A stretch of DNA of 64,000 bases, taken from positions 1 through 64,000 of the forward strand of contig CAZXGF010000005.1 in assembly GCA_964640185.1 (NCBI GenBank), written 5' to 3'. Below the pieces are notes generated by a model that was not told the origin of the DNA, did no database searches, and saw only the letters and a program-made list of their open reading frames with translations. Below, piece after piece: positions 1-64,000 of the stretch. A program made the translations under genes and the position numbers. Source of the DNA: an uncultured Verrucomicrobiota bacterium (lineage in GTDB: Bacteria > Auribacterota > JABMQX01). Positions within the stretch are counted from its first letter, which is position 1; each line of letters starts with the position of its first letter.

Positions 1-593
1 TATTCCTCACTACAAAGTGCGGAAGTTAGGTTAGGCACGGGCTTCAGCCCGTGCTTGGCGTGGAGCCCGGCCTTTTTAAGCCGGCTTCAGCCGGGCTTCA
101 GCCATTCTCACCAGGCCCTGGCGGTTTTTCGTGCTTCCGGCCGGAAATGTCATCTCTGGCCGCCCTTTCGAGCCGCTTGTGATTCTTCGTCTGCCAGACG
201 ATGCGAAGGCAGAGGTCGTGAAGAACACGTTGCGGCACGGATGAATCCTTTTAATCGAGAAGCCCGGCTAAAGCCGGCTCCGACAGGAATATGTATCGCA
301 TCCGAGACCACCGGCTGAAGCCGGTGGCTAAAGACCGATGCCTCGGATTGTGCTCACTCAGGCTGGTGCATCACCCACTCGCGGCGTGTGTGTCATTATG
401 GGGATTGACTCCCGATGCGCGTGACCACCGGCTGAAGCCGGTGGCTAAACGCTGCTCGCGACTACAGCTACATATTTCTTCGTGCAAAATCTGGTCCCTC
501 GCGGGAGTTTCTGCTTTTTTGAAAAATGGAGTACGTGACGGCACTTCCCAACCAGAGCACTTAGGGAACTTGGCCCACCGGAATACAGCCATT

Positions 594-705
594 CCCGCTT
601 GTAACTGAGGCTTTATTTTGAAACTAATCGCTCAATCTCCGGCGGGCGCCGAGTTGCTGAAGGCAAGAAGGGAAGAAGAGAGTAACGCAAAGGCGCAGAG
701 AATAA
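594..705. repeat. Direct repeat copy A (about 110 bp; the core gtaactgaggctttattttgaaactaatcgctcaatctccggcgggcgccgagttgctgaagg is near-identical in copy B)
   Basis: The same 63-bp string is seen at 601-663 and 916-978 with about 1 mismatch, and similarity continues for about 40 more bp. It contains the hairpin CCTCAGccgcctgtaaCTGAGG. Confidence 0.85.
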
Positions 706-908
706 GGTGGGCAGCCCACCCCGCGTCTCGCGGGGCTGTCGTTCCCTGGGCGTCTGGCGCTTGATTGCCAGGTGCAGCTCAGTGTTGCGGTCTATGTAAC
801 GCTGCCCCGCCATGGCGGGGCGGCAGTCCCGAGGGCGTCTCGCCCTCGGCGGGGGGAGGATGCCACCGTCACAAGGGCTACTCTGCGTCCTATGAGATCC
901 AAACCTCA

Positions 909-1010
909 GCCGCCTGTAACTGAGGCTTTACTTTGAAACTAATCGCTCAATCTCCGGCGGGCGCCGAGTTGCTGAAGGGAAGAGCAGAGTAACGCAAAGT
1001 CGCAGAGGGA
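909..1010. repeat. Direct repeat copy B of the 594-705 element
   Basis: Direct comparison with 594-705. The two ORFs 613..813(-) and 928..1119(-) share an identical C-terminus only because they lie in these repeats. Confidence 0.85.
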
Positions 1011-1094
1011 AAGATGAGAAGGCCCCGTCCTCACCTGCCGTGGCACGCGCATCTCGCCAATGATCCCGAGGGGCCCACGGGCGGGACGCCGCTT

Positions 1095-1497
1095 TGGTGG
1101 CACCCGGCTCGGCTCTCATGTCTTCAGAGGGAACCGTGTATTGGGGATGAACCTATTACGCCCTTTCAGGGCTTTTGGATTTGGTCGCCCACTATTCCCA
1201 GGGCGTTGCCCTGGGCTGCAATATTGCGCCCCTTCAGGGCTGAAGATTCGTTTCGGGTCGCCCTGTAAGGGCACACTTAACAAAGCTCAGGGCAACGCCC
1301 TGAGAAAAGGCCCCGGTTTGAGAATGACGAGCCCTGAAAGGGCGAGATAAGTCCGTCACGACTCCAAAGATTCCTCGAAGCGAGTTCGAGTAGCCCGGCG
1401 TTTTCTCCTGTTCCCAAAGGGGGCGTGGAAATGGCGTCGAGATTCCCGCACGGGCCGGGTACGAGGACAATCCCGCCACTGAAATGTAGCCGCACCC
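1095..1497 (-). mobile_element. MITE-like element, an inverted copy of the element at 22507-22927. Outer TIR CCACTGAAATGTAGCCGCACCC at 1476-1497; the opposite TIR is degenerate
   Basis: About 400 bp of co-linear similarity, in reverse complement, to 22507-22927. The shared small ORFs (PCKG.LNKAQG.ALRK) are artefacts of the repeat. The 22-nt terminal motif recurs about 10 times in the window. Confidence 0.7.
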
Positions 1498-1511
1498 AAA
1501 GGCTCGAAAAC

Positions 1512-2219
1512 TCAATCCTGAGCGGCGGGGGGGCGGGGAGGCTCTTCGGCTTCAGGCTTCTTCTTTTTCTTTTTTTTCTTGCCGACGCCGAACACGTATA
1601 TCTCGAAAAGGAGCAGACAGATAAAAGCTGTTGCTATAGGGGCCACTATGTACTGGCCGAGGCCGCAAGCCATGCCAACAAGCATGGAGAGGAAGACAAT
1701 CACCGTGTCCTTGGGGTCCCGGACGACGGTTCTATATCTTATCAGGCTCAAGGCGCCCGCAAGCCCAAATGCCCGAACGATGTTATTGGCCACGATGATC
1801 CAGATCAAGGCCCCGCCGACGCACAGAAGAATCTGGCTTTGCATCATAGAAGGGTTGTATTTCTTCCTCTTGCCGGTGAAGGAGGCGCGATATACAAAAG
1901 CGAGAATCAGCCCCAGGGCGCTGGCGAGGGCGAGCTTCGTGATGACGATGTGCCAGGGGTCCGACCGCCTCTGTGGTCTCTGGCGGACTGACTGAAGCGC
2001 GTCAATAAGTGGGCCGGCGCCTGTTTCTTCCGAGGGGGCTTCGTCCACTGCTTCCGGGTGTGCCGTGCCGTCCGTTTTTCCAGAGAGCGTTTTACTCTCG
2101 GCTCGCGGAGAGGTCGGGGCGACACCATCGCTCTCTACCCCTGTGCACAGACAGGGAAACAACGCGAAAACAAAACCAAGCAGGAGCAAATGAGTTGGCA
2201 AAAATCCTCGATGGCACAC
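1512..2219 (-). CDS. DUF4956 domain-containing membrane protein (partner of the VTC-domain protein). The start codon is uncertain
   Basis: Multi-TM protein with a poly-Lys linker and acidic tail. It sits directly downstream of, and co-oriented with, a VTC (CYTH-like) domain gene, which is a known conserved pair. Recognised from memory of the family. Confidence 0.6.
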   Translation of the reverse strand: MCHRGFLPTHLLLLGFVFALFPCLCTGVESDGVAPTSPRAESKTLSGKTDGTAHPEAVDEAPSEETGAGPLIDALQSVRQRPQRRSDPWHIVITKLALASALGLILAFVYRASFTGKRKKYNPSMMQSQILLCVGGALIWIIVANNIVRAFGLAGALSLIRYRTVVRDPKDTVIVFLSMLVGMACGLGQYIVAPIATAFICLLLFEIYVFGVGKKKKKKKKPEAEEPPRPPAAQD

Positions 2220-2272
2220 TTGTCATTCCCAATTGTTGAAACAGGTGAATAAAGTCTTGTCTTCCACCGTGC

Positions 2273-3052
2273 TCAGGCGGGGTCTGAGGAAACCTTCCCC
2301 GGCACAGACATCTCCCTCGGTTGACCGAGGGGAGATGGCTGCTCCTGGAAGAAAAACCGCTCCATGCCCAGAGCAAACTTCGAGAACCGCACGTTTCTCG
2401 TGGTTCCCAATTCTTCGATGAGGTCGCTGAGCCAGAGGGGAGTATGGGGGCCGGAGACTTTGCTCTCCAAAACGACGCGATTGTCTTTGGCCGCTTTACC
2501 GGTTAGAAGATTGCGCATGGTAATGTCTCTGTCGAGGGTGATGCGAACGTCGCTGTCTTCCGACGGCTGAAAGGAGACCCTCTTGTACTCCACGGTGAGG
2601 ACAGGTTTGAGGTCGTTGGAGACGACATACCCCTGGATGCTGGCATAGGTGTCAACGATGTCGCGGTTTTTCCTGTTATCCCTGATAACTTCCTTCAGGA
2701 CGTCCTGGCCTGAAATGAACTCGTCAACGTGCTCTTGGCTTATTCGGAACCTCTTTTTCTGCGAGATTGAGTAGTTCCTGATTTTCAGCTCCATCCAGAC
2801 TTCTTCGGAGAACTTGCCGTCGTAGCCGTACTGTCTGTACCTGACCTTGTACCTGATGGGCTCGCGGTTCAGCCAGTCGTAATAGGTGTCGAAGTTCTCG
2901 TTGTCCAAATAGGTTGTGTGTACGCTGGTTACAGGTTGGTCCTTGCGAAACATATACACCGGAACGAATTTCTTCACGGTCTTCACGGTCAGATGGTATC
3001 TACTGCTCCCGGGCAGATATTTCTTTTCGCTTCTTTCGTAAGTTGTGGACAT
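2273..3052 (-). CDS. VTC domain-containing protein (polyphosphate polymerase-like CYTH domain)
   Basis: N-terminal SEKKYL...YHLTVKT and the basic-residue pattern typical of VTC/CYTH domains. Paired with the DUF4956 gene. Confidence 0.6.
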   Translation of the reverse strand: MSTTYERSEKKYLPGSSRYHLTVKTVKKFVPVYMFRKDQPVTSVHTTYLDNENFDTYYDWLNREPIRYKVRYRQYGYDGKFSEEVWMELKIRNYSISQKKRFRISQEHVDEFISGQDVLKEVIRDNRKNRDIVDTYASIQGYVVSNDLKPVLTVEYKRVSFQPSEDSDVRITLDRDITMRNLLTGKAAKDNRVVLESKVSGPHTPLWLSDLIEELGTTRNVRFSKFALGMERFFFQEQPSPLGQPREMSVPGKVSSDPA

Positions 3053-3285
3053 TCTAAAATCCTTATCGCAACGAGGGGTCCGAACGCCGCGACAGACGGG
3101 GTCTATTCCTCATCATCGCCGGCGGGCCCGTCCGGACTCCATTGTGATTTGTCCGTGTCCTTTGTTACTGTACGAGTCCGAATCTACATGGTCCTTAGAG
3201 TACCACCTTTACGTGCCAATCCAGAAACAGACGGTTTTACCATCGAAAATGCCGATGGTCGCAGACGGCCCGGGAAGCGCCCCTG

Positions 3286-3939
3286 TCACTTCAACCCTGG
3301 ATCCCAAATAATCGTGGGCTTTTCTTGCTTTGCGTCCGACTTAACGTGCTTCTGTGAGAACCATTTCACGTGCCAGTCGAGGAAAAGGATGTTTCCACCC
3401 CCTTGGTGTCTCTTGGCGAAATTCTCCGTTTTCCCCTTGAACTTTATCTGCTCCCCTTTGGTCTCACCGTCGAAAATGCAGACGGTGGCTGCGGGTTTCG
3501 GAATCGTGTCTATGTTGCGGAAGGGAAAGTTGCGAGGGTCCTCGGATTCCTCCAGCTTGCTGTTCATTCGGTACGATTCCTGCCGGGTCTTCTTACTTTT
3601 CCTGACACCGGGGCACAGCTTGACTTCGTTTATCTCTACGTCCTCAAGACCTCGGGTCTCGAGGTAGGGGTCTATAACGTAGTACCAACACCTGACTTCC
3701 TTCGGGGGATTGTCCTGGGCGTCATCCTCGTGTGGCAAAAGGCCGTCAAAATCGTTGGTGTACTGCAGCAAGGCAAGGCCGATCTGATGCAGGTTGTTCA
3801 GGCAGTTGGCGGTGCGGGCCTTTTCCCGAGCGGAGTGCATGGCGGGCAGGATAATGGCCGCCAGCACGCCGATGATGGCTATCACCACCAGCAGCTCGAT
3901 GAGCGTGAAACCTCTGTTTGCGAGCGTCATGCGTTTCAC
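3286..3939 (-). CDS. DUF1559 (H-X9-DG) family protein with a prepilin-type N-terminal cleavage/methylation domain (type II secretion pseudopilin-like)
   Basis: N-terminal [24 protein letters not shown] is the type IV pilin signal. C-terminal [14 protein letters not shown] matches the H-X9-DG motif. Confidence 0.8.
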
Positions 3940-4459
3940 TTTACATCACCCCCTTTGTCGCCTGAAGAACCGACGGCGCATAAGAACAACCACGATATAT
4001 CTGCAAACGCTGGTCTGCCGGACACCAAAGTTGGCATGGGCTACCAACAAACCCTGCGGCTGTCCCCTTCGGGCAGCCGGCTTCAAGTGATCCGGTCAGG
4101 CCGAGCCTAAGCTCCTTCCCGTCAAAGCCGCCGTTTTTACGGTCAATCGGGTAAGCCCATGTATTACTGCAACCGCAGCCCCACGGGGACTCACAGAGAG
4201 TTCGCCCTGGCAAGACTCTTATTTCACGCCACTAAATATAATAGCACCATTTGCCTCAGATTCAAGGCTTTTTTTGGGTAGCATACAGCGCTGTCCACTG
4301 CCCAGCGTGCAGCAAGATATGTACCACTGAGCCAAAGTGAGGAATTTTGCGCAATATCCGCTCTCTCGGCAACATGTTTCCGCGGGGAGCGACTCGCCCT
4401 CGGGCTTCCCGTCTGCCCTGGCATCCTGCTTCGTTTCCGCAAGCGGCGGGCGAGGACAT

Positions 4460-5587
4460 CTACCATCGCATCTTCCTGGTTCGGGCGCCGGGAAAATAGT
4501 ATTGAAGGATAGACTTGAACGATTTGCCGCGTTTGGCGAGAACTTTTGCCCCCCTCTGACACATGCCAACGCCGTGTCCCCAACCGCGTCCGGCGAAGGT
4601 GACGTACCCGTCTTTGGCTTCGATATTGAAGAAACCGCTTTTGATTACGCTCGGCCCCATTGTCATTCGGAAGCGATTGATCTTTATGACCTTATCGCCA
4701 TCTTGAGACTTGATTTTCAGGGCCGTGACCCTGCCGCCGGAAGCGCTCCTGCGATGGACGGCGATGGAGCGGGCGCCGGATATGCCCGCCCGGCGAAGCT
4801 TCCTTCGCAGCTCCTCGAAGCTCATGCGGGCTCGCCAGCGGAAGCCAGGTTCCTCACGGCAAAAGGGACATCGAACGGGCGGCGGAAACCGGCCTTCCGT
4901 CTGCCAGACGTTGGAGGCGTACTCGGTGAAGCCGCCGCAGCACGTGGAGAAGTAGGATAGAAGGAGTTTCCCCTTATAGAATAGAACTGTGTTTCTGGTG
5001 GCATCCACGGCTTTGTCGGTTCGTTGGTCCCGCCTATTCGGGTCATAGACCTGGGCGCTGGAAGAAATATCGAAATCCCTGTCCTTGTTGCGGAGGGCGT
5101 GAGACAGCACGAATGACCGCGAGACGACCGCCTGAGCTTCGAGCGCCTCCTGAGGCCATTCCGGCGGCATCTCGGAAGGAACAACGGCTTTCAGATAGGC
5201 GTCGAGGTCAACGACGTTGACCGCGAGGAGGCCCCCTCTTTTGCGGAGGATTCTGAGGCTTCCCGGATAGGCTTTTCCTCTGAGGGATATTTGGTTGGAG
5301 GCGCTTCTGACGCGGAGGTCCTGGACGGCGTATGGAGTTCCTGCGATGTTCAGACCTCTGGGGGCGAGGCGGAGGATTACGGGTTTGCCCGGCCTTGAGG
5401 TGGATAGCACCCTCCCGGAGCGCGTCTCTTTAACCGTCAGGACGTCCCCCGAGGAAAGGGTGACGGCATTCGCTCCCTGTAGCAAGGCGACGCGAACGGC
5501 TCGGCGACTCAGCGGCTTCTCCGTGGGAACGCATCCACTGGCGAGCAACATCAGCAGGATGATAACAAGGAGAGTCTTTTTGTGCAT
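4460..5587 (-). CDS. SpoIID/LytB domain protein (lytic transglycosylase/amidase enhancer family), lipoprotein-type signal
   Basis: FSTCCGGFTE and GRGWGHGVGMCQRGA...YYFPG signatures. Signal peptide ending ASGC. RBS GGAGG upstream of the ATG. Confidence 0.8.
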   Translation of the reverse strand: MHKKTLLVIILLMLLASGCVPTEKPLSRRAVRVALLQGANAVTLSSGDVLTVKETRSGRVLSTSRPGKPVILRLAPRGLNIAGTPYAVQDLRVRSASNQISLRGKAYPGSLRILRKRGGLLAVNVVDLDAYLKAVVPSEMPPEWPQEALEAQAVVSRSFVLSHALRNKDRDFDISSSAQVYDPNRRDQRTDKAVDATRNTVLFYKGKLLLSYFSTCCGGFTEYASNVWQTEGRFPPPVRCPFCREEPGFRWRARMSFEELRRKLRRAGISGARSIAVHRRSASGGRVTALKIKSQDGDKVIKINRFRMTMGPSVIKSGFFNIEAKDGYVTFAGRGWGHGVGMCQRGAKVLAKRGKSFKSILQYYFPGARTRKMRW

Positions 5588-5740
5588 TTGTGTACCTCCG
5601 CCGCAGACCAGGATTCATTCTTGTACCGCCGGCTCTCTCTTGCCGCCCGTCTCGCGCGTTTTGGCAGCCTGCTGGGGCGCGGGCAAGCGTGCGAATCAGA
5701 GAGTGAGCCGGACGCGACAGCCCCACCTTAGTGCTCTGAC

Positions 5741-5948
5741 TCATAAGTTCGGTGACGTATTCTTTTTTTGACGCGATAACAAGATGCACGGGACTTTGCG
5801 ACTTCGCGTCTCTGCGAGAGGCCTTCCCTTTTTCCATCTTTCTCTCGCCAAGACGCCAAGGGCGCCAAGGCCAGAAAAGCTTTCCCTTTACCGCGCTTCA
5901 GGCACGTATTCTGTTTTTTGACGAGATAAGAGGATAACACGATCCTCT
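5741..5948. repeat. Two direct copies of a MITE terminal sequence (cataagttcggtgacgtattcttttttgacgcgataacaagatgcac), i.e. solo TIR-like repeats
   Basis: The sequence at 5741-5800 and at 5900-5948 matches the termini of the elements at 29612-30092, 51120-51556 and 58140-58750. Confidence 0.65.
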
Positions 5949-5951
5949 CTG

Positions 5952-6533
5952 TCAATTCCCAGGTTCAACTATCCCCCGTGGGCGGATTTGCGGGCGCGAG
6001 GCTTTTTTCCCGCCGTATCTCTCGTACTCGCTGAAGATGCATCCGCAGTAGGACTGGCGGTAGAGGTCGTACTTCTTTGAAAGCTCGTAGCTCTCCCGAT
6101 AACCCTTTCTGAAATCCTCGTAGTAGAACGGGACGCCGACTTCCGCCGCAACCTCCTCGGCAACCGTTTTCATCAGCTCGTGGTCCTGGTGAGGGCTTAC
6201 GAAAAGAGTGGAGGTGAAGGCGTCGAAAGAACCCTTTTTGGAGACCGCGGCCGTCCGGAGAAGCCGCATGTGATAGCAGAAGCGACAGCGAACGTCTTCG
6301 CGGAAGAGAACCTCCCGCAGGAAGCCTCGGAGGTCGTACTCGTCGTGATAAATCATCTTCAGGCCGACTTGTTCGGCGAACTTCTTGACGGCTTCGAGCC
6401 TCCTCATGAACTCGGTGTAGGGGTGTATGTTCGGATTGTAGAAAAAGCCGGTGACCGCGTGTCCCGCCTCCAAAAGGCTTTTAACGGGAAAGGTGCCGCA
6501 GGGCCCGCAGCACAGGTGCAGTAGAATGTTCAT
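5952..6533 (-). CDS. queH: Epoxyqueuosine reductase QueH (DUF208)
   Basis: N-terminal LLHLCCGPCG, YNPNIHP and SPHQD motifs, C-terminal CGC. Length about 190 aa. Confidence 0.8.
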   Translation of the reverse strand: MNILLHLCCGPCGTFPVKSLLEAGHAVTGFFYNPNIHPYTEFMRRLEAVKKFAEQVGLKMIYHDEYDLRGFLREVLFREDVRCRFCYHMRLLRTAAVSKKGSFDAFTSTLFVSPHQDHELMKTVAEEVAAEVGVPFYYEDFRKGYRESYELSKKYDLYRQSYCGCIFSEYERYGGKKASRPQIRPRGIVEPGN

Positions 6534-6743
6534 TGTGCTGGCATCCGACGCTCAGTTTAGCTTTTACCGCAGAGCACGCTGAGAGCGTAGAGTGGGACAA
6601 GCGATTTTTCCCGATTGCGCTAAAGATTTTTCTCATCTCCTCGAGCTGTGCGTTCTCAGCGGTTATCTCTCCTTGACAGATACAGGCAAAGAGTCGGTCC
6701 CGGCGGGCTGCCCGCAAGTGGTCTGAGAATGCGGCATCCCGTC

Positions 6744-7760
6744 TCAAAAAATCTCCGTTTGCTCCGCCTTTGGCTCAAGCCCGAAATGCTGGTAGGCGAG
6801 GTTGGTGGCCATTCTCCCCCTGCGGGTTCTCTTCAGGAATCCTTTCTGTATGAGGTACGGTTCATAGACCTCTTCGATTGTATCCGACTCTTCGCCGACG
6901 GCGACGGCGATGGTGTTGATGCCGACGGGCCCGCCGGAGAACCTGTGGATGATGGTCTCCATGATGCGCTTGTCCATGTCATCGAGTCCTTCGTGGTCAA
7001 TGCCGAGCATCTTGAGGGCGCGGTCGGCGACTTCGGCGGTGATGAAATTGTCGGCTTCGATCTGCGCGTAGTCCCTTATCCTTTTCAGAAGCGTGTTGGC
7101 GATTCGGGGGGTTCCGCGGGACCTCCGGGCGATCTCTCGCCCGCCGTTCTCGTCGAGCTGGACATTGAGTATCCTGGCTGACCGCTGGACTATCCCGCTC
7201 AATTCCTCGGGGGAATAATAGTCGAGGCGGACGGTCATGCCGAATCGGGAGCGCAAAGGAGCGGTCAAAAGGCCGATGCGAGTGGTGGCGCCCACGAGGG
7301 TGAATTTCTTCAGGTTGAGGCGAATGGAGCGGGCGCTCGGGCCGGAATCTATAACAATATCGAGCTTGAAATCCTCCATCGCCGGATAAAGGTACTCCTC
7401 GACAACGTGGCTGAGCCTGTGGATTTCGTCCACGAAAAGGATGTCGCCCGGCTGGAGGTTCGTGAGGAGGCCGGCGAGATCACCCGGCCTTTCGATGACG
7501 GGGCCGGAGGTTGCAGTCACGTTGACGCCCATTTCGCGGGCGATGATGTGGGCGAGCGTTGTCTTGCCCAGTCCGGGGGGGCCAGACAGCAGGGTGTGGT
7601 CGAGCTGTTCCTTCCTGTCCTGAGCCGCCTGAATGAAAATCTGAAATCGCTCCTTGAGTTTCTGTCCGCCTCCGAAGTCCTCCCACGATTGGGGCCTGAG
7701 AGAAACATCGAGCTGAACGTCCCTTTGCTTGAGGGTTGAGGTCACGAACCTTTCAGACAT
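6744..7760 (-). CDS. ruvB: Holliday junction branch migration DNA helicase RuvB
   Basis: Walker [15 protein letters not shown] and the RuvB AAA+ architecture. Overlaps the ruvA stop by 8 nt. Confidence 0.95.
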
Positions 7761-8352
7761 TCTTCAGAGCTCTCTTGACGAGTTCCTCAAGGGTAGTTTC
7801 CCCCTCCATCTTTTCCAGTGCCCTTCTCAGCGCTTTCTGAGCGGCGGCCTGGGTGTAACCGAGCTTGATGAGGGCGAGAGCGGCGTCGTAGAGCCGTTTC
7901 TGCTCCTCGGTCGGCTCGAGCTCCCTGGAAATTGCCTCGTACCCGGGGGCCAAGCCGATTCTCTCCTTCAGCTCGACGATGAGGCGGGACGCGGTTTTCG
8001 GGCCGATGCCGGAGACGCTTTTCAGCATTTTCTCGTCTCCGCGTGCGACGGCGGCTTTGAAGTCCTCCACGGAAATGCCGCTGAGGATGCCGATAGCGCT
8101 CTTCGGGCCTATTCCCGATATTCCGATAAGCATCCTGAACAGCTCTCGTTCCTCCTCTGTCATAAAACCGAAGAGCAGCATGGTATCGTCTTTGTGGTGG
8201 AGGTGCGTGAGGACTTCGACCTCCGCCCCCTCGCGAGGCAGCTTGCTGTGCGAGGCAAGGGAGATGAGGATCTCGTACCCGACACCCCCGACGTCAACGA
8301 CGATGCTGGTCAGCCCTGCGTAGAGGAGTTTCCCTCGAATCAGCGTAATCAT
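7753..8352 (-). CDS. ruvA: Holliday junction DNA helicase RuvA
   Basis: N-terminal MITLIRGKL...[10 protein letters not shown], HhH GIGPKSA motifs, about 199 aa. Immediately upstream of ruvB. Confidence 0.95.
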
Positions 8353-8734
8353 TAAATACCACCCTCGGTGATGGGGTTCCGCTGCGCATTAAGTGCCCGC
8401 CAATCTCGACGCGAGCCATTCCAATAGATAAAAACATCGTCGGCAAAAGTCAATCCCTTTTTGAAGTGGCGCCGTAATGACTCAGTCTCGGGGGGCAGAT
8501 GAACTCACCGCAGAGAGGGCAGAGGGCGCGGAGAAAATATTTACCCATCTTCTAATGGACGCATAGGACAGTCCCACGGGCGGCTGACGAGCCTCGCGGG
8601 GGGTTCCGTTTTCCTGTTTGGCGAGCGCCCGTCACTGTGTGCTCTGAAGGCACAATGATAGCGCGTGGCTCGGATCTGACGAAGCGCCCTCGTGGCATCT
8701 CGGCGGAGGTCCCGCGGAACGCGGGATGAACACT

Positions 8735-8830
8735 CATGGGCAAGATGCCCATGCCACGCCCCCCTGCGTGCTCTGCGCACTCTGCGGTTCCACGCTCAGC
8801 CGCCCGTAACTGAGGGGTTACTACTGTCAA
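8735..8830. repeat. Hairpin repeat modules: palindrome CATGGGCAAGATGCCCATG plus CTCAGccgcccgtaaCTGAG
   Basis: The perfect palindrome at about 8741-8759 recurs at about 25573, 29901 and 47842. The gtaactgagg module recurs at 601, 916 and 54450. Confidence 0.7.
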
Positions 8831-9002
8831 AAGAATTGTCTTGATTTTTTCTGGAGAGGTGTCATATTCTTTGTCAGGCGCTCGCGGAAAGAGCTTTGGT
8901 GGCGATAATCGCCGGCGAGGTTTTGTGCGAGAACTAAGTAGTTAAGCAAAGGCCGGGGGGAGGTTTGTGACTAAGGTTTGTTGCTACAGAAAGGAGCGAA
9001 AA

Positions 9003-9911
9003 ATGGAAAAGCTCGGAAGGGGTGTATTTCTGGTTGTGGCCTTCTCTGTGGTGCTGATGGTTGCTCCGGCAGCCTTTGGCGGAGGAGGACAGCACTACCC
9101 GAACGGCGCGGAGGACTGTCTATGCGGTGCGGTCCCGCCGCCGGGGTGGCACATCGTCAATTACCTGAACTATTATGACGCCGAAATGGACACGCCTGTC
9201 GGAGAGGCTGATGTGAACGTGTGGGCGGAAGTCTTGCGGGTCATTTACTCCTCGGATAAGAAGATTTTCGGGGGCACGTGGCTCTGCCACCTTTTCGTCC
9301 CGTATTTGGATGTGGACATTGACCCGATAGGTTCGGCGTCGGGCGTTGGGGACCTGATCTTCGACCCATTCCTCGTCGCCTGGCACGGAAAGACCTATCA
9401 CGGAGTGGCAGGTCTTGACATTTACCCTCCCACCGGGAAATACCACGAGGACGAGCCAATCAATGTGGGAAAGAACCTCTGGACCTTCGAGCCGGTGGTC
9501 GGGCTAACAGGGCTGTACGAGACAGGATGGAGCTGGTCAATAAAGTTGATGTACGATTTCAATACCGAGAACGACGAATATCTTTACGTTGCTGACCCCG
9601 CAACCATGACCATGGCCACCGGCAGACTCCAGCCCGGGGATGAAATCCATTTCGATTACAGCCTCGACTATGCTATCTCGAAGAATTGCAGGTTGGGCGC
9701 CTGCGGATACTATTACAAGCAAGTGGATGACGACGAGATAGACGATGCGAAGGTCGCCGACGATAAAGGCGAAGCTTTCGCCGTCGGCCCCGTTTTCATG
9801 TACAGCCCAATGCAGAATCTGCACCTGGTCGCAAAGGCGCAGTTCGAGGTGGACACTGAAAACAGGCCCAAAGGGAACTCCTACTGGTTCAAACTCATCT
9901 ATTCGTTCTAA
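9003..9911 (+). CDS. Putative outer-membrane beta-barrel transporter (MetA-pathway of phenol degradation-like family)
   Basis: Signal peptide, then HYPNGAEDCLCGAVPPPGWHIVNYLNYYDA, with alternating beta-strand character throughout and a C-terminal aromatic. RBS AGGAG before the ATG at 9003. Family assignment is from memory. Confidence 0.5.
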   Translation: MEKLGRGVFLVVAFSVVLMVAPAAFGGGGQHYPNGAEDCLCGAVPPPGWHIVNYLNYYDAEMDTPVGEADVNVWAEVLRVIYSSDKKIFGGTWLCHLFVPYLDVDIDPIGSASGVGDLIFDPFLVAWHGKTYHGVAGLDIYPPTGKYHEDEPINVGKNLWTFEPVVGLTGLYETGWSWSIKLMYDFNTENDEYLYVADPATMTMATGRLQPGDEIHFDYSLDYAISKNCRLGACGYYYKQVDDDEIDDAKVADDKGEAFAVGPVFMYSPMQNLHLVAKAQFEVDTENRPKGNSYWFKLIYSF

Positions 9912-9961
9912 AAGACCGGTCAGCACAATGAGAAAGAGAGCACTGTAATAGGGAGGTTAGA

Positions 9962-11326
9962 ATGGACAAAAGGACCAAGTTCACTCTCGATGAGGAAGAA
10001 ATACCGGAGCGCTGGTACAACATCCAGGCAGATTTGCCCGAGCCGCTTCCGCCCGTTTTGCATCCTGGTACAGGAAAGCCAGTGGGCCCTGCTGATTTGG
10101 CTCCTCTATTTCCTATGGAACTTATCAAACAGGAAGTGAGCACCGAGCGCTGGATAGAAATCCCCGACGAAGTCCGAGATATCTATCGTTTGTGGAGGCC
10201 GACGACGCTGTTTCGGGCCCACAGATTGGAGAAATTCCTCGATACGCCGGCCAAGATTTTCTACAAGTACGAGGGGTCAAGTCCCCCCGGAAGTCACAAG
10301 CCCAACACCGCTGTGGCTCAAGCCTATTATAACAAGCAAGAGGGCATTAAGCGTATCACGACGGAGACCGGAGCCGGGCAGTGGGGAAGTGCTCTATCTT
10401 TTGGAGGCGCCTGTTTCGGTCTTGAGATAAAGGTGTACATGGTCGCCATTAGCTACCACCAGAAGCCGTACCGTCGGGTGATGATGCAGACCTGGGGCGC
10501 AAACTGCATACCGAGCCCGAGTCCCGAGACGAAGGCAGGGCGAGCCATGTTAGAGAAGTGGCCCGATTGCCCCGGCAGCCTCGGATTGGCTATCAGCGAG
10601 GCGGTAGAGGACGCTGTGTCTCGTGATGACACCCATTATGCGTTAGGCAGTGTGCTGAACCACGTTCTTCTCCATCAAACTGTGAACGGCTTGGAGGCAA
10701 AAAAGCTGATGGAGAAGGCGGGCGTTTACCCGGATATTATCGTTGGCTGCATCGGCGGTGGCTCAAACTTCGCCGGGCTGTTCTTGCCCTTCGTCAAGGA
10801 TAAAATTGACGGGACAAAGCCGGACCTGCGCATCATCAACGTAGAGCCTATGTCTGCTCCCACAATGACCAAGGGACCTTATGCCTATGACTTTGGCGAT
10901 TCGGTTGGGCTTACGCCTCTCCTCAAGATGTACACATTAGGGCATGGCTTTATCCCACCGCCGATTCACGCTGGTGGCTTGCGCTATCACGGGATGGCGC
11001 CTATTATCTGCCACCTGCACAAGCTGGGTTTTGTCGAAGCCAGAGCCGAGCATCAGCTCGCTACTTTTGAAGCCGGGGTAACATTTGCCCGAACCGAAGG
11101 CATCATCAGCGCCCCCGAACCAAACCATTGCCTCAAGGTAGCCATTGATGAAGCGCTGAAGTGCAAGGAATCCGGTGAGGCAAAGACTATCCTCATAGCT
11201 CACAGCGGACATGGGCATGTGGATATGGCTGCTTATGATGCCTACTTCGCCGGCGAACTGAAGGATTATGCGTATCCGAAAGAGAAGATAGAGGAGGCCC
11301 TGGCAAAACTGCCTGAGATACCTTGA
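9962..11326 (+). CDS. TrpB-like pyridoxal-phosphate-dependent enzyme (tryptophan synthase beta chain-like, TrpB2 class)
   Basis: 454 aa with TrpB2-type N-terminal extension. HKPNTA (PLP lysine region) and GGGSN motifs. Confidence 0.85.
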
Positions 11327-11658
11327 CCGGGAGAAGGTTAAAGAGGCTGTGAAGGAACTCCCTGAGGTGAGCGTCTGAGGATACAGTAGATATGTGCAAG
11401 CAGGTTTGAGTTCTCTCCGGCGCATAACCGATCGCCTGAAGGATTGCCCAAGTCCCAAAGAGTGTCCAGGGGGTACCATTCTTGAAGATTGCGGCGTTTT
11501 TTGGCGTAAAGATTGGTGCTGGACCGGCAGTTGCGCCTCGATGAGCTTGGCACGAACCGGAAGACGATTCGCATGGCCTTTGGGGTCAACAGGGTTCCGG
11601 ATGGACTGGGGTCAGGTTTCTGCGAGCGATACTGTAGCTTGGAGGATGTCGGATTTCT

Positions 11659-11847
11659 GTGACGATTGCGAAGCAGCAAGTTCTTGAGCTGATAAGAGAG
11701 CTACCGCAGGAAGTTGATATAGACGAGCTTATTCATCGGCTATATCTCCGGCAGAAGCTCGAGGCAGCCGAGAAAGATGTTCGTAAAGGCCGGCTCATCT
11801 CGCATGGGTAGGTGGTCGAGGAGACCGCCAAGTGGTTCCAGAAATAG
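11659..11847 (+). pseudogene. Antitoxin (addiction-module component paired with RelE/ParE toxins) interrupted by an in-frame TAG at 11809-11811
   Basis: GTG-initiated VTIAKQQVLELIRELPQEVDIDELIHRLYLRQKLEAAEKDVRKGRLISHG*VVEETAKWFQK*. The family is expected to read straight through (...SHEEV...KWF..). Confidence 0.5.
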
Positions 11848-12133
11848 TATGGACGCAGCGAGCACTAAACGACCTGCGCGACATTTATCGGTTATAGCCA
11901 AAGATTCCAAGCGATACGCCCAGATGCAGGTGGAGAAGGTTCAAGAGGCGGTGTCAAAGCTTGCCACTTTTCCATTGATGGTTTCCCGGGTGCCTGAGTT
12001 TCCCGACTTGCCATACCGCCAGATAGTGGTTGGTGACTACCGTGTTATCTACAGGTTCGACGACAAACACAATCGAATACTGGTCGCATCGGTAGTGCAT
12101 GGACGGCGGCTCCTGAAGGAGCCATCTGACTGA
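11832..12133 (+). pseudogene. RelE/ParE-family toxin with a frameshift near 11892 (T-run)
   Basis: N-terminal frame VVPEIVWTQRALNDLRDIYR stops at TAG 11895. The downstream frame continues (V)IAKDSKRYAQ...YRVIYRFDDKHNRILVASVVHGRRL, a typical ParE C-terminus. One extra T in cggTTatag would restore a single ORF. Confidence 0.55.
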
Positions 12134-12338
12134 CGCAGCAAATGTAAGCCCGCAATAGGCAGATGACAACATGGAGGCGGTTTCGTGTTGCCCAGCCCAA
12201 TGCGCCGGGCGCGAACTTCTTTCGCGCCGCAAGTTGTTTGCCCCGGCGCGCGGAAGGTAACCGCGAGATATGACGGGAGGAAATGGAGGCGGCGTCCTCC
12301 CGTCGCTGTTTGACGTTGGAACGTCAGTCCGGAGCAGA

Positions 12339-13610
12339 ATGGCAATAGCGATTAGGAAAGCGGTTCTGATAATCGCGGGATGGGGCATCGGGATGTCTCC
12401 GCTGGCCTCGGCGTGGGGCGCCGTCCTCGATTTCGATGACCTCGCCGGTAAACCTGTCCCGGACGACTACGGCGGATTGAACTGGGTTGATACTCACCTC
12501 CTCGAGAATAAGTGGATAGTTGACGCTCACTATCTACCCCAATTCGCGACTCCATGCACCTTGTTCGACGTGGGGGAGACGCCCGTGGAGGTGACCATCT
12601 CTTCGGCGACTCCCTTTGACTTCATCAGCATCCAGTTTGCGGGCGTTCCGGGAGATACTGTCCGGCTGTTCGGGGATGGACCCGGAGAGGAACGCTACGG
12701 AGTTGACTATTACTCCGGAACCATCGAGCTCGACGGCAGCACTCCGGCTACTTATGAGGAACTCTGGCTGGAAATAACCGAGCTGACGATTTATTTCGAT
12801 TCGCTCTTCCCCGGCTCCATTTTCATAGACAATCTCACGTTTCAGCCGTCGCCCCGTCTGGCGACGATCTTCAGGGAGGATTTCGACGCCTTCACCAGCA
12901 ATGAGAATCTGACGGGCGCCGGGTGGGAGAGGCAGCACGGGCAATACATTCCTGAGGATGGCGGAAGTTGGCACATTGAGCGAGGGCCTCTCGGAAGCGA
13001 GGGTGTGTCCGGCACGTACGTCATTTCCAGCAGCGCCGCGGAGGGAGAGCTCCTGCCGCTCCAAGTCCTTGACGAGCGTTTGCTCTCGCCTGAGATAGAT
13101 TGCACGAACTTCACAGACGTTCACCTGCAATTCCGGCACAACCTCAAGATAGACCGCGGCAACGATTCTCGGGAACTTTTCAACGTCCACGTCAGCACAG
13201 CTCCCGGATACGACAACTGGCAATCCAACCGCGTCCCCTTCTGGAGCTGGGAAAACTTTGACTCGGTTTACCCGCAGGCGATAGACATTTCGCAGTTCGC
13301 TGACGGCAAGAAGATAAAGATTCGCTGGCGCTACTGGGCCGATTTCGACTATTGGTGGGCGATTGATGAGGTCAGGGTCATCGGCCGCCCGAAGAAGCTG
13401 GATATCACCGACCTTCAGGTCAACGCCGCCACAAGAGAGGTGTCCTTAGCCTGGGATGCTCCCGACGGCGTTTTCAGCATAGAAGCGAGCAGTGACGCCA
13501 CCTTCTCCACCGCCACGGAGCGAGCAACGGGAATCACTGAAAAACAATGGACCGGCGCCGATCCGGGCGTGTCGGATGGTAAACGGTTTTACAAAGTGCG
13601 AATGGATTGA
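12339..13610 (+). CDS. Secreted hypothetical protein with a C-terminal domain of about 65 aa ending KRFYKVRMD
   Basis: Signal peptide MAIAIRKAVLIIAGWGIGMSPLASAWG. No recognised catalytic domain. The C-terminal domain is shared with two other proteins in the window. Confidence 0.55.
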   Translation: MAIAIRKAVLIIAGWGIGMSPLASAWGAVLDFDDLAGKPVPDDYGGLNWVDTHLLENKWIVDAHYLPQFATPCTLFDVGETPVEVTISSATPFDFISIQFAGVPGDTVRLFGDGPGEERYGVDYYSGTIELDGSTPATYEELWLEITELTIYFDSLFPGSIFIDNLTFQPSPRLATIFREDFDAFTSNENLTGAGWERQHGQYIPEDGGSWHIERGPLGSEGVSGTYVISSSAAEGELLPLQVLDERLLSPEIDCTNFTDVHLQFRHNLKIDRGNDSRELFNVHVSTAPGYDNWQSNRVPFWSWENFDSVYPQAIDISQFADGKKIKIRWRYWADFDYWWAIDEVRVIGRPKKLDITDLQVNAATREVSLAWDAPDGVFSIEASSDATFSTATERATGITEKQWTGADPGVSDGKRFYKVRMD

Positions 13611-13615
13611 GTCCC

Positions 13616-15190
13616 ATGAGGAAAGTTGAGAGAGCTCTCATTAGCGTTTCGAATAAGGAGGGGATTGTCGAATTCGCCCGGCAGCTCAAGGACATGAGCA
13701 TTGAAATCATCTCCACCGGCGGAACAGCGAAGTTGTTGCGGGAATCCGACATCCCGGTGACAAAGGTCTCCGACCTCACCGGTACTCCGGAAATGCTCGA
13801 CGGCAGAGTCAAAACGCTCCATCCGAAGATTCATGGGGCGCTTCTCGCTCTGCGGGACAATCCCCTTCATCGCAGAGAAATGGAGGAGCACGGTATCAAG
13901 CCCATTGACCTCGTGGTCGTCAATCTCTATCCCTTCGAGCAGACGGTCTCGCAGGAGGATGTGACGCTGGAACAAGCCATCGAGAACATTGACATCGGCG
14001 GGCCATCCATGATTCGATCCGCCGCCAAGAACTACCAGGACGTGGCGGTCGTGGTGGACCCCGCCCGGTATGCCGACGTGCTTCAGAACCTTCGGGCGAA
14101 CGACGGCGCCATATCCAGTGAGCTGCGCATGGCCCTCGCGGCGGAAGCCTTCGAGAGGACCGCATACTACGATTCCATTATTTTCACCTTTCTCGCCTCC
14201 CTCCAAAAAAAGAGAGAGGTGACCGCCGTCAGCAAGCTTACCCTCGAGTACGCAAAAGTCATGGACCTTCGCTACGGCGAGAACCCTCACCAGCGAGCGG
14301 CTCTCTACCGCGAAAAGATTTTCAGTGAGCCGTGCGTTCCGGGGGCGGAATTGCTCCACGGCAAGGAGCTTTCGTTCAACAACATTCTCGACCTGGACTC
14401 CGCCTGCGAGACCGTGAAGGAATTCGCCCAGCCAGCGGCTGTCGTCATCAAGCACACCAACCCCTGCGGGGTGGCTGTCGGCTCTTGGATATTCGAGGCG
14501 TACAAGAAAGCGAGGGCGACCGACCCGGTTTCCGCTTTCGGGAGCGTCGTCGCCTTTAACAAAAGCATAGACCTCCAGACTGCCGAGGAGTTGAACAAGA
14601 CCTTCATCGAAGCGATTCTCGCCCCCGGGTTCAACCATGATGCGCTGGACGTCCTGAAGAAGAAAACGAAGCGGCGGTTAGTGCTCCTGGAGGGATTGGA
14701 GACCTGGCGGATGGTGGGAGGAACGGCTTTCGCGTCCCGCGACCTCCGCAAGATCGTCGGCGGCGTGCTCGTCCAGGACCGCGACCTTCTGACGATTTCC
14801 GACAAGGACCTTCGCTGCGTGACCGAGCGGGAACCCACGGAGGAGGAGCTCAAAGCGTTGCTATTCGCCTGGAAGGTCGTCAAGCACGTCAAATCCAACG
14901 CCATCATTTACACCAACGCCATCGAGACGCTGGCAATCGGCGCCGGGCAGATGAGCCGGGTTGACTCCTCTCGGATCGCTGTCATGAAAGCACAGAAGTC
15001 GCTGAAAGGGAGTGTGGTTGCCTCCGACGCCTTTTTCCCCTTCCGGGACGGTGTGGATGCGGCGGTGGAAGCGGGAGCTACGGCGATCATTCAGCCGGGA
15101 GGCTCGGTCAGGGACGAGGAATCCATCACCGCCTGCAACGAGCACGACGTCGCCATGGTCTTCACCGGCATCCGCCACTTCAGGCACTGA
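13616..15190 (+). CDS. purH: Bifunctional AICAR transformylase / IMP cyclohydrolase PurH
   Basis: N-terminal [16 protein letters not shown]...STGGTAK (MGS-like domain) followed by the AICARFT domain. The start could be TTG 13607 or ATG 13616. Confidence 0.95.
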
Positions 15191-15385
15191 TGGTTCGAAC
15201 GCGCTTAGGATTTGGGGCATTATACAGAAACCGCATAAGGGGGTCAGAAAAGCCGGGGCAGGCGGGCCAACGGCAGGGAGAGGCCTGGCTGGGAGCCGGG
15301 TCTGTCGCCTTATGACGCGAATCAGGCGGCCAAAGGTGTCATGAGGAAGCCATATAGACCGTAGTTCCATATGGAGAAATAAGAG

Positions 15386-16174
15386 ATGACACTCGTGCTC
15401 TCCGAAATATCGCACAGAGGCGTCGCAATGGCCGCGGATTCAGCGGTCACCTGCGGTTCAGGGCGTGTCTATGTCGGAGCGCAGAAGCTCCAGGCCGTGC
15501 CTCAAATCGGCGCTGGCATGTCAGTCTGGGGACTGGGATCCATCGGAGAAGAGGACACTGACGTATGGCTCGAAAGGTTCATCCAGACCGAAGTCAAACC
15601 GACCATGACTCTATGGAAGGCTGCTGAGCGTCTCGCAGATGAACTCAACAGTGCGTTCGGGGGCGTGGCACCGGGCCGCATGGGAATCCATGTGTGCGGA
15701 TTCGACGAACGCCAAGGTTTTCGCGGCCCGGCGCTGTATCACGTGCACAACGGCCATTACAAGGTTCAGGTAGACGACGGCAAGTTCGTCAGGATCCCGG
15801 ACGAAGACCCTCCCATCAGAGAATTTCGGGCTCATCATGATATACCACCGCAAGCTTGGTCTCGTGAGCGGACACCACAAGGGCGCCGGAACGGCGACAT
15901 CTCCGTCTTCGCATGGACGAACCAGTATCTGTCTCGCTTCCTCGACGAGTTCCAAGCAGGCACCGAGTTCCGATTTCCATACCCGGACAGCCTCGAATCC
16001 CGGGGCGAGTACCTACGGTTCCTGGTCAACATGACAATCGAGCTGTATCGGCTCAGCAATGCCAGGCCCAGGGTTCTTCGCCAGCCGGCCACGCTGGGTG
16101 ATGCGAGCATCGGCGGGCCTGTGACGGTCTTAACCATTTCAGGTCAAGGCATCCAGGATTTCTACGCGAAATAG
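15386..16174 (+). CDS. Proteasome-family Ntn hydrolase (HslV / 20S beta-like), divergent, 262 aa
   Basis: MTLVLSEISHRGVAMAADSAVTCGSGRVYVGAQKLQAV aligns with HslV [34 protein letters not shown] (Thr1 nucleophile, the Asp17-equivalent Asp, Lys33 region). AGMSVWGLGSIGE corresponds to AGFAGGTADA. The C-terminal IGGPVTVLTISGQG resembles the 20S beta GG.v.v..i..G motif. Good RBS. Confidence 0.65.
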   Translation: MTLVLSEISHRGVAMAADSAVTCGSGRVYVGAQKLQAVPQIGAGMSVWGLGSIGEEDTDVWLERFIQTEVKPTMTLWKAAERLADELNSAFGGVAPGRMGIHVCGFDERQGFRGPALYHVHNGHYKVQVDDGKFVRIPDEDPPIREFRAHHDIPPQAWSRERTPQGRRNGDISVFAWTNQYLSRFLDEFQAGTEFRFPYPDSLESRGEYLRFLVNMTIELYRLSNARPRVLRQPATLGDASIGGPVTVLTISGQGIQDFYAK

Positions 16175-16265
16175 CAGCAAAGCAAGGAGAGCGTGCGACG
16201 AGAGGAGCGGCGCCACGCCTTAGAGCGCCTCGACCGTGTCGTTCCGCTGAAACGAGGATACCAGG

Positions 16266-16898
16266 ATGCAGGCTCTCATAGCCGTAATCACAGCACTGAC
16301 AATAGTGATCGCGGTGATGAACATACTCGGTGGAGTGGTCTCCGGTATCTGGCTTGCAATTCTTGGCCAGTGGAACGCCGTTGGTATTGGAATTGCATGC
16401 TTTCTTGCGTCCGGCGTGGCGATCCGCTTCGCACTGATGCCCTCCCTCCTTCTCGCGGGACCTGCTGTGTATTGCGCTGAAAAGGGGAATAGGACGGGGG
16501 CGGTCTTTTTCGCATTCCTCAACAGCGTTTACAGCATGGGCCTCGTTACGCTCTGGTGCGTCGGGGTTCTGTACTTTTTCTTCAGAATGGCAGACAACCG
16601 TTCCGTGATACCAATCTTACTTTGGTCATATGGCGTAGCCACAGAACCTTGGGCTTGGCTTGCCATGAAGGACCAGCAGGCCGGGGGTAATGAGTATTCA
16701 CTATTCTCGACCTTTCTTGCACAGGTGGCCTACCTTCTGGCAATCATCATGATCGCGCTCGCGCGCGCGGCTCTCCGGCCGGTTGTCATAACGTTCAGTG
16801 CAATCATGGGGGTTGGCATGATCTTCCAGTTGGTGGTCGCCTTTTCTGGGGACAACGCCATTAGAGCAGAATATTCGTCCTTTGAGGATGCAGAGTGA
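16266..16898 (+). CDS. Hypothetical polytopic membrane protein (about 5-6 TM)
   Basis: Hydrophobic segments throughout. Follows the Ntn-hydrolase gene on the same strand. Confidence 0.55.
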   Translation: MQALIAVITALTIVIAVMNILGGVVSGIWLAILGQWNAVGIGIACFLASGVAIRFALMPSLLLAGPAVYCAEKGNRTGAVFFAFLNSVYSMGLVTLWCVGVLYFFFRMADNRSVIPILLWSYGVATEPWAWLAMKDQQAGGNEYSLFSTFLAQVAYLLAIIMIALARAALRPVVITFSAIMGVGMIFQLVVAFSGDNAIRAEYSSFEDAE

Positions 16899-17242
16899 AA
16901 CGAATCTGGATTCCACAATTGATCGCGACTCTCACGCTCCTTTGGGCGCTTAACCCGCGGAACCCATACGCGTACTACATCCTGCTGCGGTGGATCTGCT
17001 GTGCGGCTTTCGCTTATGTCGGCGTCCAAGCTCTTGCCCATCACAAGGAGGGATGGGCTTGGGTTCTCGGGGTGATGGCTGTGGTCTACAACCCGATCAT
17101 CCGAGTTCATCTCACTCGGGAGATCTGGTCGGTGGTCAACCTCATCACAATCGCCATCGCAGTGGCATCAATATTCGTTTTGAAGGTTAAGACGCAAGAC
17201 AAAGAGGACAAGCCGAATAACGAGCTCCGCCGGACGCAGTAA
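16895..17242 (+). CDS. Small hypothetical membrane protein (3-4 TM, YYILLRWICCAAFAY motif)
   Basis: Start overlaps the previous stop (ATGA coupling). Hydrophobic. Confidence 0.55.
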   Translation: MKRIWIPQLIATLTLLWALNPRNPYAYYILLRWICCAAFAYVGVQALAHHKEGWAWVLGVMAVVYNPIIRVHLTREIWSVVNLITIAIAVASIFVLKVKTQDKEDKPNNELRRTQ

Positions 17243-17347
17243 GAGCGCACCACGCCCCCGGGGGCGCTGCTCCGGAGCCCGGCTTGGCAGGGCCCAGAAC
17301 CGGACAGCAACAACAGGGAGTTCGTCGCAGCAAGGGGAGGGATAGCA

Positions 17348-17536
17348 ATGAGCGTCAAATTGTTCTGCCCGAAGGGGCATGAGGTCGAGGAAGTTGAGAT
17401 CAAACTCGGGTTTATCGAGATGCCCGAAGACGTCAAGTCCCACAGTCAAGCTGTCATACGAATTGCGGCAAACTGTCCAACGTGCCAAACCGAGTATAAA
17501 ATGGAACTGATGCCAAGCGAGTGGGACTGGATGTAG
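17348..17536 (+). CDS. Zinc-ribbon small protein (CPKGH...CPTCQ)
   Basis: Two CxxC/CxxxH pairs about 35 aa apart. GGAGG RBS 8 nt upstream. Confidence 0.5.
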   Translation: MSVKLFCPKGHEVEEVEIKLGFIEMPEDVKSHSQAVIRIAANCPTCQTEYKMELMPSEWDWM

Positions 17537-17723
17537 CATTCAAAGTCCCCCGCACTGGCTCCGAGGGCCGCACCGTAATGCTAACGCGCCGCTGAAGGGA
17601 ACCGCATAGGAGCCGCTGGAAAGCGCGGCCGGAGCTGACGTTTGGGGCCGCAAGAACAGAAAACGGCCAGGGGCTGGTGGGGATCGCTAAAGCCCCCGAC
17701 TCAGAAGCCCGGCTGAAGCTTGC

Positions 17724-18767
17724 TTAAAGAGGTAGATCCCGGCTCGGCGCGCGGTCCGCTTTTGCGGCGTAAATAGAGAATAGCATTCGAGCGAGGCGGG
17801 AAGAGAGCCCCTCCTTCGCGTAGATAATTGCTGCGCCGGGATCAAAACCGACGCCCTCAAGAATCCTGGCAAGGCTTGCTCTGTATGCGGCCCTGGTCGA
17901 CAAGCGCATTCTTGCCTCTATCATGTTGGACTCAAGGCCACATATGACCAGAAAAGGGTCTTGCCTGACCTTGCCAGCCATGCGTCTCATGTCCCGGGGC
18001 CGGCCCCTGTGGACGCCGAAGCACGCGTCGGCCTCGTCCCAGCCCGGACCGTGGAATTGCACCCATCCTCCGGCTCCCCGAGGGCCCGTCCAAGCACCCG
18101 CTGCCCCGGGCCGTTGGACCCTCAACCTGTGGGCCATGTGCGCTCGCGTCAGTTGCACCAGTCGGCCAAGGCCGATGGGCTGCCACTGTACCTCAGGCGG
18201 CCCCCATCGCGTGCCTCTTTCGTTCCGCTGTCTGAGTCCCTGGGCCATGTACTGCGAGGAGAGCATCGCCGCCAGGTCATCGCTGAGGCCTTCTAATACG
18301 TACGTCACCGCCGTCCCGGGATTAAGTCCGCCGTCCACCATTGCGCTCGCCAGATAGATGCGATAACGGGTCCTGGCGGTCGGTCGCATCGCCGCTCGCG
18401 CCATCTTGGACTCGAGGGCCATCATGGCACCGACGGGATTCTTCTGTATCTTCTTCATGACCGCGGCCTCGTCTAAAGCCTTGCCCTTGCGAACATGATA
18501 GCGCGCTCTTGTTCCACCGTAGCTCGCCCCCTTGAACTCTATCCATCCCCCGTCACCCCCTGCAGGCGGAGGTTGCGTTTCAGGGCGGCCTTCTGGGTTG
18601 CGGCTGTTCGTCCCTGCCCCTGACGCCACCTCCTGGCCCGGGCCCGTTCTCTGGGCTCTTGGACTGGTCCTGGGCTCGGGCGTCGGTCCCGCCCCAGCGG
18701 GCTCAGCGGCCAAAGACCCCCCGGCGATAGCCAGAGCGCTAACGATGACTGTACGTAGGCTTTGCAT
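17724..18767 (-). CDS. Secreted hypothetical protein built from two tandem repeats of about 110 aa
   Basis: Start taken at MQSLRTVIVSALAIAGGSLAA (signal peptide). Internal duplication: WIEFKGASYGG...YVLEGLSDDLAAML versus WVQFHGPGWDE...YAKEGLSSRLARML. Confidence 0.5.
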   Translation of the reverse strand: MQSLRTVIVSALAIAGGSLAAEPAGAGPTPEPRTSPRAQRTGPGQEVASGAGTNSRNPEGRPETQPPPAGGDGGWIEFKGASYGGTRARYHVRKGKALDEAAVMKKIQKNPVGAMMALESKMARAAMRPTARTRYRIYLASAMVDGGLNPGTAVTYVLEGLSDDLAAMLSSQYMAQGLRQRNERGTRWGPPEVQWQPIGLGRLVQLTRAHMAHRLRVQRPGAAGAWTGPRGAGGWVQFHGPGWDEADACFGVHRGRPRDMRRMAGKVRQDPFLVICGLESNMIEARMRLSTRAAYRASLARILEGVGFDPGAAIIYAKEGLSSRLARMLFSIYAAKADRAPSRDLPL

Positions 18768-19617
18768 TTTGTTCCCCTTCGCGCTTACGTCGCGCGTCCC
18801 AACACAGCTTTGCCAGATTTTCGACCACAATCGCCACACGCGGATGCTCCGGTCCGAAGGCTTTTTCCAGTATCCCGAGAGCTCGCTCGCAAAGCGGCTC
18901 CGCTTCCGCATATTTCCCCTGTGAATGATAGACCGCAGCCAGATTGTTCAGGGTGTTGGCAATGGCGGGGTGCTCTGGTCCGAGAGCCTTTTCCCTTATT
19001 GCGAGTGCCCGTTTGTTGAGCCGCTCCGCCTCGCCGTACTTGCCCTGGGAAAGGTAAATCCCCGCGAGATTGCACAGCGACTGCACAACGTCAGGATGCT
19101 CCCCTCCGAGAGCCTTTTCGCATATCCCCAAAGCTCGCCTACAAAATGTCTCAGCCTCGGCGTATCTGCACTGAAAATAGTAAAGCAGCCCCAGATTGTT
19201 CAAAGAAGTCGCAACGTCAGGATGCGCAGAGAGAAGTCTCTTTTCCCGTATCGCCAGAGCTCGCTTGTAAAGGGGTTCCGCTTCAGCATACCTGCTCTGC
19301 TCCCTGCAAACCTCTGCGAGATTGTTGAGGCAGGTCGCCACCAAAGGGTGATCCGCCCCGAGGGCTTCTTCCCAAATCGCCAGAGCTCGCTCGTAAAGCG
19401 GCTCGGCTTTCGCATATTTCCCCCGTGAATGATAAAGCGCAGCGAGATTGTTCAGGGATGTCGCGACGTTGCAATGATGGGCGTCGAACGCCCTCTCTGC
19501 AACTTCCAAACCTCTTTCTGCCACACCGGCAGCCTCTGAATATCGCCCTTCCTGATAAAGCACACGTGCCTGAGCGTTCAGCGCCTTCCACGACCTTTCA
19601 TCCTCGCAACTGGACAT
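18739..19617 (-). CDS. Tetratricopeptide (TPR_12-type) repeat protein
   Basis: Seven or more repeats of LNNLA.LY..QG+Y.EAEPLY.RALAI.EKALG.EHP.VA. Confidence 0.85.
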   Translation of the reverse strand: MSSCEDERSWKALNAQARVLYQEGRYSEAAGVAERGLEVAERAFDAHHCNVATSLNNLAALYHSRGKYAKAEPLYERALAIWEEALGADHPLVATCLNNLAEVCREQSRYAEAEPLYKRALAIREKRLLSAHPDVATSLNNLGLLYYFQCRYAEAETFCRRALGICEKALGGEHPDVVQSLCNLAGIYLSQGKYGEAERLNKRALAIREKALGPEHPAIANTLNNLAAVYHSQGKYAEAEPLCERALGILEKAFGPEHPRVAIVVENLAKLCWDARRKREGEQNAKPTYSHR

Positions 19618-20323
19618 TCTTCCGCTCCTTTCGCATTTAGAAGTTCGACGCGTTCCATCTGAGCCAGTATTTCAATCATTCGCTTACCGATCCCGAGATT
19701 CCCGAGAGACGATCGCTCCTCATTTTTCGGCGCCACAATGTCGCGCCAGAGGTGACCGTTTAGCCGACAGGTTGTGCGTCATCGAAGACTTGGCGATGGA
19801 GGCCCCAGCGGAATCGCACAACCCCTTCTTGCGGGGGTTTTCTGTCGCTTGGCTGGTTCTGCACGGACGCTCTGCGGCCAACGTGAGGCAAGCTCGTCAG
19901 AATCGCGCTGCACACTATTGCGGCCGGCGGTACGATTGTGTACACTTCGAGTATTGTCTCCAAATATCGGAGATGTTTGCTCCGTGGTTACATCGAAAGC
20001 CCGAACCACGGTTTCAGATTCAACCGGTAGGGCTGGCGGAAAACGGGAGCGTGGCTCCGGTTACACCCCCCGCTCGCCCTGTAATCCGCCGGCCTGCCGG
20101 GTCTTCTCTCCGCTTCTTCAGGGCTAATCGTGAGTTCAAACGCAAAGGCCCTTCACGGTTAAGCAAGCTTCATGCCGGGCAAACTTCTTCGGCCGTTTAG
20201 CCCTCTTGCCTCGCCAGGCTCCTGCGAAACCCAAGATGACAAGCCGACAGAAAAGCCGATAAGAATACCCCCGAGTTCTCGTTTTTCGCTCCGAATCTCC
20301 GCGATGCTGACCTGGCACGCCTA

Positions 20324-20338
20324 TTGCAATGGCCACTC
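20324..20338 (+). promoter_or_regulatory. Sigma-54 (RpoN) -24/-12 promoter, TGGCACG-N4-TTGCA
   Basis: ctGGCACgcctaTTGCAat is an exact match to the consensus spacing, about 78 bp upstream of the ATG at 20416. Confidence 0.6.
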
Positions 20339-20415
20339 TTTGGTCGGAGCTTTCGGGCTACGTGAGTTCCATCTTGTTGTGAACGAGGGTCCCTTCCTAC
20401 GGAGGAGAAGTTCTC

Positions 20416-22023
20416 ATGGATAATGTGCATTTCAGCGTTCAGACGGAGCATCCGACGGGCGGAGCGGGCGCTATCAGAAAACTCCTTTTGCAGAGCTGCC
20501 CTGTAATTGCCCTCATCGTCAGCTTGTTTTCGTTCTGCGGGGCAACGGCGAGCACGACGTGGTATGTGGACGGTTGGATTTCGCCGTCGGGTGATGGCAC
20601 ATCCTGGCTGACGGGTTTCAACACAATTCAGCAGGGCATTGACGAGGCGTCCGATGGCGACACGGTCGTTGTCGCCCCCGGCGCCTATTTCGAGAACATT
20701 CACTTCAAGGGCAAGAACATAGTCCTCCGCAGCAGGGCTCCCCACACTCCGGCATGGACCATTATTGATGGCAGCCAGGCGGGTCCCGTCGTCACCTTCT
20801 CCGGCACAGAAGACGAAACCTGCGTCCTTTCCGGCTTTACAGTCCGCAACGGGAAGGCCAAGGACGCCGAGGGCGCCGGAATTTGCGGCGGGACAAGCGA
20901 ACACCACACTCGCGCCACCATAGAGAACAACATCATCACCGCCAACTTCGGCATAGACGCCTTTGCTCGCGGCGGGGGGCTGGCTTACTGCGACGGCACG
21001 ATCGAGAACAACACGATTACCGGCAACACGCTGATTATGCCCCCGATTTTTCCGGGGCAAAACAGCGAAGGCGGTGGGCTGTACAAGTGTAACGGTCGCA
21101 TCCGGGACAATACGATTTCAGACAACACCGCCGACCCAATAGGAAAAGGCGGCGGGTTGTGCAGATGCCAGGGCAGTATCGAGAACAACACCATCTCTGG
21201 AAACTCCGCCGCGTACGGCGGCGGACTCTTCGTGTGCGGAGCCGAGATCGTGAACAACATCATCGAGGGCAACTCCTCAGATAACGAGGGCGGCGGGCTG
21301 TATAAGTGCGATGGCGCCATTCGCAGCAACTCGATTATCGGCAACTCGGCCGGCTATGGCGGGGGGCTTTCTGCCTGTGAGGGCACGGTCCTCAATAACA
21401 CCATCGTCGGGAACTGGACGACATCCCCCGACGGCGCCGGTGGCGGGCTTTACGTTTGCAGTGGTCAGATACGCAACTGCATCATCTGGGGAAATAACGC
21501 CTCGCAGTGCGAGCAACTCCTCGGTTCCAGAGATGTTGCCTATTCATGCGTAGAGGGATGGACCGGTGATGGACAAGGGAACATAGCCCTGAATCCACGC
21601 TTCGTTGATCCGGATGGTCCCGACAACGACTCAAACACGTACGACGATAACAACTATCGCCTCTCGTCGGATTCGCCATGTGTTGACGCAGGGGACAACT
21701 CGGTGCTCGACCAACCCGGGTTCGACCTCGATAGGAACTTGCGCATCGCCTTTGGCGGAGCATCGCTTACCGTGGATGTGGGAGCCTACGAGTACAATTC
21801 TGTGCCGCTCGCGGCGCCCCGCGTCGCAGTGGACGATGGCGGCGGCATCCGCCTCACCTGGGACAGCCAGCCGAACGACACCTTTACCGTCTCGTCATGC
21901 GTTGACCTCTTCACCGGCGTGTGGCTTGAGGAAGCAACAATTTCCTCCGACGGGGCAACCATCTCCTGGACGGATGCGACCCTCCTCAGCGACGCGAAAT
22001 TCTATCGCATCGAAGCAAAGTAG
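20416..22023 (+). CDS. Secreted right-handed parallel beta-helix repeat protein (pectin-lyase fold) with a C-terminal domain ending KFYRIEAK
   Basis: Repeated NNTITGN / DNTISDN / NNIIEGNS..GGGL coils. Signal peptide. RBS GGAGGAG. Confidence 0.8.
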   Translation: MDNVHFSVQTEHPTGGAGAIRKLLLQSCPVIALIVSLFSFCGATASTTWYVDGWISPSGDGTSWLTGFNTIQQGIDEASDGDTVVVAPGAYFENIHFKGKNIVLRSRAPHTPAWTIIDGSQAGPVVTFSGTEDETCVLSGFTVRNGKAKDAEGAGICGGTSEHHTRATIENNIITANFGIDAFARGGGLAYCDGTIENNTITGNTLIMPPIFPGQNSEGGGLYKCNGRIRDNTISDNTADPIGKGGGLCRCQGSIENNTISGNSAAYGGGLFVCGAEIVNNIIEGNSSDNEGGGLYKCDGAIRSNSIIGNSAGYGGGLSACEGTVLNNTIVGNWTTSPDGAGGGLYVCSGQIRNCIIWGNNASQCEQLLGSRDVAYSCVEGWTGDGQGNIALNPRFVDPDGPDNDSNTYDDNNYRLSSDSPCVDAGDNSVLDQPGFDLDRNLRIAFGGASLTVDVGAYEYNSVPLAAPRVAVDDGGGIRLTWDSQPNDTFTVSSCVDLFTGVWLEEATISSDGATISWTDATLLSDAKFYRIEAK

Positions 22024-22267
22024 TCGCGAAAACGGCAAGCGGAAAGAGGTCACGAACCCGGCGTCCGCTTTCGACGCCTGGCGCAGCAAAGGCGTCGGGT
22101 GCGGCTGCGGTTAAGTGGTAGAGGAATTGCCTTTCGATTGTTTCTCGCGCGTTGCAGGTTTCCGAGTCACGAACTGCAAAGGTGAGATAAATGCCCTTGA
22201 TCGAGTCCACGTGGATTGAGGGGACCCATCGGTCCCGTAGCTTTGATTAGGAGGCTGCTGGTTGTAC

Positions 22268-22372
22268 CGCCGGCATCTTGTCCCGCGTTCCGCGGGAGGG
22301 CATCTTGCCCCCGCTGTCCCGCCCGGGGCGGGAGACTCCCTCGGGACTGCCCCGCCATGGCGGGGCGGCGTT
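22268..22372. repeat. Cluster of GC-rich hairpin modules (cccgcgttccgcggg; ccccgccatggcgggg; cgagggcgtctcgccctcg type)
   Basis: The same modules are seen at 785-870, 25441-25490, 40620-40680, 40975-41020 and 63830-63870. Confidence 0.7.
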
Positions 22373-22389
22373 ACTCTTCGCAAACTCAC

Positions 22390-22528
22390 CCACTGAAACG
22401 TAGCCGCACCCAAGGCATCGCATCACGGGTGCACAAACCAGGCGGCGGTCCCTTCAACCTTCCCACCCTGACACCGCCTCTAAAGAAATGGCCGAAAAAC
22501 AGGTCTGGGTGCGGCTACATTTGAGTGG
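22390..22528. mobile_element. Small MITE (139 bp) bounded by 22-bp TIRs ccactgaaacgtagccgcaccc / gggtgcggctacatttgagtgg
   Basis: The inverted 22-mers were read directly. It shares its right TIR with the adjacent larger element. Confidence 0.7.
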
Positions 22529-22927
22529 CGGAACTGTCCTTGGACCTTGCCCGTGCCGGAATCTTGACCCCATCCCCCCACTCACCTTTACGAAAAGGAG
22601 AAAACGCCGGGCTATTCGAACTGGCCTCGAGGAATCTTTCGAGTCGTGACGCACATATCTCGCCCTTTCAGGGCTCATCATTCTTGAACGGGGGCGCTTT
22701 CTCAGGGCCTTGCCCTGAGCTTTATTAAGTCTGCCCTTACAGGGCGACCCCAAAGCAACTTCAGCCCCGAAGGGGCGCAATATTCCAGCCCAGGGCAACG
22801 CCCTGGGAAAGTCGTACGTGATGAAATACAAAAGCCCTGAAGGGGCGTGATAGGCTCATCCCCAATACACGGTTTGCTCCAGACACATGAGAGCCGACCC
22901 GCCTGCCACTGAAATGGAGCCACACCC
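22507..22927 (+). mobile_element. MITE-like element (about 420 bp) with TIRs gggtgcggctacatttgagtgg (22507-22528) and ccactgaaatggagccacaccc (22906-22927). Inverted copy of 1095-1497
   Basis: Co-linear reverse-complement similarity to 1095-1497. No transposase present. Confidence 0.7.
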
Positions 22928-23014
22928 GAGACAAAGGGAGGGCCGCAACTATCTGGCATAAAAAGAGTTGCGGCACTACTCGTTCTGCGGCAACCGCCTG
23001 CAAAATCCTGGTGA

Positions 23015-23060
23015 AACGGATTAGAAATCCGTTGCTCTATCCAACTGAGCCACGGGCGCC
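23015..23060 (-). tRNA. tRNA-Arg(TCT)-like 5' half (acceptor strand, D-arm, anticodon arm). The T-arm and 3' acceptor strand were not found, so it is likely truncated or disrupted
   Basis: On the minus strand the sequence GGCGCCCGTGGCTCAGTTGGATAGAGCAACGGATTTCTAATCCGTT closely matches E. coli argU through the anticodon arm. No GGTTCGAATCC-type T-arm or complementary 3' acceptor was seen within 150 bp. Confidence 0.45.
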
Positions 23061-23066
23061 CCGGCG

Positions 23067-24599
23067 CTATTCTGCTGGCGGCGCCTTTTTAACCTTAGAT
23101 TTGGTTTCCGCCTTCTGTTCCGATGGCGGTTGCTGCTGCTTTTTAGATTCATCCGATATCTTGCCGAGGAACTCCGGCAGATCGAGGCCCATCTGTTTCG
23201 CTAACTCGTGCATGGGAGGCAGCGCGCCCATAAGTCGCCCGCCAAACCCCGACAATCCACCTTCCCGTCCTTGTCCCCCGCCGGTATCCCATACGAAGAT
23301 CTTCTCTATCGGCAGGTCCTGGATAGCCTGGGCTTGGATACTGGCGATTTCCTGCAACTTCTCGATGAGCAGAAGCGAAGCAGCCTGCGGAGCGGTACGG
23401 CAAGCCTCGACCAGTGCGCGATACCCAACGGCCTTGCCGTCGAGGATCGCCTGGATGCCTTTCGCTTCCGCGGTCATCTTAGCGAGTGTCGCTTGGGCTT
23501 CGCCTTCTGCGATACGAATGGCTTGTTGTTTTTGAGCCTCGGCCGTGATAATTACCTTCTCGCGGCCGGCGTTGGCAGGCACAATCACCTCCGCCTTGAG
23601 GCGTGCCGCCTCGCGTTCAGCACGAGCCTCCTCCGCCTTCTTTTGGGCGATTTGCTCCGACACGCGAATAGCGCCGTCCGCTTCACGAGCCGCAGACTCG
23701 AAACGGTTCCTCGCTTCTTCCTCGGCGACTCTCTGGTTGGCGCGATAGCTTGCCTTCTTGCCGTCTGCCTCCGTTTCAGCGTGGACAGCCTCGGCATCCA
23801 GTTCGGCGGCCTTCATACGCTTGTCACGGCTGGCGGTGGCTTCGCCGATCTCCGCCACGGCATTTGCGGCGGCAACCGCCACCCTCTGATCACGCTGCCG
23901 CACCGCGACACCGGTCTCGCCCAGCTTCTCCTGTTCGGCGACATCAATGTTCGCCTGCTGGATCGCTTCAGCCGCTGCCCGACGTCCCAGTGCTTCGATA
24001 TAACCCGATTCGTCCACAATGTCCCGGATGTTCACGTTGATCAGCGTCAGGCCGATCTTCTCGATCTCCCCGGAGACCGCCTCGTTGACCTTGGACATAA
24101 ACGCCTGGCGGTCGCGGTTGATGTCCTCGATCTCCATGGTGGCTATGACCGCACGCATCTGTCCGAGAATGATGTCCTGGGCCTGATCTTCGATGTCTTG
24201 GCGCGACAGTCCCAACAGGCGAACGGCGGCGTTCTCCATGATGCCCGCCTGTTTCGAGATCGCTGCCGTCACTGTCGTCGGCACGCTCACGCGGATGTTC
24301 TCCTGTGACAGGGCGGCCTTCAGGTCAATCGTAACCACGAACGGCTCCAGGTCGAGATAGTCGTACGCCTGGAACAACGGCCACACAAGTGTCGCCCCCC
24401 CGTGAATGCACTCTGCCGCCCCTTTGCCGGTCTTACCATACTTGACCAGGATCCTGTTGGATGGGCAGCGCTTGTAGCGATTCGCCATGCTGATGAGCAG
24501 GATGACGACAGCAAGACCAAGAATCACCCCAAGAATCAGCGCGGGATTAGCCGCCGCCACTGGCGCAAGAAGTAATGCACGGATGAATTGTCCGACCAT
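23067..24599 (-). CDS. Flotillin-like SPFH/band-7 domain protein (YqiK/FloT-like)
   Basis: N-terminal TM, SPFH domain, long Ala/Glu/Arg/Lys-rich coiled coil, C-terminal low-complexity tail. RBS AAGGAGG. Confidence 0.85.
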   Translation of the reverse strand: MVGQFIRALLLAPVAAANPALILGVILGLAVVILLISMANRYKRCPSNRILVKYGKTGKGAAECIHGGATLVWPLFQAYDYLDLEPFVVTIDLKAALSQENIRVSVPTTVTAAISKQAGIMENAAVRLLGLSRQDIEDQAQDIILGQMRAVIATMEIEDINRDRQAFMSKVNEAVSGEIEKIGLTLINVNIRDIVDESGYIEALGRRAAAEAIQQANIDVAEQEKLGETGVAVRQRDQRVAVAAANAVAEIGEATASRDKRMKAAELDAEAVHAETEADGKKASYRANQRVAEEEARNRFESAAREADGAIRVSEQIAQKKAEEARAEREAARLKAEVIVPANAGREKVIITAEAQKQQAIRIAEGEAQATLAKMTAEAKGIQAILDGKAVGYRALVEACRTAPQAASLLLIEKLQEIASIQAQAIQDLPIEKIFVWDTGGGQGREGGLSGFGGRLMGALPPMHELAKQMGLDLPEFLGKISDESKKQQQPPSEQKAETKSKVKKAPPAE

Positions 24600-24617
24600 G
24601 ATGATACCTCCTTCTCA

Positions 24618-25238
24618 TTATTCCTCTTCCTCAACAGGCACAACTTCAACTGTCGTTTGGTCCAGACGACGAACAACGCCGATTGGAGTGCCCGCCTTCA
24701 GTTCCTTTCCGTGGGCGGATCGGGCCCTGACGTAGGAAATCACACCGCTCTCCATGACCCGCACCTCTCCCACCCCATCTTCGGGGATGTCCAGATAAAC
24801 AGTTCCCGGCTTGCCAATGCACGTTCTCAGGTCACTCGTTCCCGCTTTCGTGAGCTTTCGCAGCCCCCAGAAAATCAAGGCGACACTGAACATCCCCGCG
24901 AGCCCCCAGATCACCGAATATCCAATGGCAGTGGAAGAGGGTTGGCCCCAGTTGAGATACAGAGCACCGCCCCACGTAAATAAGGTGAAAAAGCTGATTA
25001 TTGACCGTATGCTGACGAGTTTGAAGGAAGCGACTGCGTCAGCCGCATCAACCTCAGCATCGTAATCAACGTCATCAACGTCGCCGACGTCATCCACGTC
25101 TCCCCCCTCACCGCCCAACCCTATCAAAGCTGCCACCAATTGCCACAGAAAGAAGACGCTGAAAAATGCCGCGGCGCCATAGAAGGTCTGGTTGAGCGGT
25201 GTCAGACTGTTCCACCAATTGCTAAACCATTCTGGCAT
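24618..25238 (-). CDS. NfeD-like membrane protein (YqiJ-like) with a C-terminal OB-fold, partner of flotillin
   Basis: TM helices, an acidic DVDDVGDVDDVD linker and a C-terminal beta-rich domain. Immediately upstream of the flotillin gene, which is the canonical pair. Confidence 0.7.
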   Translation of the reverse strand: MPEWFSNWWNSLTPLNQTFYGAAAFFSVFFLWQLVAALIGLGGEGGDVDDVGDVDDVDYDAEVDAADAVASFKLVSIRSIISFFTLFTWGGALYLNWGQPSSTAIGYSVIWGLAGMFSVALIFWGLRKLTKAGTSDLRTCIGKPGTVYLDIPEDGVGEVRVMESGVISYVRARSAHGKELKAGTPIGVVRRLDQTTVEVVPVEEEE

Positions 25239-25379
25239 GACCCTGCTCCTCTGTAAGGCCGAGGTGTATCTTCCCCCGTTCTCTGCGCCTGCTGTGAAAA
25301 TGACTCGCTAATTGCCACGCGTAGCAGCTTTTACCATATTAGCCCGGACACTGCAACGGGAAAAACCCGGGCACTGTAA

Positions 25380-25960
25380 TGCGTCACTTACGGGCGGCTG
25401 AGGGTGCAACCGCACGGCCCGCGGACCACGCGGAGCCGGCCTTGTACCCCCGGCATCTTGTCCCGCGTTCCGCGGGAGGGCATCCTGCGCCCGACTGGCT
25501 CCGGCTGTACCCTTCACGGCAAAAAAGCCGCCCCCACATGGCATCCCGCCGGAGGCGGGCCCCGTAGGAATCATGGGCAAGATGCCCATGCCACGGCAGC
25601 AAAGGACTCGGTTCTTCTCATCTTCCTCTCTGCGCCTCTGCCTTGTCCTATTCCTCCCTTTTTCCCTCCCCCGCCAAGGCGGGGTTTCCGCCCGAGACTG
25701 AGGGCTTACAAGGGGGGCGTGGCCGCGTTTGCGGGGCATATCGGGCACGGCCCCTGTCATTCTCGTCGTGGTCGCCACGCCGCCGCAGGCAGGGCTGCCG
25801 GGCTTTAGCCGGCGCCACCCTTAGCCACCGGCTTTAGTCGGTGGTATCGGATACGAGATTCTTCTCGTGACAGCCGGCTTCAGCCGGGCTTCTCGACCAA
25901 AGGATTCATCCGAAGTATGCCACGCAAATACGGCCGCACCCAACCAGGGCACTTGGAAAG
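25380..25960. repeat. Repeat island of hairpin modules. It ends with a 22-nt TIR-like motif (ccacgcaaatacggccgcaccc, 25920-25941) preceded by gccgggcttctcgaccaaaggattcatccgaag
   Basis: Near-identical module string at 35020-35096. The CATGGGCAAGATGCCCATG palindrome lies at about 25573. The ORFs here are almost certainly spurious. Confidence 0.7.
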
Positions 25961-25975
25961 CCGTTTTGGATTCCT

Positions 25976-26830
25976 TCAAGAGTGTTTCAACGCCTCCGCT
26001 CCGGAGACCACATCCAGCAGTTCCTCGGTGATGTCATTCTGGCGCTGGATGCGCGCCCGGAGCTGCAGATCCTTGAGGGTGTCGTCAATGTTGTTCTTGG
26101 CGGCCTCCATGGATTGAAGTCGCATGCCGTTCTCGCCGGCGAGGCTCTCAGTGAAGGCGCGGTAGAGCGAAATGAAGGTGTATTCGTGCACCAGCTCCCA
26201 CAGAAGCCGCACCCGCGACAGGGCGAGATGCGGCGGAGAAGTGCGCGCCTTTTCGGCCTCGCGCCATTGGGTGAGGTCCAGCGGAAGGACGCGTTCGAAC
26301 GCGGGCTTGATTCGCCCCGGCGAGAGGTAGCGCGCGTAAAGCAGGTACAACTGAGCGAACGCATTGCGTCCATGAAGCTCGAGGACGATTTTGGCAATCT
26401 CATGAATGACCGCATCAACGCCGTCCGGCGAGGTCGTGGAGGGCAGTTCGGCAAGAATCGCGAGTTTCTCCCTTCGTATCAGGCCCGGGCCGCGCTTGCC
26501 AACGACGATGAATTGGGGCCCACTCGCGGTTGCGGCGTGCTTCACTGCCGCCTCCGCCATAACCTCGTTGAAGCGCCCGCAGAGACCCTGCTCCGAGAAG
26601 AACGCCAGAATCGCCGTCCCCCGCCCTTCGCTTTCCGGAAGACGGATTTCTCGCCCGAACAGACAATCCTCTATTGCGTGGCCGACCGTGTCGGCGTAGG
26701 CGCGGACGCCGTCCAGACGCTCCTCGGCTCGGCTCAGGTATGTCGCCGCGAGGGAACGCATCGAGTGAATGATGTCGCGCAGCCCCTCAATCGTCTGAAT
26801 TTGTCTCTCGATCTGGCGTCGGTTCGGCAT
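25976..26830 (-). CDS. atpG: ATP synthase (N-type) gamma subunit
   Basis: MPNRRQIERQIQTIEGLRDI is the typical gamma N-terminus and there is a C-terminal helix. It is the last gene of the operon. Confidence 0.85.
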   Translation of the reverse strand: MPNRRQIERQIQTIEGLRDIIHSMRSLAATYLSRAEERLDGVRAYADTVGHAIEDCLFGREIRLPESEGRGTAILAFFSEQGLCGRFNEVMAEAAVKHAATASGPQFIVVGKRGPGLIRREKLAILAELPSTTSPDGVDAVIHEIAKIVLELHGRNAFAQLYLLYARYLSPGRIKPAFERVLPLDLTQWREAEKARTSPPHLALSRVRLLWELVHEYTFISLYRAFTESLAGENGMRLQSMEAAKNNIDDTLKDLQLRARIQRQNDITEELLDVVSGAEALKHS

Positions 26831-28583
26831 CGTTTACGTCGTCCACGTCATCCGGTGTGGCGGCCGCGGGCTGGACTTCCGCTTTCTCTTCGTGAGATGC
26901 TTCCGTCCGCTTTTCCCGCTTTTTCTCCACGGCTTCCGTTTTCGGCTCCTCCTTCTTCTCCGGCGAGGGTTCCCCTTTTTCAGGCGGAGGTTTCTCCTCT
27001 GAGAAATCTGCGGCGATGGCCTCGATGCTCTTCGCGAGGGCGTCCCACTCGGTATCCTGGAGCTCCTCTCCGCTCTCGATTTTCTTCAGAAGCTTGCCAT
27101 GCTTCGCCGGAATCATCTCCCGCAGAGTTTGTTGAAAGCGCGCCAGTTTTTCGAGGGGGATGTTGTCCACAATGCCACGGTCCACGGAGAGAAGGATGGC
27201 CACCTGCTCGCCCGCAGTCAGCGGGTCGAGCCGCTGCTGCTTCAGAATCTCGCGGATGCGGCGTCCGCGTTCGATCTTTTTCTGCGTCTCCTCCTCCACG
27301 GTGGCGCCGAAGCGGGTGAATATCTCCAGCTCTGCGAACTGGGCGTACTCGAGGCGCAGTTGCTTCACCACGGCGCGCATGGCGGGCAGTTGCGTCCTGC
27401 CTCCGACCCGCGATACCGATTTGCCGACGTGGATGGCGGGCTTCACGCCTTTGTAAAAGAGGTCCGGGTCCAGAAAGACCTGCCCGTCCGTGATGGAGAT
27501 GAGGTTGGTCGGAATGTACGCCGAGATGTTTTTCGCCTGCGTCTCCACAATCGGCAACGCGGTGAGGCTGCCGCCGCCCATCTCCTCCTTCAGTCTCGTC
27601 GCCCTTTCGAGAAGGCGGGAGTGAATGAAGAAGATGTCGCCGGGGTAAGCCTCGCGGCCCGGTGGGCGGCGCAACAGCAGCGAGATCTCCCGATAGGCGC
27701 GCGCGTGGCGGGTGAGATCGTCGTAGATGACGATAACGTCCCTGCCCTTCCGCATGAAGTACTCGCCCATCGTCGTGGCGGCGTACGGCACAATATATTG
27801 CAGACCGGGGGAGTCATCGGCGTCCGCGCACACCACGATGCTCTGGCGCATGACGCCGTGGCTCAACAGTGATTCCGTCACACGCTTCACCGACGAGACC
27901 TTCTGGCCAATCGCCACGTAGATGCAGATGACGTCACTCCCTCGCTGACTGAGAATGGTGTCCACGGCGAGCGCCGTTTTGCCGACCGCACGGTCGCCCA
28001 CGATAAGCTCACGCTGCCCTCGGCCTATGGGAATCAACGCGTCCACAGCTTTAACGCCGGTGACGAGCTGTTGGACCACCGGGAGGCGGTCGAGGATCGG
28101 CGGCGCCTCCGCCTCGATAGGGTCCCGGCGCTCATGCTCGATGAACCCCTCGCCGTCAAGCGGCCGGCCCAGGGCGTCCACCACGCGGCCGAGCAGCGCC
28201 TCCCCAACGGGCACGACCACCACCTCGCCGGTGAGCCTCACAGGGTCCCCCGCCGAGAGCTTCTTATCCTCGCCAAGCAGGATGCAGCCTATCTCTTCGG
28301 GGTCAAGGTTAAACACCAACCCGTAAACGTTCCCCGGGCATCGCAGCAGCTCATTGAAGCGCGCCTCAGGTAGCCCGCTGACCGTCGCCACCCCATCCGC
28401 GACGTGAATGATCCGGCCCACGTGTTCAACCCGGCCCGTGAGCTCGCGCTTGGTCACGGCCTTCCTCATTTCGCCGAGCCAGGAGGTTACGAACTCCGAC
28501 AGGTGAGGCTCAAACTCCAGCAGAGATTGCGCCTCTTCGGCGAGTTTATCAATCGGTTGGGAAATCGTGCTTTCGGCTGACAT
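26787..28583 (-). CDS. atpA: ATP synthase (N-type) alpha subunit, 598 aa, with an N-terminal extension of about 20 aa and a Lys/Glu/Pro-rich C-terminal tail of about 75 aa
   Basis: GDRAVGKT Walker A and the full alpha core, then EEKPPPEKGEPSPEKKEEPKTEAVEKKREKRTEA...DD beyond the normal C-terminus. Confidence 0.9.
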   Translation of the reverse strand: MSAESTISQPIDKLAEEAQSLLEFEPHLSEFVTSWLGEMRKAVTKRELTGRVEHVGRIIHVADGVATVSGLPEARFNELLRCPGNVYGLVFNLDPEEIGCILLGEDKKLSAGDPVRLTGEVVVVPVGEALLGRVVDALGRPLDGEGFIEHERRDPIEAEAPPILDRLPVVQQLVTGVKAVDALIPIGRGQRELIVGDRAVGKTALAVDTILSQRGSDVICIYVAIGQKVSSVKRVTESLLSHGVMRQSIVVCADADDSPGLQYIVPYAATTMGEYFMRKGRDVIVIYDDLTRHARAYREISLLLRRPPGREAYPGDIFFIHSRLLERATRLKEEMGGGSLTALPIVETQAKNISAYIPTNLISITDGQVFLDPDLFYKGVKPAIHVGKSVSRVGGRTQLPAMRAVVKQLRLEYAQFAELEIFTRFGATVEEETQKKIERGRRIREILKQQRLDPLTAGEQVAILLSVDRGIVDNIPLEKLARFQQTLREMIPAKHGKLLKKIESGEELQDTEWDALAKSIEAIAADFSEEKPPPEKGEPSPEKKEEPKTEAVEKKREKRTEASHEEKAEVQPAAATPDDVDDVNDAEPTPDRETNSDD

Positions 28584-28630
28584 GGTTTACCAATGCAACG
28601 CCCCACGAGACCAGTGGCGGCAACCCTCCA

Positions 28631-29548
28631 TCACTTGCTACCCCGACTCCGCTTCGGCTTTTGCTTTCCTTCCGGTTTTGCCTCTTCCTTCGCTTCCACT
28701 TTCGGTTCCCGCGTGGATGTCTTCTTCGTCTTCGGCTCCGCTTCCTGCTTTGGCTTTTCCTTCGCCTTTTCCTTCCGCTGCTGCTTCGCCTGAGCTTGCT
28801 GCTTTTTCAGCGCTTCCTGCTGCTCCCGGAGAGACTCGTCTATCACACCACGCCAGTGCGCTTCCAGAAGGAGGTGTCCGAGCGTCACCTCCAGTCCCGC
28901 CAGCAGGGAGGGGTCTTCTTTTACCTCAAGCTCGATCTTCTTGACGCCTACCTTCTCAGCAAGCATGTTTCTCAGCCGGTCGAGCTGCTTGTCCGTCAGC
29001 GCCTCCGCGGAACGGACCGAAACGCGCTTCTCGGACTCACCCAAAGCCTTGCGTGCGCTTTCCAAATCCTCCTTGGACGTGTCATCCAGCAGCGCCTCGA
29101 GGCGTTCCAGCGCACGGTCGGTCAGCCTAACCGATGCGTCGCTCAGCGCCGAGCCGGCAACCTGCACGATAGTGTCGCGAAGCTCATCGGTGATTTTATC
29201 AAGCAGCTCGCTGCGTTCCTGATCCATAATGCGGCGGAAACGTTCCAGCCTGTCGCGGGCCAGCTCCTCGGCCTTCTTCAGCAGCTCTTTACGTTGGGCT
29301 TCGGCCCCGTCGCGAGCTTCCTTCAAAATGGAGTCTCGCTTTTCCTCAAGCTCCTTGGCGCGCTTTTCGGCCTCGGCGCGGATGCTCTCTGCCTGCTGAA
29401 GTTTCTTCTCCGCTTCCCGTAGCTCGGCTTCCATCTCATCCTTCCGCTGCTGCATCACCCGCCGCACGGGCTTGTAGAGCAGGAAATACAGAATCACGAC
29501 GAAGACGAGAATGTTAACGATCTGTCCAATGTAAGTCCAAACGGTCAT
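28631..29548 (-). CDS. atpF: ATP synthase (N-type) b subunit with a delta(OSCP)-like C-terminal region and a Lys-rich tail (probable b-delta fusion)
   Basis: N-terminal single TM and coiled coil. Residues around 200-260 (LTDKQLDRLRNMLAEKVGVKKIELEVKEDPSLLAGLEVTLGHLLLEAHWRGVIDESL) parallel the delta C-terminus (LSDEQLAKI...[36 protein letters not shown]). No separate delta gene is present in the operon. Confidence 0.75.
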   Translation of the reverse strand: MTVWTYIGQIVNILVFVVILYFLLYKPVRRVMQQRKDEMEAELREAEKKLQQAESIRAEAEKRAKELEEKRDSILKEARDGAEAQRKELLKKAEELARDRLERFRRIMDQERSELLDKITDELRDTIVQVAGSALSDASVRLTDRALERLEALLDDTSKEDLESARKALGESEKRVSVRSAEALTDKQLDRLRNMLAEKVGVKKIELEVKEDPSLLAGLEVTLGHLLLEAHWRGVIDESLREQQEALKKQQAQAKQQRKEKAKEKPKQEAEPKTKKTSTREPKVEAKEEAKPEGKQKPKRSRGSK

Positions 29549-29611
29549 GGTGCGAGGTCTCCGCTTCCGGTTCGTGCTCTATTGTAGGGTGACGGCTGCT
29601 TAGTGCTACGA

Positions 29612-30092
29612 TTCATAAGTTCGGTGGCGTATTTGCTCAGACACGATAACAGGATGCACATGATTCTTGGAATCCCGTTTATCCTTGCGAAAGGTTCTTG
29701 GCCTTTCGGTTTACCTCAACTTCTCACGTACTGGCTTACCAGCGGCAACGAGCTTGTTAATGAGTTGTATCTCCTGAGCCGCCACAACAACCTCCTTGAC
29801 CCCGCGGCACGCGGGGCTCGACGATGACCGTATCTCCTTCGACCCCGCCATGACCGGGCAGGAAGGTCTGGAGGAACGTGGCACGGGCGTCTCGCCCGTG
29901 GAAGGTCATGGGCAGGATGCCCATGCCACGTCTTCTCCGCCAATTCATTGCGCTTGGTGATCTTTCACCCAGCACCTTCCCGGCTTGTGATTTACTGGAT
30001 GGCTCACGTCTCTGGAAGAATCCCGTGTATCCTGTTATCCCGTCAAAATAGCTCCTTTCACGGCGCCATTATACGTCACCGTATTTGCGAAT
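29612..30092. mobile_element. MITE-like element (about 480 bp) with TIRs, sitting exactly between atpE (c) and atpF (b). It contains the CATGGGCAGGATGCCCATG palindrome
   Basis: Left end ataagttcggtggcgtatttgctcagacacgataacaggatgcac. Right end gtatcctgttatcccgtc...ttatacgtcaccgtatttgcgaatcc is its inverted counterpart. A copy at 51120-51556 is about 85% identical. It ends 8 bp from the atpE stop. Confidence 0.75.
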
Positions 30093-30100
30093 CCATGTGC

Positions 30101-30346
30101 TCAGCTAAACAACGGTCCCACTTTGAAGAGGAGCAGCATCGAAACCAGCAGACAATAAATCGCCGTGGACTCAATCATCGCCAGGCTCACGAAGAGCGTG
30201 CGGGTAATTGTCCCCGCAAGGTCCGGTTGGCGAGCCATAGCCTCCAGCGCCGCGGCCGCCGTTCGCGCCTCGCCCAGAGCGGGACCAATCGAGCCAATGG
30301 CAATCGTTCCGCCCGCAACGATGACTGCCAGCATTTCCGTCGTCAT
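30101..30346 (-). CDS. atpE: ATP synthase c subunit with a complete Na+-binding signature (Q..E-S-T-x-x-Y)
   Basis: ARQPDLAG and IESTAIY match the Ilyobacter tartaricus Q32/E65/S66/T67/Y70 ligand set. 81 aa hairpin. RBS GGAGGAG. Confidence 0.9.
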   Translation of the reverse strand: MTTEMLAVIVAGGTIAIGSIGPALGEARTAAAALEAMARQPDLAGTITRTLFVSLAMIESTAIYCLLVSMLLLFKVGPLFS

Positions 30347-31065
30347 TTCGTTTTCTCCTCCGTTTCGTGTTTCTCCACAACTCTGACTGCGCCTCCAATA
30401 TAAACAGTCGCAAGAACCGCAAAGATGTATGCCTGAATCGTCCCCGTGATTAACGCCAGAAACATCAACGGCAGCGGCAGGAAGAACGGCACAAGCGACA
30501 AAAGAACGCCAAACAGAATCTCGCCGCTGAGGATATTGCCGAATAAACGCACTGCCAACGCGAGAGTCCGCGAGAGGTCGGAAATGATGTTAAACGGCAG
30601 GATGATCCAGACCGGCCGGACGTACGTTTTCAGGTAATTCAGCGTCCCGGTCATGGCGATCCCGTAGAAAGGGACCGCCAGAAAAACCACGCTCGCCAAA
30701 GCTGCCGTCGTGCTGATGTCTGCGGTGGGCGGCTTGACCACTTCGAAGAAGGACGAGATGAACGCGACAAGGTTCGACGCCAGGATGAAGATGAAAAGCG
30801 AAGCCACTAACGGAACAAAGGGCCACGGGTCCCGGCCAATGATGCCCCTGATCTCTTCGCCGAGCCAGTTCAACATCGCTTCCACCACCTGTTGTGCTCT
30901 GCCCGGGGACTTCTTTCGCAGCTTCAATCTGACGAGCGCGGCGAAAACGACCACGACCGCCATAACGCCCCACGTCACTACGATAATCTGCGTAACCGGT
31001 ACAGGGCCCACCCTGAACAGTTCCACGTTCTCAAGCGGACTTGTCATAACACCACTGTTAGCCAT
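30343..31065 (-). CDS. atpB: ATP synthase a subunit
   Basis: ALAVRLFGNILSGE with the conserved stator Arg, and 5-6 TM helices. Confidence 0.9.
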   Translation of the reverse strand: MANSGVMTSPLENVELFRVGPVPVTQIIVVTWGVMAVVVVFAALVRLKLRKKSPGRAQQVVEAMLNWLGEEIRGIIGRDPWPFVPLVASLFIFILASNLVAFISSFFEVVKPPTADISTTAALASVVFLAVPFYGIAMTGTLNYLKTYVRPVWIILPFNIISDLSRTLALAVRLFGNILSGEILFGVLLSLVPFFLPLPLMFLALITGTIQAYIFAVLATVYIGGAVRVVEKHETEEKTK

Positions 31066-31423
31066 TATGCTTTATGCCTTCCGATGGCGTGGGCGAGAAG
31101 CTTCCGGCGGCTCTCGCTCTGCCAACGGCGATGGTCCGCGCCACAATGAATCCTACCACGTATGCGACCAGGCACCAGGCGCCGAGCAGAAGCGCGCCCA
31201 GCGCTCCGCCGCCAAAAAGCACCACCCGAAGCAGGGCCAACGCCACAAATTTCATGGTCCCGTTTCTCTTTCCGCCGAGATAGGCCAGAGAGTACCGCAT
31301 GAGGGAAAAATATACCCGGCCCACCGCCAGACCCGCCAGCCCCAAACCTATGGTGATTGTTATCTGAAGCGCATCCATTTCCGATTTTCCGTAAATAGCT
31401 GTCCAGCTTTTGCCCTCTCCCAC
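31058..31423 (-). CDS. atpR: N-ATPase accessory membrane protein, AtpR-like by operon position. The start may instead be the internal ATG (MDALQIT) near 31378
   Basis: Two TM helices with Arg residues (GRVYFSLMRYS). It is the fourth gene, as expected for atpR in the N-ATPase operon order. Confidence 0.5.
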   Translation of the reverse strand: MGEGKSWTAIYGKSEMDALQITITIGLGLAGLAVGRVYFSLMRYSLAYLGGKRNGTMKFVALALLRVVLFGGGALGALLLGAWCLVAYVVGFIVARTIAVGRARAAGSFSPTPSEGIKHNG

Positions 31424-31459
31424 CGGCCGTTGACGCCGGGACGCTGAATATGCGGCCGT

Positions 31460-31759
31460 TTACTGCTCTTTCGTAATCGTTCGCCAAGCGTTGACGCAGC
31501 CGACACACAGCCCGAAAAGAAGCAGCGCGATTGTCCACCTCGAGCCCGTCCCGAACTTACGGTCAAGCCACAACCCGAGAAACACACCAAGCACCATCGG
31601 CACCACCACGCTCCAGCCGACGGCGCCAATCAAGCCGACATATCCCCAGAATGATTGCCCTTTCTCGCGGCGGCCTTTCTCGATTAGCTCCCGCTGGCGC
31701 CGAACGCGGACCTCGAACTCGTCTTCGAGTTCCTCCTTATCATCATCGTGCGCGCACAT
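31460..31759 (-). CDS. atpQ: N-ATPase accessory membrane protein, AtpQ by position (AtpZ/AtpI-like)
   Basis: SFWGYVGLIGAVGWSVVVPMVLGVFLGLWLDRKFGT resembles the AtpZ/AtpI family. It is the third gene in the operon. Confidence 0.5.
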   Translation of the reverse strand: MCAHDDDKEELEDEFEVRVRRQRELIEKGRREKGQSFWGYVGLIGAVGWSVVVPMVLGVFLGLWLDRKFGTGSRWTIALLLFGLCVGCVNAWRTITKEQ

Positions 31760-32150
31760 CTTCGTACTCCATCAACCGCCGCCACGCGGCGATTTGCATC
31801 CGGTAGAGCGAGCGCGTCGAGCGATACGAGCGCTGACTTCGGTTCTCGCGCGCTTTCCGGATTTCCTCCTGAAGCGCCGCGAGGTCGTCGCTCGCGTGCG
31901 CCTCCCGCACCGCGACCTGAACCTCCTCCGTGGTCACCCGCAACACACCGTGCCGGACCGCGATATACGCTTCGCGCTCTCCTTTTCCGCCTACGCTATA
32001 CCGATAGACCAGGATCGAGGGCACCACCGCCGTCATGTACCTCTCATGCCCAGGCAGGATCCCGAACCGCCCGCTCGGGTCCTCCGCCTGGACGTACGTC
32101 ACTTCGCGGTCCAGGACAACTCGCGTTGGAACTGTAACTCGCAGCCGCAT
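31743..32150 (-). CDS. atpC: ATP synthase epsilon subunit
   Basis: Beta-sandwich N-terminus (LRVTVPTRVVLDREVTYVQAEDPSGRFGILPGH) and about 135 aa length. Directly downstream of atpD, with the four-helix-bundle cassette in between. Confidence 0.75.
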   Translation of the reverse strand: MRLRVTVPTRVVLDREVTYVQAEDPSGRFGILPGHERYMTAVVPSILVYRYSVGGKGEREAYIAVRHGVLRVTTEEVQVAVREAHASDDLAALQEEIRKARENRSQRSYRSTRSLYRMQIAAWRRLMEYEDVRAR

Positions 32151-32154
32151 CGCG

Positions 32155-32345
32155 GTACTCCATTTCGGATTTCAGATTGCGGATTGCGGATTTCACGCTT
32201 TCAGGCTTTACCTTCTCTGCGGCAGTCCATTTCGGATTTCAGAGTTTGCACCTCTGCGGTTAAGTTCTCTGCTGCACTGCACTTTCGATTGCGGATTACG
32301 GATTTCAGGTCTCGGACCCTTGTGCTTTAGCTTCTCTGCGACACT
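32155..32345. repeat. Heptanucleotide-based repeat flank (degenerate GATTGCG / GATTTCG / GATTTCA units) 3' of the four-helix-bundle gene
   Basis: Direct repeat of 32725-32920, same orientation. It is tandem, not inverted. Confidence 0.8.
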
Positions 32346-32365
32346 CCATTTCGCATTTTTCGGCT

Positions 32366-32722
32366 CTACGCCTTTCTTTTCCTTGCGGTGTTTATGGAAG
32401 CGACGCTAATCGCCAAAAGGTCATCCGCTTCTTTCATGAGGGATTCGAGCTTTTCAGCTTTGACAATCTGCGCTTCGATCAGCAACTCCATCCAATAGAC
32501 CGACTCGTCGGCTTCCTCCTCAACTGTTCCCATTTTTGAAATGAAATCGGCGGTTGATTTCGCACGGCACGCAGCGCGATAGTTCGCTCCCACCGAGGTG
32601 CCTGAGCGAAGTAACTGGCGCCCCACCACGCCAGCAGTCTGTCCCTTTGGCAGACATTCCACCAGTTGAATAATCCGAAGTCCAAAGCCCTTTGTCCTTC
32701 CCTTCAACTCTTCCCTGTCCAC
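32366..32722 (-). CDS. Four helix bundle protein (TIGR02436 / 23S rRNA intervening-sequence protein family)
   Basis: QLLRSGTSVGANYRAACRAKSTADFISKMGTVEEEADESVYWMELL is the family signature. 118 aa. Confidence 0.85.
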   Translation of the reverse strand: MDREELKGRTKGFGLRIIQLVECLPKGQTAGVVGRQLLRSGTSVGANYRAACRAKSTADFISKMGTVEEEADESVYWMELLIEAQIVKAEKLESLMKEADDLLAISVASINTARKRKA

Positions 32723-32724
32723 GG

Positions 32725-33112
32725 CTCACTCCATTTCGGGTTCCAGATTTCAGATTGCGGATTTCGTGCTTTCAGGTTTTACCCTCTCTGTTGCGACCGA
32801 TTTCGCATTGGGGATTTCGGATTTCGGATTTCACGCTTTCAGGCTTTACCTTCTCTGCGGCAGTCCATTTCGGATTCCAGATTGCGGGCTACCGACTTGG
32901 AAATCCGCATGCCCGATTTCGCATTGCGCCGTTCTGCTTTGTTCTCCTTCTCCTCGCGTTGCTTATAGACGCGATGGCAATTGCCAAAAGCCAGTAGATT
33001 CTTCCACCTCCGAATCGCGATTGTGAATTCTCGACCTCGACCACGCAATCTGCAATCTGCAATCCGCAGTCCGCAGTCCGCAATCTGCAATCTGCAATCC
33101 GCAATCCGCAAT
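32725..33112. repeat. Second copy of the heptad flank (32725-32920), then a 3' fragment of a second four-helix-bundle gene (about 32930-33010, ...KNLLAFGNCHRVYKQREEK), then a pure (GATTGCG)n array of about 10 units (33040-33110)
   Basis: Nucleotide and peptide similarity to the intact gene's 3' end. The array reads cgcaatctgcaatctgcaatccgcagtccgcagtccgcaatc... on the plus strand. Confidence 0.75.
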
Positions 33113-33114
33113 CA

Positions 33115-34584
<1,470 letters not shown>

Positions 34585-34959
34585 CTACCCGAGAAAACCT
34601 TTGACGCCGATTATGCCGTGTTGCCGTCGCTTTATCAAGTTGAAATTACCCGGCCGGTAACACCTCGGTTACGGGTAGCTGAGGGTGGAACCACAGGGCG
34701 CGCAGAGCACGCAGAGGCTGCAGATGACCGTGCGGCAAAACGAAACGCCTGCCGAAGTTGTCAGCATCGTGTGGGGTGTCCCCTCCGCTCATCGGGGATA
34801 CCGACGCCTTTTCTCTGCGCTCTCTCCGGTGAGTTCCCCCTGAAGGTGAGAGATTCCCGAGGCAATTTCAACGGGTGTGGCTGCGAAATCGTGGCATATT
34901 CGGTAGGCCTCCTTCAATCTCCTCGCTGTCGTCCTTGCGCCGGACATGCCCCGCCCTCG

Positions 34960-35100
34960 GCGGGGCGCCCCCCCTTAGCCACCTGCTTCAGCTGGTGGTC
35001 ATCGGATAGGCCGTCTCCGGCGTGAGAGCCGGCTTTAGCCGGGCTTCTCGAACAAGGGATTCATCCATAACTTGCCACGGAAATACAGCCGCACCCATTT
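34960..35100. repeat. Hairpin-module repeat ending in ccacggaaatacagccgcaccc (35075-35096), in the atpD upstream region
   Basis: Near-identical to 25855-25941. Confidence 0.7.
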
Positions 35101-35109
35101 CAACCGCCG

Positions 35110-36216
35110 TCACGACGCGCGCGCCGTTCCAACAGCTTCGGCGACATTGGAGAAACCGTCTCGCTCCAAGAGCTGGCACAGCCCCCGGTTAATCTTTCTG
35201 ACCAAACCGGGCCCCTCATATATCATAGCTGTAAGGAGCTGGACAAGGGAGGCGCCGAGCCGGATTTTCAGGTACGCGTCCTCTGCCGAAAAGACCCCGC
35301 CGACGCCGATGAGCCGGTATCGGCTGCGGTTCATCCGACGGTACGTCTCCCCAATGCACTCGTTGATTAACCGCTCGACCGGTTTACCGGAAACGGCCCC
35401 CGGCATCAGCTCGACGATATGTCGGGGCGTCCGGAGCGTATCCGGTTTGCCCGGAGGGAGGTTGAAAACGAATCCGGACACGTAGCTCACCCCTTCCACC
35501 GCCGCCAGCAATTCCTCGATTGCCCGGACTCCGCCGAGCGGAGAAACTTTCAGAAACACAGGGCAGCGGATGTCCAATTCGGACAGAGCCGTTAGCAGTC
35601 GTACAGTATTGCGCTGGTCGGAAAAGAAATCTCGCCCCATCTCGGTGTTGGGGCAACTGAGATTCAGGCAGATGTAGTCGCCCACGTTTTTCAAAATGCG
35701 GACCGAGCGCGTGTAATCGCCGATGATCTCATCATCGGACTCCGGCGCCGCGGTCTTCCCTCGGTTGGTCTTCACGATATTGATGCCCAGCGGAATCGCC
35801 AGCCTTTTGGAGGCCAGCCGAGCGGCGACTGCATCGGCTCCGTCATTCTGCAATCCGTAGTGCACGATTATCGCCCGGTCTCGCGGGAGCCGAAACAGCC
35901 TCGGTTTTGGATTGCCCTGGGAGGGCTCGGCCGATACGGAACCGATTTCGATGTGCCCGAAGCCCAACGCAGCCAACACTTCGCACGCACGCCCGCTCTT
36001 GTCAAACCCCGCTGCCAGCCCGAGAGGGTTGGGGAATCTTATCCCACACACCTCCGTTTCCAGCCTCGGATCGGAGAAGCCGGACAACGCCGACAGGAAC
36101 GGCCGGACGACCTTGACCGCTCCCAGGAGCCGGCCGGCTTGTATCGCCCGATCGTGCGCCCACTCCGGGTCAAAATGGAACAGCGCTCGACGAATAACGG
36201 TTTGGTATAGACGCAT
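35110..36216 (-). CDS. pyrD: Dihydroorotate dehydrogenase (quinone), class 2
   Basis: Start placed at MRLYQTVIRRALFHFDPEWAHDRA. GLAAGFDK, IEIGSV and GVGGV motifs. The upstream in-frame 102 codons look non-genic. Confidence 0.85.
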   Translation of the reverse strand: MRLYQTVIRRALFHFDPEWAHDRAIQAGRLLGAVKVVRPFLSALSGFSDPRLETEVCGIRFPNPLGLAAGFDKSGRACEVLAALGFGHIEIGSVSAEPSQGNPKPRLFRLPRDRAIIVHYGLQNDGADAVAARLASKRLAIPLGINIVKTNRGKTAAPESDDEIIGDYTRSVRILKNVGDYICLNLSCPNTEMGRDFFSDQRNTVRLLTALSELDIRCPVFLKVSPLGGVRAIEELLAAVEGVSYVSGFVFNLPPGKPDTLRTPRHIVELMPGAVSGKPVERLINECIGETYRRMNRSRYRLIGVGGVFSAEDAYLKIRLGASLVQLLTAMIYEGPGLVRKINRGLCQLLERDGFSNVAEAVGTARAS

Positions 36217-36461
36217 CGCGCACCTCAGCGGTAGAGCTCGAGCTTCCACGCCCGGATTTATGCTACCCTTGTGACCGGACGGCAACAAGATTTTTCTCGC
36301 GGCGTGGATGGGGCGTCGCGGTAGAAGAGTTTTCTCTCTCCTATCAGAAAACATCTCAGCCGAAAACAAGGCCTTGCCTGCCGCCGCCATCACCGCCATC
36401 ATTTCCACGAGGAAGCACGCCATGCCAAACGATGTGCTACTCTTATGAAAAGGAGAGAAAG

Positions 36462-37904
36462 ATGAAGAAGCTGACAGAACCCTTACTGATATTTGCTCTG
36501 CTCTTTCTTCCTGCAACGGCACTGCCGGATGATTGGCCGCAGCTCCAGAAGAATCCGGGGCACACTGGCTACACCACGGATCAACCGAACCCGCCCTACC
36601 GGCTCAAGTGGAGGTTCGAGATCAACGAGCCGACGCACACCGGCAGCCCCCCGATTGTCGCCGCCGGCAAGGTTTACCTCGGCACCAACTGGGGCAACCT
36701 CATCGCCATCGCCCTCGACTCGGGGAAAAAAGCCTGGTCTTACAAAACGGGGACAGCCATTTTAGGCACGCCCGCTTTTTACGAAGAGATCGTTTACGCC
36801 AACTCGATGGACCACCGTTGCTACGCGGTCGAGGCCGGCGATGGCTCTCCCTTCTGGACGTTCGAAACCGGCGAGGGGATTCTTGCAGGCCCCGTGGTAG
36901 CCGGGGGGAAAGTTTTCATCGCCGGGCGAGATGGGTTTGTCTATGCGCTCAAAACCGACAACGGCGAGGAGGTCTGGAAATCGCCGGTGGGCGGCCCGGT
37001 CATGGCCACGCCGGCATACGATAACGGCGTGCTTTATGTGGGCGGTGGAGATAACCGCGTGTATGCCTTCGCTGGGAAAACCGGAAAGGAGATATGGAGA
37101 TCGGAAAAACTCCCCGGCATGGCGATTCGTGATTACTGGCTGGTTGTCTCCGGCGACACCGTCATCGTCTCCACCCAGCAGGTGCTCAGCGCGCACACGA
37201 CCCACCACAAAATTGACAAGGCCTTGATGGAGCCATTCCGCGAGAGACATAACGGCAAGATGCTTGTCCAGAATGAGCTGCTGGAGCAAGTGCGCGAGTG
37301 GTATATCGCTCATCCCTATCAGAAGACGTTTCATGTGCTCAACGCGGGCGATGGTTCCGAGAAGTTCGTTGCTCCTATCGTGCACGTGCACGGCGGGGGC
37401 TGCACGGGGCCGCTGCCGGTGCTCGCTCCGGATGGATACGCCTACGCCATGTACTCGCTGGGGCGGCTGTGCGCCTCTGGCTGGGCCTTTGTCGGCAGGC
37501 TCGACCTGACCGGCGGCAAGCTCGAACCGCTCATCAAAAACCGCTACTGGATTGACAAGAACGAGTGGGAATGGCAAGCCGAGCCCGGCGCGAACCTTGA
37601 CCGCCACAGCGCCTTCGCCGTCGGGTTCTGCGTAAGCGACCAGTCCTGGGGCCTTGCCCGAGGCGGCGACAAGATTTTCGCCGTGCGGGACCCCGGCTGG
37701 GCCTCCGGGGAGGGCGCCTACAGCTATATTGACCTCCGAACCGGAAAAGACGGCTGGCTCTACGGCGCCAATTTCCGCGAGATTCTCCGCGGCGGCAGCT
37801 ACGGCGGCGCCTTTCACGCCACGGCTTCGCCGATGGTCATCTCGGGCAAGTACCTTATCCACAAGACCGTCCGCAATCTGGTCTTCTGCCTCGAGGGGAA
37901 ATGA
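36462..37904 (+). CDS. PQQ-like beta-propeller repeat protein (BamB-like), secreted
   Basis: Repeated G.vyaGt.dg.lyAld..tG...W motifs. Signal peptide. RBS. Confidence 0.75.
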   Translation: MKKLTEPLLIFALLFLPATALPDDWPQLQKNPGHTGYTTDQPNPPYRLKWRFEINEPTHTGSPPIVAAGKVYLGTNWGNLIAIALDSGKKAWSYKTGTAILGTPAFYEEIVYANSMDHRCYAVEAGDGSPFWTFETGEGILAGPVVAGGKVFIAGRDGFVYALKTDNGEEVWKSPVGGPVMATPAYDNGVLYVGGGDNRVYAFAGKTGKEIWRSEKLPGMAIRDYWLVVSGDTVIVSTQQVLSAHTTHHKIDKALMEPFRERHNGKMLVQNELLEQVREWYIAHPYQKTFHVLNAGDGSEKFVAPIVHVHGGGCTGPLPVLAPDGYAYAMYSLGRLCASGWAFVGRLDLTGGKLEPLIKNRYWIDKNEWEWQAEPGANLDRHSAFAVGFCVSDQSWGLARGGDKIFAVRDPGWASGEGAYSYIDLRTGKDGWLYGANFREILRGGSYGGAFHATASPMVISGKYLIHKTVRNLVFCLEGK

Positions 37905-37955
37905 TGTCAAAGACTTCGGACCGCCGAATGAACCTGCAAAAACAGAGGACGCAGC

Positions 37956-40313
37956 ATGATTCGATACGGATGGCTTAACAAACTCGCCTGCGCTGGCATC
38001 GTGTTTTTCATCGCTTTCGGCTCTTTCGCAAACGCGGCTTTTGCACAAAAAACGCCTTCCGAGCTCGCCAGAGACGCCTTTCGCGGAGATGGCGGTTTCT
38101 CTTTCCGCGCCGAATTTGCGAATGGCGAAATCGTCTTCAAGCGAACCGTGCCCGACTTGCCGCGAAAGGGAGCAGGCATGCCAGCGTGGTTCGGCGAGGC
38201 GTACGTCCTGTTCCGGGCGACGCCGGGGCCACGCGCGAAGAAAGTCAGCGTTCAGCACAACGCATGGGACCATCACATCGCCACCTACGCCGTCTCCGGC
38301 GGCCGGGCCACAGTTGTGCTGAGCCGCCTCACTCCCGCAGTGTTGATTGACACCCCTGCTTCCACTATTTCGTTCCAGAACAACGCACCGGATTACCTCG
38401 CGTTTGCATCCGGCGGGCAGGTCATCTCCCGCAGCGCGAGAGACCTCGACGGCTCGCTCAACCTCGACGAGCCCTGGGTCCTCGGTTGGTTTGGCCGCTT
38501 TTCGCCCTACCGGAACTACGCCAACGTCGCCGACTTGGACGATGAGCACCTCGGTTCCGACAAAATCTCGCTCGAGAGACGCCGGCCCCTCAAGCTCGAC
38601 CTGCCGATTCTCTTTCGTCTCGAACACCGCCCCCAGGCAATCCACACCTCCGGCCGCGTGCTCACATTCCAGTTTCGCGGGCAGGCGGGCAAGATCGCAG
38701 TGATGCCGCTTTTCGGCGGGAAGGTGTTTGAGCCAGCAGACACCGAGAAGTGGGCTCGAAGCCTCCCTGCGGAAGTGCTCGAGCAGAGCCGCCTCTGGTC
38801 GGGAAAGTTACGGGATTACCCTTTATCCGTAAGAGAGACCTATTCCGTTGACGCGGATGAGGACATTCTTTCCATTCGGCAGGATTTCAAGTGGGAATCG
38901 TTTGACGACGACTGGGGAACGCCAGCCGTCAAGGCGGCGCCAGTGCCCCCCATGCTTGCCGTAGCCCTGGGCGAAAACGTCCCCGTGACCTTCCATCAGG
39001 GCGCGAGGAAAGTGTTCCCTGTTGACTACAACCTTATGGACACGCCCGGCAAGGCGATGGCAGTTGAAGGGGCGGACTCCTACGAGTACCGCATCGGCGG
39101 CCTGAGGCAATATCTTTTCTACCGACGTAAAACCGCCCCGCTCTCCCGTGAGACGCAGCCCCTGCGCGCCAAGCTCGAAAAGCACGTCCGGGAGATGGTG
39201 GATGCGGGCCATCTGGCGCCGCTTTTCTACGTCTATGGCGGCATCGGCGGGACTGCCTCCGCCTACTTCTACTGGGCCAGTTCCCCGGACCTGGCGAAGT
39301 CGCTGATGGCAGCCTATCCATATTTTTCTAAAAAACTGCGGCGGCAGGTTAAAAATTATCTCCGGAACGAGTGGAGAATCAATCCTCCGTTCCGGGTGGA
39401 CACCAGCACGTACAGAGACGGAGCCAACCGCGCGCCATACGAAGTTCCCTGGCAGGACATCCGCATGCTCCCCGCCTTCAACCGCGAAAAGGCCCTCCGC
39501 GAATCACGCTTCTTCGGCGACCTGTACGGCGTGTACGCTTACACAGCCATCACCGGCGAGAAACCGGACGCCTCGCTGCTTGAGAGGCAGAGCACAAGGC
39601 TCGTCAACGAACTCCTCGCCCTTCAGGATTGGGCGCTTTGCGGGCCCGTCAAGCCGCCCGTTACCTGGCGGGGCTTCTTCGACCCGTACAGCTACTACCG
39701 TCGCAGCGGCCAATCCACCTACAACAGTTGGCTCGCGGGAGCAATTGGGCTCGTGCGTCTTTCGCGGGACCTCGGCTGGAAGGAGCAGGAGTCGCTCGGC
39801 TGGTATCTCTTCGGGAAGCTCGCCATGGCGCGGGTCGGACAGGCGAGATATACCTCGGAGCTTCACCGCATGGGATTAGTGCGGGGCGATGAAAAGAAGG
39901 ACTGGCGAACGCTTGTCCACATTGACCGGAACGCGGCCATTGTCCTTCGCGGCTCCATCTTTTCGGTCGTGCGAGAGGACCAGGAAGTCCCGCCGTTCAT
40001 TGACCTCGTCGAGGAGGTTGGACGGTTGCTCGGCAGATACGCCCGCGAGGAGTGCCGGACCTACCTCGACAATCTCGACAGGTCCATGGCGCTCTGGTGG
40101 ATTAGCGAAGCTCCCAAGCAATCCGCCAGCGAACAACATCTCTGTCCCCTCCAGCATAAGAGCGGCAACGTCCTCGCCCAATATTGGATTCTCGGCAAGA
40201 CCTGCCGGAAGTTCAGCCTATACGTTGACACGACTCGCTTCAACGGCGACTTGTATTATATACACAACCTCGCAGCCCTAATTGACAGCTACGCCGAGGG
40301 CGCCGAGCACTAA
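37956..40313 (+). CDS. Large secreted hypothetical protein (785 aa)
   Basis: Signal peptide. No motif I can assign. Confidence 0.5.
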   Translation: MIRYGWLNKLACAGIVFFIAFGSFANAAFAQKTPSELARDAFRGDGGFSFRAEFANGEIVFKRTVPDLPRKGAGMPAWFGEAYVLFRATPGPRAKKVSVQHNAWDHHIATYAVSGGRATVVLSRLTPAVLIDTPASTISFQNNAPDYLAFASGGQVISRSARDLDGSLNLDEPWVLGWFGRFSPYRNYANVADLDDEHLGSDKISLERRRPLKLDLPILFRLEHRPQAIHTSGRVLTFQFRGQAGKIAVMPLFGGKVFEPADTEKWARSLPAEVLEQSRLWSGKLRDYPLSVRETYSVDADEDILSIRQDFKWESFDDDWGTPAVKAAPVPPMLAVALGENVPVTFHQGARKVFPVDYNLMDTPGKAMAVEGADSYEYRIGGLRQYLFYRRKTAPLSRETQPLRAKLEKHVREMVDAGHLAPLFYVYGGIGGTASAYFYWASSPDLAKSLMAAYPYFSKKLRRQVKNYLRNEWRINPPFRVDTSTYRDGANRAPYEVPWQDIRMLPAFNREKALRESRFFGDLYGVYAYTAITGEKPDASLLERQSTRLVNELLALQDWALCGPVKPPVTWRGFFDPYSYYRRSGQSTYNSWLAGAIGLVRLSRDLGWKEQESLGWYLFGKLAMARVGQARYTSELHRMGLVRGDEKKDWRTLVHIDRNAAIVLRGSIFSVVREDQEVPPFIDLVEEVGRLLGRYAREECRTYLDNLDRSMALWWISEAPKQSASEQHLCPLQHKSGNVLAQYWILGKTCRKFSLYVDTTRFNGDLYYIHNLAALIDSYAEGAEH

Positions 40314-40384
40314 AGCAATCAAGGAACTCCGCGAATGCAGAAGATGTGATTCGGGAGTTCGCATCTCGACATTCGCGTTGCCGT

Positions 40385-40640
40385 CGGCTGAATTCCACTC
40401 GTATGCGCTCCGCATCAATTGGAGCTGCTCGCGAGACGATTGTGAAATCGCTTCGCCGCTATATGCGGGTGTGGTTCCATTTCAGTGCGTGATCTTGCCG
40501 AGTGTAACGCCGGCGTCTCGCCCTCGGCCTGGCGCCCCAGGCGCCATCCCCCGTACGCACCCCCCTCCGCGCCTTTGCGTCAATTTCCGGGTGTGGCTCC
40601 ATTTCAGTAGGCGATCTTGCCGAGTGTAACGCTGGCGTCT
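40385..40640. repeat. Direct repeat unit 1 (about 235 bp) containing inverted copies of the 22-nt TIR motif (ggtgtggttccatttcagtg; gggtgtggctccatttcagtagg)
   Basis: Compared base by base with 40858-41095. Part of a repeat island of about 1.4 kb (40320-41700). Confidence 0.8.
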
Positions 40641-40857
40641 CGCCGGCAGTCTCGAGGGCGTCTCGCCCTCGATTCTTTCTTATCTCCTTTGCGTCTTCGC
40701 GTCTTTGCGAGAGGTCTCCCCCGTCCCATTTCTCCCGCTAAGAGGCCAACCGTCCCGCCCATCTTATTTTTCACTTGCCGTTCTCCACTCCGAGTTCTGC
40801 GACGCGGAACAAACAAACCAAGGGCGACTTCTCTACCACTTAAACGTAGCCACACCC

Positions 40858-41095
40858 ATTGTATGCGCTCCGCATCAATTGGAGCTGCTCGCGAGACGAT
40901 TGTGAAATCGCTTCGCCGCTATATGCGGGTGTGGTTCCATTTCAGTGCGTGATCTTGGCGAGTGTAACGCTGGCGTCTCGCCGGCAGTCCCGAGGGCGTC
41001 TCGCCCTCGGCCTGGCGCCCCGGGCGCCATCCCCCCGTACGCACCCCCCTCCGCGCCTTTGCGCCTTTGCGTCAATTTCCTCTTTCCTTGACAAC
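40858..41095. repeat. Direct repeat unit 2. Further related units at 40660-40862 and 41510-41700 end in ccacttaaacgtagccacaccc / ccacttaaacgcagccgcactcc
   Basis: As above. Confidence 0.8.
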
Positions 41096-41795
41096 TGACA
41101 ATAAATACACTATAATACACTCAAAAATGGCAGCGAAACCATAACGCAATCAGGACCCGCAAATGATCACCCATTCCAGTATGGCTTCTCGTCGAGAAAC
41201 TACTGGAAACTACTGGAATTTTAAGCCCTTTTTGGGGTTAAAGAACCCTCCGCAATTTCCTCTGCGCCAGTGGATTGCGCTCAGATTTTTCGCCCTTTTT
41301 GTGCTCAGAAACCCCGCGAACACCGCTTCTGGCGCCGCCCCTGTCGCTGTATTTGACTCGCCGTTGACGTGCTGTCTTCCGCTTCCCAGGGCCACGGCTT
41401 TCCCCCGGGCCGAGCGCCAGCCCAAAAAGGCAAAGTGTTCTCCACTCCGTCGGCTCCACAACCGAGGACCTTTGGGCTTAATGGCCCACCGGTTCTACCG
41501 CCTGCATCTTGCGCTCGATTCTTTCCTACATCCTTTGCGTCTTCGCGCCTTTGCGAGAGGCCTCCTCCCCTTTCTCGGGCCCAGACGCCAGCCCTTATGT
41601 CTATCCAATCTCACACTTGCGATTCACCGCTCGCAGTTCTGCAGCGCGCCACAACCACACCAAAGGCAACCTCTCTACCACTTAAACGCAGCCGCACTCC
41701 CTATATGCCAAAGTCTTGCTGTCATCCGGCATCGGCAGTACAATGGACGCAATGCCAAACGTTCCAACTGTTTTGCGAACAAGGAGGATCTTCCA

Positions 41796-43361
41796 ATGGG
41801 CTCGCTCTCGAAACAGCGTGTTGTACTCCGTGCTCTTCTGGCTGCTGGTTTTGTAACTGCTTGTTCTGTGTGGGAGGCGACGGCGGTTCCGCCGCCAGCG
41901 ACTCGAACCCCACTGGTGCGGGTCGTTGACCTTCGAGTTGGCGAATCGCGCAGCGTCGACCTGTGCGACGGAACGAAGGCACAGGCCAAGCTGCTCCGCG
42001 TGGAGGACAGCCGCGACGCTGTCCGCTCGGCGGTGCGGGTTTCGCGGGTGACAATCGAGGTCAACAGCCAGCGGGCTGTGCTCATTTCGGCGACGTACCA
42101 CCTGCCTGTTAAGGTTGCGGGCGTGCAGGTTGATTGCCCGATTACGAGGGGCTATTCTGCCAACAGCAGTCAGGACGCCTGGGGGCTGGTCAAAGACGCC
42201 CGGCTCCGGCTCTGGCCGGCTGGTTCGTCGTGGGTGGCGCCCGGAACCTTCGCCTACCCGGTCAAGCAGCGGTGGTTCGCGTCCGACACTCAGATGGCCA
42301 ACGAACCCACATTCGTCAACGGCGACGAGCAGCCGTCCCAACGCAAAATCTACTATCACTACGGACTGGACTTCGGCGGCGCCGAGGGGATGGTTGATGT
42401 AATCGCGGCAACCGACGGGCTGGTCGTTTCCCGCGGTACCGATGTGCTCCCCGGCTACGAGGGTACTCCAGTGCGCCCTCGCTACGACGTGGTGTACCTC
42501 CTCGACGACCGCGGCTGGTACTGCCGCTACAGTCATCTGCAACGCATTGACCCCGCCGTGAAACTTGGGCAGCGGGTCAAAATGCGCCAGAACATCGGCG
42601 TGCTCGGCAAGGAGGGGGCAAGCGGCGGCTGGTCGCATCTGCACTTCGACATCCAGAGCCGCCAGCCCTCCGGCAAGTGGGGCACACAAGCCGCATACCC
42701 TTTCGTGTGGGAGGCGTACCGGCGAGAGTACTCGCCCACCTTGGTCGCGGTGGCGAGGCCCCATCACCTGGCGTGGACCGGTGACGCGGTCACTCTCGAT
42801 GGAATGCAATCGTGGACCGCCGCAGGCAAGATCGCCCGCTACGACTGGACGTTCACCGACGGAACCAAGGCCTCCGGACCTACGGTCAAACACGCCTACG
42901 CTCGTCCCGGCGCCTACAGCGAGATTCTGAAAGTCACCGACGTGCACGGGCGGGTTGCTTACGATTTCGCCGTCGTGCAGGTCATTGACAAATCACAGCC
43001 GGGGCGGCTTCCGCCGACGATACACGCTGCCTACTCGCCCACATTCGGCATCAAGCCGGGTGCCCCGGTCACCTTCAAGGTGCGAACTTTTCGCACGACC
43101 GCTGGCAGAGAAACATGGGACTTCGGTGACGGCGCCCCGCCGGTTACAGTCAAGTCGGACGGCAATGTCAATCCCCACGCGAAGGACGGCTATGCCGTAA
43201 CCGTTCACCGCTTCAGCCGCCCGGGCGACTACCTGGTCCGGGTGGAGCGTAACGACCAGTACGGTCAAAAGGCCATTGCCCATCTGCGCGTGCGGGTACG
43301 CCGGCCCGATGCCGCGAACTCACCCGCAGACCGACGTAACGACAATGGAAAGCACGGGTAG
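41796..43361 (+). CDS. M23 family metallopeptidase lipoprotein with two C-terminal PKD domains
   Basis: Lipobox AGFVTAC. YYHYGLDFGG...GWSHLHFDIQ carries the HxxxD/HxH M23 motifs. YDWTFTDGTKASG...GAYSEILKVTD and WDFGDGAPP...GDYLVRVERNDQYG are PKD signatures. RBS AAGGAGGA. Confidence 0.8.
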   Translation: MGSLSKQRVVLRALLAAGFVTACSVWEATAVPPPATRTPLVRVVDLRVGESRSVDLCDGTKAQAKLLRVEDSRDAVRSAVRVSRVTIEVNSQRAVLISATYHLPVKVAGVQVDCPITRGYSANSSQDAWGLVKDARLRLWPAGSSWVAPGTFAYPVKQRWFASDTQMANEPTFVNGDEQPSQRKIYYHYGLDFGGAEGMVDVIAATDGLVVSRGTDVLPGYEGTPVRPRYDVVYLLDDRGWYCRYSHLQRIDPAVKLGQRVKMRQNIGVLGKEGASGGWSHLHFDIQSRQPSGKWGTQAAYPFVWEAYRREYSPTLVAVARPHHLAWTGDAVTLDGMQSWTAAGKIARYDWTFTDGTKASGPTVKHAYARPGAYSEILKVTDVHGRVAYDFAVVQVIDKSQPGRLPPTIHAAYSPTFGIKPGAPVTFKVRTFRTTAGRETWDFGDGAPPVTVKSDGNVNPHAKDGYAVTVHRFSRPGDYLVRVERNDQYGQKAIAHLRVRVRRPDAANSPADRRNDNGKHG

Positions 43362-43583
43362 GGCGCCTGAGAAGCATCCCGCGTGGCCGGGCCTCAACCC
43401 GCACGGCCCGGAGTGAGGTTGCCCAAGTCGCAATTCCGCGGCGAGCCGAGAGCCTGCCCGTCGGCAAGAACGTATTCGGTAACCTCGAATCAGTCCCAAA
43501 AAGCCTCCGCGAAGCCCCGGACGGCATGATTCACGTCGTTCGGCAACACCGCTTCGTGCAGTCGTCCCGGTGGCACGGTCAGG

Positions 43584-44987
43584 TCACGGCACGATTTTTC
43601 CCGGATTGAGGATGTTGTTGGGGTCGAAAACCCGCTTGATTTCCCGAATGAGCTTCACCGGCGTGGCACCAATAGCTTTTTCGAGATAATTCTTCCTCGT
43701 CAGGCCCACCCCGTGTTCGCCCGTGATTTGACCCCCGAGGGACAGAGCGATATCGAATATCCTTTCGCTGATTTCCGGAACGGTCTGCTGCCAGGCATCA
43801 TCGGGACGGTCCTCCTTGAGGACGTTGACGTGAACGTTGCCGTCGCCCGAATGCCCGAAGCAGGCAATCGGATACTGACACTCCTCCTCGAGCTTCTTCA
43901 TCGCCGCGAGGAATTCGGCGATTCGCCCACGAGGCACCACGACGTCTTCCATGTGGTTGACCGGGCTTCTCATCTTGAGGGCATCAATGATGGCTCGCCG
44001 CGCCTCCCAGAGCCTGTCCTGGTCGGGGCGGTTGTCCGCCATGAGAACGTCAATCGCACCGTGCTCCAGGCACACCTCCCCAACGGTTTCGACCATCGCC
44101 TCCACGTCGTCCTTTCGATTCCCGTCGAGCTTGATGATAAGCAGAGCCGTCGCCTCCCGAAACGGCAATTCCTTCTTGAGGAACGCCTCGCATGCCAGCA
44201 GGCAGTCCCGATCCATGAACTCTAACGCCGTGGGCAGAATCTGTTTCTCGATGATTGCCGAGACCGTATCAGCCGCCGATTGAAACTCCTCAAAAGCCAC
44301 GAGCAAATCAATCGTGACCTTCGGCAGAGGAATCAGCCGCAGAACGATTTTGGTCACTATTCCCAACGTTCCCTCCGAACCGACGATGAGAGCCGTCAGA
44401 TCGTAGCCGGTCACGTTTTTGACCAACTTTCCTCCCATTTCCACGATCTCCCCCGACGGCAGAACTACCTCCAGCCCGCACACGTAATCCTTGGTCACTC
44501 CGTACTTCACAGCGCGCGGCCCCCCGGCGCATTCCGCTACGTTCCCGCCGATGCTGCACGAATCGAGGCTCGCCGGATCCGGAGGGTAGAACAATCCCTC
44601 CGCCTCGACCGCTTGGTGGATTTTCTCCGTAATGACCCCCGGCTCCACCGTCACCATCAGGTTCCTCTTATCAACCTCCAGAATTTTGTTCATCCTCTCC
44701 AGCGACAGCACAATCCCGCCGTGCGCCGGCACCGCGCCTCCCGAAAGTCCGTAGCCCGCTCCACGAGGCGTTACCGGTATCATGCGGTCATTGGCAAACA
44801 CCATCAACTTTGAGACCTGCTCCGCCCTCGTCGCCCGAACGACCACTTCCGGCTCAGCCCTTAGCCCGGGAACCTCGTCGTGTGAGTACTTTTCCTTCAC
44901 TTCGGGATCGAGAAGCACGTCGTCTGTCCCGAAAACTTCCCTCAAAAACTGAATAGCCTGCTCATCAACTTTGCGGTACATTTTCAA
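43584..44987 (-). CDS. FAD-binding oxidoreductase (GlcD / D-lactate dehydrogenase family)
   Basis: FAD_binding_4 N-terminal domain and a C-terminal FAD-oxidase domain (HGVGLTRK...). Confidence 0.8.
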   Translation of the reverse strand: MKMYRKVDEQAIQFLREVFGTDDVLLDPEVKEKYSHDEVPGLRAEPEVVVRATRAEQVSKLMVFANDRMIPVTPRGAGYGLSGGAVPAHGGIVLSLERMNKILEVDKRNLMVTVEPGVITEKIHQAVEAEGLFYPPDPASLDSCSIGGNVAECAGGPRAVKYGVTKDYVCGLEVVLPSGEIVEMGGKLVKNVTGYDLTALIVGSEGTLGIVTKIVLRLIPLPKVTIDLLVAFEEFQSAADTVSAIIEKQILPTALEFMDRDCLLACEAFLKKELPFREATALLIIKLDGNRKDDVEAMVETVGEVCLEHGAIDVLMADNRPDQDRLWEARRAIIDALKMRSPVNHMEDVVVPRGRIAEFLAAMKKLEEECQYPIACFGHSGDGNVHVNVLKEDRPDDAWQQTVPEISERIFDIALSLGGQITGEHGVGLTRKNYLEKAIGATPVKLIREIKRVFDPNNILNPGKIVP

Positions 44988-44996
44988 GCCTTCCTT

Positions 44997-46241
44997 TCAC
45001 GAAAGCGTTAACTCCGAAAATCTGCCGATAGCTTGTGTCAGACATCCCCTTCTATCTTGCAGCGCCTCGGTGAGCGCAGGAACGACCCCCTTGCCAGCCG
45101 CGACTTCTCCAGCCGCCCATCTCGGAGCAAAGCAAGGATTTCGACCTGTTTCACTCGGCGCGTCGCTCGGGGCAGGTAGTTCTGGTGAGGCTGCCGGAGA
45201 GACACTTCGCAAAGCTTCGGCGGCGGCGCGCCGAACTGTCGAATACTCATCCTCAAGGAGCTTCGTCAAGGCAGGCACGGCTTGTCTGGCCTGCGGGCCG
45301 ATATTTCCGAGGGCTGTGGCAACGTCGGCTCGCACGCGGGAAACAGGAAACCCCAGCAATTCGATGAGCTCCGGCACAGCACCCGCCGCTTCTGAGCCGA
45401 AATCACCGATGGCGGTTGCTGCCGCGCAGCGTACGCTGGGCTTGGGCTCATGGAGGGTTTTCCGCAGCGCCGGCAGCGCGAGTTCGGGATGCCGCCCGAT
45501 CTTGCCGATAGAAAGAGCTGCGTGGATTCTAACCAACAGGTGCGGGTCACGGAGTGAGACGATGATTTTTGGCAGGAGCGGTTCCGCGAGCTCGCCGCAC
45601 TCTCCAAGTGCAAAGATAGCTGTGTACCTGACTGCCGGGTTGCTGTTAGACAACCACTCAGGCGACCTCCCGCTTTCGATGCCAATGTGAGCGACAGCTT
45701 CACCTATCTGTTGCCAAAACGGACAGCCGCGAGGATGAACCAACAGCGAGAGGAAGTCCGGGACAGCCGCCACGGACGGCCCGCCGATCTCTCCCAGACA
45801 GATGATTGTCCAGTAGGCTTGCCTGTCTTTCCGGCTTTTGAGGAGGGGGCGGAGAGCATTCACCGCAGGAGCAGCGTCCCGCCCCAGAGCGCTCAGGCAC
45901 AATGTAGCCTTGAGACGAACGTCCGGGTCGTCGTCCTCGAGCGCACGAACCAGAAAGGGCACACCTTCTTTGCCGACCTCGCGGACGACCTCCTCATGTT
46001 CATCCAGAAAAACCACACAGTGACGTTCAGATGGTCCGAGAAAAGGCTCGGCCAGAATGGACCGAATGCGCACCTTCGGTGAGGACTTCGGAAAATGGGA
46101 GGAACGGCGCGGATCGGGTGGCGACAGGGCGTTCCGGGCCCAATACCCGAGGCCCAAACCGAGGGCCGCGATTATCCCGGCCGCCAGGGGCCGCCCGCCA
46201 AGCCGCATGGTATTCTTCCCCCCAAGATTCGTTGCTGCCAA
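44997..46241 (-). CDS. HEAT repeat domain protein (PBS lyase-like repeats), membrane-anchored. The start is uncertain
   Basis: Repeated ..VR..AA.ALG.IG...A.PAL..LL.D motifs. Confidence 0.7.
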   Translation of the reverse strand: MAATNLGGKNTMRLGGRPLAAGIIAALGLGLGYWARNALSPPDPRRSSHFPKSSPKVRIRSILAEPFLGPSERHCVVFLDEHEEVVREVGKEGVPFLVRALEDDDPDVRLKATLCLSALGRDAAPAVNALRPLLKSRKDRQAYWTIICLGEIGGPSVAAVPDFLSLLVHPRGCPFWQQIGEAVAHIGIESGRSPEWLSNSNPAVRYTAIFALGECGELAEPLLPKIIVSLRDPHLLVRIHAALSIGKIGRHPELALPALRKTLHEPKPSVRCAAATAIGDFGSEAAGAVPELIELLGFPVSRVRADVATALGNIGPQARQAVPALTKLLEDEYSTVRRAAAEALRSVSPAASPELPAPSDAPSETGRNPCFAPRWAAGEVAAGKGVVPALTEALQDRRGCLTQAIGRFSELTLS

Positions 46242-46376
46242 TAAGCCGTTTAGGTACCCGCGAGCGGATGCTGCCGGGCTTGAACCATCATCATTCTAAC
46301 ACAACATGCGAAGCTTGCGAATCACCCGGAGAAGCCTTTGAAGTCCCAGCCCACTTTCGGCGCCCCAGTCCGACGC

Positions 46377-47528
46377 TCAGGCAGACGAATCACCTTGCTC
46401 GCGCTCAATGACCGAGCGCACATCGCCGAGAAGGGCTTCCACCTTCTCCTCGCGGCAGGAATGCCCCATCAGGCCCACTCGCCACGCTTTCCCTGCGAAC
46501 TCGCCCAATCCGCCGCCGATTTCCAGGTTGCACTTCGCGCGCAATTCTTTCCGCAGCTTCCCTTCATCCATTCCTTCGGGGAGGAAGACCGCGTGCAGCA
46601 TCGGAAGCCGCCGCTCCGGCTTCTCGACAATGTATCTGAAGCCAAGCTCCTCCAGTCCCGCCTGAAGAGCGGCGGCGTTCCTTCTATGCCTCTCGAACAC
46701 AGCGTCCAGACCTTCTTCGAGGACGAGCCGCAGCCCCTCGTGCAGGGCGAAAATCATGTTGACCGGCGCCGTGTGGTGATACTTCCTCGCGCCGCCCTCG
46801 TTCCAGTATTTCTCGATCATGGTCAGGTCGAAGTACCAGCTCTGCACCGGTGTCCGCCTGTTCCTGACCTTTTCCATCGCGCGGTCGTTGAGGGTGATGG
46901 GCGACAGCCCCGGCGGAACGCTCAGGCACTTTTGCGTCCCGCTGTAAGCGGCGTCAATCCCCCACTCGTCAACTTTCACCTCCGTGCCGCCGAGCGAGGT
47001 CACCGCATCAACGAGGAACAGCGCCTCGTGCTCGTGGACGACGTGAGCTATCTCCTTGATATGCGGCTGAAGGGCGCCCGTGGACGTCTCGGCGTGGACC
47101 AGAAAAACAGCCCGGCAGTTCCCGCTTGAGACAGCCTGCTTCACCTGCTCCGGCTCGACCGTCCTCCCCCACTCAACGTTTATCTCCGCGACCTCCCCGC
47201 CGAAGCGGGAAATCTCGTCGGCAATCCTTCCCCCGAAGACGCCGTTCCTGACCACAGCCACTCTGTCCCCCGGCTCGACGAGGTTCGCCACAAGCGTTTC
47301 CATCCCGGAGCTTCCCGTGCCGGAAATAGGGATGGTCATGCGGTTACTCGTCTGGAAGACCTCTCGCAACATCTCCTGCGTCTGATCCATGACGCGAAGA
47401 AAATCGGGGTCGAGATGTCCTATCGTCGTCACCGATAATGCTTGAAGGACCGAATCGGGCACGTCGCTCGGTCCCGGCCCATGCAGCCGAACATGTCCAA
47501 TCTGGTCCTGAACCGTCTTCAGTTCCAT
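46377..47528 (-). CDS. Class V aminotransferase (alanine-glyoxylate / serine-pyruvate aminotransferase-like)
   Basis: PLP fold with a GTQKCL lysine motif. 383 aa. Confidence 0.8.
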   Translation of the reverse strand: MELKTVQDQIGHVRLHGPGPSDVPDSVLQALSVTTIGHLDPDFLRVMDQTQEMLREVFQTSNRMTIPISGTGSSGMETLVANLVEPGDRVAVVRNGVFGGRIADEISRFGGEVAEINVEWGRTVEPEQVKQAVSSGNCRAVFLVHAETSTGALQPHIKEIAHVVHEHEALFLVDAVTSLGGTEVKVDEWGIDAAYSGTQKCLSVPPGLSPITLNDRAMEKVRNRRTPVQSWYFDLTMIEKYWNEGGARKYHHTAPVNMIFALHEGLRLVLEEGLDAVFERHRRNAAALQAGLEELGFRYIVEKPERRLPMLHAVFLPEGMDEGKLRKELRAKCNLEIGGGLGEFAGKAWRVGLMGHSCREEKVEALLGDVRSVIEREQGDSSA

Positions 47529-47779
47529 CGCTTTCCTCCATGAAATAGTTCAGCGAACTGTGATAACGCCAGATGCGTAAAACCGCTCTGCCTTCCCTGC
47601 ATTGACGCCCGCGTTCGGACGTCACGTGCGTGAACCGATTATCGCCATAGCGACCCCGAAGAGTCAAGGACGATCGTCCGCCGATAATAATGCCTGACTT
47701 ACGGGTGGGATAGGGGAACTTTGGTGCATGAGAAATCCGAAAGCATTGACACAGGGATCCTTCGGCCTCGCGTCGGCCA

Positions 47780-47995
47780 GTACCTTTCAGGATGAAAAGA
47801 ACAGCCGTCCCCAACGTGGCATCCCGCTGGAGGCGGGACCCGTGGGAATCATGGGCAAGATGCCCATGCCACGGCATCCGAGGATCGGGTCGTTCTCATC
47901 CGCCTCTCTGCGCCTTTGCGTTGTCCTCCTCTTCCCTGCTTCCCTCCCCCGCCAAGGCGGGGTACCCGCTCGAGAGGGAGGGATCACCGCTGATA
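47780..47995. repeat. Hairpin-module repeat (CATGGGCAAGATGCCCATG palindrome; ctctctgcgcctttgcg...gccaaggcgggg module)
   Basis: Matches 25570-25700. Confidence 0.7.
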
Positions 47996-48143
47996 AGATG
48001 GCCGAGCAACGTTTTTCTCCGTTCGCGGAAGTGAAAAGGAGGGAGCGCGTTCTCTTTCAGACGAAACCGGGCGTTTCCTCTCCGGCCATCAGCACATAGC
48101 CGCAAAGGAATAAATGGCTATGACGAGCAAGCGAACCAAATCC

Positions 48144-48740
48144 TCACCGGGTCGCTATTCTCGTCAGGTAGGCGAGGTGAGCGGTTTCCTCGGCGAGGTC
48201 TGCCCTTATGTACGCCTCCACGATGGATGAGCCGATGGAGATGATTCCGTGCCGGGCGAGAAGTAGCGTATGAACGCTGCTGTCGAGGGTGGGAATGATA
48301 TTCTTCACGTCCTCCAGCAGCTTGTCGGACCCCGGCATTGACTCGGGCAAAAGCGGAATCTTCCCGAGCTTGGCCTTCGCGGAGACTGTCACTGGCGGAA
48401 TGGATTCTCCCAGGATTGAAAGGGCGATGCAATGGCGAGGGTGGACGTGAAAAACAGCCTTGACGTCCCCTCGGAGAAGGTAAATTGCCGCGTGCATTCT
48501 CGCCTCCTTTGACGGCTTCAGCTCCTCTGGTCCCGCGATCTTCTCCCCTTTTGCATTGATAGTCACGATGTTTTCCGGTTTGGTGTCGCCGAGGGAGAGG
48601 CCGCTTGCCGTGATGAGGAACTCCTCCGAATCGCCTATGCGAACGCTGTTGTTCCCTCCAGCCGACGAGGCCAAAATCCGGTTGTAAGCCAACACACTGT
48701 AATGCGACAATTCGGCTTTTAGTTTCTCGAGCTCCGTCAT
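48144..48740 (-). CDS. Class II aldolase/adducin family protein (3-oxo-tetronate 4-phosphate decarboxylase OtnC-like)
   Basis: HVHP metal-binding motif. Start placed at MTELEKLK. Sits in a cluster with PdxA2 and OtnK. Confidence 0.7.
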   Translation of the reverse strand: MTELEKLKAELSHYSVLAYNRILASSAGGNNSVRIGDSEEFLITASGLSLGDTKPENIVTINAKGEKIAGPEELKPSKEARMHAAIYLLRGDVKAVFHVHPRHCIALSILGESIPPVTVSAKAKLGKIPLLPESMPGSDKLLEDVKNIIPTLDSSVHTLLLARHGIISIGSSIVEAYIRADLAEETAHLAYLTRIATR

Positions 48741-48745
48741 CGAAT

Positions 48746-49747
48746 TCACCTCCGTTTTTGTAACGCGAGTTCCGTCGCCACTTTTATCGCTTCGAGCAGA
48801 TTCCTGTGGTCCGCCTTGTTTTGCCCGGCGATGTCGAAGGCGGTGCCATGCCCCACCGACGTGCGTATGAGCGGCAGACCCGCCAGTAGCGTCACCGCCG
48901 ACCCAAAGCCGAGAAGCTTCACTACCATCAGCCCTTGATCGTGAAACATCGCCACCACCATGTCGAATTCTCCCTCTTTCGCCCGCACAAAAACCGTATC
49001 CGCAGGGAGTGGTCCCACTACGTTCATGCCGCGAGCAGAACATTCTTCGACCGCCGGGGCGATCTCCTTGCTCTCCTCGTCGCCGAAAATCCCACCCTCG
49101 CCAGCATGCGGATTCAGCGCAGCCACGGCTATCTTCGGGTTCTCAAGGCCGAGGAAAAGAAGGCTTTCCCACGCCAGCTCCACCATGGAGACGATTCGGT
49201 CCTTCTTGACTTTTTCGATGGCTTCACGCAGCGACATGTGCGTCGTCAAAAGCATCAACCGAAGACCGCCCAGCAGAAGAATCATCCCGTATCTCTTCGC
49301 CCCGCAAAGCTCGCCGAGAATCTGAGTTTGCCCCTCGTACTTGTAACCAGCGGCGCGCATTGACTCCTTGTTCAACGGCGCCGAGACCATAGCTCCCACT
49401 TCCCCGGAGAGGCACATTTTCCCAGCTTCCTTCGTGTAAAGCACCGCCGCCTCCCCGTTCTTCGCGTCAACGACGCCCATCCGGAGGTTCTCGACGTCAA
49501 TGTTGTGAGAATCGAGGACGTCAATCGTTCCGTGCGCGAATCTCGCCTCGGAGACGCTTTCGATAGCGCGAACCTCCACGGGAGAGCCGGTCAACGCTGC
49601 TGCTTGCTTTATAGCCCGCGCATCTCCCAAAACGAGAGGATTGCACCAGCGATACACATCCGGTTGCGCGAGGCATTTCACGGCAATCTCCGGTCCAATG
49701 CCCGCTGCATCTCCCATGGTAATTGCGACTTTCGGCCTGTCCGCCAC
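48746..49747 (-). CDS. PdxA-family 4-hydroxythreonine-4-phosphate dehydrogenase homologue (PdxA2-type, 4-phospho-threonate/erythronate dehydrogenase)
   Basis: ITMGDAAGIGPEI N-terminus and the HGTAFDIAG C-terminal motif. Confidence 0.8.
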   Translation of the reverse strand: MADRPKVAITMGDAAGIGPEIAVKCLAQPDVYRWCNPLVLGDARAIKQAAALTGSPVEVRAIESVSEARFAHGTIDVLDSHNIDVENLRMGVVDAKNGEAAVLYTKEAGKMCLSGEVGAMVSAPLNKESMRAAGYKYEGQTQILGELCGAKRYGMILLLGGLRLMLLTTHMSLREAIEKVKKDRIVSMVELAWESLLFLGLENPKIAVAALNPHAGEGGIFGDEESKEIAPAVEECSARGMNVVGPLPADTVFVRAKEGEFDMVVAMFHDQGLMVVKLLGFGSAVTLLAGLPLIRTSVGHGTAFDIAGQNKADHRNLLEAIKVATELALQKRR

Positions 49748-49763
49748 TGCGAGTCAACCTCCG

Positions 49764-51077
49764 TCATTTCCCGCCACGCAGAGACTCGTGGATTCTGCAT
49801 ACGACGTCGTCCGGGCCTATGGAACCGCCTTTAGCAACAACGATCATGCCGTGACAGGGCCCGCCGACGACTTTCGATGCTACCACAAGCGGCAAGATTC
49901 GTGCATGCAATTTGAGGGCGCCGATACCGAGGGCGCGGCAGACCGAGTGGGCAGTTTCTCCCCCGGTCAGAACGAGAGCCGCGGGAGGAGTAACTTCGAC
50001 AACTCGCCGGCAAAGATTTGAAAGGAATGCCAGAATTGAGTCGCAGAGGTCCGCAGGAGGTCTCGCCACCTTTCCACGGACGCAGACTGCAACGTTTTGT
50101 CCCGCAAGGAGCCCTCCTCGGCAGGTTTTCACAAACTCATTCAAAGCGGCTTCGGGTTTTGAGGTTTTCCCTATGCGGCTCATCCCTACCTCGACCAATT
50201 GAAGCTCCCCGGCCTTCGCGCCTATCTCGAGCTGCCGCTTCGATTGAGGGTGGGGCGTCCCACAAACGAAGAACGTCGAGCCCCGCGTGCCGCGGGGTTT
50301 CTCGAGGGTGAGTGGCGCCTCTCTCACCGTGGGAAGCTGCGAGGCAAGGGCCCTTGCCAATCCCTGACAGCCCACGAAAACTTTGGGCCGGGCGCACTGC
50401 ACGATGTCCTTTACAGCACTGTCCAAATCGACGGGCGACCGCGCATCCACAACGATGAGCTGACGGCCCTCGTTTTGCAGCCTCATCGCTGCCTCGGCCG
50501 TCCTCCCCGCTCGAACGTCCGCGAGAGAAATCAGCCCGGCTTTACGGCTGCTGCCCTGCTCCGCGCGAGCGAGGACGCTCGATTCCGTGACGGGATGTTC
50601 CGGATCGCTCGCGTAGAAGCTCTCCGCGACGGGGATGCCGTGTATGTGCTGGACGCCCCCGATGGTCTCTCGCCCCGCGTCCGGGATGGCGGGCAAGATG
50701 AAGGCGACCGGCGCCGCGGCGGCGTCCATAACAGCGCCGACCTCAACGGCGAAGTTACCTCGCAGCGCGCTATCTACCTTTTTGAAAACGAGACCAGCCC
50801 CGCCGGAAAAAGCCCGTCGCGTTGCCTCAAACGACCTGTCGTAAGCCTCCTTGGGAGGCAGATTGCGGCTTTGAGTGTTGTAAACGATGATGCCTTCTTC
50901 CGCTTCGGCGAGCGTCTCGAAACTGCTCTCGACCATGACAAAAACTGATTTCGAGCAGGCGAGGAATTCGACGCCCGAATCGCAGGCCCCCGTCAGGTCG
51001 TCCGCCACAACGCCAATCCTGGCCGCGCTATAATTGTCCGGATTAGGGTTAGCCATTGTTGCGAAATCCTTTTGCAT
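49764..51077 (-). CDS. otnK: Four-carbon acid sugar kinase family protein (OtnK-like, DUF1537/DUF2090). The start is possibly at the internal ATG 51056
   Basis: IGVVADDLTGACD N-terminal motif. Confidence 0.75.
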   Translation of the reverse strand: MQKDFATMANPNPDNYSAARIGVVADDLTGACDSGVEFLACSKSVFVMVESSFETLAEAEEGIIVYNTQSRNLPPKEAYDRSFEATRRAFSGGAGLVFKKVDSALRGNFAVEVGAVMDAAAAPVAFILPAIPDAGRETIGGVQHIHGIPVAESFYASDPEHPVTESSVLARAEQGSSRKAGLISLADVRAGRTAEAAMRLQNEGRQLIVVDARSPVDLDSAVKDIVQCARPKVFVGCQGLARALASQLPTVREAPLTLEKPRGTRGSTFFVCGTPHPQSKRQLEIGAKAGELQLVEVGMSRIGKTSKPEAALNEFVKTCRGGLLAGQNVAVCVRGKVARPPADLCDSILAFLSNLCRRVVEVTPPAALVLTGGETAHSVCRALGIGALKLHARILPLVVASKVVGGPCHGMIVVAKGGSIGPDDVVCRIHESLRGGK

Positions 51078-51119
51078 CCCTGATCGTTGCTGCTTCCCTT
51101 CATCCTAAGTGTTCCAATT

Positions 51120-51556
51120 CACAAATTCGGCGACGTATTCTTCCTCTGACAGGATAACAGGATAGACACGATTTTTGAAATCCTGTTTATCCCGGCGAAA
51201 GGTTGTTCACCTTTCGCTCTAACTCAACTTCCCGCTGACATAGTGGCTTGCCGGTGGCTACGATATTGTTAACGAGTTGCATGTGCTGAGCCGCCACAAC
51301 AACCTGCTTGACCCCGCGCCACGCGGGGCTCGACAATGACCGTATCTCTTTCGACCCCGCCATGACCGGGCTGCAAGGTCTCGGACAACTTCTCCGTCAA
51401 TCGTTTGCGGTTCGTGATATTTCACCCAGCGGCCCGCCGGCCTGTGATTTACTGGATGGCTCACGTGCCTGGAACTATCCAGTCTATCCTGTTATCCCGT
51501 CAAAATAGCTGCTTTCACGACACCATTATACGTCACTGTATTTGCGAATCCCTGTA
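51120..51556. mobile_element. MITE-like element, second copy of the 29612-30092 family
   Basis: About 85% identity over about 430 bp, including both TIRs. Confidence 0.75.
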
Positions 51557-51769
51557 CTAAGCCCACAAGGAAAAATTGACAACGAATTCCACAATTCGCT
51601 CTGTCCCATTTCTGCGAGGGGCCGCACCCAAAATGACCATTTGAAAAAATCGCCGGCAAAAACTATTCTACCCCCATAGCCTATTGTCAGCTCGTTTTCC
51701 CCGAGTGTCCCGTCTCTCGCAACCGGCGACGGCCATTGGGACGACAACGCTGCCGGAGGAGATTAGAAA

Positions 51770-53887
51770 ATGACTCCAGTTCGGGAGCAGAGACTGAGAA
51801 AAAGTTTTTTTCTGGCGCGAGTGCGCTGGATTGCAGCGATGCTGCTCGCCATCTTTCTCGCTCTCCCGTCAGAAGCGGCAACCGCCGTCGCAAGTGGCGA
51901 CCGCGTCAGGAGCTTGATCCAGCTCGCCGGAAACGCCCACAACGAGGGGGCGCGTCTCACATATCTGAAAGAAATCCGAAGGCAGTCAAACCTCAACGAA
52001 AATCTGAACGCCGACCTCGGAAAGTTGACCGCGGAGATAGAGCGCTGGACTAATTCAAAACAGCTCCCCTATTTTTCGCGTGAAATTTCGCGGAAGAAAG
52101 ACTGGGACTTCAAGATTGCGAGCGATTCCCCGCTTTATCCTCTTACCTACCTCTACCGTGCGAGAATGCTCATCTGGTACACGCTTGAATCCGGAGGGGT
52201 GTGGAACGCTCCGGAAAGGCGGCGTCAATTTCTCGGAAAGGCGCGGCATTTCCTCGAAGCCGCGAAGGCGGCTTTTCCGGGAAACCGAATCGTGCGCATG
52301 TATCTTGGCGAACCGATCGCCTCAGCGAAACGGTATTCCTCCGTTCCCGGCGCCCCGGAATGGGCTGTTCATCAGCGGGAGGGGCTGGAACGGCTCGCTG
52401 ACATCATCGAATGGTGGATTGACAATCGCATGCAAGAAAACGGGGAGTATGGCGGCGGATGGGGAGATGACTGCGAGATGTGGCGGTGGTGGGTTCCGGT
52501 GCTCATCGGTTTCGACGACCCGAAAATCACCCACGCTCAGGAGCGATTCTCAAACGCCCTTCTCAACCAGCCCCACTTGAACCAGGGTTATATGGCATCG
52601 TTGACGGACGTGGAGCATTCGGCAGAGGATTCCTCCGATGCAATGACCCCCATGATGCACCTGGACCCCGGTAACAAACTGTGGCAGAAACGTGTCCGTC
52701 GCCTCGCGGAATTGATGGAGACGCTCTGGACAGGCAGAAACGACCGAGGGCTTCTTCAATTCAAGAGCACCTATTTCAGCTTGAATCAGGTGGATATCCA
52801 TCCGACGAGAGCTTGCGACACGGTTTACCACCCCCGCGCCATGCAGCCTGCCTTGCTCTACTGGCAGCGCACGGGAGATGAGAGGCTTGGCAGGCTTTTC
52901 GCCGCCTGGATGAACACCTGGGTTGACGCGACGGCTCGCCGTGAACGCGGGAAACCCGCCGGCATCATCCCCAGTGCAATCCACTGGCCGGACGGCAGAG
53001 TTGGCGGCGTGGGAAGCGACTGGTGGGACCCAAGAAATCACTCCGAAGCGACTCTTTACAAGTGGCCCAGCGCCATGGGAATGATGACAAACACTCTTCT
53101 GCTGACCTACTACATGACAAAGGACTCCAGGTATCTCGAGCCGATCCGCTCCCTGGCGAGAATCCGCCTGAAGTATCTCAAGGCGCCGCCCAAAGACCTG
53201 TCAGCACCCGGCACGCAGGCGTGGTGCGCCTCGAAGCTGAACGTGTCGGGAGTCATCGCCAAGCATAAGTTCCTGACCGGCAGCTCGGAGTTCGACGAGC
53301 TCCTCGCCAGGGAGAGCGCTCCGTACGTCGCCTTCCGATTGCGGCGAGAGAAGGGAGCCCTTGTGAAAGCGCTGCGGAACGACGCCGAGGCTTTGAGCAT
53401 CAATTTCGAAGGTTACACAAGTGAAGTGCGTTACACCGACCGTGTCCTTCGCTTTCCTGCTCTTTTCCGCAAGGGCGTGATGTTGGATGAAGCAGTCGAA
53501 GCCATCCGCAGCCCCAACCCCGGATTGTTGTACTCCACAGTTACCGGCGACCCGGGCGATGCAGGATATTTCCCGCTCAATGCAGTGCGCTGGCTTACTC
53601 CCCCGCGAGAAATCGCCGCCCTGGTAACAGAATCGGGTCGGAACCGCTTCGCCGCCGAGCTTTTTCACTTCGGCGACGAGAAGCGTCAAATGATGGCGGA
53701 GTTTTACCTCCTCGCCCCGGGAAAATATACGTTTGAGATTCTTGCCGGGCGCGGGCCGCACCACAAGGTTGAAACAAAGCAGGAGTTCGCCGTGAAAGGA
53801 CTCCGCACCCGCATTTCCTTTACACTCCCGCCCCGGAAGCTTTGCATCCTCCGCGTTCGCCGAGTCAAGTCTTCATTTCCAGAATGA
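51770..53887 (+). CDS. Secreted hypothetical protein (705 aa), possibly an (alpha/alpha)-toroid polysaccharide-lyase-like fold
   Basis: Signal peptide. Trp/Tyr-rich helical repeats. No firm motif. Confidence 0.45.
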   Translation: MTPVREQRLRKSFFLARVRWIAAMLLAIFLALPSEAATAVASGDRVRSLIQLAGNAHNEGARLTYLKEIRRQSNLNENLNADLGKLTAEIERWTNSKQLPYFSREISRKKDWDFKIASDSPLYPLTYLYRARMLIWYTLESGGVWNAPERRRQFLGKARHFLEAAKAAFPGNRIVRMYLGEPIASAKRYSSVPGAPEWAVHQREGLERLADIIEWWIDNRMQENGEYGGGWGDDCEMWRWWVPVLIGFDDPKITHAQERFSNALLNQPHLNQGYMASLTDVEHSAEDSSDAMTPMMHLDPGNKLWQKRVRRLAELMETLWTGRNDRGLLQFKSTYFSLNQVDIHPTRACDTVYHPRAMQPALLYWQRTGDERLGRLFAAWMNTWVDATARRERGKPAGIIPSAIHWPDGRVGGVGSDWWDPRNHSEATLYKWPSAMGMMTNTLLLTYYMTKDSRYLEPIRSLARIRLKYLKAPPKDLSAPGTQAWCASKLNVSGVIAKHKFLTGSSEFDELLARESAPYVAFRLRREKGALVKALRNDAEALSINFEGYTSEVRYTDRVLRFPALFRKGVMLDEAVEAIRSPNPGLLYSTVTGDPGDAGYFPLNAVRWLTPPREIAALVTESGRNRFAAELFHFGDEKRQMMAEFYLLAPGKYTFEILAGRGPHHKVETKQEFAVKGLRTRISFTLPPRKLCILRVRRVKSSFPE

Positions 53888-53896
53888 ATTGATGCG

Positions 53897-54094
53897 ATGG
53901 CAGAGTCCCTGGTGAACCTGACTAAGTTCAAGCGGCGCGTCAGCAAGGAACAGGAAACGGTTGGCGGCCCAATTGACGTTGCTGTAATCACAAAGGGAGA
54001 TGGATTCGTCTGGATAAAGCGAAAGCACTACTTCCAGCCAGAGTTAAACCCAAGAGTTCTCGCTCGTCTCACCAAAGGAGACTGCAATGACTGA
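53897..54094 (+). CDS. Small hypothetical protein (65 aa), in frame with the preceding ORF and separated from it only by TGA + 3 codons
   Basis: GGPIDVAVITKGDGFVWI resembles the C-terminal GGPVTVLTISGQGI of the Ntn hydrolase at 15386. Alternatively it has a Phd/YefM-like profile. Weak RBS. Confidence 0.3.
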   Translation: MAESLVNLTKFKRRVSKEQETVGGPIDVAVITKGDGFVWIKRKHYFQPELNPRVLARLTKGDCND

Positions 54095-54258
54095 AAAGAA
54101 AAAAAAGACCTTTTCTACTGTGCAGGAAATCCTCGAGACGTACTTCCCCGCTTATGCCGACCGTGAGCGACAGTCTTCAGAAGAAGACTATGCCCAAATC
54201 GGCCGTGACTTGGCCTCGAAACTGGCGAAAAAGTTTGAGGCGAATCTTCGAAGGTAAG
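54088..54258 (+). CDS. Small hypothetical helical protein (56 aa) translationally coupled (ATGACTGA overlap) to the 65-aa ORF
   Basis: MTEKKKKTFSTVQEILETYFPAYADRERQSSEEDYAQIGRDLASKLAKKFEANLRR. Not in the ORF track (fewer than 60 aa). Read by hand. Confidence 0.3.
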
Positions 54259-54289
54259 GTTAGGCGCTCGTGGCGCGAAACAGGCACTC

Positions 54290-54480
54290 CTCTGTAGGAC
54301 GATCTTGCCATCCCTAACCTCACGTCGGAGGTTCGTGCCCACGCCAAATTGTACTGCACATGCCCCCGAGACAGCCGGCAAGATGCCAGCGGTACAAGGC
54401 CCGCTCCGGCTCGTCCGCGGGCTCTGCGGTTCCACCCTTAGCCGCCGGTAACTGAGGCATTACCATTCGATGACCTCAAG
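54290..54480. repeat. Hairpin-module repeat (ggcaagatgcc...; gccgccggtaactgaggc)
   Basis: Shared modules with 8735-8830 and 594-620. Confidence 0.6.
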
Positions 54481-54494
54481 CCAGGGCCCCGGTC

Positions 54495-55919
54495 CTAAAC
54501 TTCCACGATCCCACCGTATTCTCCAATTCCGCTGTTCTCCTCCAGAATCGGTTCGACGACATCCTTCAGGAACTGTTCGACCTGCTGCGGAGCTCTCCCG
54601 ATGAACTGCGAAGGGTCCAATATCTTCGATATCTCCTCCGGCGTCATCTTGAAGGATTCGTCGGCGAGGATCATCTCTAAGAGCCTGTTCTCCCCGCCCT
54701 GCTTCACCTCGGCAGCGGCTTGCCTGGCATATTCCCTGATTGTCTCGTGCAGAATCTGGCGGTCTCCGCCCTTTTTCACCGCTTCCATCAGGATATTCTC
54801 CGTTGCCATGAAGGGCAGCTCGCTGGCGAGCCTTTTCGCGACCATTTTCGGATAGACTCTCATGCCGCTCGCAACATTCAGGTATAGCGTTAGAATCGCG
54901 TCGCAGGTGAGAAATGCCCCCGGAATGACCATTCTGCGCGCCGCCGAATCGTCGAGCGTTCGCTCGAGCCACTGAGTCGCCGCCGTAGTTTGCGCCACGT
55001 GCGAAAGGTGAATCAGATACCGCGAGAGGGATGTCATCCGTTCGCACCGCATAGGATTTCGCTTGTAAGCCATTGCGGAGGAACCGACCTGCTTTTCCTC
55101 GAACGGTTCTTCCATCTCCCGGAGGTTGCTGAGCAGCCGAATGTCCGTGGCGAACTTGGAGGCGCTCTGGGCGATGCCGCTCAGAACATCGAGGACCCGG
55201 CAATCAATTTTCCGCGAATAGGTTTGCCCTGTCACCCGGAGAACTGACTCGAACCCCATCTCTTTCGCAAGAAGCTCATCAAGGTGTTTGACCTTTTCAT
55301 GCTCCCCGTCAAAGATTCTCATGAAGCTCGCCTGCGTTCCCGTCGCGCCCTTCGCCCCCCGAAAAGGCAATCCCTGCAATTGCCTGTCCAAATCCCGGTA
55401 ATCGAAGATGAGGTCCTGCAACCATAGTGAGGCGCGCTTGCCTACCGTCGTCGGTTGAGCAGGCTGAAAATGAGTGAAACCGAGCGTCGGAAGAAAAGCG
55501 TGCTGCCTGACGAAGGAGGCCAGCTTTGAGATGACGTTCACCAGCAACAACTTCAGCCGTTTCATCCCTTCTCGCATCTGGATGAGGTCGCCATTGTCCC
55601 CCACGAAAGCGCTGGTTGCGCCGAGGTGAATGATGCCCCGCGCCTTGGGACACTGAACCCCGTAGGCATAGATGTGGGCGACGACATCGTGTCGCACTTC
55701 CTTCTCTCTCCGCCACGCCGTCTCGAAATCTATGTCGTCCTTCTTCGACTCAAGCTCCTCAATTTGCTCGTCCGTTATGTTGACGCCGAGCTTCTTCTCG
55801 GCTTTCGCCAGGGCGACCCACAGCCTTCGCCACGTCCGGAACTTGAACTCCGGCGAGAAAATGTACGACATTTCCTTGCTGGCGTATCGTTCGAAAAGAG
55901 GATTCCGGTATTCCTTCAT
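54495..55919 (-). CDS. purB: Adenylosuccinate lyase PurB
   Basis: Start placed at MKEYRNPLFERYASKEM. Fumarate-lyase signature GSSAMAYKRNP. About 474 aa. The boundary may be off by 1 nt because of my own indexing. Confidence 0.9.
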   Translation of the reverse strand: MKEYRNPLFERYASKEMSYIFSPEFKFRTWRRLWVALAKAEKKLGVNITDEQIEELESKKDDIDFETAWRREKEVRHDVVAHIYAYGVQCPKARGIIHLGATSAFVGDNGDLIQMREGMKRLKLLLVNVISKLASFVRQHAFLPTLGFTHFQPAQPTTVGKRASLWLQDLIFDYRDLDRQLQGLPFRGAKGATGTQASFMRIFDGEHEKVKHLDELLAKEMGFESVLRVTGQTYSRKIDCRVLDVLSGIAQSASKFATDIRLLSNLREMEEPFEEKQVGSSAMAYKRNPMRCERMTSLSRYLIHLSHVAQTTAATQWLERTLDDSAARRMVIPGAFLTCDAILTLYLNVASGMRVYPKMVAKRLASELPFMATENILMEAVKKGGDRQILHETIREYARQAAAEVKQGGENRLLEMILADESFKMTPEEISKILDPSQFIGRAPQQVEQFLKDVVEPILEENSGIGEYGGIVEV

Positions 55920-56537
55920 CTCCCTCTCGGCCTTTCGTTGCACCAAGTGAACATTTCGGCGGTTTCCGCCTCCGGGCGAGAACACTTTTTGAACCTCTCG
56001 CCGAGCGAACTTCGTAACACTTTTAAGTTTACCACAACCGCTGGCCTTCGTTCCCCTCTTTTTCGATAGATGCGGCGACGAGAGCTGCTCGGACAGGCCG
56101 GAAGGCGTTACGGCACGCGCGACACGCTTCCACTGGTCAGGGGAAAGACGCAGAAAGTTATCGTCGGCCTTGGCGCGTGTGCTCACAGATGTTAATATGA
56201 AGATAAAGCTTTGCACAATAGGGTCAACTGCCGTATTCTCCCGGGGGGGGGGGTAGAGCCGACGGCTAAGCGGAGAACGCGAGACAGCCCGAGACCGTTT
56301 TTGGCGTATTTCGGCATCGAAATCACGTCGGGGGGAAACTGCTTGATTTGTCGCGAGCGGTGTTCCCCTTTCTTGCCTCTGGGTCAAGACAGAACGTCGT
56401 TCTCATGCAAATAGGCGGGGGCTGAGTGATTTTAAGCCTCTTCGGAGGCAAAGGCGCGCCGAATTGAAAATCTCGGCGATCTTGCTCGAAAGAGCGGAGC
56501 TTTTGCGCACGCAACGTGACAGCGGAGGTTGTCGCTA

Positions 56538-57914
56538 ATGGCAAAGATCCTTGTAGTTGATGACGAAAAGGAAATGAGGGAGCTTTTCGCGGACATTCTG
56601 CGACAGAGAGGGCATGACACCTTTGTCGCCCCCGACGGCAAATCCGCCCTCGAGCAAGTCAAAAAGCTGGGTCCCGCCCTGGTGGTCCTCGACTTCAAGC
56701 TCCCTGACATGGATGGCATCGAGGTTTTGTCGAAGATTAAAGGCCTTGATGCCGCAACGGAGGTCTTGATCATAACCGGGTACGGAGACATAGACCTTGC
56801 CGTTCGCGCAATGAGGTCTGGGGCGTGTGATTTCGTCTCGAAGCCGATTGAGGGCGAGAGCTTCTCGTTGAGAATCCAGAAAGCACTCGAAGCACGAAAG
56901 CTCAAGCGACAGGTCGCCTACTTGAAAGGTGAGCTCGGTAAAGAAATGAATCTCGAACGCCTCATGGGCAACAGCGGCGAAATCGAGCAGGTCTTCGACC
57001 AGATAAAAGTGGTCGCGCCAACGGACGCCACAGTAATTATCCAGGGAGAAAGCGGAACCGGCAAGGAGCTGGCCGCCAGAGCAATCCATCACTTCAGCAA
57101 GAGAAAAAAGAAGCCTTTTGTCGTCGTTGACTGTGGTACCCTTCCCGAGACGCTCATCGAAAGCGAGCTTTTCGGTTACGAGAAGGGTGCTTTCACCGGA
57201 GCCCTGGAGAGAAAGCCCGGGCAATTCGAGCTGGCAGACCGCGGAACCCTTTTTCTCGACGAGATCACCAACCTCTCCGTCTCCGCCCAGCGCAAACTCC
57301 TCCGCGTTCTTCAGGAGAGAGAAATCCAGCATCTTGGGGGCAAGAAAACCATCAGCGTCAACGTCCGTATAATCGCCGCCACAAACATCAATCTATGGGA
57401 AGCTGTTAAAGACGGAACATTCCGAGAAGACCTCTATTATCGCCTCAATGAGTTCCCCATTCGCGTCCCTCCCCTCCGAGAGAGGAAGGCGGACATCATG
57501 TTGCTCGCCAGGAGGTTCATCGAAGAAGCAAACTTCGAGTTCAATAAGAAGGTTGAAGGCGCCTCCAGTGGGGCCTTGAAGCAGTTGATGAGCTATTCCT
57601 GGCCAGGTAACGTCAGGGAGTTGAAAAACGCGGTCAAAAGGGCTGTGCTCCTGACAGACCGCCTTATTCTTCCCCGACACATCAGCCTCAGCCTCGGCGC
57701 AGATTCCTTGGCGCAGAGCCCGGAAGCCGAGGGTGACTTCGGCAAGGACGGCTTCTCGCTGAAAGACATCGCCAAAAAAGCTGCCCAGGATGCCGAAAGA
57801 CGTATGATTACAAAAGCCCTCCGCGTAACGGGCGGAAACAAGAGCAAGGCTGCCAGAATGCTCAAAATAGACCGTTCAGCCCTTTACTACAAGATTAAGA
57901 AGATGGAGTTGTGA
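56538..57914 (+). CDS. Sigma-54-dependent response regulator (NtrC family: REC + AAA+ sigma-54 activator + Fis-type HTH)
   Basis: MAKILVVDDE...D in the REC domain, GESGTGKE Walker A, a GAFTGA-like loop (EKGAFTGA) and a C-terminal HTH. Confidence 0.9.
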   Translation: MAKILVVDDEKEMRELFADILRQRGHDTFVAPDGKSALEQVKKLGPALVVLDFKLPDMDGIEVLSKIKGLDAATEVLIITGYGDIDLAVRAMRSGACDFVSKPIEGESFSLRIQKALEARKLKRQVAYLKGELGKEMNLERLMGNSGEIEQVFDQIKVVAPTDATVIIQGESGTGKELAARAIHHFSKRKKKPFVVVDCGTLPETLIESELFGYEKGAFTGALERKPGQFELADRGTLFLDEITNLSVSAQRKLLRVLQEREIQHLGGKKTISVNVRIIAATNINLWEAVKDGTFREDLYYRLNEFPIRVPPLRERKADIMLLARRFIEEANFEFNKKVEGASSGALKQLMSYSWPGNVRELKNAVKRAVLLTDRLILPRHISLSLGADSLAQSPEAEGDFGKDGFSLKDIAKKAAQDAERRMITKALRVTGGNKSKAARMLKIDRSALYYKIKKMEL

Positions 57915-58139
57915 CGCTGACTCTCCCCGGAGAACTCCGCCTCGCCGCGAACATCTCCTCCTGCTGGCAGAGCGTGCCCCGGCGTTCATGTTGAAATCTT
58001 TCAACAGTCCTGGCGCTTCTCCCTTCCCTTTATCTCGGAGGTCGCTTTTCCCCGGAGCGCCCGCTGTTCGCACCCTTCAGGCGTTTTCCCGAGGCTGTGA
58101 GCGCAGACGCTCTATCGCTTCGTGCTCCGGTTCATAAAT

Positions 58140-58750
58140 TCGGTCACGTATTTTTTTTGACGGGATAACAGGATGTGTGGGATTGCGGACTTCGGATTGC
58201 GGATTTCGGATTCCGCAATCCGCAATCTGCACTCCGCAATGGGCAGGGTGTATCTCACGAGCAACAACATCCTCCCTCAGGGAGCCTCAGCCCCACGATA
58301 ACCGTACCTGCTTCGACCCCGCCAGGGCGGGGGAGTGCGAAGTCTGCGACAACTTGTCAGCCAATTGCTTGTTCTTCCTGGTTTTTCAGAGTGCCCCACG
58401 GGCGTTCGGATTTACCGGATACCTGGGTGTGACTGTATTTGAGTGGTGGGGTTGGGATGAATCCTCTGGTCGAGAAGCCCGGCTGAAGCCGGCTCCAGAG
58501 AGGAAAAAGGCGCGCCCTGTGACCACCCGCTGAAGCGGGTGGCTAACGGGGATGCCAGCTAAAGCCTGGCAGAAATGAGGCTGTGCTGCGGTGTTGAACC
58601 CGAACCACGTGCCTGAGAAAGAACGGTGGAAAGAGGTCCCGGCTGCCACTGAAATATAGCCACACCCGGATACCTCACATTCCTCGAACGATCCGGTCTA
58701 TCCTGTTATCCTGTCGAAGGATTCCCTTCACCCCGCACTATACGTTACGG
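58140..58750. mobile_element. Composite MITE-like element (about 610 bp) with TIRs of the 29612 family. It carries a heptad-repeat palindrome (gattgcggatttcggattccgcaatccgcaatc), CTGAAGC hairpins and a ccactgaaatatagccacaccc motif (58644-58665)
   Basis: Left end ttcataaattcggtcacgtattttttttgacgggataacaggatgtg. Right end ggtctatcctgttatcctgtcgaagg...ctatacgttacggtacttgcgaacgc is its inverted counterpart. Confidence 0.65.
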
Positions 58751-59066
58751 TACTTGCGAACGCGTGTGCTTCGCCTCTTTCCGTCGCTTAAGACGGCACC
58801 CGGAAACCCCTTGCTCTCCGGCAGCGAAGGCGCCTCCGAAAAAAGAAGATGCCTCCGAAAAACGCTGTCGGGTTTCTGCGATGATTATCGAATGAGAAAT
58901 GCTAACTTGTTTCTGCGCTTTTGTTGAAAAGAAACCGCGCCTTCGAACGTGTTAGCCGTCTCTCCCAAGAGGGCAGCAAAAAACCCGCGGAGAATTCGCT
59001 TCCTAATGCTCTTGTGGATGAAGGATTGTGAGAAAAGCCGCCGTCGTACTGCCACGGCGTCTCGTG

Positions 59067-59084
59067 TTGGCACAATGGTTGCAC
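59067..59084 (+). promoter_or_regulatory. Sigma-54 -24/-12 promoter (TGGCAC-aatgg-TTGCA) with no protein-coding gene downstream
   Basis: Exact consensus spacing. Downstream about 600 nt on the plus strand has stops in all frames before running antisense into the 3' end of the CotH gene. Confidence 0.5.
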
Positions 59085-59696
59085 TATGCTGCCTCGCCTA
59101 TGTCGCCAGTGCATAACGTCGAAAAAACACACCCCCCGAACCCCCCGGCGACGTCATACCCACAAAAGGGAAGCACTGGCCGACATAGGGTGCCATTATA
59201 AATAGTGTACTGCTACTCCCATAGCTCCTCCTACGGCGAGGGCAAAGGTAGAAATCAGGAAGGCGACTTCAGCATGTGCACAACGGCGGCAACCCTGGCA
59301 CTGTGCTGAAGGAATCTGATTGGCAGGAAAGCAATAGAAAAAGGGAACGTAGGGAAACAGCCCGGGCCCTCGCCGTAGAATTTTCCCGCGACTTTCCCTC
59401 GGGCGCGTACCTTTAGAGGTAGCCTTTAGCGCCTCGAGCTGCAACCCACGTAACGCCTTCTCCTAACGGGGGCTGCGGCAACTCCTCAGTTCCGCTTATT
59501 CTGAACGTCCTTCTGTCAGCTCCAGCCGAGCCTCTTCCACGAGGAAAAGTCTCCAACGCATTCGCTGACGGACAGACGCCTTTGCGGGATTTCCTCTCGG
59601 CACGGCCTCTTTTGCCATTGCGTCCGGCAGCTACGAAGAACTGTCACGCACCAGACGCTCAAGCCGCCCGACGATGCTCCCCGCCCATTACCACCG

Positions 59697-62600
59697 TCAT
59701 TGGAAGTAAGACTTTCGCTTCTCGGTCTCCACCTGCATTTCGATGTTCTCGTGGCGCTGCTCCACAAAAAGCTCGACGTCCTCTAACTCAGCCGCCGGAC
59801 TCCTGGACCAGCCGAAGGGGTCATCAGCGGCATCTTCCGTCACCCACGGCTCGAGGTCCTCGACATAAGACTTCAGCTTATTCGGCGTGAAGACGAACTT
59901 GTTGAGGTATTCCAATCTCAGTACATATTCTTTTCGGAGGGCGGGGACGCTGAAGATGTAGTGTTTTAGCTCGTTAGACCATCCAGACCTGTTGTCCCGA
60001 TTGTCGTGCTCGCCGACAAAGATGGAGCTCGTGCTGCGGGAAGACCCGTTGGCCCCGAAGCATCCGTCGGTATCCCACGGCAAAACCTTCCATTTCCCCG
60101 CGGTATCGCGATACGCGAAGAAGTTGTGGAATGCCTCATCCCAGACCCCGATCCACGCTGCCGTGGCTATGTAGCTGAGCGTCCGCTCCATATCAAAATT
60201 ATCCTCCAGAAAATCTTGGAGCACGGAGGGAGAAGTGTTGTAGGCTTCCCTCATAGCCTCGATGACGTCTTTTAGACATTCGTGGGAATCGTATATCCGA
60301 GACTTTCGCGGGTAAACGTCCTCGTATTTCTGGAGCGAGCTCAGCGGCCGCCAATCGCCCCAGTCATACGGAAACCTCCCCAGCGGGTCGCCCATGGACT
60401 TGAAGAGGTCGCCTTCCTCTCCGAGATGAGCCTCCAGAAACTCCTCGCCGGGGCTCTCGATTTGGAAGAAAAAGCCTTGATACTTTCCGTTAATGTTCAG
60501 GCGGGCGAAGTTCGTCATGGGAGCTGCCACGCCCGCTCGTCGGAATATCTCAAACGCGAGCGATTCCTCATATCCCGTAAAACCGTAGTGATTCGCGGAA
60601 TTCAGGTTTATGTTCGGAAAACCGTGGAATTGGCGATAACGAGGAAACTTGACCTTGAAACTCATCTTTCCGTTCCCCCACGGCCTGCACCAGCGGCTCC
60701 CCCTGTGCCTGACCTGAACGTCGTAAACCTCCCCCTCGCAAATGAAGGTCCCCGGAACAGTCTTGTTCCAGTTGGGGTTCGCCGGGTCTTGCAACTGAGC
60801 GTAACTTGCTATCAGGCTCAGATCGCTCGGCTTCACGTAGAGGCTGTAAATGGGGTTCGGGCTGGCGACGCTGTCAACTTCCCCTTCGACGTAGTACGCG
60901 TAACTCTCCCCGGGGGCCTGTACTCTCGGCGAGCGCCCCAGCTCCCCGTCCGGCCCTTCAATCAGAATCCTGTATCTCACGATGGTATAGGCGGGCTGCC
61001 CCGAGACCGTCGCCGTGTAGGTATCGTCTGCCGCCACGGCGTCTCCCCCATTCACCCCATCATCGAACATTGGCAAAACGGTACTCTCGTCGTTGATAAT
61101 CACATCCAGAGCGACCGACGAGATTTCCGGGCAAGGAGTGAGCGCAGCCTCTATTTTCACGTCGTCGGTTTCCCTCGGCTGCGAGGGGCTGTGGGTTATC
61201 TCCGTCACGATTGGCGGCGGCGGACACTCGACCACGTGGCTGGGTCTTCCCGGTGAAGCGAAACTGTACGGGTCCGTCAAGGAGCTGGGATTGAGGTCGA
61301 AGGATTCCAGCAAGGGGTCATCCACTTTCCCGGTTGCTCCCGAGAATCGTGTCGTAAACTGAGACGTGCCCGACACCCACTTCGCCCAGAAGCTCAGCCG
61401 ATACCTCCTCGTGTAACTGACCGGAATGCCGTCCTGATAGACCGCATTGCCGCTGCCGCTGCCCACGCCGGACGAGATAATCTTCAGGCACGAGCTCCCT
61501 GCGGAGCCGGGGCGAGCCTCCGACTCAATCGCGAAATCCTGGCTGCCCACTTTCTGCCAGCCGCTTGAACCGCTCTCGAACCCGCCATTGGACAGGACAT
61601 TCCCACTGCCCTTGACCGGCACAAGCTCCACGTCATCAATCAGGCACCGGCCGCTTCCCGTGAGGTAGAGATACAGCCGGCTCGTGGTTGGAGTCCCGAC
61701 CGTCTCGAAAAACCTCCAGACCGCCTCCGTCGGATCCTGGGTGGCGGGCGCCGCCGCTCCCCACGTTCGCGGCGAGTTCGCATCGGCGGTTATATCTATC
61801 CGTTCCAGAGAATATCCGTAGCCGTCGGCAGCTACCGTCCAGGGGAATAGGTCGTCGTATTCCACCGATTCAATCACGACGTCGTTTTTGTTTCTGAGGT
61901 TGATTTTCTCGCCCCCGTTGGCAAGCCTTCCCGCGTAGTCGCCGAGAAGCACCTCCTCGGAAAGCCCATACGCCGTGGCGACTTTCTTCCTGCTCAAGCA
62001 CACCACCGCGTACTCTCCCCCCGCGAGCACTTTCTCAGGGAACGCGAAATTGACCCCGCTCGACAGCCTCCATCCGGTGATATCCACCGGCTCAGTGGCG
62101 GTGTTGAAAACCTCCACAAACTCCGCATCTTCCAGACCCGCCGCGTCCTTTGGGGGGTGATACATTATCTCATTGATCTTGACGAACCGGTCCCTGAGAT
62201 AGTTGTTGTTAACGTACAGGAGCTTGACCTCCTCCGGAGCGTCCTCTGGGTGAGTGGAAACTTGACCGAGGTTATCTGTTGCCTCGAGGGTGTAGGATAC
62301 CGTCGTCTTGTCGGGGAACGGGCCGATAACTGCCCCGTAGAAGGAATCGTCTGCCGCGAGGTCGCCATGCTCCCCATCATCGAGCATGGGCACAGTCTGT
62401 TCGCCCCCGCCATCGTTGTACGTCAGCGTCACCGACGTAATTGAATCGTTATCGGTGACCTTCATGCGAATACTGATTGTCTCGGAGGAGGTCGGTTCGT
62501 TCGGGTCCCGCGAGTGCTGACAGAGGAAGGGCGCGGTCTCGTAGTCCATTACGGAATTCGGCTCGCCGGGCGTTCCCCCACCGCCGAGGGGCTGACTGGC

Positions 62601-63398
62601 TTTCCAATTGTCGTGGATGTTGTTATTCCGCGTGGGGTCTATCAACTCGAGAGAGGATCCCATCCCGTCCGCCCGCGTGTCCCACGGGAGATCGTCGTCG
62701 TAGTCAACGCTGTCCACGATCTTCTGCTCCGGGGAACCATCCACCAGCTCCAGAAGCTCCCCTCCGTTGTCCAGCTTCCCCTCATAAAGCCCGCACACCA
62801 TGACGTCGCCGGAGATACACTTCGAATCTCTAATCACCACAAGATACCGCCCCGCCGGCAAAACAGTCCCCTCCTTGAAAGTGTACTGCATGCCTTTGAC
62901 GAAGGAGAAGCCAGACAGGTCAATCGGCGTATCCCCGTAGTTGTAAAGCTCAACGTATTCGCCTTTTTGCTCCGGATCATCAAGGGGATTGTACATGATC
63001 TCGTTGATAACCAGCTTCAGCGGAGCGGGATAGGAAACAAGACGGAAGAACAGCCGCTCCACGCCGGCCTCCACGGCATCTTCCCAGGGTGGGCTTACAT
63101 CATCAACCTCGGTCCACGACTCGCCCGGCGGCAACCTGTGCCCAAACTGAACGCCGTACTTCTCCCCGGCACGAACGTCCCATTGCAGGACAATGCTTCC
63201 GTGGTCCATCAGCACAGACGTGATCTCCGTCTCGCTCCCGGCGAGAGGCCGGTCGCCATCACACCAGACCACACAAGGAAGCATCAACAATAAACTTGCG
63301 ACAAAAAACGGGAAGTCTGATTTTACCTTCACAAAAAACCTTGCGAGCGAGAAAAACATCACAGGCACACTCGCTTTCGGCTGAGCTCTCAATTGCAC
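59697..63398 (-). CDS. Giant secreted CotH kinase-family protein with two lamin-tail domains. The start is probably the internal Met at about 63356
   Basis: LVINEIMYNP...YVELYN and VKINEIMYHP...FVEVFN are lamin-tail domains. The C-terminal region NINLNSANHYGFTGYEE...KYQGFFFQIESPGEEFLEAHLG is CotH. Confidence 0.8.
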   Translation of the reverse strand: MQLRAQPKASVPVMFFSLARFFVKVKSDFPFFVASLLLMLPCVVWCDGDRPLAGSETEITSVLMDHGSIVLQWDVRAGEKYGVQFGHRLPPGESWTEVDDVSPPWEDAVEAGVERLFFRLVSYPAPLKLVINEIMYNPLDDPEQKGEYVELYNYGDTPIDLSGFSFVKGMQYTFKEGTVLPAGRYLVVIRDSKCISGDVMVCGLYEGKLDNGGELLELVDGSPEQKIVDSVDYDDDLPWDTRADGMGSSLELIDPTRNNNIHDNWKASQPLGGGGTPGEPNSVMDYETAPFLCQHSRDPNEPTSSETISIRMKVTDNDSITSVTLTYNDGGGEQTVPMLDDGEHGDLAADDSFYGAVIGPFPDKTTVSYTLEATDNLGQVSTHPEDAPEEVKLLYVNNNYLRDRFVKINEIMYHPPKDAAGLEDAEFVEVFNTATEPVDITGWRLSSGVNFAFPEKVLAGGEYAVVCLSRKKVATAYGLSEEVLLGDYAGRLANGGEKINLRNKNDVVIESVEYDDLFPWTVAADGYGYSLERIDITADANSPRTWGAAAPATQDPTEAVWRFFETVGTPTTSRLYLYLTGSGRCLIDDVELVPVKGSGNVLSNGGFESGSSGWQKVGSQDFAIESEARPGSAGSSCLKIISSGVGSGSGNAVYQDGIPVSYTRRYRLSFWAKWVSGTSQFTTRFSGATGKVDDPLLESFDLNPSSLTDPYSFASPGRPSHVVECPPPPIVTEITHSPSQPRETDDVKIEAALTPCPEISSVALDVIINDESTVLPMFDDGVNGGDAVAADDTYTATVSGQPAYTIVRYRILIEGPDGELGRSPRVQAPGESYAYYVEGEVDSVASPNPIYSLYVKPSDLSLIASYAQLQDPANPNWNKTVPGTFICEGEVYDVQVRHRGSRWCRPWGNGKMSFKVKFPRYRQFHGFPNINLNSANHYGFTGYEESLAFEIFRRAGVAAPMTNFARLNINGKYQGFFFQIESPGEEFLEAHLGEEGDLFKSMGDPLGRFPYDWGDWRPLSSLQKYEDVYPRKSRIYDSHECLKDVIEAMREAYNTSPSVLQDFLEDNFDMERTLSYIATAAWIGVWDEAFHNFFAYRDTAGKWKVLPWDTDGCFGANGSSRSTSSIFVGEHDNRDNRSGWSNELKHYIFSVPALRKEYVLRLEYLNKFVFTPNKLKSYVEDLEPWVTEDAADDPFGWSRSPAAELEDVELFVEQRHENIEMQVETEKRKSYFQ

Positions 63399-63399
63399 C

Positions 63400-64000
63400 T
63401 ACCCTTATCGCATATCATCCCTTCCGGATCCGTATATATTCTCGCATACTTTCGTCGCTTAGTCAACGGGTGCGGGGTGTGGCCGCATCTCCCTGGCACG
63501 CTGTCACGCCTCGTTTTCAACCTCTCCCGTCGCACGTTTACGCCGTGCCTCTGTCCCTCTGTCATACAACGGAAAAGGCCACCGCCTCCGTATGGCCTCA
63601 GTCTCGGGCGGATACCCCGCCTTCTCGGTGGAGAGAAAAAGGGAAGAGAAGGGTAACGCAAAGGCGCAGAGACGGACCGTAACGCCGGCATCTTGACGGC
63701 TATGTCTCAGGGGACTGCCCAGCCCCCTCCGAGGCCGGGACCTCTTGGCGAGAGAATACGGGAGTGAGGAGACCTCTCGCAAAGGCGCGAGGGATGTAGG
63801 AAAAAATCGTGGGTGAGACGCCCTCGGGACTGCCGCCGAGACGGCGGCCGGCAGACGCGAATGCCGTGGCATCGTGGCGCACGGGCGTCCCGCCAGTGCT
63901 TGGCGTGCGGCCCGGCCTGTGGGTTCGTTGCCGGCGCCCCTGTTAGGCACGGGCTTCAGCCCTGCTTCAGCGGGGTCAGGGGCTTTAGCCATTTTCACCG
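63400..64000. repeat. Repeat island of hairpin modules (ggcacgggcttcagcc...gctttagcc) continuing across the window edge and matching 1-600
   Basis: The 63935-63975 string gttaggcacgggcttcagcc matches 20-45. Confidence 0.6.

Follow-up and report, generated by a model that had tools for sequence, protein, structure and literature searches.

The 22-nt sequence CCACTGAAATGTAGCCGCACCC, which recurs throughout the window (the whole stretch of 64,000 nucleotides analyzed here, from an uncultured Verrucomicrobiota bacterium), is very probably the terminal inverted repeat (TIR) of a family of MITEs that would be moved by a transposase of the ISKra4 family and directed toward promoters, a reading to which we assign a probability of roughly 90%. 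The repeats bound short non-coding elements flanked by 8-bp target-site duplications (TSDs), the same repeats enclose a transposase gene in related metagenomes, and the insertions lie at a preferred spacing from promoter-like sequences. A dense and unexplained repeat thereby becomes an annotated family with defined ends, a TSD, a partner transposase and a target preference.

The 22-nt repeat and the elements it bounds

At no more than 3 mismatches, the 22-mer has 8 matches in the 64-kb window, against 0 in 100 dinucleotide shuffles. At no more than 5 mismatches it has 14, against 0.05 expected, and an earlier sequence-only reading that had counted at least 10 copies in 64 kb was therefore correct, its positions holding to within about 5 nt. 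The matches at no more than 5 mismatches, with their strands, are as follows:

1476+, 22097-, 22390+, 22507-, 22906+, 25920+, 35075+
40467-, 40589-, 40836+, 40927-, 41678+, 58425-, 58646+

The ...CACCC end of the 22-mer faces outward at every copy. When the copies are aligned in motif orientation, the flank beyond ...CACCC is different at each copy while the sequence inside the motif is conserved within subfamilies, so that ...CACCC marks the outer boundary; read from the outer end inward, the TIR consensus is GGGTGYGGCTACRTTTSAGTGG. The arrangement of the copies is mainly convergent, a (-) copy followed by a (+) copy (reading GGGTG...CACCC), and neighbours within 1 kb of each other, counted over the window together with the fetched loci (prefixed L), comprise 84 convergent, 19 divergent and 12 tandem pairs.

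Convergent pairs bound about nine elements or fragments in the window, ranging from 122 to 774 nt and totalling about 3.0 kb, or 4.7% of its length. All of them are intergenic and lie among ordinary chromosomal genes, the neighbours including genes for an SPFH/Band 7 protein, an M23 peptidase, dihydroorotate dehydrogenase, ATP synthase subunits, a sigma-54 activator and a CotH protein. The elements and their associated features are:

1079-1497 (left end at 1078/1079), 419 nt: MITE of the large (~420 nt) subfamily, inverted relative to 22507-22927
22097-22411, 315 nt: MITE with both TIRs, GGGTGCGGCTGCGGTTAAGTGG and CCACTGAAACGTAGCCGCACCC
22412-22506, 95 nt: inter-element spacer, including the right TSD copy of 22097-22411
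22507-22927, 421 nt: MITE of the large subfamily with both TIRs and an internally palindromic body
25715-25941, 227 nt: degenerate MITE of the 224-243 nt subfamily, with the decayed left TIR GGGCGTGGCCGCGTTTGCGGGG
34873-35096, 224 nt: MITE with both TIRs and the perfect TSD ATTTCAAC (34865-34872, 35097-35104)
40467-40588, 122 nt: left-end MITE fragment in a rearranged cluster
40589-40857, 269 nt: MITE with both TIRs
40927-41700, 774 nt: composite element bounded by both TIRs, with the perfect TSD CTATATGC (40919-40926, 41701-41708)
58425-58667, 243 nt: MITE with both TIRs and the perfect TSD GGATACCT (58417-58424, 58668-58675)
63475-63496, - strand: possible degenerate left TIR (6 mismatches), for which no partner was found before the window end

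Between 22 and 23 kb, the stretch 22390-22528 had been read as an element of its own. It is instead the 95-nt spacer between two elements: the outer (...CACCC) ends of its 22-mers face one another, so that 22390 is the right end of 22097-22411 and 22507 the left end of 22507-22927, and homologues of both adjoining elements end at their TIRs. The larger element claimed at 22507-22927 stands as an inverted-repeat-bounded unit of 421 nt, with internal inverted symmetry over 22626-22882. In the case of its proposed inverted copy at 1095-1497, both the copy and the inversion hold (83.7% identity over 424 nt), and the left boundary has to be moved to 1078/1079; the right TIR of this copy is perfect and the left one degenerate (13/22). 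In the rearranged cluster, the flank upstream of 40467-40588 is duplicated at 40861-40926, and in the composite 40927-41700 a left and a right MITE arm enclose about 400 nt specific to this genome. The genome-specific middle of this composite contains a perfect consensus sigma-70 promoter (TTGACA-17-TATAAT, 41088-41116), directed toward the M23-peptidase gene about 700 nt away.

Repeated sequences of other kinds surround these elements. Further intergenic repeat families, which lack the 22-mer and are 65-84% identical, pair 25479-25709 with 47754-47987, 29599-30105 with 51105-51562, 595-717 with 910-1024, and 8739-8821 with 54377-54463, and the long intergenic regions of this genome are mosaics of repeated hairpin-rich modules. 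Tandem arrays of 7-nt units (GATTGCG or GATTTCG, complement CGCAATC) occupy long intergenic regions at 32161-33127 and 58181-58248. Within coding sequence, an in-frame repeat with a 126-nt period is found in the ORFs around 17724-19617 (18771-19600), and the gene at 20416-22023, which has no Pfam match, carries 57-99-nt units (GGGL...N.I.GN-like) at 20971-21414 and is represented by many paralogues in related loci.

A tRNA-Arg(TCT)-like sequence lies at 22989-23059 on the - strand, 62 nt from a MITE end. Its 5' half and anticodon arm are normal, and its T-arm is aberrant and short and is followed by a hairpin and a T-run; the Rfam tRNA model gives 31.4 bits against a threshold of 29, and ARAGORN calls no tRNA in the whole 64 kb. 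We read it either as a pseudogene or remnant or as an unusual tRNA-like RNA. As the tRNA-Arg-like 5' half adjoins the large element, an interrupted tRNA or group I intron was considered and rejected, on the grounds of the weak Rfam tRNA match, the absence of any intron-family match, and the large element's own TIRs and TSD-bearing copies elsewhere.

Target-site duplications and the partner transposase

We scanned a degenerate form of the motif against GTDB species genomes and JGI metagenomes; counts from both scans are among the matches listed. Four MAG species, of which two bear the label Verrucomicrobiota, account for most of the listed genome matches, and the window's own genome is not among these species. 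The window and the fetched loci together contain 81 non-redundant convergent pairs that lie 100-1000 nt apart. An 8-bp direct repeat placed exactly at the ends matches at 8/8 positions in 26 of these pairs, at 7/8 in 15 and at 6/8 in 6, and a match of at least 7/8 is thus found in 41/81 pairs, against 0/324 controls in which the flanks were shifted outward. Inverted partners and target-site duplications, for which the sequence-only reading had proposed a search, were both found in other genomes, the duplication being 8 bp long.

Within the window, three TSDs are perfect (34873-35096, 40927-41700 and 58425-58667). The element 22097-22411 is flanked by AAGGCGTC (22089-22096) and AAGGCATC (22412-22419), a 7/8 match, and 25715-25941 by TACAAGGG and AACCAGGG, a 6/8 match; 1079-1497 has no recognizable TSD, and none is found at the window copies 22507-22927 and 40589-40857. 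Every window subfamily is represented elsewhere by full-length copies with their own TSDs. Copies 90-91% identical to 22507-22927 occur in L124 (91%, with the perfect TSD GCTATCAG), L132 and L194, the same loci that hold full-length homologues of the 1079-1497 subfamily. Homologues of 22097-22411 with perfect TSDs are found in L177 and L026, copies about 90% identical to 40589-40857 with perfect TSDs in L151 and L194 and a 7/8 TSD in L114, and copies 97-98% identical to 58425-58667 at other sites in L113, L165 and L096. Exact TSDs, combined with full-length copies elsewhere that have TSDs of their own, are the signature of transposition and rule out a static repeat. Among the TSD-flanked elements, 51 of 55 measure 142-576 nt, and the MITEs as a whole are non-coding units of about 140-600 nt that fall into several subfamilies with unrelated interiors and common termini.

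No long TSD-flanked element and no candidate among recurrent ORFs beside solo TIRs were found in the 85 genome loci, and a pair in L004, 3.8 kb apart, was rejected as an IS since it encloses ordinary genes. A 1,299-bp element in L179 (6822-8120) has the same TIRs and a 7/8 TSD and carries a HicA-toxin gene (Pfam PF07927) without a transposase; it is a passenger-carrying, MIC-like non-autonomous element. An IS whose TIRs match, for which a search had likewise been proposed, emerged from the metagenome scan as an autonomous ISKra4-family element in related metagenomes and MAGs. It occupies positions 322-1778 of L127 (1,457 bp), its TIRs differ from the 22-mer by 1 and 3 mismatches, and it is flanked by the perfect TSD TGAACTGC. 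The MITE interpretation, already put forward in the sequence-only reading, therefore finds support in the TSDs, the inverted partners and the autonomous IS whose TIRs are the same.

The L127 IS codes for a zinc-finger N-terminal ORF (ORF1) and a 330-aa ORF2. ORF2 alone scores 211 bits against the NCBIfam model NF033572 ("ISKra4 family transposase", cut-off 205), ORF1 matches positions 14-99 of the same model, and ORF2 also matches Pfam UPF0236 and, weakly, DDE_Tnp_ISL3; from these profile matches, we class the predicted transposase in the ISKra4 family (Mutator-like). The repaired L127 protein retrieves ten more loci by tblastn, with the gene at the expected distance from a TIR in every one, and four of the ten (L016, L079, L039 and L054) belong to three of the four MAG species that carry the MITEs. 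The earlier statement that the window holds no transposase is upheld for the cognate enzyme, which has no tblastn match at E<=1e-3 in the 64 kb; beyond this, the check covered ten neighbouring genes by Pfam. The sequence common to the IS and the MITEs is limited to the terminal 21-25 bp, which indicates that the MITE bodies are not deletion derivatives of the transposase gene.

Annotated plasmid ISKra4 transposases are 22-28% identical to this protein, and the plasmid search gave no closer annotated relative. Among the best 120 relatives in a large protein collection, a single one has a named source ("ISKra4 family transposase [Phycisphaerae bacterium]", 51% identity), and by these comparisons the predicted enzyme belongs to a separate, mostly metagenomic clade of the ISKra4 family. 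Its gene is split at a T7 tract (GTCTTTTTTTCCC), at 735-745 in L127 and also in L172, L141 and L178, with ORF2 in the +1 frame. In four copies only 70-76% identical in protein to L127, ORF2 is +1 relative to ORF1, at the identical site GTCTTTTTTTCCCTCTGGAC, and down to about 50% identity nearly all of the best 120 relatives comprise ORF2 alone and are about 330 aa long. In two relatives, P0031 and P0032 (443-444 aa), the ORFs are fused; their junction reads ...SFFPLD..., exactly the sequence that results when one T is deleted from the T7 tract. Retention of the split down to about 50% protein identity argues for programmed recoding and against decay or sequencing error. The split is probably a case of such recoding, by transcriptional slippage or a +1 ribosomal frameshift, and with the reading frame split in almost all copies, expression would need this putative event.

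Short-read metagenome contigs often end in or beside these elements, as in L086 (which ends at window position 40942), L206-L211 and many scanned loci, and the IS copies assemble into separate contigs of their own, about 1.3-2 kb long. In practice, the element family is one reason why MAGs of this lineage are fragmented, and knowledge of copies at which contigs often break should improve both the annotation and the assembly of these uncultured lineages.

Spacing between insertions and promoters

When the empty sites are reconstructed and aligned, many show TTGACA-like and TATAAT-like hexamers just past the duplication. We scored TTGACA-(16 to 18)-TATAAT at offsets 0-29 in the 106 outward flanks of 53 distinct insertions. 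A score of at least 9/12 is reached by 17/106 flanks at offset 7, compared with 0-2 flanks at any one of the remaining 29 offsets, and the mean promoter score is also highest at offset 7. Counted beyond the 8-bp duplication, this offset places the start of the -35 box at 15 bp from the end of the element. Sites scoring at least 9/12 accompany at least 17/53 insertions (32%), and those scoring at least 8/12 accompany 28/53, about half. Within the window, a clear sigma-70-like promoter at this spacing of 15 bp accompanies only one insertion:

41716-41744, + strand: sigma-70-type promoter TTGCTG-17-TACAAT, the targeted feature, outside the element

This promoter lies to the right of 40927-41700, where the TSD (41701-41708) is followed by seven bases, TTGCTG (41716-41721), a 17-nt spacer and TACAAT (41739-41744), upstream of an M23-peptidase/PKD gene that starts at 41796.

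Both orientations of the MITEs relative to the promoter are found, and no TIR asymmetry that predicts the orientation was detected, in keeping with the remark that symmetric IRs abolish orientation bias (PMC3942029). In the case of the IS insertions, promoter-like sites occur only on the downstream side of the transposase gene, in 4/8 flanks against 0/5 on the other side, which are small numbers.

Taken together, these features suggest a mechanism in which a DDE transposase of the IS, encoded elsewhere, would bind the repeats and move the MITEs in trans, as we infer from the family. The target would be cut with an 8-bp stagger, which would produce the 8-bp duplication, and integration would be aimed at sigma-70-type promoters, at a point 15 bp upstream of their -35 box. 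Integration upstream of promoters would lead copies to accumulate in intergenic DNA, and repeated targeting of one spot would give rise to back-to-back arrays, such as the two nested ends with the common TSD AACGCAAC in L151, the adjacent elements at 22097-22927, and the MITE that lies directly against the IS in L127. By analogy with the family, transposition may proceed through a circular copy-out intermediate, and targeting may depend on contact with RNA polymerase or a sigma factor. Dozens of natural insertion sites bear on how Mutator-like bacterial transposases recognize promoters, and these sites also offer a free marker of promoter position in organisms without transcript data.

A conserved intergenic motif, ...CTATCCTGTTATCC(C/T)GTC..., is present at 29997-30047, 51454-51504 and 58668-58718, with complements near 5726, 29598 and 58117. 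The copy at 58668 begins at the TSD of 58425-58667 and has TATCCT near the expected -10 spacing, and the same motif-at-TSD arrangement is seen in L062 and L057. The motif at 58668-58718 and its kin may represent a lineage-specific promoter type.

Acido-Lenti-1 modules, competing explanations and related systems

The large elements carry a structured motif known from Rfam, Acido-Lenti-1 (RF01687), at the following positions:

1197-1241, + strand: Acido-Lenti-1 (RF01687) twin-hairpin module, 45.7 bits against a gathering score of 37, inside the MITE 1079-1497
22763-22807, - strand: Acido-Lenti-1 (RF01687) module, 45.3 bits against a gathering score of 37, inside the MITE 22507-22927
~22700-22746, + strand: weaker mirror-image Acido-Lenti-1 copy, seen on sequence inspection

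Modules in the large MITEs score 43-49 bits against the gathering score of 37, and further RF01687 matches, often inverted pairs, lie inside or beside MITEs in L033, L010 and L058. A profile built from the RF01687 matches finds 56 sites in the window and all loci, of which 52 fall within 500 nt inward of a TIR, an enrichment that is real and, because the loci were picked around TIRs, has no assignable exact size. In this lineage, Acido-Lenti-1 is MITE cargo that may lie on either strand, and an orphan Rfam motif thereby gains a concrete context. The twin-hairpin module matches RF01687, and the difference lies in its occurrence as transposable-element cargo, often as an inverted pair. The published members compared are from Lentisphaera araneosa, one NC_008009 sequence and marine metagenome scaffolds; in two of the 14 parts of the alignment, the published copies (Weinberg et al. 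2010, PMC2864571) stand in other repeat contexts. Six inner-TIR 9-mers, searched through the flank file, revealed no TIR match, and the few 9-mer matches belong to unrelated heptamer repeats. Heptamer arrays resembling the GATTGCG/GATTTCG arrays of the window occur in flanks of the marine-metagenome members.

It is tempting, and in our estimation rather doubtful, to view the MITEs as mobile cassettes that would deliver structured modules, including Acido-Lenti-1, to a fixed point 15 bp upstream of promoters and would thereby rewire the control regions in front of many genes. If this were true, Acido-Lenti-1 would be a transposon-borne DNA or RNA module, at least in this lineage, and not an independent small-RNA gene. 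The opposite assignment, in which the large elements are themselves Acido-Lenti-1 structured small-RNA genes and the 22-mers their conserved ends, could draw on the two matches above the gathering score (1197-1241 and 22763-22807) and on the richness of the element in short GC hairpins, evident on sequence inspection. It is very improbable, as the motif covers 45 of 421 nt and occurs on both strands within single elements, subfamilies that lack Acido-Lenti-1 bear the same TIRs and TSDs, 52/56 motif-like matches sit just inside a TIR, and the large subfamily already has a perfect TSD in L124. At dozens of sites, flanks with no other resemblance show exact 8-bp duplications, the same repeats surround a transposase gene, and unrelated interiors have only the termini in common. 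These observations leave scarcely any room for a non-mobile functional repeat (REP/BIME-like, an operator or another protein-binding site) spread by recombination or selection. Such a repeat would fit the strictly intergenic position of the copies, among many intergenic repeat families without the motif, and the cluster at 40.3-41.7 kb, which duplicates flank and element together, fits recombination.

A further possibility accepts the MITEs as genuine transposition products and holds that their mobilizing IS is extinct or inactive in this organism and the copies inert. The window lacks a transposase homologue, the left TIRs at 1079 and 25715 are degenerate, and three copies (1079-1497, 22507-22927 and 40589-40857) are without a TSD. 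Nearly all of the transposase genes found are interrupted, and in about ten other assemblies of the same population the structure is identical, with no presence/absence polymorphism, over the two intergenic regions compared (22.0-23.1 kb and 40.3-41.8 kb, holding five elements or fragments). A search for a syntenic empty site in a related species yielded none. We nonetheless consider the loss of mobility somewhat unlikely. Copies of the 243-nt element are 97-98% identical at different sites and have their own TSDs, which suggests that movement was not ancient; a TIR-flanked transposase fragment lies on Ga0315545_1000069 (L103), whose accession is in the range of samples holding this organism; and conservation of the T7 split to 50% protein identity points to regulation over decay.

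The preferred reading, a promoter-directed MITE family moved by an ISKra4-type enzyme, has close counterparts among known systems. The ISKra4 family corresponds to p-MULT 4, with the groups ISKra4, ISMich2 and ISAzba1 (Guerillot et al. 2014, PMC3942029), and in p-MULT elements the IRs measure 18-39 bp and have a terminal C, and the DRs measure 8-9 bp (PMC3942029). The family described here likewise has a 22-bp IR with a terminal C (...CACCC), an 8-bp DR and a match to NF033572 above the cut-off. For the ISKra4 group, more than 20% of insertion sites have a sigma-A promoter at 13-17 bp from the junction of IR and genome (PMC3942029), and insertion here is similarly about 15 bp upstream of the -35 box, with a peak at 15 bp. 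The ISMich2 group encodes its transposase in two ORFs, as here, but the shift is called -1 (PMC3942029), whereas ORF2 here is +1 at the T7 tract. TnGBS and ISLre2, with sigma-A promoters 15-17 bp away (PMC3942029), are alike in their fixed insertion upstream of such promoters, and one ISLre2-family element has symmetric IRs that permit both orientations (PMC3942029), as the MITEs do here. These p-MULT 3 elements, the TnGBS ICEs and the ISLre2 IS, differ in their transposase family (NF033529 gives 76.6 bits against a cut-off of 200 for the element described here) and in being from Firmicutes, and TnGBS is a large conjugative element.

Most copies here, unlike those known for the ISKra4 family, are non-autonomous derivatives; a literature search of incomplete coverage returned no description of MITEs or other non-autonomous derivatives of that family. 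Mobile insertion cassettes (MICs) are resembled by L179 6822-8120, a single example outside the window. Classical bacterial MITEs (Correia/NEMIS, RUP, ERIC and Nezha, among others) are small, non-coding, high-copy, intergenic elements with TIRs and a TSD that are mobilized in trans by an IS, and all of these traits are common to the elements described here, for which mobilization in trans would follow from the family. Most classical MITEs descend from the IS630, IS5 or IS1 families, with duplications that are short (e.g. TA) or of other kinds, and we know of none at a fixed promoter spacing. The elements of the window are a new MITE family of a new clade within the known ISKra4 family, for which promoter-proximal targeting has already been published.

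Follow-up and report, generated by a model that had tools for sequence, protein, structure and literature searches.

The 64,000-nt stretch of contig CAZXGF010000005.1 analysed here (the window) carries an intact N-ATPase operon on its minus strand, with nine genes in the order atpD-C-Q-R-B-E-F-A-G as judged by ORF order and Pfam/NCBIfam assignment (Table 1). The order atpDCQRBEFAG found here is itself a criterion for N-ATPases (Dibrova et al. 2010, PMC2881411), as are a Glu in both helices of the c subunit and an ESTxxY sodium-binding motif (PMC2881411); read from the sequence, the c subunit contains ...ALGEART... and ...MIESTAIY..., which supply both glutamates and the complete motif. Of the two membrane subunits that also define N-ATPases (PMC2881411), AtpQ is clear and AtpR is a candidate (Table 1). 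Absence of a separate delta subunit gene is a further criterion (PMC2881411); the operon has no ORF for one, and in the b subunit PF00430 is followed by a C-terminal region resembling PF00213 (OSCP). Among the model matches, alt_F1F0 ranks first for beta, b and gamma and second or third for the alpha, epsilon, a and c subunits, in every case below the curated NCBIfam 'exception' cut-offs. All nine subunit ORFs are full length relative to those of relatives, and dN/dS values of 0.03–0.20 for the operon subunit ORFs indicate purifying selection; the c subunit, at 81 aa against 87–88 aa in most relatives, has lost a 7-residue tail. The description of the operon as essential-looking in the initial annotation is doubtful, as N-ATPases are described as second copies next to a normal ATP synthase (PMC2881411). 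Besides the atp genes, neighbours in the window include a dihydroorotate dehydrogenase and a PQQ-propeller protein.

Table 1. Operon genes, parts of the two inserts and further copies of the insert 1 element (window coordinates).
Feature	Position	Strand	Description
atpD	33115-34521	-	Beta subunit, 468 aa; last codon and TGA stop within first heptad of the cassette G-rich arm
5' G-rich heptad array	33044-33120	-	About 11 units GATTGCG/GATTGCA/GACTGCG; begins at atpD stop codon
Older 4HB cassette remnant	32943-33011	-	GGAGGTGGA ribosome-binding-like site joined to 3' fragment encoding LLAIAIASISNARRRR
Two ~82-nt repeat units	32733-32881	-	Each: GAAATGGAnTG ribosome-binding/start-like motif, ~35-nt spacer, C-type heptads AAATCCG/AATCCGC
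Intact 4HB gene	32366-32722	-	118 aa, GTG start; matches PF05635 and TIGR02436
Two further ~82-nt repeat units	32162-32362	-	C-type heptads; final run 32192-32165 complementary to G-rich arm
atpC	31743-32150	-	Epsilon subunit, 135 aa
atpQ	31759-31460	-	PF09527 (4e-19); TIGR02230
atpR candidate	31423-31058	-	Expected position; 19.1 bits against PF12966, below the 26-bit cut-off
atpB	31065-30343	-	N-ATPase subunit gene
atpE	30101-30346	-	c subunit, 81 aa; Glu in helix 1; stop codon within MITE target duplication
MITE copy 1	29599-30104		496 bp (29604-30099); direct repeats CTTAG (29599-29603) and CTCAG (30100-30104)
Nested double-hairpin repeat	29876-29930		55 nt, inside MITE copy 1; not in the other two copies
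atpF	28631-29548	-	b subunit, 305 aa, OSCP/delta-like C-terminal part; ATG 51 nt from MITE target duplication
atpA	28583-26787	-	N-ATPase subunit gene
atpG	26830-25976	-	N-ATPase subunit gene
MITE copy 2	51105-51561		447 bp; perfect CTAAG/CTAAG target duplication; between divergently transcribed genes
MITE copy 3	58118-58773		646 bp; perfect CTTCG/CTTCG target duplication
MITE left-end fragment	5727-5789		Fragment

Two spacers, of 964 nt between atpD and atpC and of 552 nt between atpE and atpF, split the operon and leave the subunit genes intact, as was first proposed. Neither is ancestral: cassette-free relatives (L131–L134) have a 4-nt atpD/atpC overlap (gaATGAgg) and an atpE–atpF spacer of 33 nt, so the comparison with related genomes called for in the initial annotation finds both sites empty and shows that in each spacer a repeat-type element has inserted into an N-ATPase operon that is intact in other respects. 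The MITE (the insert between atpE and atpF) is absent from every relative examined, including L001 and L127, and the atpE–atpF spacer measures 33–48 nt across L001, L127 and L131–L134. The same arrangement recurs in four JGI samples that were assembled independently, which excludes an assembly artefact. The two inserts are unrelated kinds of element, one a MITE and the other a cassette with a four-helix-bundle (4HB) gene.

The MITE call for the first insert is upheld: the element has terminal inverted repeats and a target duplication, occurs more than once and is missing from the corresponding site in relatives. Its repetition elsewhere in the window is confirmed by two further full copies and a fragment; the three full copies align end to end, each flanked by 5-bp direct repeats (perfect in two of the three). 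The terminal inverted repeats, conserved in the three copies, are imperfect, ~60–70 nt long, and contain GATAACAGGAT, a core that occurs 11 times against 0.58 expected. The length first given, 480 bp, needs correcting to 496 bp. Nor is there an 8-bp gap to the atpE stop, as this codon (TCA, 30101–30103) sits inside the right 5-bp target duplication, CTCAG. Copy 1 has no ORF longer than 75 aa, and further copies of its nested double-hairpin repeat lie at about 8734, 25561 and 47839, while copy 3 has two nested elements, an ORF-less heptad hairpin (58181–58246) and a member of a different repeat family. The other MITE copies are in ordinary intergenic regions, with no preference for operons, and the MITE has no match in the plasmid collection. 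The host genome, probably that of a member of the Planctomycetota, is crowded with intergenic repeats.

The atpD–atpC insert had been described as a cassette of about 960 bp with a four-helix-bundle gene and heptad flanks. Gene and flanks are as described and the size is close (964 nt), but the insert is a composite of one decayed and one intact cassette rather than a single one. Repeat units provide the translation signals on either side of the intact gene: the second ~82-nt unit upstream has the 4HB ribosome-binding site at its end, and the final unit downstream ends in GGAG, 8 nt ahead of the atpC ATG, which is the atpC ribosome-binding site. The AlphaFold model of the 4HB protein (pLDDT 94.7) is closest in the PDB to 2rld, and solved 4HB relatives crystallise as five chains. 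Relative L001 has an equivalent gutted 4HB remnant and lacks an intact 4HB ORF; the 4HB gene of L127 shares the atp site with that of the window, yet each ranks only ~120th–130th among the other's homologues. By sequence, the atpD/atpC site appears to have turned over, with an older cassette gutted and a different 4HB lineage now intact. Neither the MITE nor the 4HB cassette was found to be accompanied by a transposase, an integrase or any other gene for mobility. The heptad arrays yield spurious 'IADCGLR'-type ORFs.

A search for homologues of the 4HB protein returned at least 8,000, and the same layout is present at ~80 unrelated metagenome loci with homologous 4HB genes. Close homologues lie in sense orientation inside two-component operons, a chemotaxis operon and a kai operon, all heptad-flanked, and the flanks at 80 metagenome loci score 24/35 for a period of seven, against 14/35 in controls. 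The two arms covary across loci: in 22 of 44 clear loci, covering eight heptad classes, the heptads of the two arms are exact reverse complements of each other (permuted pairings average 4.9 such loci and reach 11 at most), and duplexes between arms of the same locus are more stable than those across loci (p = 4e-6). The G-rich arm is upstream in 40/44 loci, and the upstream neighbour, as called by a crude ORF caller, is co-directional in 51/57, with a median gap of 90 nt. The initial suggestion of tolerated or selected targeting thus fits the 4HB cassette family, which sits just 3' of a co-directional gene, and is not supported for the MITE, whose other copies lie in ordinary intergenic DNA. 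At some loci the 4HB gene lies between direct repeats of whole hairpin modules, and ORF-less 'solo' heptad hairpins exist. No rRNA was found in 40 homologue loci scanned, and no reverse transcriptase near any 4HB context examined. Heptad arrays break short-read assemblies, since many homologues are on contigs <2 kb. In the literature searched, we found no description of heptad-armed 4HB cassettes downstream of other genes.

Folding of the insert transcripts, one of the checks proposed at the outset, predicts long terminal stems closing both inserts (z = -4.3 and -3.6). The accompanying idea that the inserts carry promoters or terminators was not supported by consensus scans: for sigma-70-type sites, the only type scanned, there was one weak promoter-like match (9/12) at 33027–32998 in insert 2 and none in the MITE, and neither insert has a terminator-like site on the operon strand.

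We consider it probable that two unrelated selfish elements inserted between genes of an N-ATPase operon that is itself accessory and horizontally mobile. The MITE, a non-autonomous transposon with terminal inverted repeats, hit a 5-bp CTNAG-like target overlapping the atpE stop, and the target duplication now provides that stop. The promoterless 4HB cassette took over the former atpD/atpC ATGA overlap. It consists of an array of G-rich heptanucleotides, a ribosome-binding site of its own, the 4HB ORF and C-rich heptads complementary to the first array, with the first heptad as source of the atpD stop codon and the last repeat unit as source of the atpC ribosome-binding site. The operon would then be read straight through both inserts, the 4HB gene being expressed parasitically from the host promoter, and the MITE terminal repeats and heptad arms would form long double-stranded RNA stems, putatively cleavable by RNase III as in the 4HB-encoding 23S rRNA IVS. 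By this analogy, RNase III may process both inserts, and cutting at the stems would give the message pieces atpD, atpCQRBE and atpFAG; the inserts may also affect subunit ratios. A broader generalization is possible, if on balance doubtful: heptad-armed 4HB cassettes could be previously unrecognised, cross-phylum, promoterless 'intervening' cassettes at 3' boundaries of transcribed genes (operon interiors, tRNA genes), whose 4HB protein, likely a pentamer like its solved relatives, binds its own heptad arms to drive processing, maintenance or copying to new sites, possibly via an RNA intermediate as with Avd in DGRs.

Sense and antisense arm duplexes are equally stable (p = 0.34), which would allow the arms to work at the DNA level, in recombination for instance, instead of as RNA. 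Arms that serve as DNA recombination sites (resembling integron attC hairpins, or as landing pads for homologous recombination), with the RNA stem incidental, would also suit the swap of the ORF while a GATTGNG-type arm was retained at the atp site, the direct repeats of whole hairpin modules around some genes, and the solo hairpins. No integrase or recombinase, however, was called next to the 4HB gene at any locus examined, and the arms keep a strict polarity around an ORF that runs in the same direction as the gene upstream, which also fits a role at the RNA level; we rate incidental RNA stems as rather unlikely, slightly below the generalization above.

Several of the same observations could be turned towards adaptive regulation, in which the inserts were kept for their stems, processing sites or promoters, as these would uncouple atpD, atpCQRBE and atpFAG from one another and so permit differing subunit ratios, such as many c per complex. 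A cassette has been kept at the atpD/atpC site in three diverged lineages, a repeat unit supplies the atpC ribosome-binding site, strong stems are predicted in both transcripts, and there is the weak promoter-like site in insert 2. Yet the nearest outgroup operons function without either insert, the 4HB ORF is gutted in L001, the MITE is missing from all relatives examined and its remaining copies in the window lie in ordinary intergenic DNA, all of which makes such regulation unlikely; moreover, the presence of the same cassette type in functionally unrelated operons points to a property of the element, not of the ATPase. Less probable still, and very much so, is that this lineage can do without its N-ATPase, which gathers junk on its way to a pseudogene state. 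The second-copy status of N-ATPases (PMC2881411), a genome full of intergenic repeats and the missing c-subunit tail would agree with decay, whereas the nine intact, full-length ORFs with dN/dS of 0.03–0.20, the complete ion-binding motif and the stop codons and ribosome-binding sites preserved by both inserts argue against it.

The analysis gives a concrete, testable genetic context to the TIGR02436/PF05635 'four helix bundle proteins', which are among the commonest unexplained small environmental genes: covarying complementary heptad arrays around a sense-oriented gene directly behind another, often within an operon. It also ties these genes to the long-known, unexplained protein-coding 23S rRNA IVS, suggesting one type of element inside host transcripts. 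For the ATPase itself, the translationally coupled pair atpD/atpC (ATGA overlap) has been parted by ~1 kb with both genes still under purifying selection.

Insert 1 resembles known MITEs in its terminal inverted repeats, 5-bp target duplication, non-coding and multicopy nature and empty orthologous sites, and differs in its nested secondary repeats; an autonomous insertion sequence with matching terminal repeats, the would-be parent, was not found in the window, the fetched loci or the plasmid collection. The 4HB protein has a four-helix-bundle fold in common with Avd, the DGR accessory protein (PDB codes 4dwl and 8ub7, TM 0.70–0.76), at 12–14% sequence identity and with no phmmer match; neither a reverse transcriptase nor template/variable repeats, the expected neighbours of a DGR Avd, lie near the loci examined. 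Integron gene cassettes likewise combine a promoterless ORF with an imperfect inverted-repeat element, placed for expression from an upstream promoter, but the loci examined have no IntI integrase, attI site or array platform, and the arms of the 4HB cassette lie on both sides of the ORF. Cyanobacterial STRR are intergenic heptanucleotide repeats. So are the TAACTGA repeats of Beggiatoaceae (PMC4679880). Both share tandem 7-nt intergenic units, often directly 5' of start codons, with the 4HB cassette arrays, which have other sequences and form complementary pairs around a specific conserved gene.

A close parallel, already drawn in the initial annotation and sustained for the 4HB cassette, is with the 23S rRNA IVS of Leptospira and Coxiella ('S23p'). 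Both have a PF05635/TIGR02436 ORF in sense orientation in the host transcript and complementary flanks whose predicted pairing would enclose the entire insert in a long stem, and both behave as horizontally acquired selfish elements (PMC4990558); in Coxiella, excision of the 4HB-encoding rRNA IVS by RNase III has been demonstrated (PMC4990558). The host of the IVS is a 23S rRNA helix, whereas that of the 4HB cassette is an mRNA operon, between protein-coding genes, where the arms are tandem heptanucleotide arrays and the cassette brings ribosome-binding sites for itself and for the gene downstream.

The two long spacers of the N-ATPase operon, atpD–atpC and atpE–atpF, are both insertions, as a graded series of related operons (compiled from a reference-genome scan and look-ups of c-subunit variants) makes plain. 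Loci L131–L134 (AtpD identity 83%) have overlapping atpD and atpC (gaATGAgg), an 87-aa c subunit and 33 nt between atpE and atpF; the NCBI record of one c subunit in this length class names Planctomycetota. L127 and L128 (86.5%) have a single tidy four-helix-bundle (4HB) cassette at atpD–atpC, an 81-aa c subunit and 48 nt at atpE–atpF, and L001 (92%) has 175 nt of heptads with a gutted 4HB remnant, an 88-aa c subunit and 33 nt. The window itself combines a composite 4HB cassette, an 81-aa c subunit and a miniature inverted-repeat transposable element (MITE). The cassette-free overlap of L131–L134 and the MITE-free 33-48 nt of all three groups bear out the initial annotation, which had read the spacers as invaded by inserts. 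An assembly artefact is ruled out because the window arrangement recurs in contigs of four independent JGI samples.

Features of the N-ATPase region, the MITE family and tRNA-adjacent 4HB loci
Feature	Position	Strand	Details
N-ATPase operon	25976-34521	minus	nine co-directional genes: beta, epsilon, AtpQ, AtpR, a, c, b, alpha, gamma (Pfam, NCBIfam)
atpD-atpC spacer	33114-32151		964 nt, composite
G-rich heptad array	33120-33044	operon sense	about 11 units (GATTGCG, GATTGCA, GACTGCG)
4HB remnant	after G-rich array		ribosome-binding-like GGAGGTGGA fused to fragment encoding LLAIAIASISNARRRR
Two ~82-nt units	between remnant and intact 4HB gene		with C-type heptads
Intact 4HB gene	32722-32366	minus	118 aa; PF05635 6e-15, TIGR02436 2e-22
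Two more ~82-nt units	between 4HB gene and atpC		
atpE-atpF spacer	30100-29549		552 nt, with MITE
MITE copy 1	29604-30099		flanks CTTAG/CTCAG
MITE copy 2	51110-51556		flanks CTAAG/CTAAG
MITE copy 3	58123-58768		flanks CTTCG/CTTCG
MITE left-end fragment	5727-5789		
tRNA-adjacent 4HB loci	L061 807-901; L102 1-90; L123 109-203; L083 1958-2030		

The host operon is intact. All nine ORFs align over their full length to relatives (dN/dS 0.03-0.20), and every ORF and ribosome-binding site is still usable with both elements in place. 'Alternate F1F0' (N-ATPase) models of NCBIfam are the best match for beta, b and gamma and the second or third best for alpha, epsilon, a and c, with scores below the curated cut-offs throughout; AtpQ is clearly assigned (PF09527) and the AtpR candidate is a weak match (19 bits). 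The delta gene is absent from the operon, and the C-terminal part of the b subunit resembles OSCP. The c subunit has the helix-1 Glu (ALGEART) and ESTxxY motif (IESTAIY) that are N-ATPase hallmarks according to Dibrova et al. (PMC2881411). The same study describes N-ATPases as always being second copies alongside a normal ATP synthase, and the earlier description of the operon as essential-looking is therefore doubtful. The alpha (598 aa) and b (305 aa) subunits carry long Lys/Glu/Pro-rich low-complexity tails at their C termini (26787-27000 and 28631-28790, respectively); in relatives alpha is likewise long, and b (248-294 aa) is 10-57 residues shorter than that of the window. Direct copies of a repeat, 86% identical, bracket the operon just downstream of atpG (25866-25942) and just upstream of atpD (35021-35097), with a third, inverted copy (58424-58551) nested in the 58-kb MITE copy; this may be an ordinary abundant intergenic repeat or an edge marker of a transferred operon. 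A Y1 (IS200/IS605-type) transposase gene directly upstream of atpD in the cassette-free relative L133 (924-1655) is another sign that mobile DNA is drawn to the surroundings of this operon.

The MITE is an ordinary element. Its three copies align end to end, with imperfect terminal inverted repeats of about 60-70 nt whose core, GATAACAGGAT, is found at 11 places in the window (0.58 expected), and each copy is bounded by a 5-bp direct repeat, its target-site duplication. In the operon copy the right-hand repeat contains the atpE stop codon (30101-30103, TCA on the plus strand); thus the element abuts and supplies the stop, correcting an earlier placement of its end 8 bp away, and on its far side lies DNA homologous to the tail end of longer c subunits and the atpF leader. 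The other copies sit in ordinary intergenic DNA, so the MITE shows no bias towards operons. The loci fetched and the plasmid collection yielded no parent insertion sequence, plasmids gave no match to the MITE by distant BLAST, and the terminal-repeat pattern recurred across all fetched loci only in the same population (L038). Close relatives vary in the C-terminal tail of the c subunit (81, 87, 88 and 90 aa; L127 5235-5250, L001 2978-3005), the 81-aa form having arisen at least twice, by a point stop (CAG TGA) in L127 and by the MITE target duplication in the window. The 58-kb copy contains two other nested repeats; the atp-operon copy alone has a 55-nt double hairpin nested in it (29876-29930). 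Intergenic DNA holds further scattered copies of this GC-rich repeat (CGTGGCACGGGCG..GGGCAGGATGCCCATGCCACG; about 8734-8758, 25561-25595 and 47839-47873), which translates to spurious peptides of 'HGQDAHAT/MGRMPMP' type in the ORF list. Direct repeats of 60-150 nt (families D3, D7, D10 and D18) are densely clustered in one intergenic region (40401-41035 and 41504-41708), with inverted relatives near 63778-63848.

The second insert is a composite 4HB cassette in which a single G-rich arm is accompanied by several C-rich ones. The atpD stop codon lies within the first heptad of the G-rich array. Each of the two elements has inserted at the stop codon of the gene before it. The fragment in the remnant matches the C terminus of the intact protein (LLAISVASINTARKRK), and L001 has an equivalent remnant; the final ~82-nt unit terminates in GAAATGGAGT, 8 nt ahead of the atpC ATG, a motif that also precedes the 4HB start. 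RNA folding of the insert transcripts, proposed in the initial annotation, predicts closed structures for both: the MITE by its terminal repeats (z = -4.3), and the cassette by pairing between the G-rich arm and the C-rich run farthest from it, enclosing all 900 nt (z = -3.6). An ORF-less 'solo' heptad hairpin (58181-58246; G-rich arm then C-rich complement, predicted -40 kcal/mol), nested in a MITE copy and resembling the gutted cassette of L001, may be the scar of a cassette or a hairpin that moves on its own.

Homologs of the 4HB protein number at least 8000, the best being 75-83% identical and named from several phyla, with many on contigs under 2 kb. The gene follows another gene in sense orientation in five unrelated contexts, of which four are operon interiors (histidine kinase/4HB/response regulator, twice; CheR/4HB/CheW; KaiB/4HB/histidine kinase) and the fifth is a DUF4143 gene/4HB/transporter arrangement. 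Heptad arrays occur in the flanks of every 4HB locus whose flanks were read, the mean period-7 score being 24/35 at 80 metagenome loci versus 14/35 in control DNA. Clear heptads flank the gene on both sides at 44 loci. At 22 of these the upstream and downstream heptads are exact reverse complements of each other, and at 35 they are complementary to within one mismatch; permuting the pairings in 2000 trials gave 4.9 exact complements on average and never more than 11. The complementary heptads fall into eight different classes, demonstrating covariation of the arms; same-locus arm duplexes are also better than cross-locus ones (p = 4e-6), and the G-rich arm is the upstream one in 40 of the 44. 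Neighbour orientation, taken from a crude GC3-aided ORF caller, agrees with that of the 4HB gene upstream at 51/57 loci (median gap 90 nt) and downstream at 40/57. The complementary arms of the cassette family are thus polar and covary, and the family lies behind genes that run in its own direction. Direct-repeat similarity between the flanks was rejected as a general rule (about 17% of loci; inverted arms are the usual form), with entire hairpin modules directly repeated on both sides at a minority of loci, as was a conserved GATTGATGA double stop at the cassette start (9/77 loci versus 18/207 controls). Viral contigs yielded 5 matches only, indicating that phages are not the main carriers. 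Three unrelated metagenome loci have a 4HB homolog within about 50-135 nt downstream of a tRNA gene for selenocysteine and in the same direction, and a fourth has one behind another tRNA; the repeated proximity to tRNA-Sec suggests that this is a favoured place to land.

At the shared atpD–atpC site, the intact 4HB genes of the window and L127 have just 71% identity. Each stands about 120th-130th in the ranking of the other's homologs and their synonymous sites are saturated (flanking atp genes, dS about 1.1-1.2), hence they are not simple orthologs; either the site was re-colonised or the ORF was exchanged, while a GATTGNG-type arm persisted. Low amino-acid divergence (dN 0.13-0.22) despite saturated dS places the protein under purifying selection. 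Its AlphaFold model is a four-helix bundle (pLDDT 94.7) closest to 2rld (TM 0.82-0.86), followed by 2gsc and the DGR accessory protein Avd (4dwl, 8ub7; TM 0.70-0.76, 12-14% identity). DGR membership is ruled out, there being no reverse transcriptase nearby and no template/variable repeats, and PADLOC defence models gave no match to the protein.

How the operon copes with its inserts had been framed as a choice between transcription through them and promoters or terminators carried within them. The latter finds no backing in a sigma-70 promoter and intrinsic terminator scan, which returned nothing convincing in either insert. Transcription would pass straight through both, because within them the operon strand has just one weak match to a promoter and nothing resembling a terminator. 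Under such read-through the 4HB gene would be expressed off the host promoter via its own ribosome-binding site. The long predicted stems may be RNase III substrates, by analogy with the 4HB-encoding intervening sequence of Coxiella 23S rRNA, whose stems are established as such (PMC4990558). Sense and antisense arm duplexes, compared as a test of an RNA versus a DNA role, do not differ in stability (p = 0.34), and the arms may act in either.

Rfam gave no family match over 25000-36000 (E up to 1) and has no model for the heptad arms in this region or at 40 homolog loci, where it identified tRNAs only and no rRNA. The only related descriptions in the literature searched concern rRNA intervening sequences and the DGR protein Avd, with none of heptad-flanked 4HB cassettes; this absence is not itself proof of novelty. 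Unlike rRNA intervening sequences, the window cassette is operon-borne and heptad-armed, and it is best described as a new form of this type of element.

Follow-up and report, generated by a model that had tools for sequence, protein, structure and literature searches.

A gene for a four-helix-bundle (4HB) protein of the TIGR02436 type lies between the ATP synthase genes atpD and atpC in the 64-kb stretch of DNA analyzed here (hereafter the window), where it is bracketed by inverted arms of tandem heptanucleotides. The same layout surrounds 4HB relatives in more than a dozen phyla and appears to have been previously undescribed. We consider the locus to be, probably, a stem-loop cassette of the type known from rRNA intervening sequences (IVSs), tolerated at an intercistronic junction and not currently mobile. 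To our knowledge, the 4HB protein of IVSs, also called S23p, has had no known function for some 30 years.

Results

An insertion at the atpD/atpC junction

The host genes were identified by HMM searches. Upstream of the insertion is atpD, which encodes the beta subunit of an N-ATPase (33115–34521, minus strand), and downstream is atpC, which encodes the epsilon subunit (31743–32150, minus strand). The gene order atpD-atpC-atpQ-atpR-atpB-atpE-atpF-atpA, together with matches to alternate-subunit models, marks the host operon as that of an alternate (N-type) F1F0 ATPase. TIGR03305 (alternate beta) and TIGR03166 (alternate epsilon) rank in the top two, both below their own strict cutoffs, and the best HMM matches are TIGR03305 for beta and NF009981 for epsilon. 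ATPase_gene1 scores above its cutoff, and the AtpR match (PF12966) is weak and below cutoff. The neighborhood from 28.6 to 36.5 kb consists of atpF, atpE, atpB, atpR, atpQ, atpC, atpD and a DHO dehydrogenase gene. An assembly artefact can be dismissed, since four metagenome assemblies made independently show the identical arrangement.

Comparison of empty and occupied sites delimits an insertion of 964 nt, running from the atpD stop codon to the atpC start codon (32151–33114, minus strand). In relatives whose AtpC is 70–78% identical, atpD and atpC overlap by ATGA (empty sites L091 and L093), and 5.4 kb of these relatives contains no heptads. A 4HB gene stands at the same junction in all five examined relatives with 81–88% AtpC identity; L085, L086, L088 and L089 are occupied sites. 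Insertion of the cassette into a formerly overlapping atpD/atpC junction is well supported by this comparison, as is the reading that the insertion is old and vertically inherited. The ancestral ATGA would now be represented by the TGA on the left and the ATG(A) on the right; both are needed for function, and a target-site duplication therefore cannot be inferred. We treat a Y1 transposase adjoining atpD in L091 as a coincidence, since it has its own unrelated 13-nt repeats and no heptads.

The conserved operon position in five lineages, with purifying selection on the 4HB gene equal to that on atpC, is what one would expect had the 4HB protein been recruited in this clade as an accessory or regulatory component of the N-ATPase. 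We regard such an operon-specific role as highly improbable, since the same family and the same arms occur at many unrelated junctions and the 4HB gene is missing from the N-ATPase operons of more distant relatives.

Heptad arms and tandem units within the cassette

Heptads occur far above expectation, with 26 matches to GATTGCGGATTGCG at two or fewer mismatches compared to 0.76 expected and at most 5 in 100 shuffles. Within the window these matches are confined to 32168–33120 and 58181–58234. On the minus strand, the cassette reads as an 11-unit GATTGCG arm, a stub of a second 4HB copy, the intact 4HB gene and reverse-complement heptads.

The 5′ arm (33044–33121, minus strand; 11 heptads, sense GATTGCG, from TRF and a sense-strand reading) has a TRF period of 7 with 11.1 copies at 87% matches and a period of 35 with 1.9 copies at 96%. 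The initial annotation described a pure array of 10 GATTGCG units; the array is in fact mixed, consisting of GATTGAT, four GATTGCG, four GATTGCA and two GACTGCG. The final codon and stop of atpD (GAT TGA) are in phase with the arm, such that its first unit, GATTGAT, holds the stop codon (33115–33117). Past this unit, the arm is a 35-nt block of five heptads repeated twice, and it exceeds the arm at the same position in L085 by 36 nt.

The large array is inverted relative to every other heptad of the locus, a feature on which the initial annotation was silent. Because of this inversion the insert is bracketed by inverted arms, with 33077–33105 and 32162–32190 being 90% complementary over 29 nt, and the gene is indeed the cargo of a discrete repeat-bounded cassette, as had been proposed.

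Next to the 5′ arm is a spacer (32991–33043, minus strand) with no recognisable homology to the 4HB ORF, partly collinear with L085. It is followed by the stub, the dead 3′ end of a second 4HB copy (32943–32990, minus strand), which comprises about 44–48 nt with 77% DNA identity to 32376–32419. The match is weak on its own (tblastn E 0.041; HMM positions 102–116, E 0.086). It gains support from a collinear counterpart in L085, and the partial copy, being common to both genomes, is old. A 3′ fragment of a second copy had thus been correctly noticed in the initial annotation, but its reading as NLLAFGNCHRVYKQREEK does not hold, as the homologous frame reads LLAIAIASISNARRRR.

The remaining heptads flank the intact gene on both sides. 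A plain flank of about 190 bp of degenerate heptads had been described; the heptads are there, but they are organized in 67-nt tandem units (TRF period 67, 2.0 copies), each comprising about five heptads and a 30-nt non-heptad core. The upstream block (32730–32930, minus strand) carries heptads of the 3′-arm type (sense CGAAATC/CGCAATC) in 67-nt units starting at 32730, 32797 and 32864, and it ends in GAAATGGAG, which provides the 4HB ribosome-binding site (GGAG, 32729–32732). The downstream block, also of the 3′-arm type (32159–32365, minus strand), has units starting at 32159 (67 nt), 32226 (52 nt), 32278 (67 nt) and 32345, the last of which is partial and abuts the 4HB stop codon. This block likewise ends in GAAATGGAG, here providing the atpC ribosome-binding site (GGAG, 32158–32161) ahead of the start codon (ATG, 32148–32150).

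The core of the 67-nt unit does not occur in the window beyond this locus, and it had no matches in a metagenome scan of a collection that evidently lacks contigs of this organism, which does occur in JGI samples. The suggestion that the cassette undergoes repeat-mediated duplication agrees with the local duplications found, namely the 67-nt units and the doubled five-heptad arm here and 42-nt units in L085.

The 4HB gene and its protein

The intact gene between the two ATP synthase genes (32366–32722, minus strand) is as initially annotated, encoding 118 aa from a GTG start. The protein matches PF05635 (E 6e-15, 55.7 bits, cutoff 33.8) and TIGR02436 (E 2e-22, 79.3 bits, cutoff 24), which NCBI now names simply "four helix bundle protein." Its AF2 model, computed as a monomer (pLDDT 95.6), is an up-down four-helix bundle with helices at residues 3–22, 28–52, 57–83 and 89–117. 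A Foldseek search with this model retrieved 2RLD (TM 0.86), 2GSC (TM 0.79) and then Avd, the accessory variability determinant of diversity-generating retroelements (DGRs), represented by 8UB7_E and 4DWL (TM 0.71–0.76, sequence identity 12–16%). The homologue structures 2RLD, 2GSC and 4DWL contain five chains each.

Purifying selection acts on the 4HB gene as strongly as on atpC: dN/dS is 0.09–0.15 for 4HB, 0.07–0.15 for AtpC and 0.05–0.10 for AtpD, with dS of about 1 or more. The family comprises 10,485 clusters at 50% identity, and its members in more than a dozen phyla are 57–73% identical, which for a protein of 118 aa suggests either very strong constraint or recent horizontal transfer. 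The protein has no catalytic domain. PADLOC and PHROGs searches with it returned no matches, leaving a defence or phage role unsupported.

There is no rRNA in the 64-kb window. A position outside rRNA had seemed surprising for this family in the initial annotation, but none of 80 fetched genomic homologues lies in rRNA, judged by their protein-coding neighbors.

Inverted heptad arms around 4HB genes across genomes

We surveyed 77 genome loci with 4HB genes from many phyla. An F-type array lies within 150 nt upstream of the gene in 63 of the 77 loci, and an R-type array lies downstream in 60. The canonical layout, with (GAnTnnG)n upstream and its complement downstream, was found at 52 loci and the inverse at 2. 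Control windows taken at these loci contain such arrays in 0.9% of cases, corresponding to an approximately 85-fold enrichment beside 4HB genes. RNAduplex flank energies were dropped as too permissive (shuffles reached about −60 kcal/mol), and ungapped complementarity was scored instead: a complementary segment scoring at least 15 is present at 63/77 loci and in 0/77 shuffles. The proposed coupling of the gene with heptad arrays is supported by these homologues, which carry the same inverted arms. We rejected the 52:2 polarity as a sign of strand-specific function. An F...R palindrome reads F first on both strands, and the polarity therefore shows only a fixed outside-to-inside reading.

Arm length peaks at 31–33 nt (about 32 nt, five units) within an overall range of 3 to more than 15 units; the arms of L085, L086 and L089 have exactly five heptads. 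The upstream neighbor is co-oriented in 63/78 loci, the gap having a median of 82 nt. The 5′ arm begins 0–14 nt past the upstream stop codon in 44 of 51 loci, and in at least 11 of these 44 the GA of the first heptad is the GA of the TGA. At the other end, the last core of the 3′ arm precedes the downstream start codon by a median of 10 nt (10 nt or less in 27/52). The GAnT core is conserved, while heptad positions 3 and 5–7 vary by lineage. Host junctions also vary, with the 4HB gene and its arms found before DinB-like, LpxA-like, PitA-like, GatB-like and other genes.

The variable copy number of the arms and the evident local tandem duplications would suit neutral microsatellites, the heptads being slippage products without a role and their proximity to the gene accidental. 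This explanation is hardly conceivable, being refuted by the enrichment and placement statistics: the 26 matches against 0.76 expected and the roughly 85-fold enrichment speak against it, as do the fixed polarity, the preferred length and the exact stop-to-start placement across phyla.

Heptad arrays without a 4HB gene

A search of the 64 kb for further copies yielded a second heptad locus (58181–58234) and no second 4HB gene. The second locus, at 58180–58240 (TRF, sequence, RNA fold and ORF map), is an empty hairpin of about four GATTGCG-type and about four complementary units, close to the palindromic heptads initially annotated near 58185–58255. There is no gene in its loop, and the surrounding DNA is a long non-coding stretch that follows a gene for a sigma-54 response regulator. 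The predicted fold has an energy of −38.3 kcal/mol with a z-score of −4.5 on the plus strand; the z-score on the minus strand is −6.3.

We had anticipated a 4HB gene beside most (GATTGCG)3 arrays, but only 5 of 135 on metagenome contigs and 0 of 63 on viral contigs adjoin one, and we dropped the idea that arrays exist only as cassette ends. Solo arrays lacking a partner numbered 77, hairpins were oriented F-R in 16 cases and R-F in 0, and gene-less hairpins far outnumber cassettes bearing a 4HB gene. Solo arrays stand directly past the stop codon of a co-oriented gene in 30/37 and 17/24 cases (median 6–8 nt). Gene calls at the fetched loci are stop-to-stop ORFs and hence crude, and stop-free arrays inflate the class of arrays "inside an ORF," whose counts we left aside. 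Because most heptad arrays have no 4HB gene, the heptad arms have a life of their own, which is left unexplained by the looping-out model set out below.

These arrays bear on the possibility that the cassette is an active MITE- or transposon-like element, with the arrays as terminal inverted repeats (TIRs), the 4HB protein as mobility factor and the empty hairpins as non-autonomous derivatives. Such an element would explain the insertion relative to empty sites, the TIRs with their fixed outside-to-inside polarity (52 vs 2; F-R 16 vs R-F 0) and the excess of gene-less hairpins, which resembles that of MITEs or REPINs over their autonomous partners. The cross-phylum identity of the 4HB proteins, decayed and partial copies (in this window and in L044) and strain-unique 4HB genes in Arthrospira (PMC8700078) also point this way. 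We nevertheless consider current mobility rather improbable. Occupation of the site is long-standing, as five lineages share it and dS is about 1 or more, and several other host junctions are likewise conserved across genera. The exact protein is found in one genomic context only, the gene is single-copy in the 64-kb window and the flanking unit is unique to the locus. The protein lacks a catalytic domain and matches in PADLOC or PHROGs, and no transposase lies within or adjoining the cassette. Any target-site duplication would be inseparable from the functionally required TGA and ATG. Although the cassette has terminal inverted repeats like a MITE or TIR transposon, there are no near-identical cassette copies in the 64 kb and no cognate transposase. 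Further evidence against the mobility proposed in the initial annotation comes from the 4HB gene at the same junction in five of five relatives, the shared stub and the purifying selection.

Predicted RNA pairing and a proposed looping-out mechanism

The sense RNA of 32140–33130 has a predicted fold of −342 kcal/mol (z −4.0), in which the 11-unit arm pairs in a nested fashion with heptads on both sides of the 4HB gene and with those just ahead of the atpC ribosome-binding site. The fold of L089 has a z-score of −3.5. In the compact relative L088 the z-score is −1.1 and the centroid structure is without the stem, indicating thermodynamically weak closure over the long range. Among mismatches in the arm duplexes of the 77-locus set, G:U is not in excess of A:C (53 vs 50), so selection for pairing of the sense RNA is not demonstrated; most mismatches reflect mixing of heptad variants (A/G 62, C/T 52). 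On sequence grounds, the pairing would be equally compatible with an inverted repeat at the DNA level. The locus has an inverted-repeat stem around an ORF in the sense of the host transcript, as in an IVS.

The basic cassette, which relatives show in compact form, reads upstream stop, five GAnTnnG, ribosome-binding site, 4HB, three to five CnnAnTC and downstream start. In the window it has been enlarged, with the 5′ arm doubled to two times five heptads, the second-copy stub left behind it, and slippage or unequal recombination having multiplied the 3′ arm plus ribosome-binding site into 67-nt units to either side of the 4HB gene. The present order is what a nested or duplicated double cassette would give, F_A F_B - stub_B - R_B - 4HB_A - R_A, although this history is one of at least two possible derivations.

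The cassette would lack room for a promoter of its own and would be transcribed by read-through from the host genes. Its complementary arms may then form stems of about 30 bp in the transcript and so loop out the cassette, bringing the upstream stop codon beside the downstream ribosome-binding site and start codon. Such a rejoining of stop and start would explain how a translationally coupled junction can tolerate the insertion. In the rRNA versions of the element, stems of this kind are cut by RNase III. Selection would maintain the 4HB protein itself, which, judging from its homology with Avd, probably forms a pentameric barrel with affinity for nucleic acid, plausibly for its own five-unit arms. 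We infer this looping-out mechanism from the arrangement and from analogy with known elements.

Relation to known systems

ORF-containing IVSs of 23S rRNA, with the S23p ORF, are known from Leptospira, Coxiella, Xanthomonas and Brucella. In the Coxiella 23S IVS, tandem heptamers (GACAGAT, three to four copies) stand upstream of the 4HB ORF in strain-variable number, RNase III cuts at the first heptamer repeat, and the 4HB protein is decaying and apparently not made (PMC4990558). The cassette in the window shares with these IVSs the protein family (PF05635/TIGR02436), an ORF in the sense of the host transcript within the loop of an inverted-repeat stem and, as in Coxiella, a 5′ stem side made of tandem heptamers. 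It differs in that the host is an mRNA at the atpD/atpC junction, not helix 25 or 45 of 23S rRNA, and in that its arms border directly on a stop codon and a start codon. Purifying selection on the 4HB gene is strong here, whereas the Coxiella gene is decaying. As the Coxiella protein is apparently not made, the role of the 4HB protein may differ between contexts.

Avd belongs to the same Pfam family as the 4HB protein (PMC10053308). In the Avd pentamer, each of the five protomers touches an RNA stem-loop, and each does so with the same residues on flipped-out bases (10.1101/2023.10.23.563531). The 4HB model shares the fold of this pentameric, basic, RNA-binding barrel, but sequence identity is low, and the window gene has no reverse transcriptase or template/variable repeats nearby, its neighbors being ATP synthase genes.

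The empty hairpin appears to have been seen before in Geobacter metallireducens, whose "class 3 global regulator binding sites" are eight pairs of five tandem heptanucleotides on opposite strands (PMC2700814). The repeat, MTYCTGA, is GAMTYCT in the present register (Aklujkar et al. 2009, PMC2700814). These sites lie between the 3′ and 5′ ends of consecutive genes, for example moaA/mosC and proB/proA, and were described from one genome and interpreted as IHF/HU sites (PMC2700814). We regard them as the same object as the hairpin at 58180–58240, with its roughly four plus four units; paired five-fold heptanucleotides are also present as the five-unit arms of L085, L086 and L089. The Geobacter study drew no link to 4HB genes, rRNA IVSs or other phyla (PMC2700814).

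Such sites raise the alternative that the arrays are primarily binding sites for a 4HB pentamer, with one GAnT core per protomer and pairing secondary. Binding could be to RNA, as in TRAP or Avd, or to DNA, in a RAYT/REP-like or autoregulated system. This would account for the modal arm of about 32 nt, equivalent to five cores, alongside homologues that crystallise as five chains and an Avd pentamer that contacts one stem-loop through all five protomers. It would also account for the conserved core amid lineage-variable positions and for the many partnerless arrays directly past the stop codon of a co-oriented gene, and the paired Geobacter sites were themselves read as protein-binding (PMC2700814). 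The 4HB proteins are slightly more alike within a heptad type than between types (63.8% vs 59.4%, permutation p < 0.0005), although this link is confounded with taxonomy; the effect being small, we dropped covariation as evidence of specificity. Arrays in viral contigs that encode no 4HB protein, and arm lengths of 3 to more than 15 units, count against the binding-site reading, and as the primary role of the arms we think it unlikely. It and the looping-out model are not exclusive of each other.

Like REP/BIME elements and REPINs with their RAYT partners, the heptad hairpins are short palindromic elements at intergenic junctions, including junctions inside operons, and their gene-less copies far outnumber a protein gene that is flanked by inverted repeat copies. 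They differ from REP/BIME elements in having arms of tandem heptads instead of single imperfect palindromes tagged GTAG or CGTC, and from a REPtron in that PF05635 takes the place of a Y1 (PF01797) transposase as the flanked gene.

The 4HB family gains from these data a genomic grammar of five-heptad inverted arms, stop-to-start placement, co-orientation and purifying selection. This grammar connects what had been three separate observations, namely IVSs in rRNA, a fold shared with Avd and the orphan "paired heptanucleotide sites" of Geobacter, and it opens the question of function to experiment in carriers that can be cultivated, among them Roseithermus (R. sacchariphilus CP030158.1, near 790–796 kb), Anabaena/Nostoc (Anabaena CCY 0017), Oscillatoria (PCC 10802) and Geobacter (G. 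metallireducens, for empty hairpins). A bolder proposal, doubtful at present, would unite five-unit heptad hairpins and the pentameric 4HB barrel in a single pan-bacterial system. The hairpins would then be a REP-like class that fills stop-to-start junctions and rRNA helix tips, the 4HB protein would read them as its cognate sites, assigning one protomer to each GAnT heptad, and the classical 23S rRNA IVSs would be an rRNA-resident minority. The protein might maintain or spread the hairpins, possibly through an RNA intermediate and with a reverse transcriptase of the host, in the manner of Avd in DGRs, or it might instead control processing and translational coupling at them.

Cyanobacterial STRR sequences are tandem heptanucleotide arrays in intergenic DNA, with CCCCAGT among their consensus sequences, and heptamer arrays were reportedly noted in Nostoc by Elhai and colleagues in 2008. 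We know of no reported association between STRR and 4HB genes. The cyanobacterial 4HB loci of our survey (L064, L068–L070, L075 and L078) have arms of the GATTTTA/GATTGCA type; they resemble STRR in being tandem, intergenic and heptanucleotide, but the STRR consensus sequences differ from the heptads of 4HB arms. As a practical matter, stop-free arms break assemblies and mislead gene callers, an example being the N-terminal extension "LIDDFRLRIADFRLRIGDC..." in L088.

A selected four-helix-bundle gene inserted between atpD and atpC

Coordinates are those of the plus strand; the genes concerned lie on the minus strand, which we term the sense strand. The initial annotation had placed a TIGR02436-type four-helix-bundle (4HB) gene between ATP synthase genes, and HMM matches and gene order bear this out. 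The 4HB ORF (32366-32722, -) encodes a 118-aa protein that scores well over the curated cutoffs of both PF05635 (23S_rRNA_IVP; E 6e-15) and TIGR02436 ('four helix bundle protein'; E 2e-22). An AlphaFold model with 34 homologues as input has four helices (pLDDT 95.6), and its top structural match is BT_0352 (2RLD; TM 0.86), with Xcc0516 (2GSC) and Avd, the accessory protein of diversity-generating retroelements (DGRs; 8UB7_E, 4DWL), as further top matches. By sequence, 2RLD is the sole PDB relative (E 3e-20).

The upstream neighbour is atpD (33115-34521, -) and the downstream neighbour atpC (31743-32150, -). After atpC come an ATPase_gene1 (AtpQ-type) gene, a weak AtpR match and then subunits a, c and b. 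Genes in this order make up an N-type (alternate) F1F0 ATPase operon, here with AtpQ- and AtpR-type genes (28631-34521, -). The b subunit (28631-29548) has a long C-terminal tail rich in lysine and glutamate.

We found relatives by AtpC search and inspected their encoding contigs, which were fetched for this purpose. All five relatives examined with an AtpC 81-88% identical carry a 4HB gene between atpD and atpC (loci L085, L086/L087, L088, L089/L090). By AtpC identity, the nearest relative with a name is a Planctomycetota MAG (78%). At the empty sites L091 (Planctomycetota MAG, AtpC 78% identical) and L093 (AtpC 70%), atpD and atpC overlap in ATGA and heptad arrays are absent throughout 5.4 kb; in a further relative, L092, the gap is 42 nt. 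The heptad-free ATGA overlap therefore identifies 32151-33114 (964 nt) as an insertion into a translationally coupled junction. A Y1 transposase gene (PF01797; L091:159-890) immediately upstream of atpD at one empty site has its own 13-nt flanking repeats (CAAGCAAGGTGCC and GCACCGGTTG...) and lacks heptads, so we judged it unrelated to the cassette.

The insertion has been retained over a divergence of dS ~1 or more. Across related lineages at this distance, dN/dS is 0.09-0.15 for the 4HB gene, compared to 0.07-0.15 for AtpC and 0.05-0.10 for AtpD; being the same as AtpC and near AtpD, these values indicate that the protein is functional at the atp locus and not a decaying passenger. The window's arrangement also occurs in four independent JGI assemblies, from metagenome samples in which the uncultured source organism occurs (3300032029, 3300031650, 3300031643 and 3300031356), in which contigs tend to break at the repeats.

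Inverted heptad arms and growth of the cassette

A scan of the whole window for the GATTGCGGATTGCG pattern with up to 2 mismatches returned 26 matches against 0.76 expected, confined to 32168-33120 and 58181-58234, so the heptad repeats reported earlier are real. Plus-strand reading gives CGCAATC for the large array (33044-33121) and GATTKCG for all other heptads (32162-32930). Because the large array is opposite in orientation to the rest, the insert is bracketed by inverted arms (for example, 33077-33105 and 32162-32190 are 90% complementary). The large array had been described as ten pure GATTGCG units; besides being inverted relative to the other heptads, it is mixed, comprising on the sense strand GATTGAT, four GATTGCG, four GATTGCA and two GACTGCG, and it represents two copies of a five-heptad block (TRF period 35, 96%). 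The atpD stop codon sits in its first heptad (...TTG GAT TGA TGATTGCGG...).

What had been read as a degenerate heptad flank does contain heptads, but it is built from 67-nt units in tandem, whose starts are 32159, 32226 (52 nt), 32278, 32345 (partial), 32730, 32797 and 32864. On the sense strand, a unit consists of a 30-nt core (CTGCCGCAGAGAAGGTAAAGCCTGAAAGCGT), about five CGCAATC/CGAAATC heptads and the end GAAATGGA. The terminal unit on either side finishes in GAAATGGAG, which provides a GGAG ribosome-binding site for the 4HB gene (32729-32732) and for atpC (32158-32161). Three of the five occupied relatives have a compact form, in which the arm, precisely five heptads long (eight in L088), starts in or at the atpD stop codon and the 4HB gene is followed by three to seven complementary heptads, AAATGG(A/G)G and then atpC.

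The 3′ fragment of a second gene copy proposed in the initial annotation is present, but as a stub of only ~44-48 nt (32943-32990; 77% identical to 32376-32419) whose homologous reading frame, LLAIAIASISNARRRR, is not the frame translated there. Stub and surrounding spacer are collinear with the occupied locus L085 (...TTTTGGCAATTGCCATCGCGTC... vs ...TTTTCGG--ATTGCCGTCGCTTC...), and the partial copy is therefore older than the split of the two lineages. Since then, the window has gained one five-heptad block in the 5′ arm and the 67-nt units. With F denoting GAnTnnG-type heptads (the 5′ arm) and R their complement (the 3′ arm), the insert reads F-F-stub-R-gene-R, consistent with a double cassette (nested or duplicated) with a decayed inner gene; as an alternative history, gene and 3′ arm may have been duplicated in tandem, followed by a deletion.

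At L085:2824-3000, between the 4HB gene and atpC, a 42-nt unit (3′-arm heptads plus GAAATGGAGAGTGCGCC) is repeated ~3.5 times; this amplification of arm and ribosome-binding site is independent of, and analogous to, the window's 67-nt units. A second case of partial tandem duplication within a cassette is found in an uncultured Deferribacteres MAG (L044:3001-4493), where a full 4HB gene is followed by three tandem partial copies of ~204 nt (57-59% identity to the query) with CGAAATC-type heptads between them. We attribute the local instability (doubled arm, 67-nt and 42-nt units, partial gene copies here and in L044) to the repeats.

Heptad arms across the 4HB family

Nearly all scored candidate relatives of the 4HB protein (7,997/8,000) pass E 1e-5, the best 120 being 74-99% identical, and the representative library holds 10,485 4HB clusters at 50% identity. 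Scanning one genome per species gave 574 loci, of which the best 80 (57-73% identical) were kept. These span Planctomycetota, Nitrospirota, Nitrospinota, Verrucomicrobiota, Chloroflexota, Acidobacteriota, Bacteroidota, Cyanobacteria, Desulfobacterota/'delta', Hydrogenedentota, Ignavibacteria, a CPR Magasanikbacterium and others. The location outside rRNA, stressed in the initial annotation, is the rule for this family.

Arm statistics cover the 77 loci with sufficient flank among the best 80 of 574. A GAnTnnG-type array lies within 150 nt upstream of the 4HB gene in 63/77 loci and a complementary array within 150 nt downstream in 60/77, compared to 0.9% of control windows from the same loci. 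Ungapped complementary segments between the flanks (score ≥15) occur in 63/77 loci and in 0/77 shuffles. The modal arm is 31-33 nt, or four and a half heptads with five GAnT cores. The heptad varies by lineage (GATTGCG, GAATGCG, GAGTGCG, GATTTCG, GATTTTG/A, GATTTAC, GATTGAC and others), while G1, A2 and T4 are constant and both arms of a locus belong to the same heptad family. Across the 77 loci, canonical arm pairs outnumber the inverse arrangement 52 to 2. This polarity is a property of the palindrome, as F...R gives F first on either strand; it means that the outside-to-inside reading is fixed, like that of terminal inverted repeats, and is silent on the gene's strand.

One Chloroflexota MAG (LAG bin19) encodes two 4HB paralogues (L026 and L063) with the heptads GATTGCG and GAATGCG; such a difference would follow if every paralogue were matched to a repeat of its own, though one instance is no proof. 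At two other loci (L012 near 2966, L055 near 3420), N runs, which are masked genome-collection stretches, start right at the heptad arrays beside the 4HB gene; the masking, which seems to track these repeats, may conceal more arrays. In L088:2484-2942, the ORF call extends upstream through the stop-free 5′ arm, creating a false N-terminus (LIDDFRLRIADFRLRIGDC...) and 152 aa instead of ~120. Many library representatives match only from residue 15-50 on, probably through the same gene-caller extension, and database peptides of the MRIADCGLRIADCG and SAIRNPQSAIRNPQ type are likely translated heptad arrays.

The cassette fills the space between stop and start codons

Placement was assessed with crude stop-to-stop ORF calls. 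Neighbours are co-oriented with the 4HB gene upstream in 63/78 loci, downstream in 55/73 and on both sides in 43/71. The 4HB start lies a median of 82 nt from the upstream stop codon, and the 5′ arm begins 0-14 nt past that stop in 44/51 loci; in at least 11 of those 44, the first heptad takes its GA from the TGA stop (...TGAttgcggattgcgg...). Where the downstream ORF is co-oriented, its start codon lies a median of 10 nt beyond the final AnTC core of the 3′ arm (≤10 nt in 27/52 loci, ≤20 nt in 39/52), often without room for a separate ribosome-binding site. Thus, the cassette occupies the stop-to-start space between two genes, as in the atp operon. Host junctions recur across genera, among them those before DinB-, DprA-, LpxA-, PitA- and GatB-like genes as judged from downstream N-terminal sequence, which points to long residence.

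Heptad arms without the gene

A (GATTGCG)3 scan of viral and metagenome contigs was independent of the protein. The viral contigs yielded 63 arrays in 48 stretches, situated between phage structural genes, and a 4HB gene adjoined 0/63. Metagenome contigs yielded at least 119 stretches; among the matches listed, 5/135 arrays adjoin a 4HB gene (four as 5′ arm, one as 3′ arm), 33/135 have an inverted partner within 120 nt, forming an empty hairpin, and 77/135 are solo. Among the matches listed, 31/35 empty hairpins abut the stop or start of a long ORF within 20-35 nt and ~15 of 35 bridge a stop-to-start junction. When read as GATTGCG, a solo array lies behind a co-oriented upstream gene in 30/37 metagenome cases (among the matches listed) and 17/24 viral ones, a median of 6-8 nt past that gene's stop. 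As 4HB genes almost always lie between arms and most arms lack a 4HB gene, the association is one-way, resembling that of REP/REPIN elements and the RAYT genes they flank.

The palindromic heptads noted earlier near 58185-58255 are such an empty hairpin (58180-58240; z -4.5 and -6.3). It lies in a ~1.8-kb stretch without a convincing ORF (57915-59696), flanked by a sigma-54 response regulator gene and an opposite-strand 1233-aa gene. Two IMG/VR contigs (L096:1584-3160 and L119:1773-3413) carry GATTGCG arrays between genes resembling those for phage head morphogenesis and prohead protease, as judged only by the appearance of the translations, and lack any 4HB-coding gene; the same intergenic elements may be present in phages whose hosts bear heptads. 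A Sulfuricella MAG (L031, 594-4601) has an unusually dense cluster of five gene-less F-R hairpins in 4 kb around one 4HB cassette.

In the Geobacter metallireducens genome, 'class 3 global regulator binding sites' are listed as eight pairs (PMC2700814). The two sites of a pair, each made of five tandem MTYCTGA heptanucleotides, occupy opposite strands in the gap from one gene's 3′ end to the next gene's 5′ end, as at moaA/mosC and proB/proA; the authors of the genome paper consider them possible IHF/HU sites. In the register used for 4HB heptads, MTYCTGA is GAMTYCT, and these pairs are empty heptad hairpins.

A putative RNA stem and its relation to intervening sequences

We take as established the insertion, its long retention, selection on the protein, the inverted arms of about five units, the stop-to-start span and the co-orientation. 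We further infer that the cassette would be transcribed by read-through, because 35-100 nt, already occupied by a 32-nt arm and a ribosome-binding site, are too short for a promoter as well, and that the arms would pair with each other in RNA. The window's sense RNA from the atpD end to the atpC start folds at -342 kcal/mol (z -4.0), with the 11-unit arm predicted to pair, nested, with heptads on both sides of the 4HB gene and directly before the atpC ribosome-binding site. Of the relatives, L089 folds similarly (z -3.5) and L088 weakly (z -1.1). Such a stem would juxtapose the atpD stop codon with the atpC ribosome-binding site and start codon, standing in for the lost ATGA overlap, and by analogy would be the kind of substrate that RNase III removes from rRNA. 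Arm-duplex mismatches, in which G:U is not in excess over A:C, and solo arrays without a pairing partner temper this RNA-pairing view.

A complementary hypothesis is that a 4HB pentamer reads five heptads, as suggested by the most common arm length, by homologues that are pentamers and by the precedent of Avd: in the cryo-EM structure of a DGR ribonucleoprotein, all five protomers of the homologous Avd pentamer touch one RNA stem-loop, and flipped-out bases are held by the same residues of different protomers (10.1101/2023.10.23.563531).

The 23S rRNA intervening sequence (IVS) of Coxiella has three or four tandem heptamers (GACAGAT) located between the base of the stem and the S23p start codon; their number varies among strains, RNase III cleaves at the first repeat and the S23p ORF is in decay, while the paper describes both the origin of IVSs and their mobility as unknown (PMC4990558). 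We rate the cassette as a variant of the IVS-type element. We found no paper describing heptad arms around 4HB genes outside rRNA, and to our knowledge the five-heptad inverted arms, the stop-to-start placement and the link to gene-less hairpins, family-wide, are new. The initial annotation had proposed a mobile or duplicating cassette; it is indeed a repeat-bounded insertion whose repeats drove duplications, but mobility is not demonstrable, and we regard it as an ancient, selected resident of the operon.

Elsewhere in the window, Rfam Acido-Lenti-1 sRNA motifs lie at 1197-1241 (+) and 22763-22807 (-) (45.7 and 45.3 bits; gathering score 37) and hint at the phylum of the source organism; there are also a tRNA at 22989-23059 (-), and a 9-nt tandem repeat, CATCAACGT x 6.1, at 25046-25100 (71% matches, TRF).
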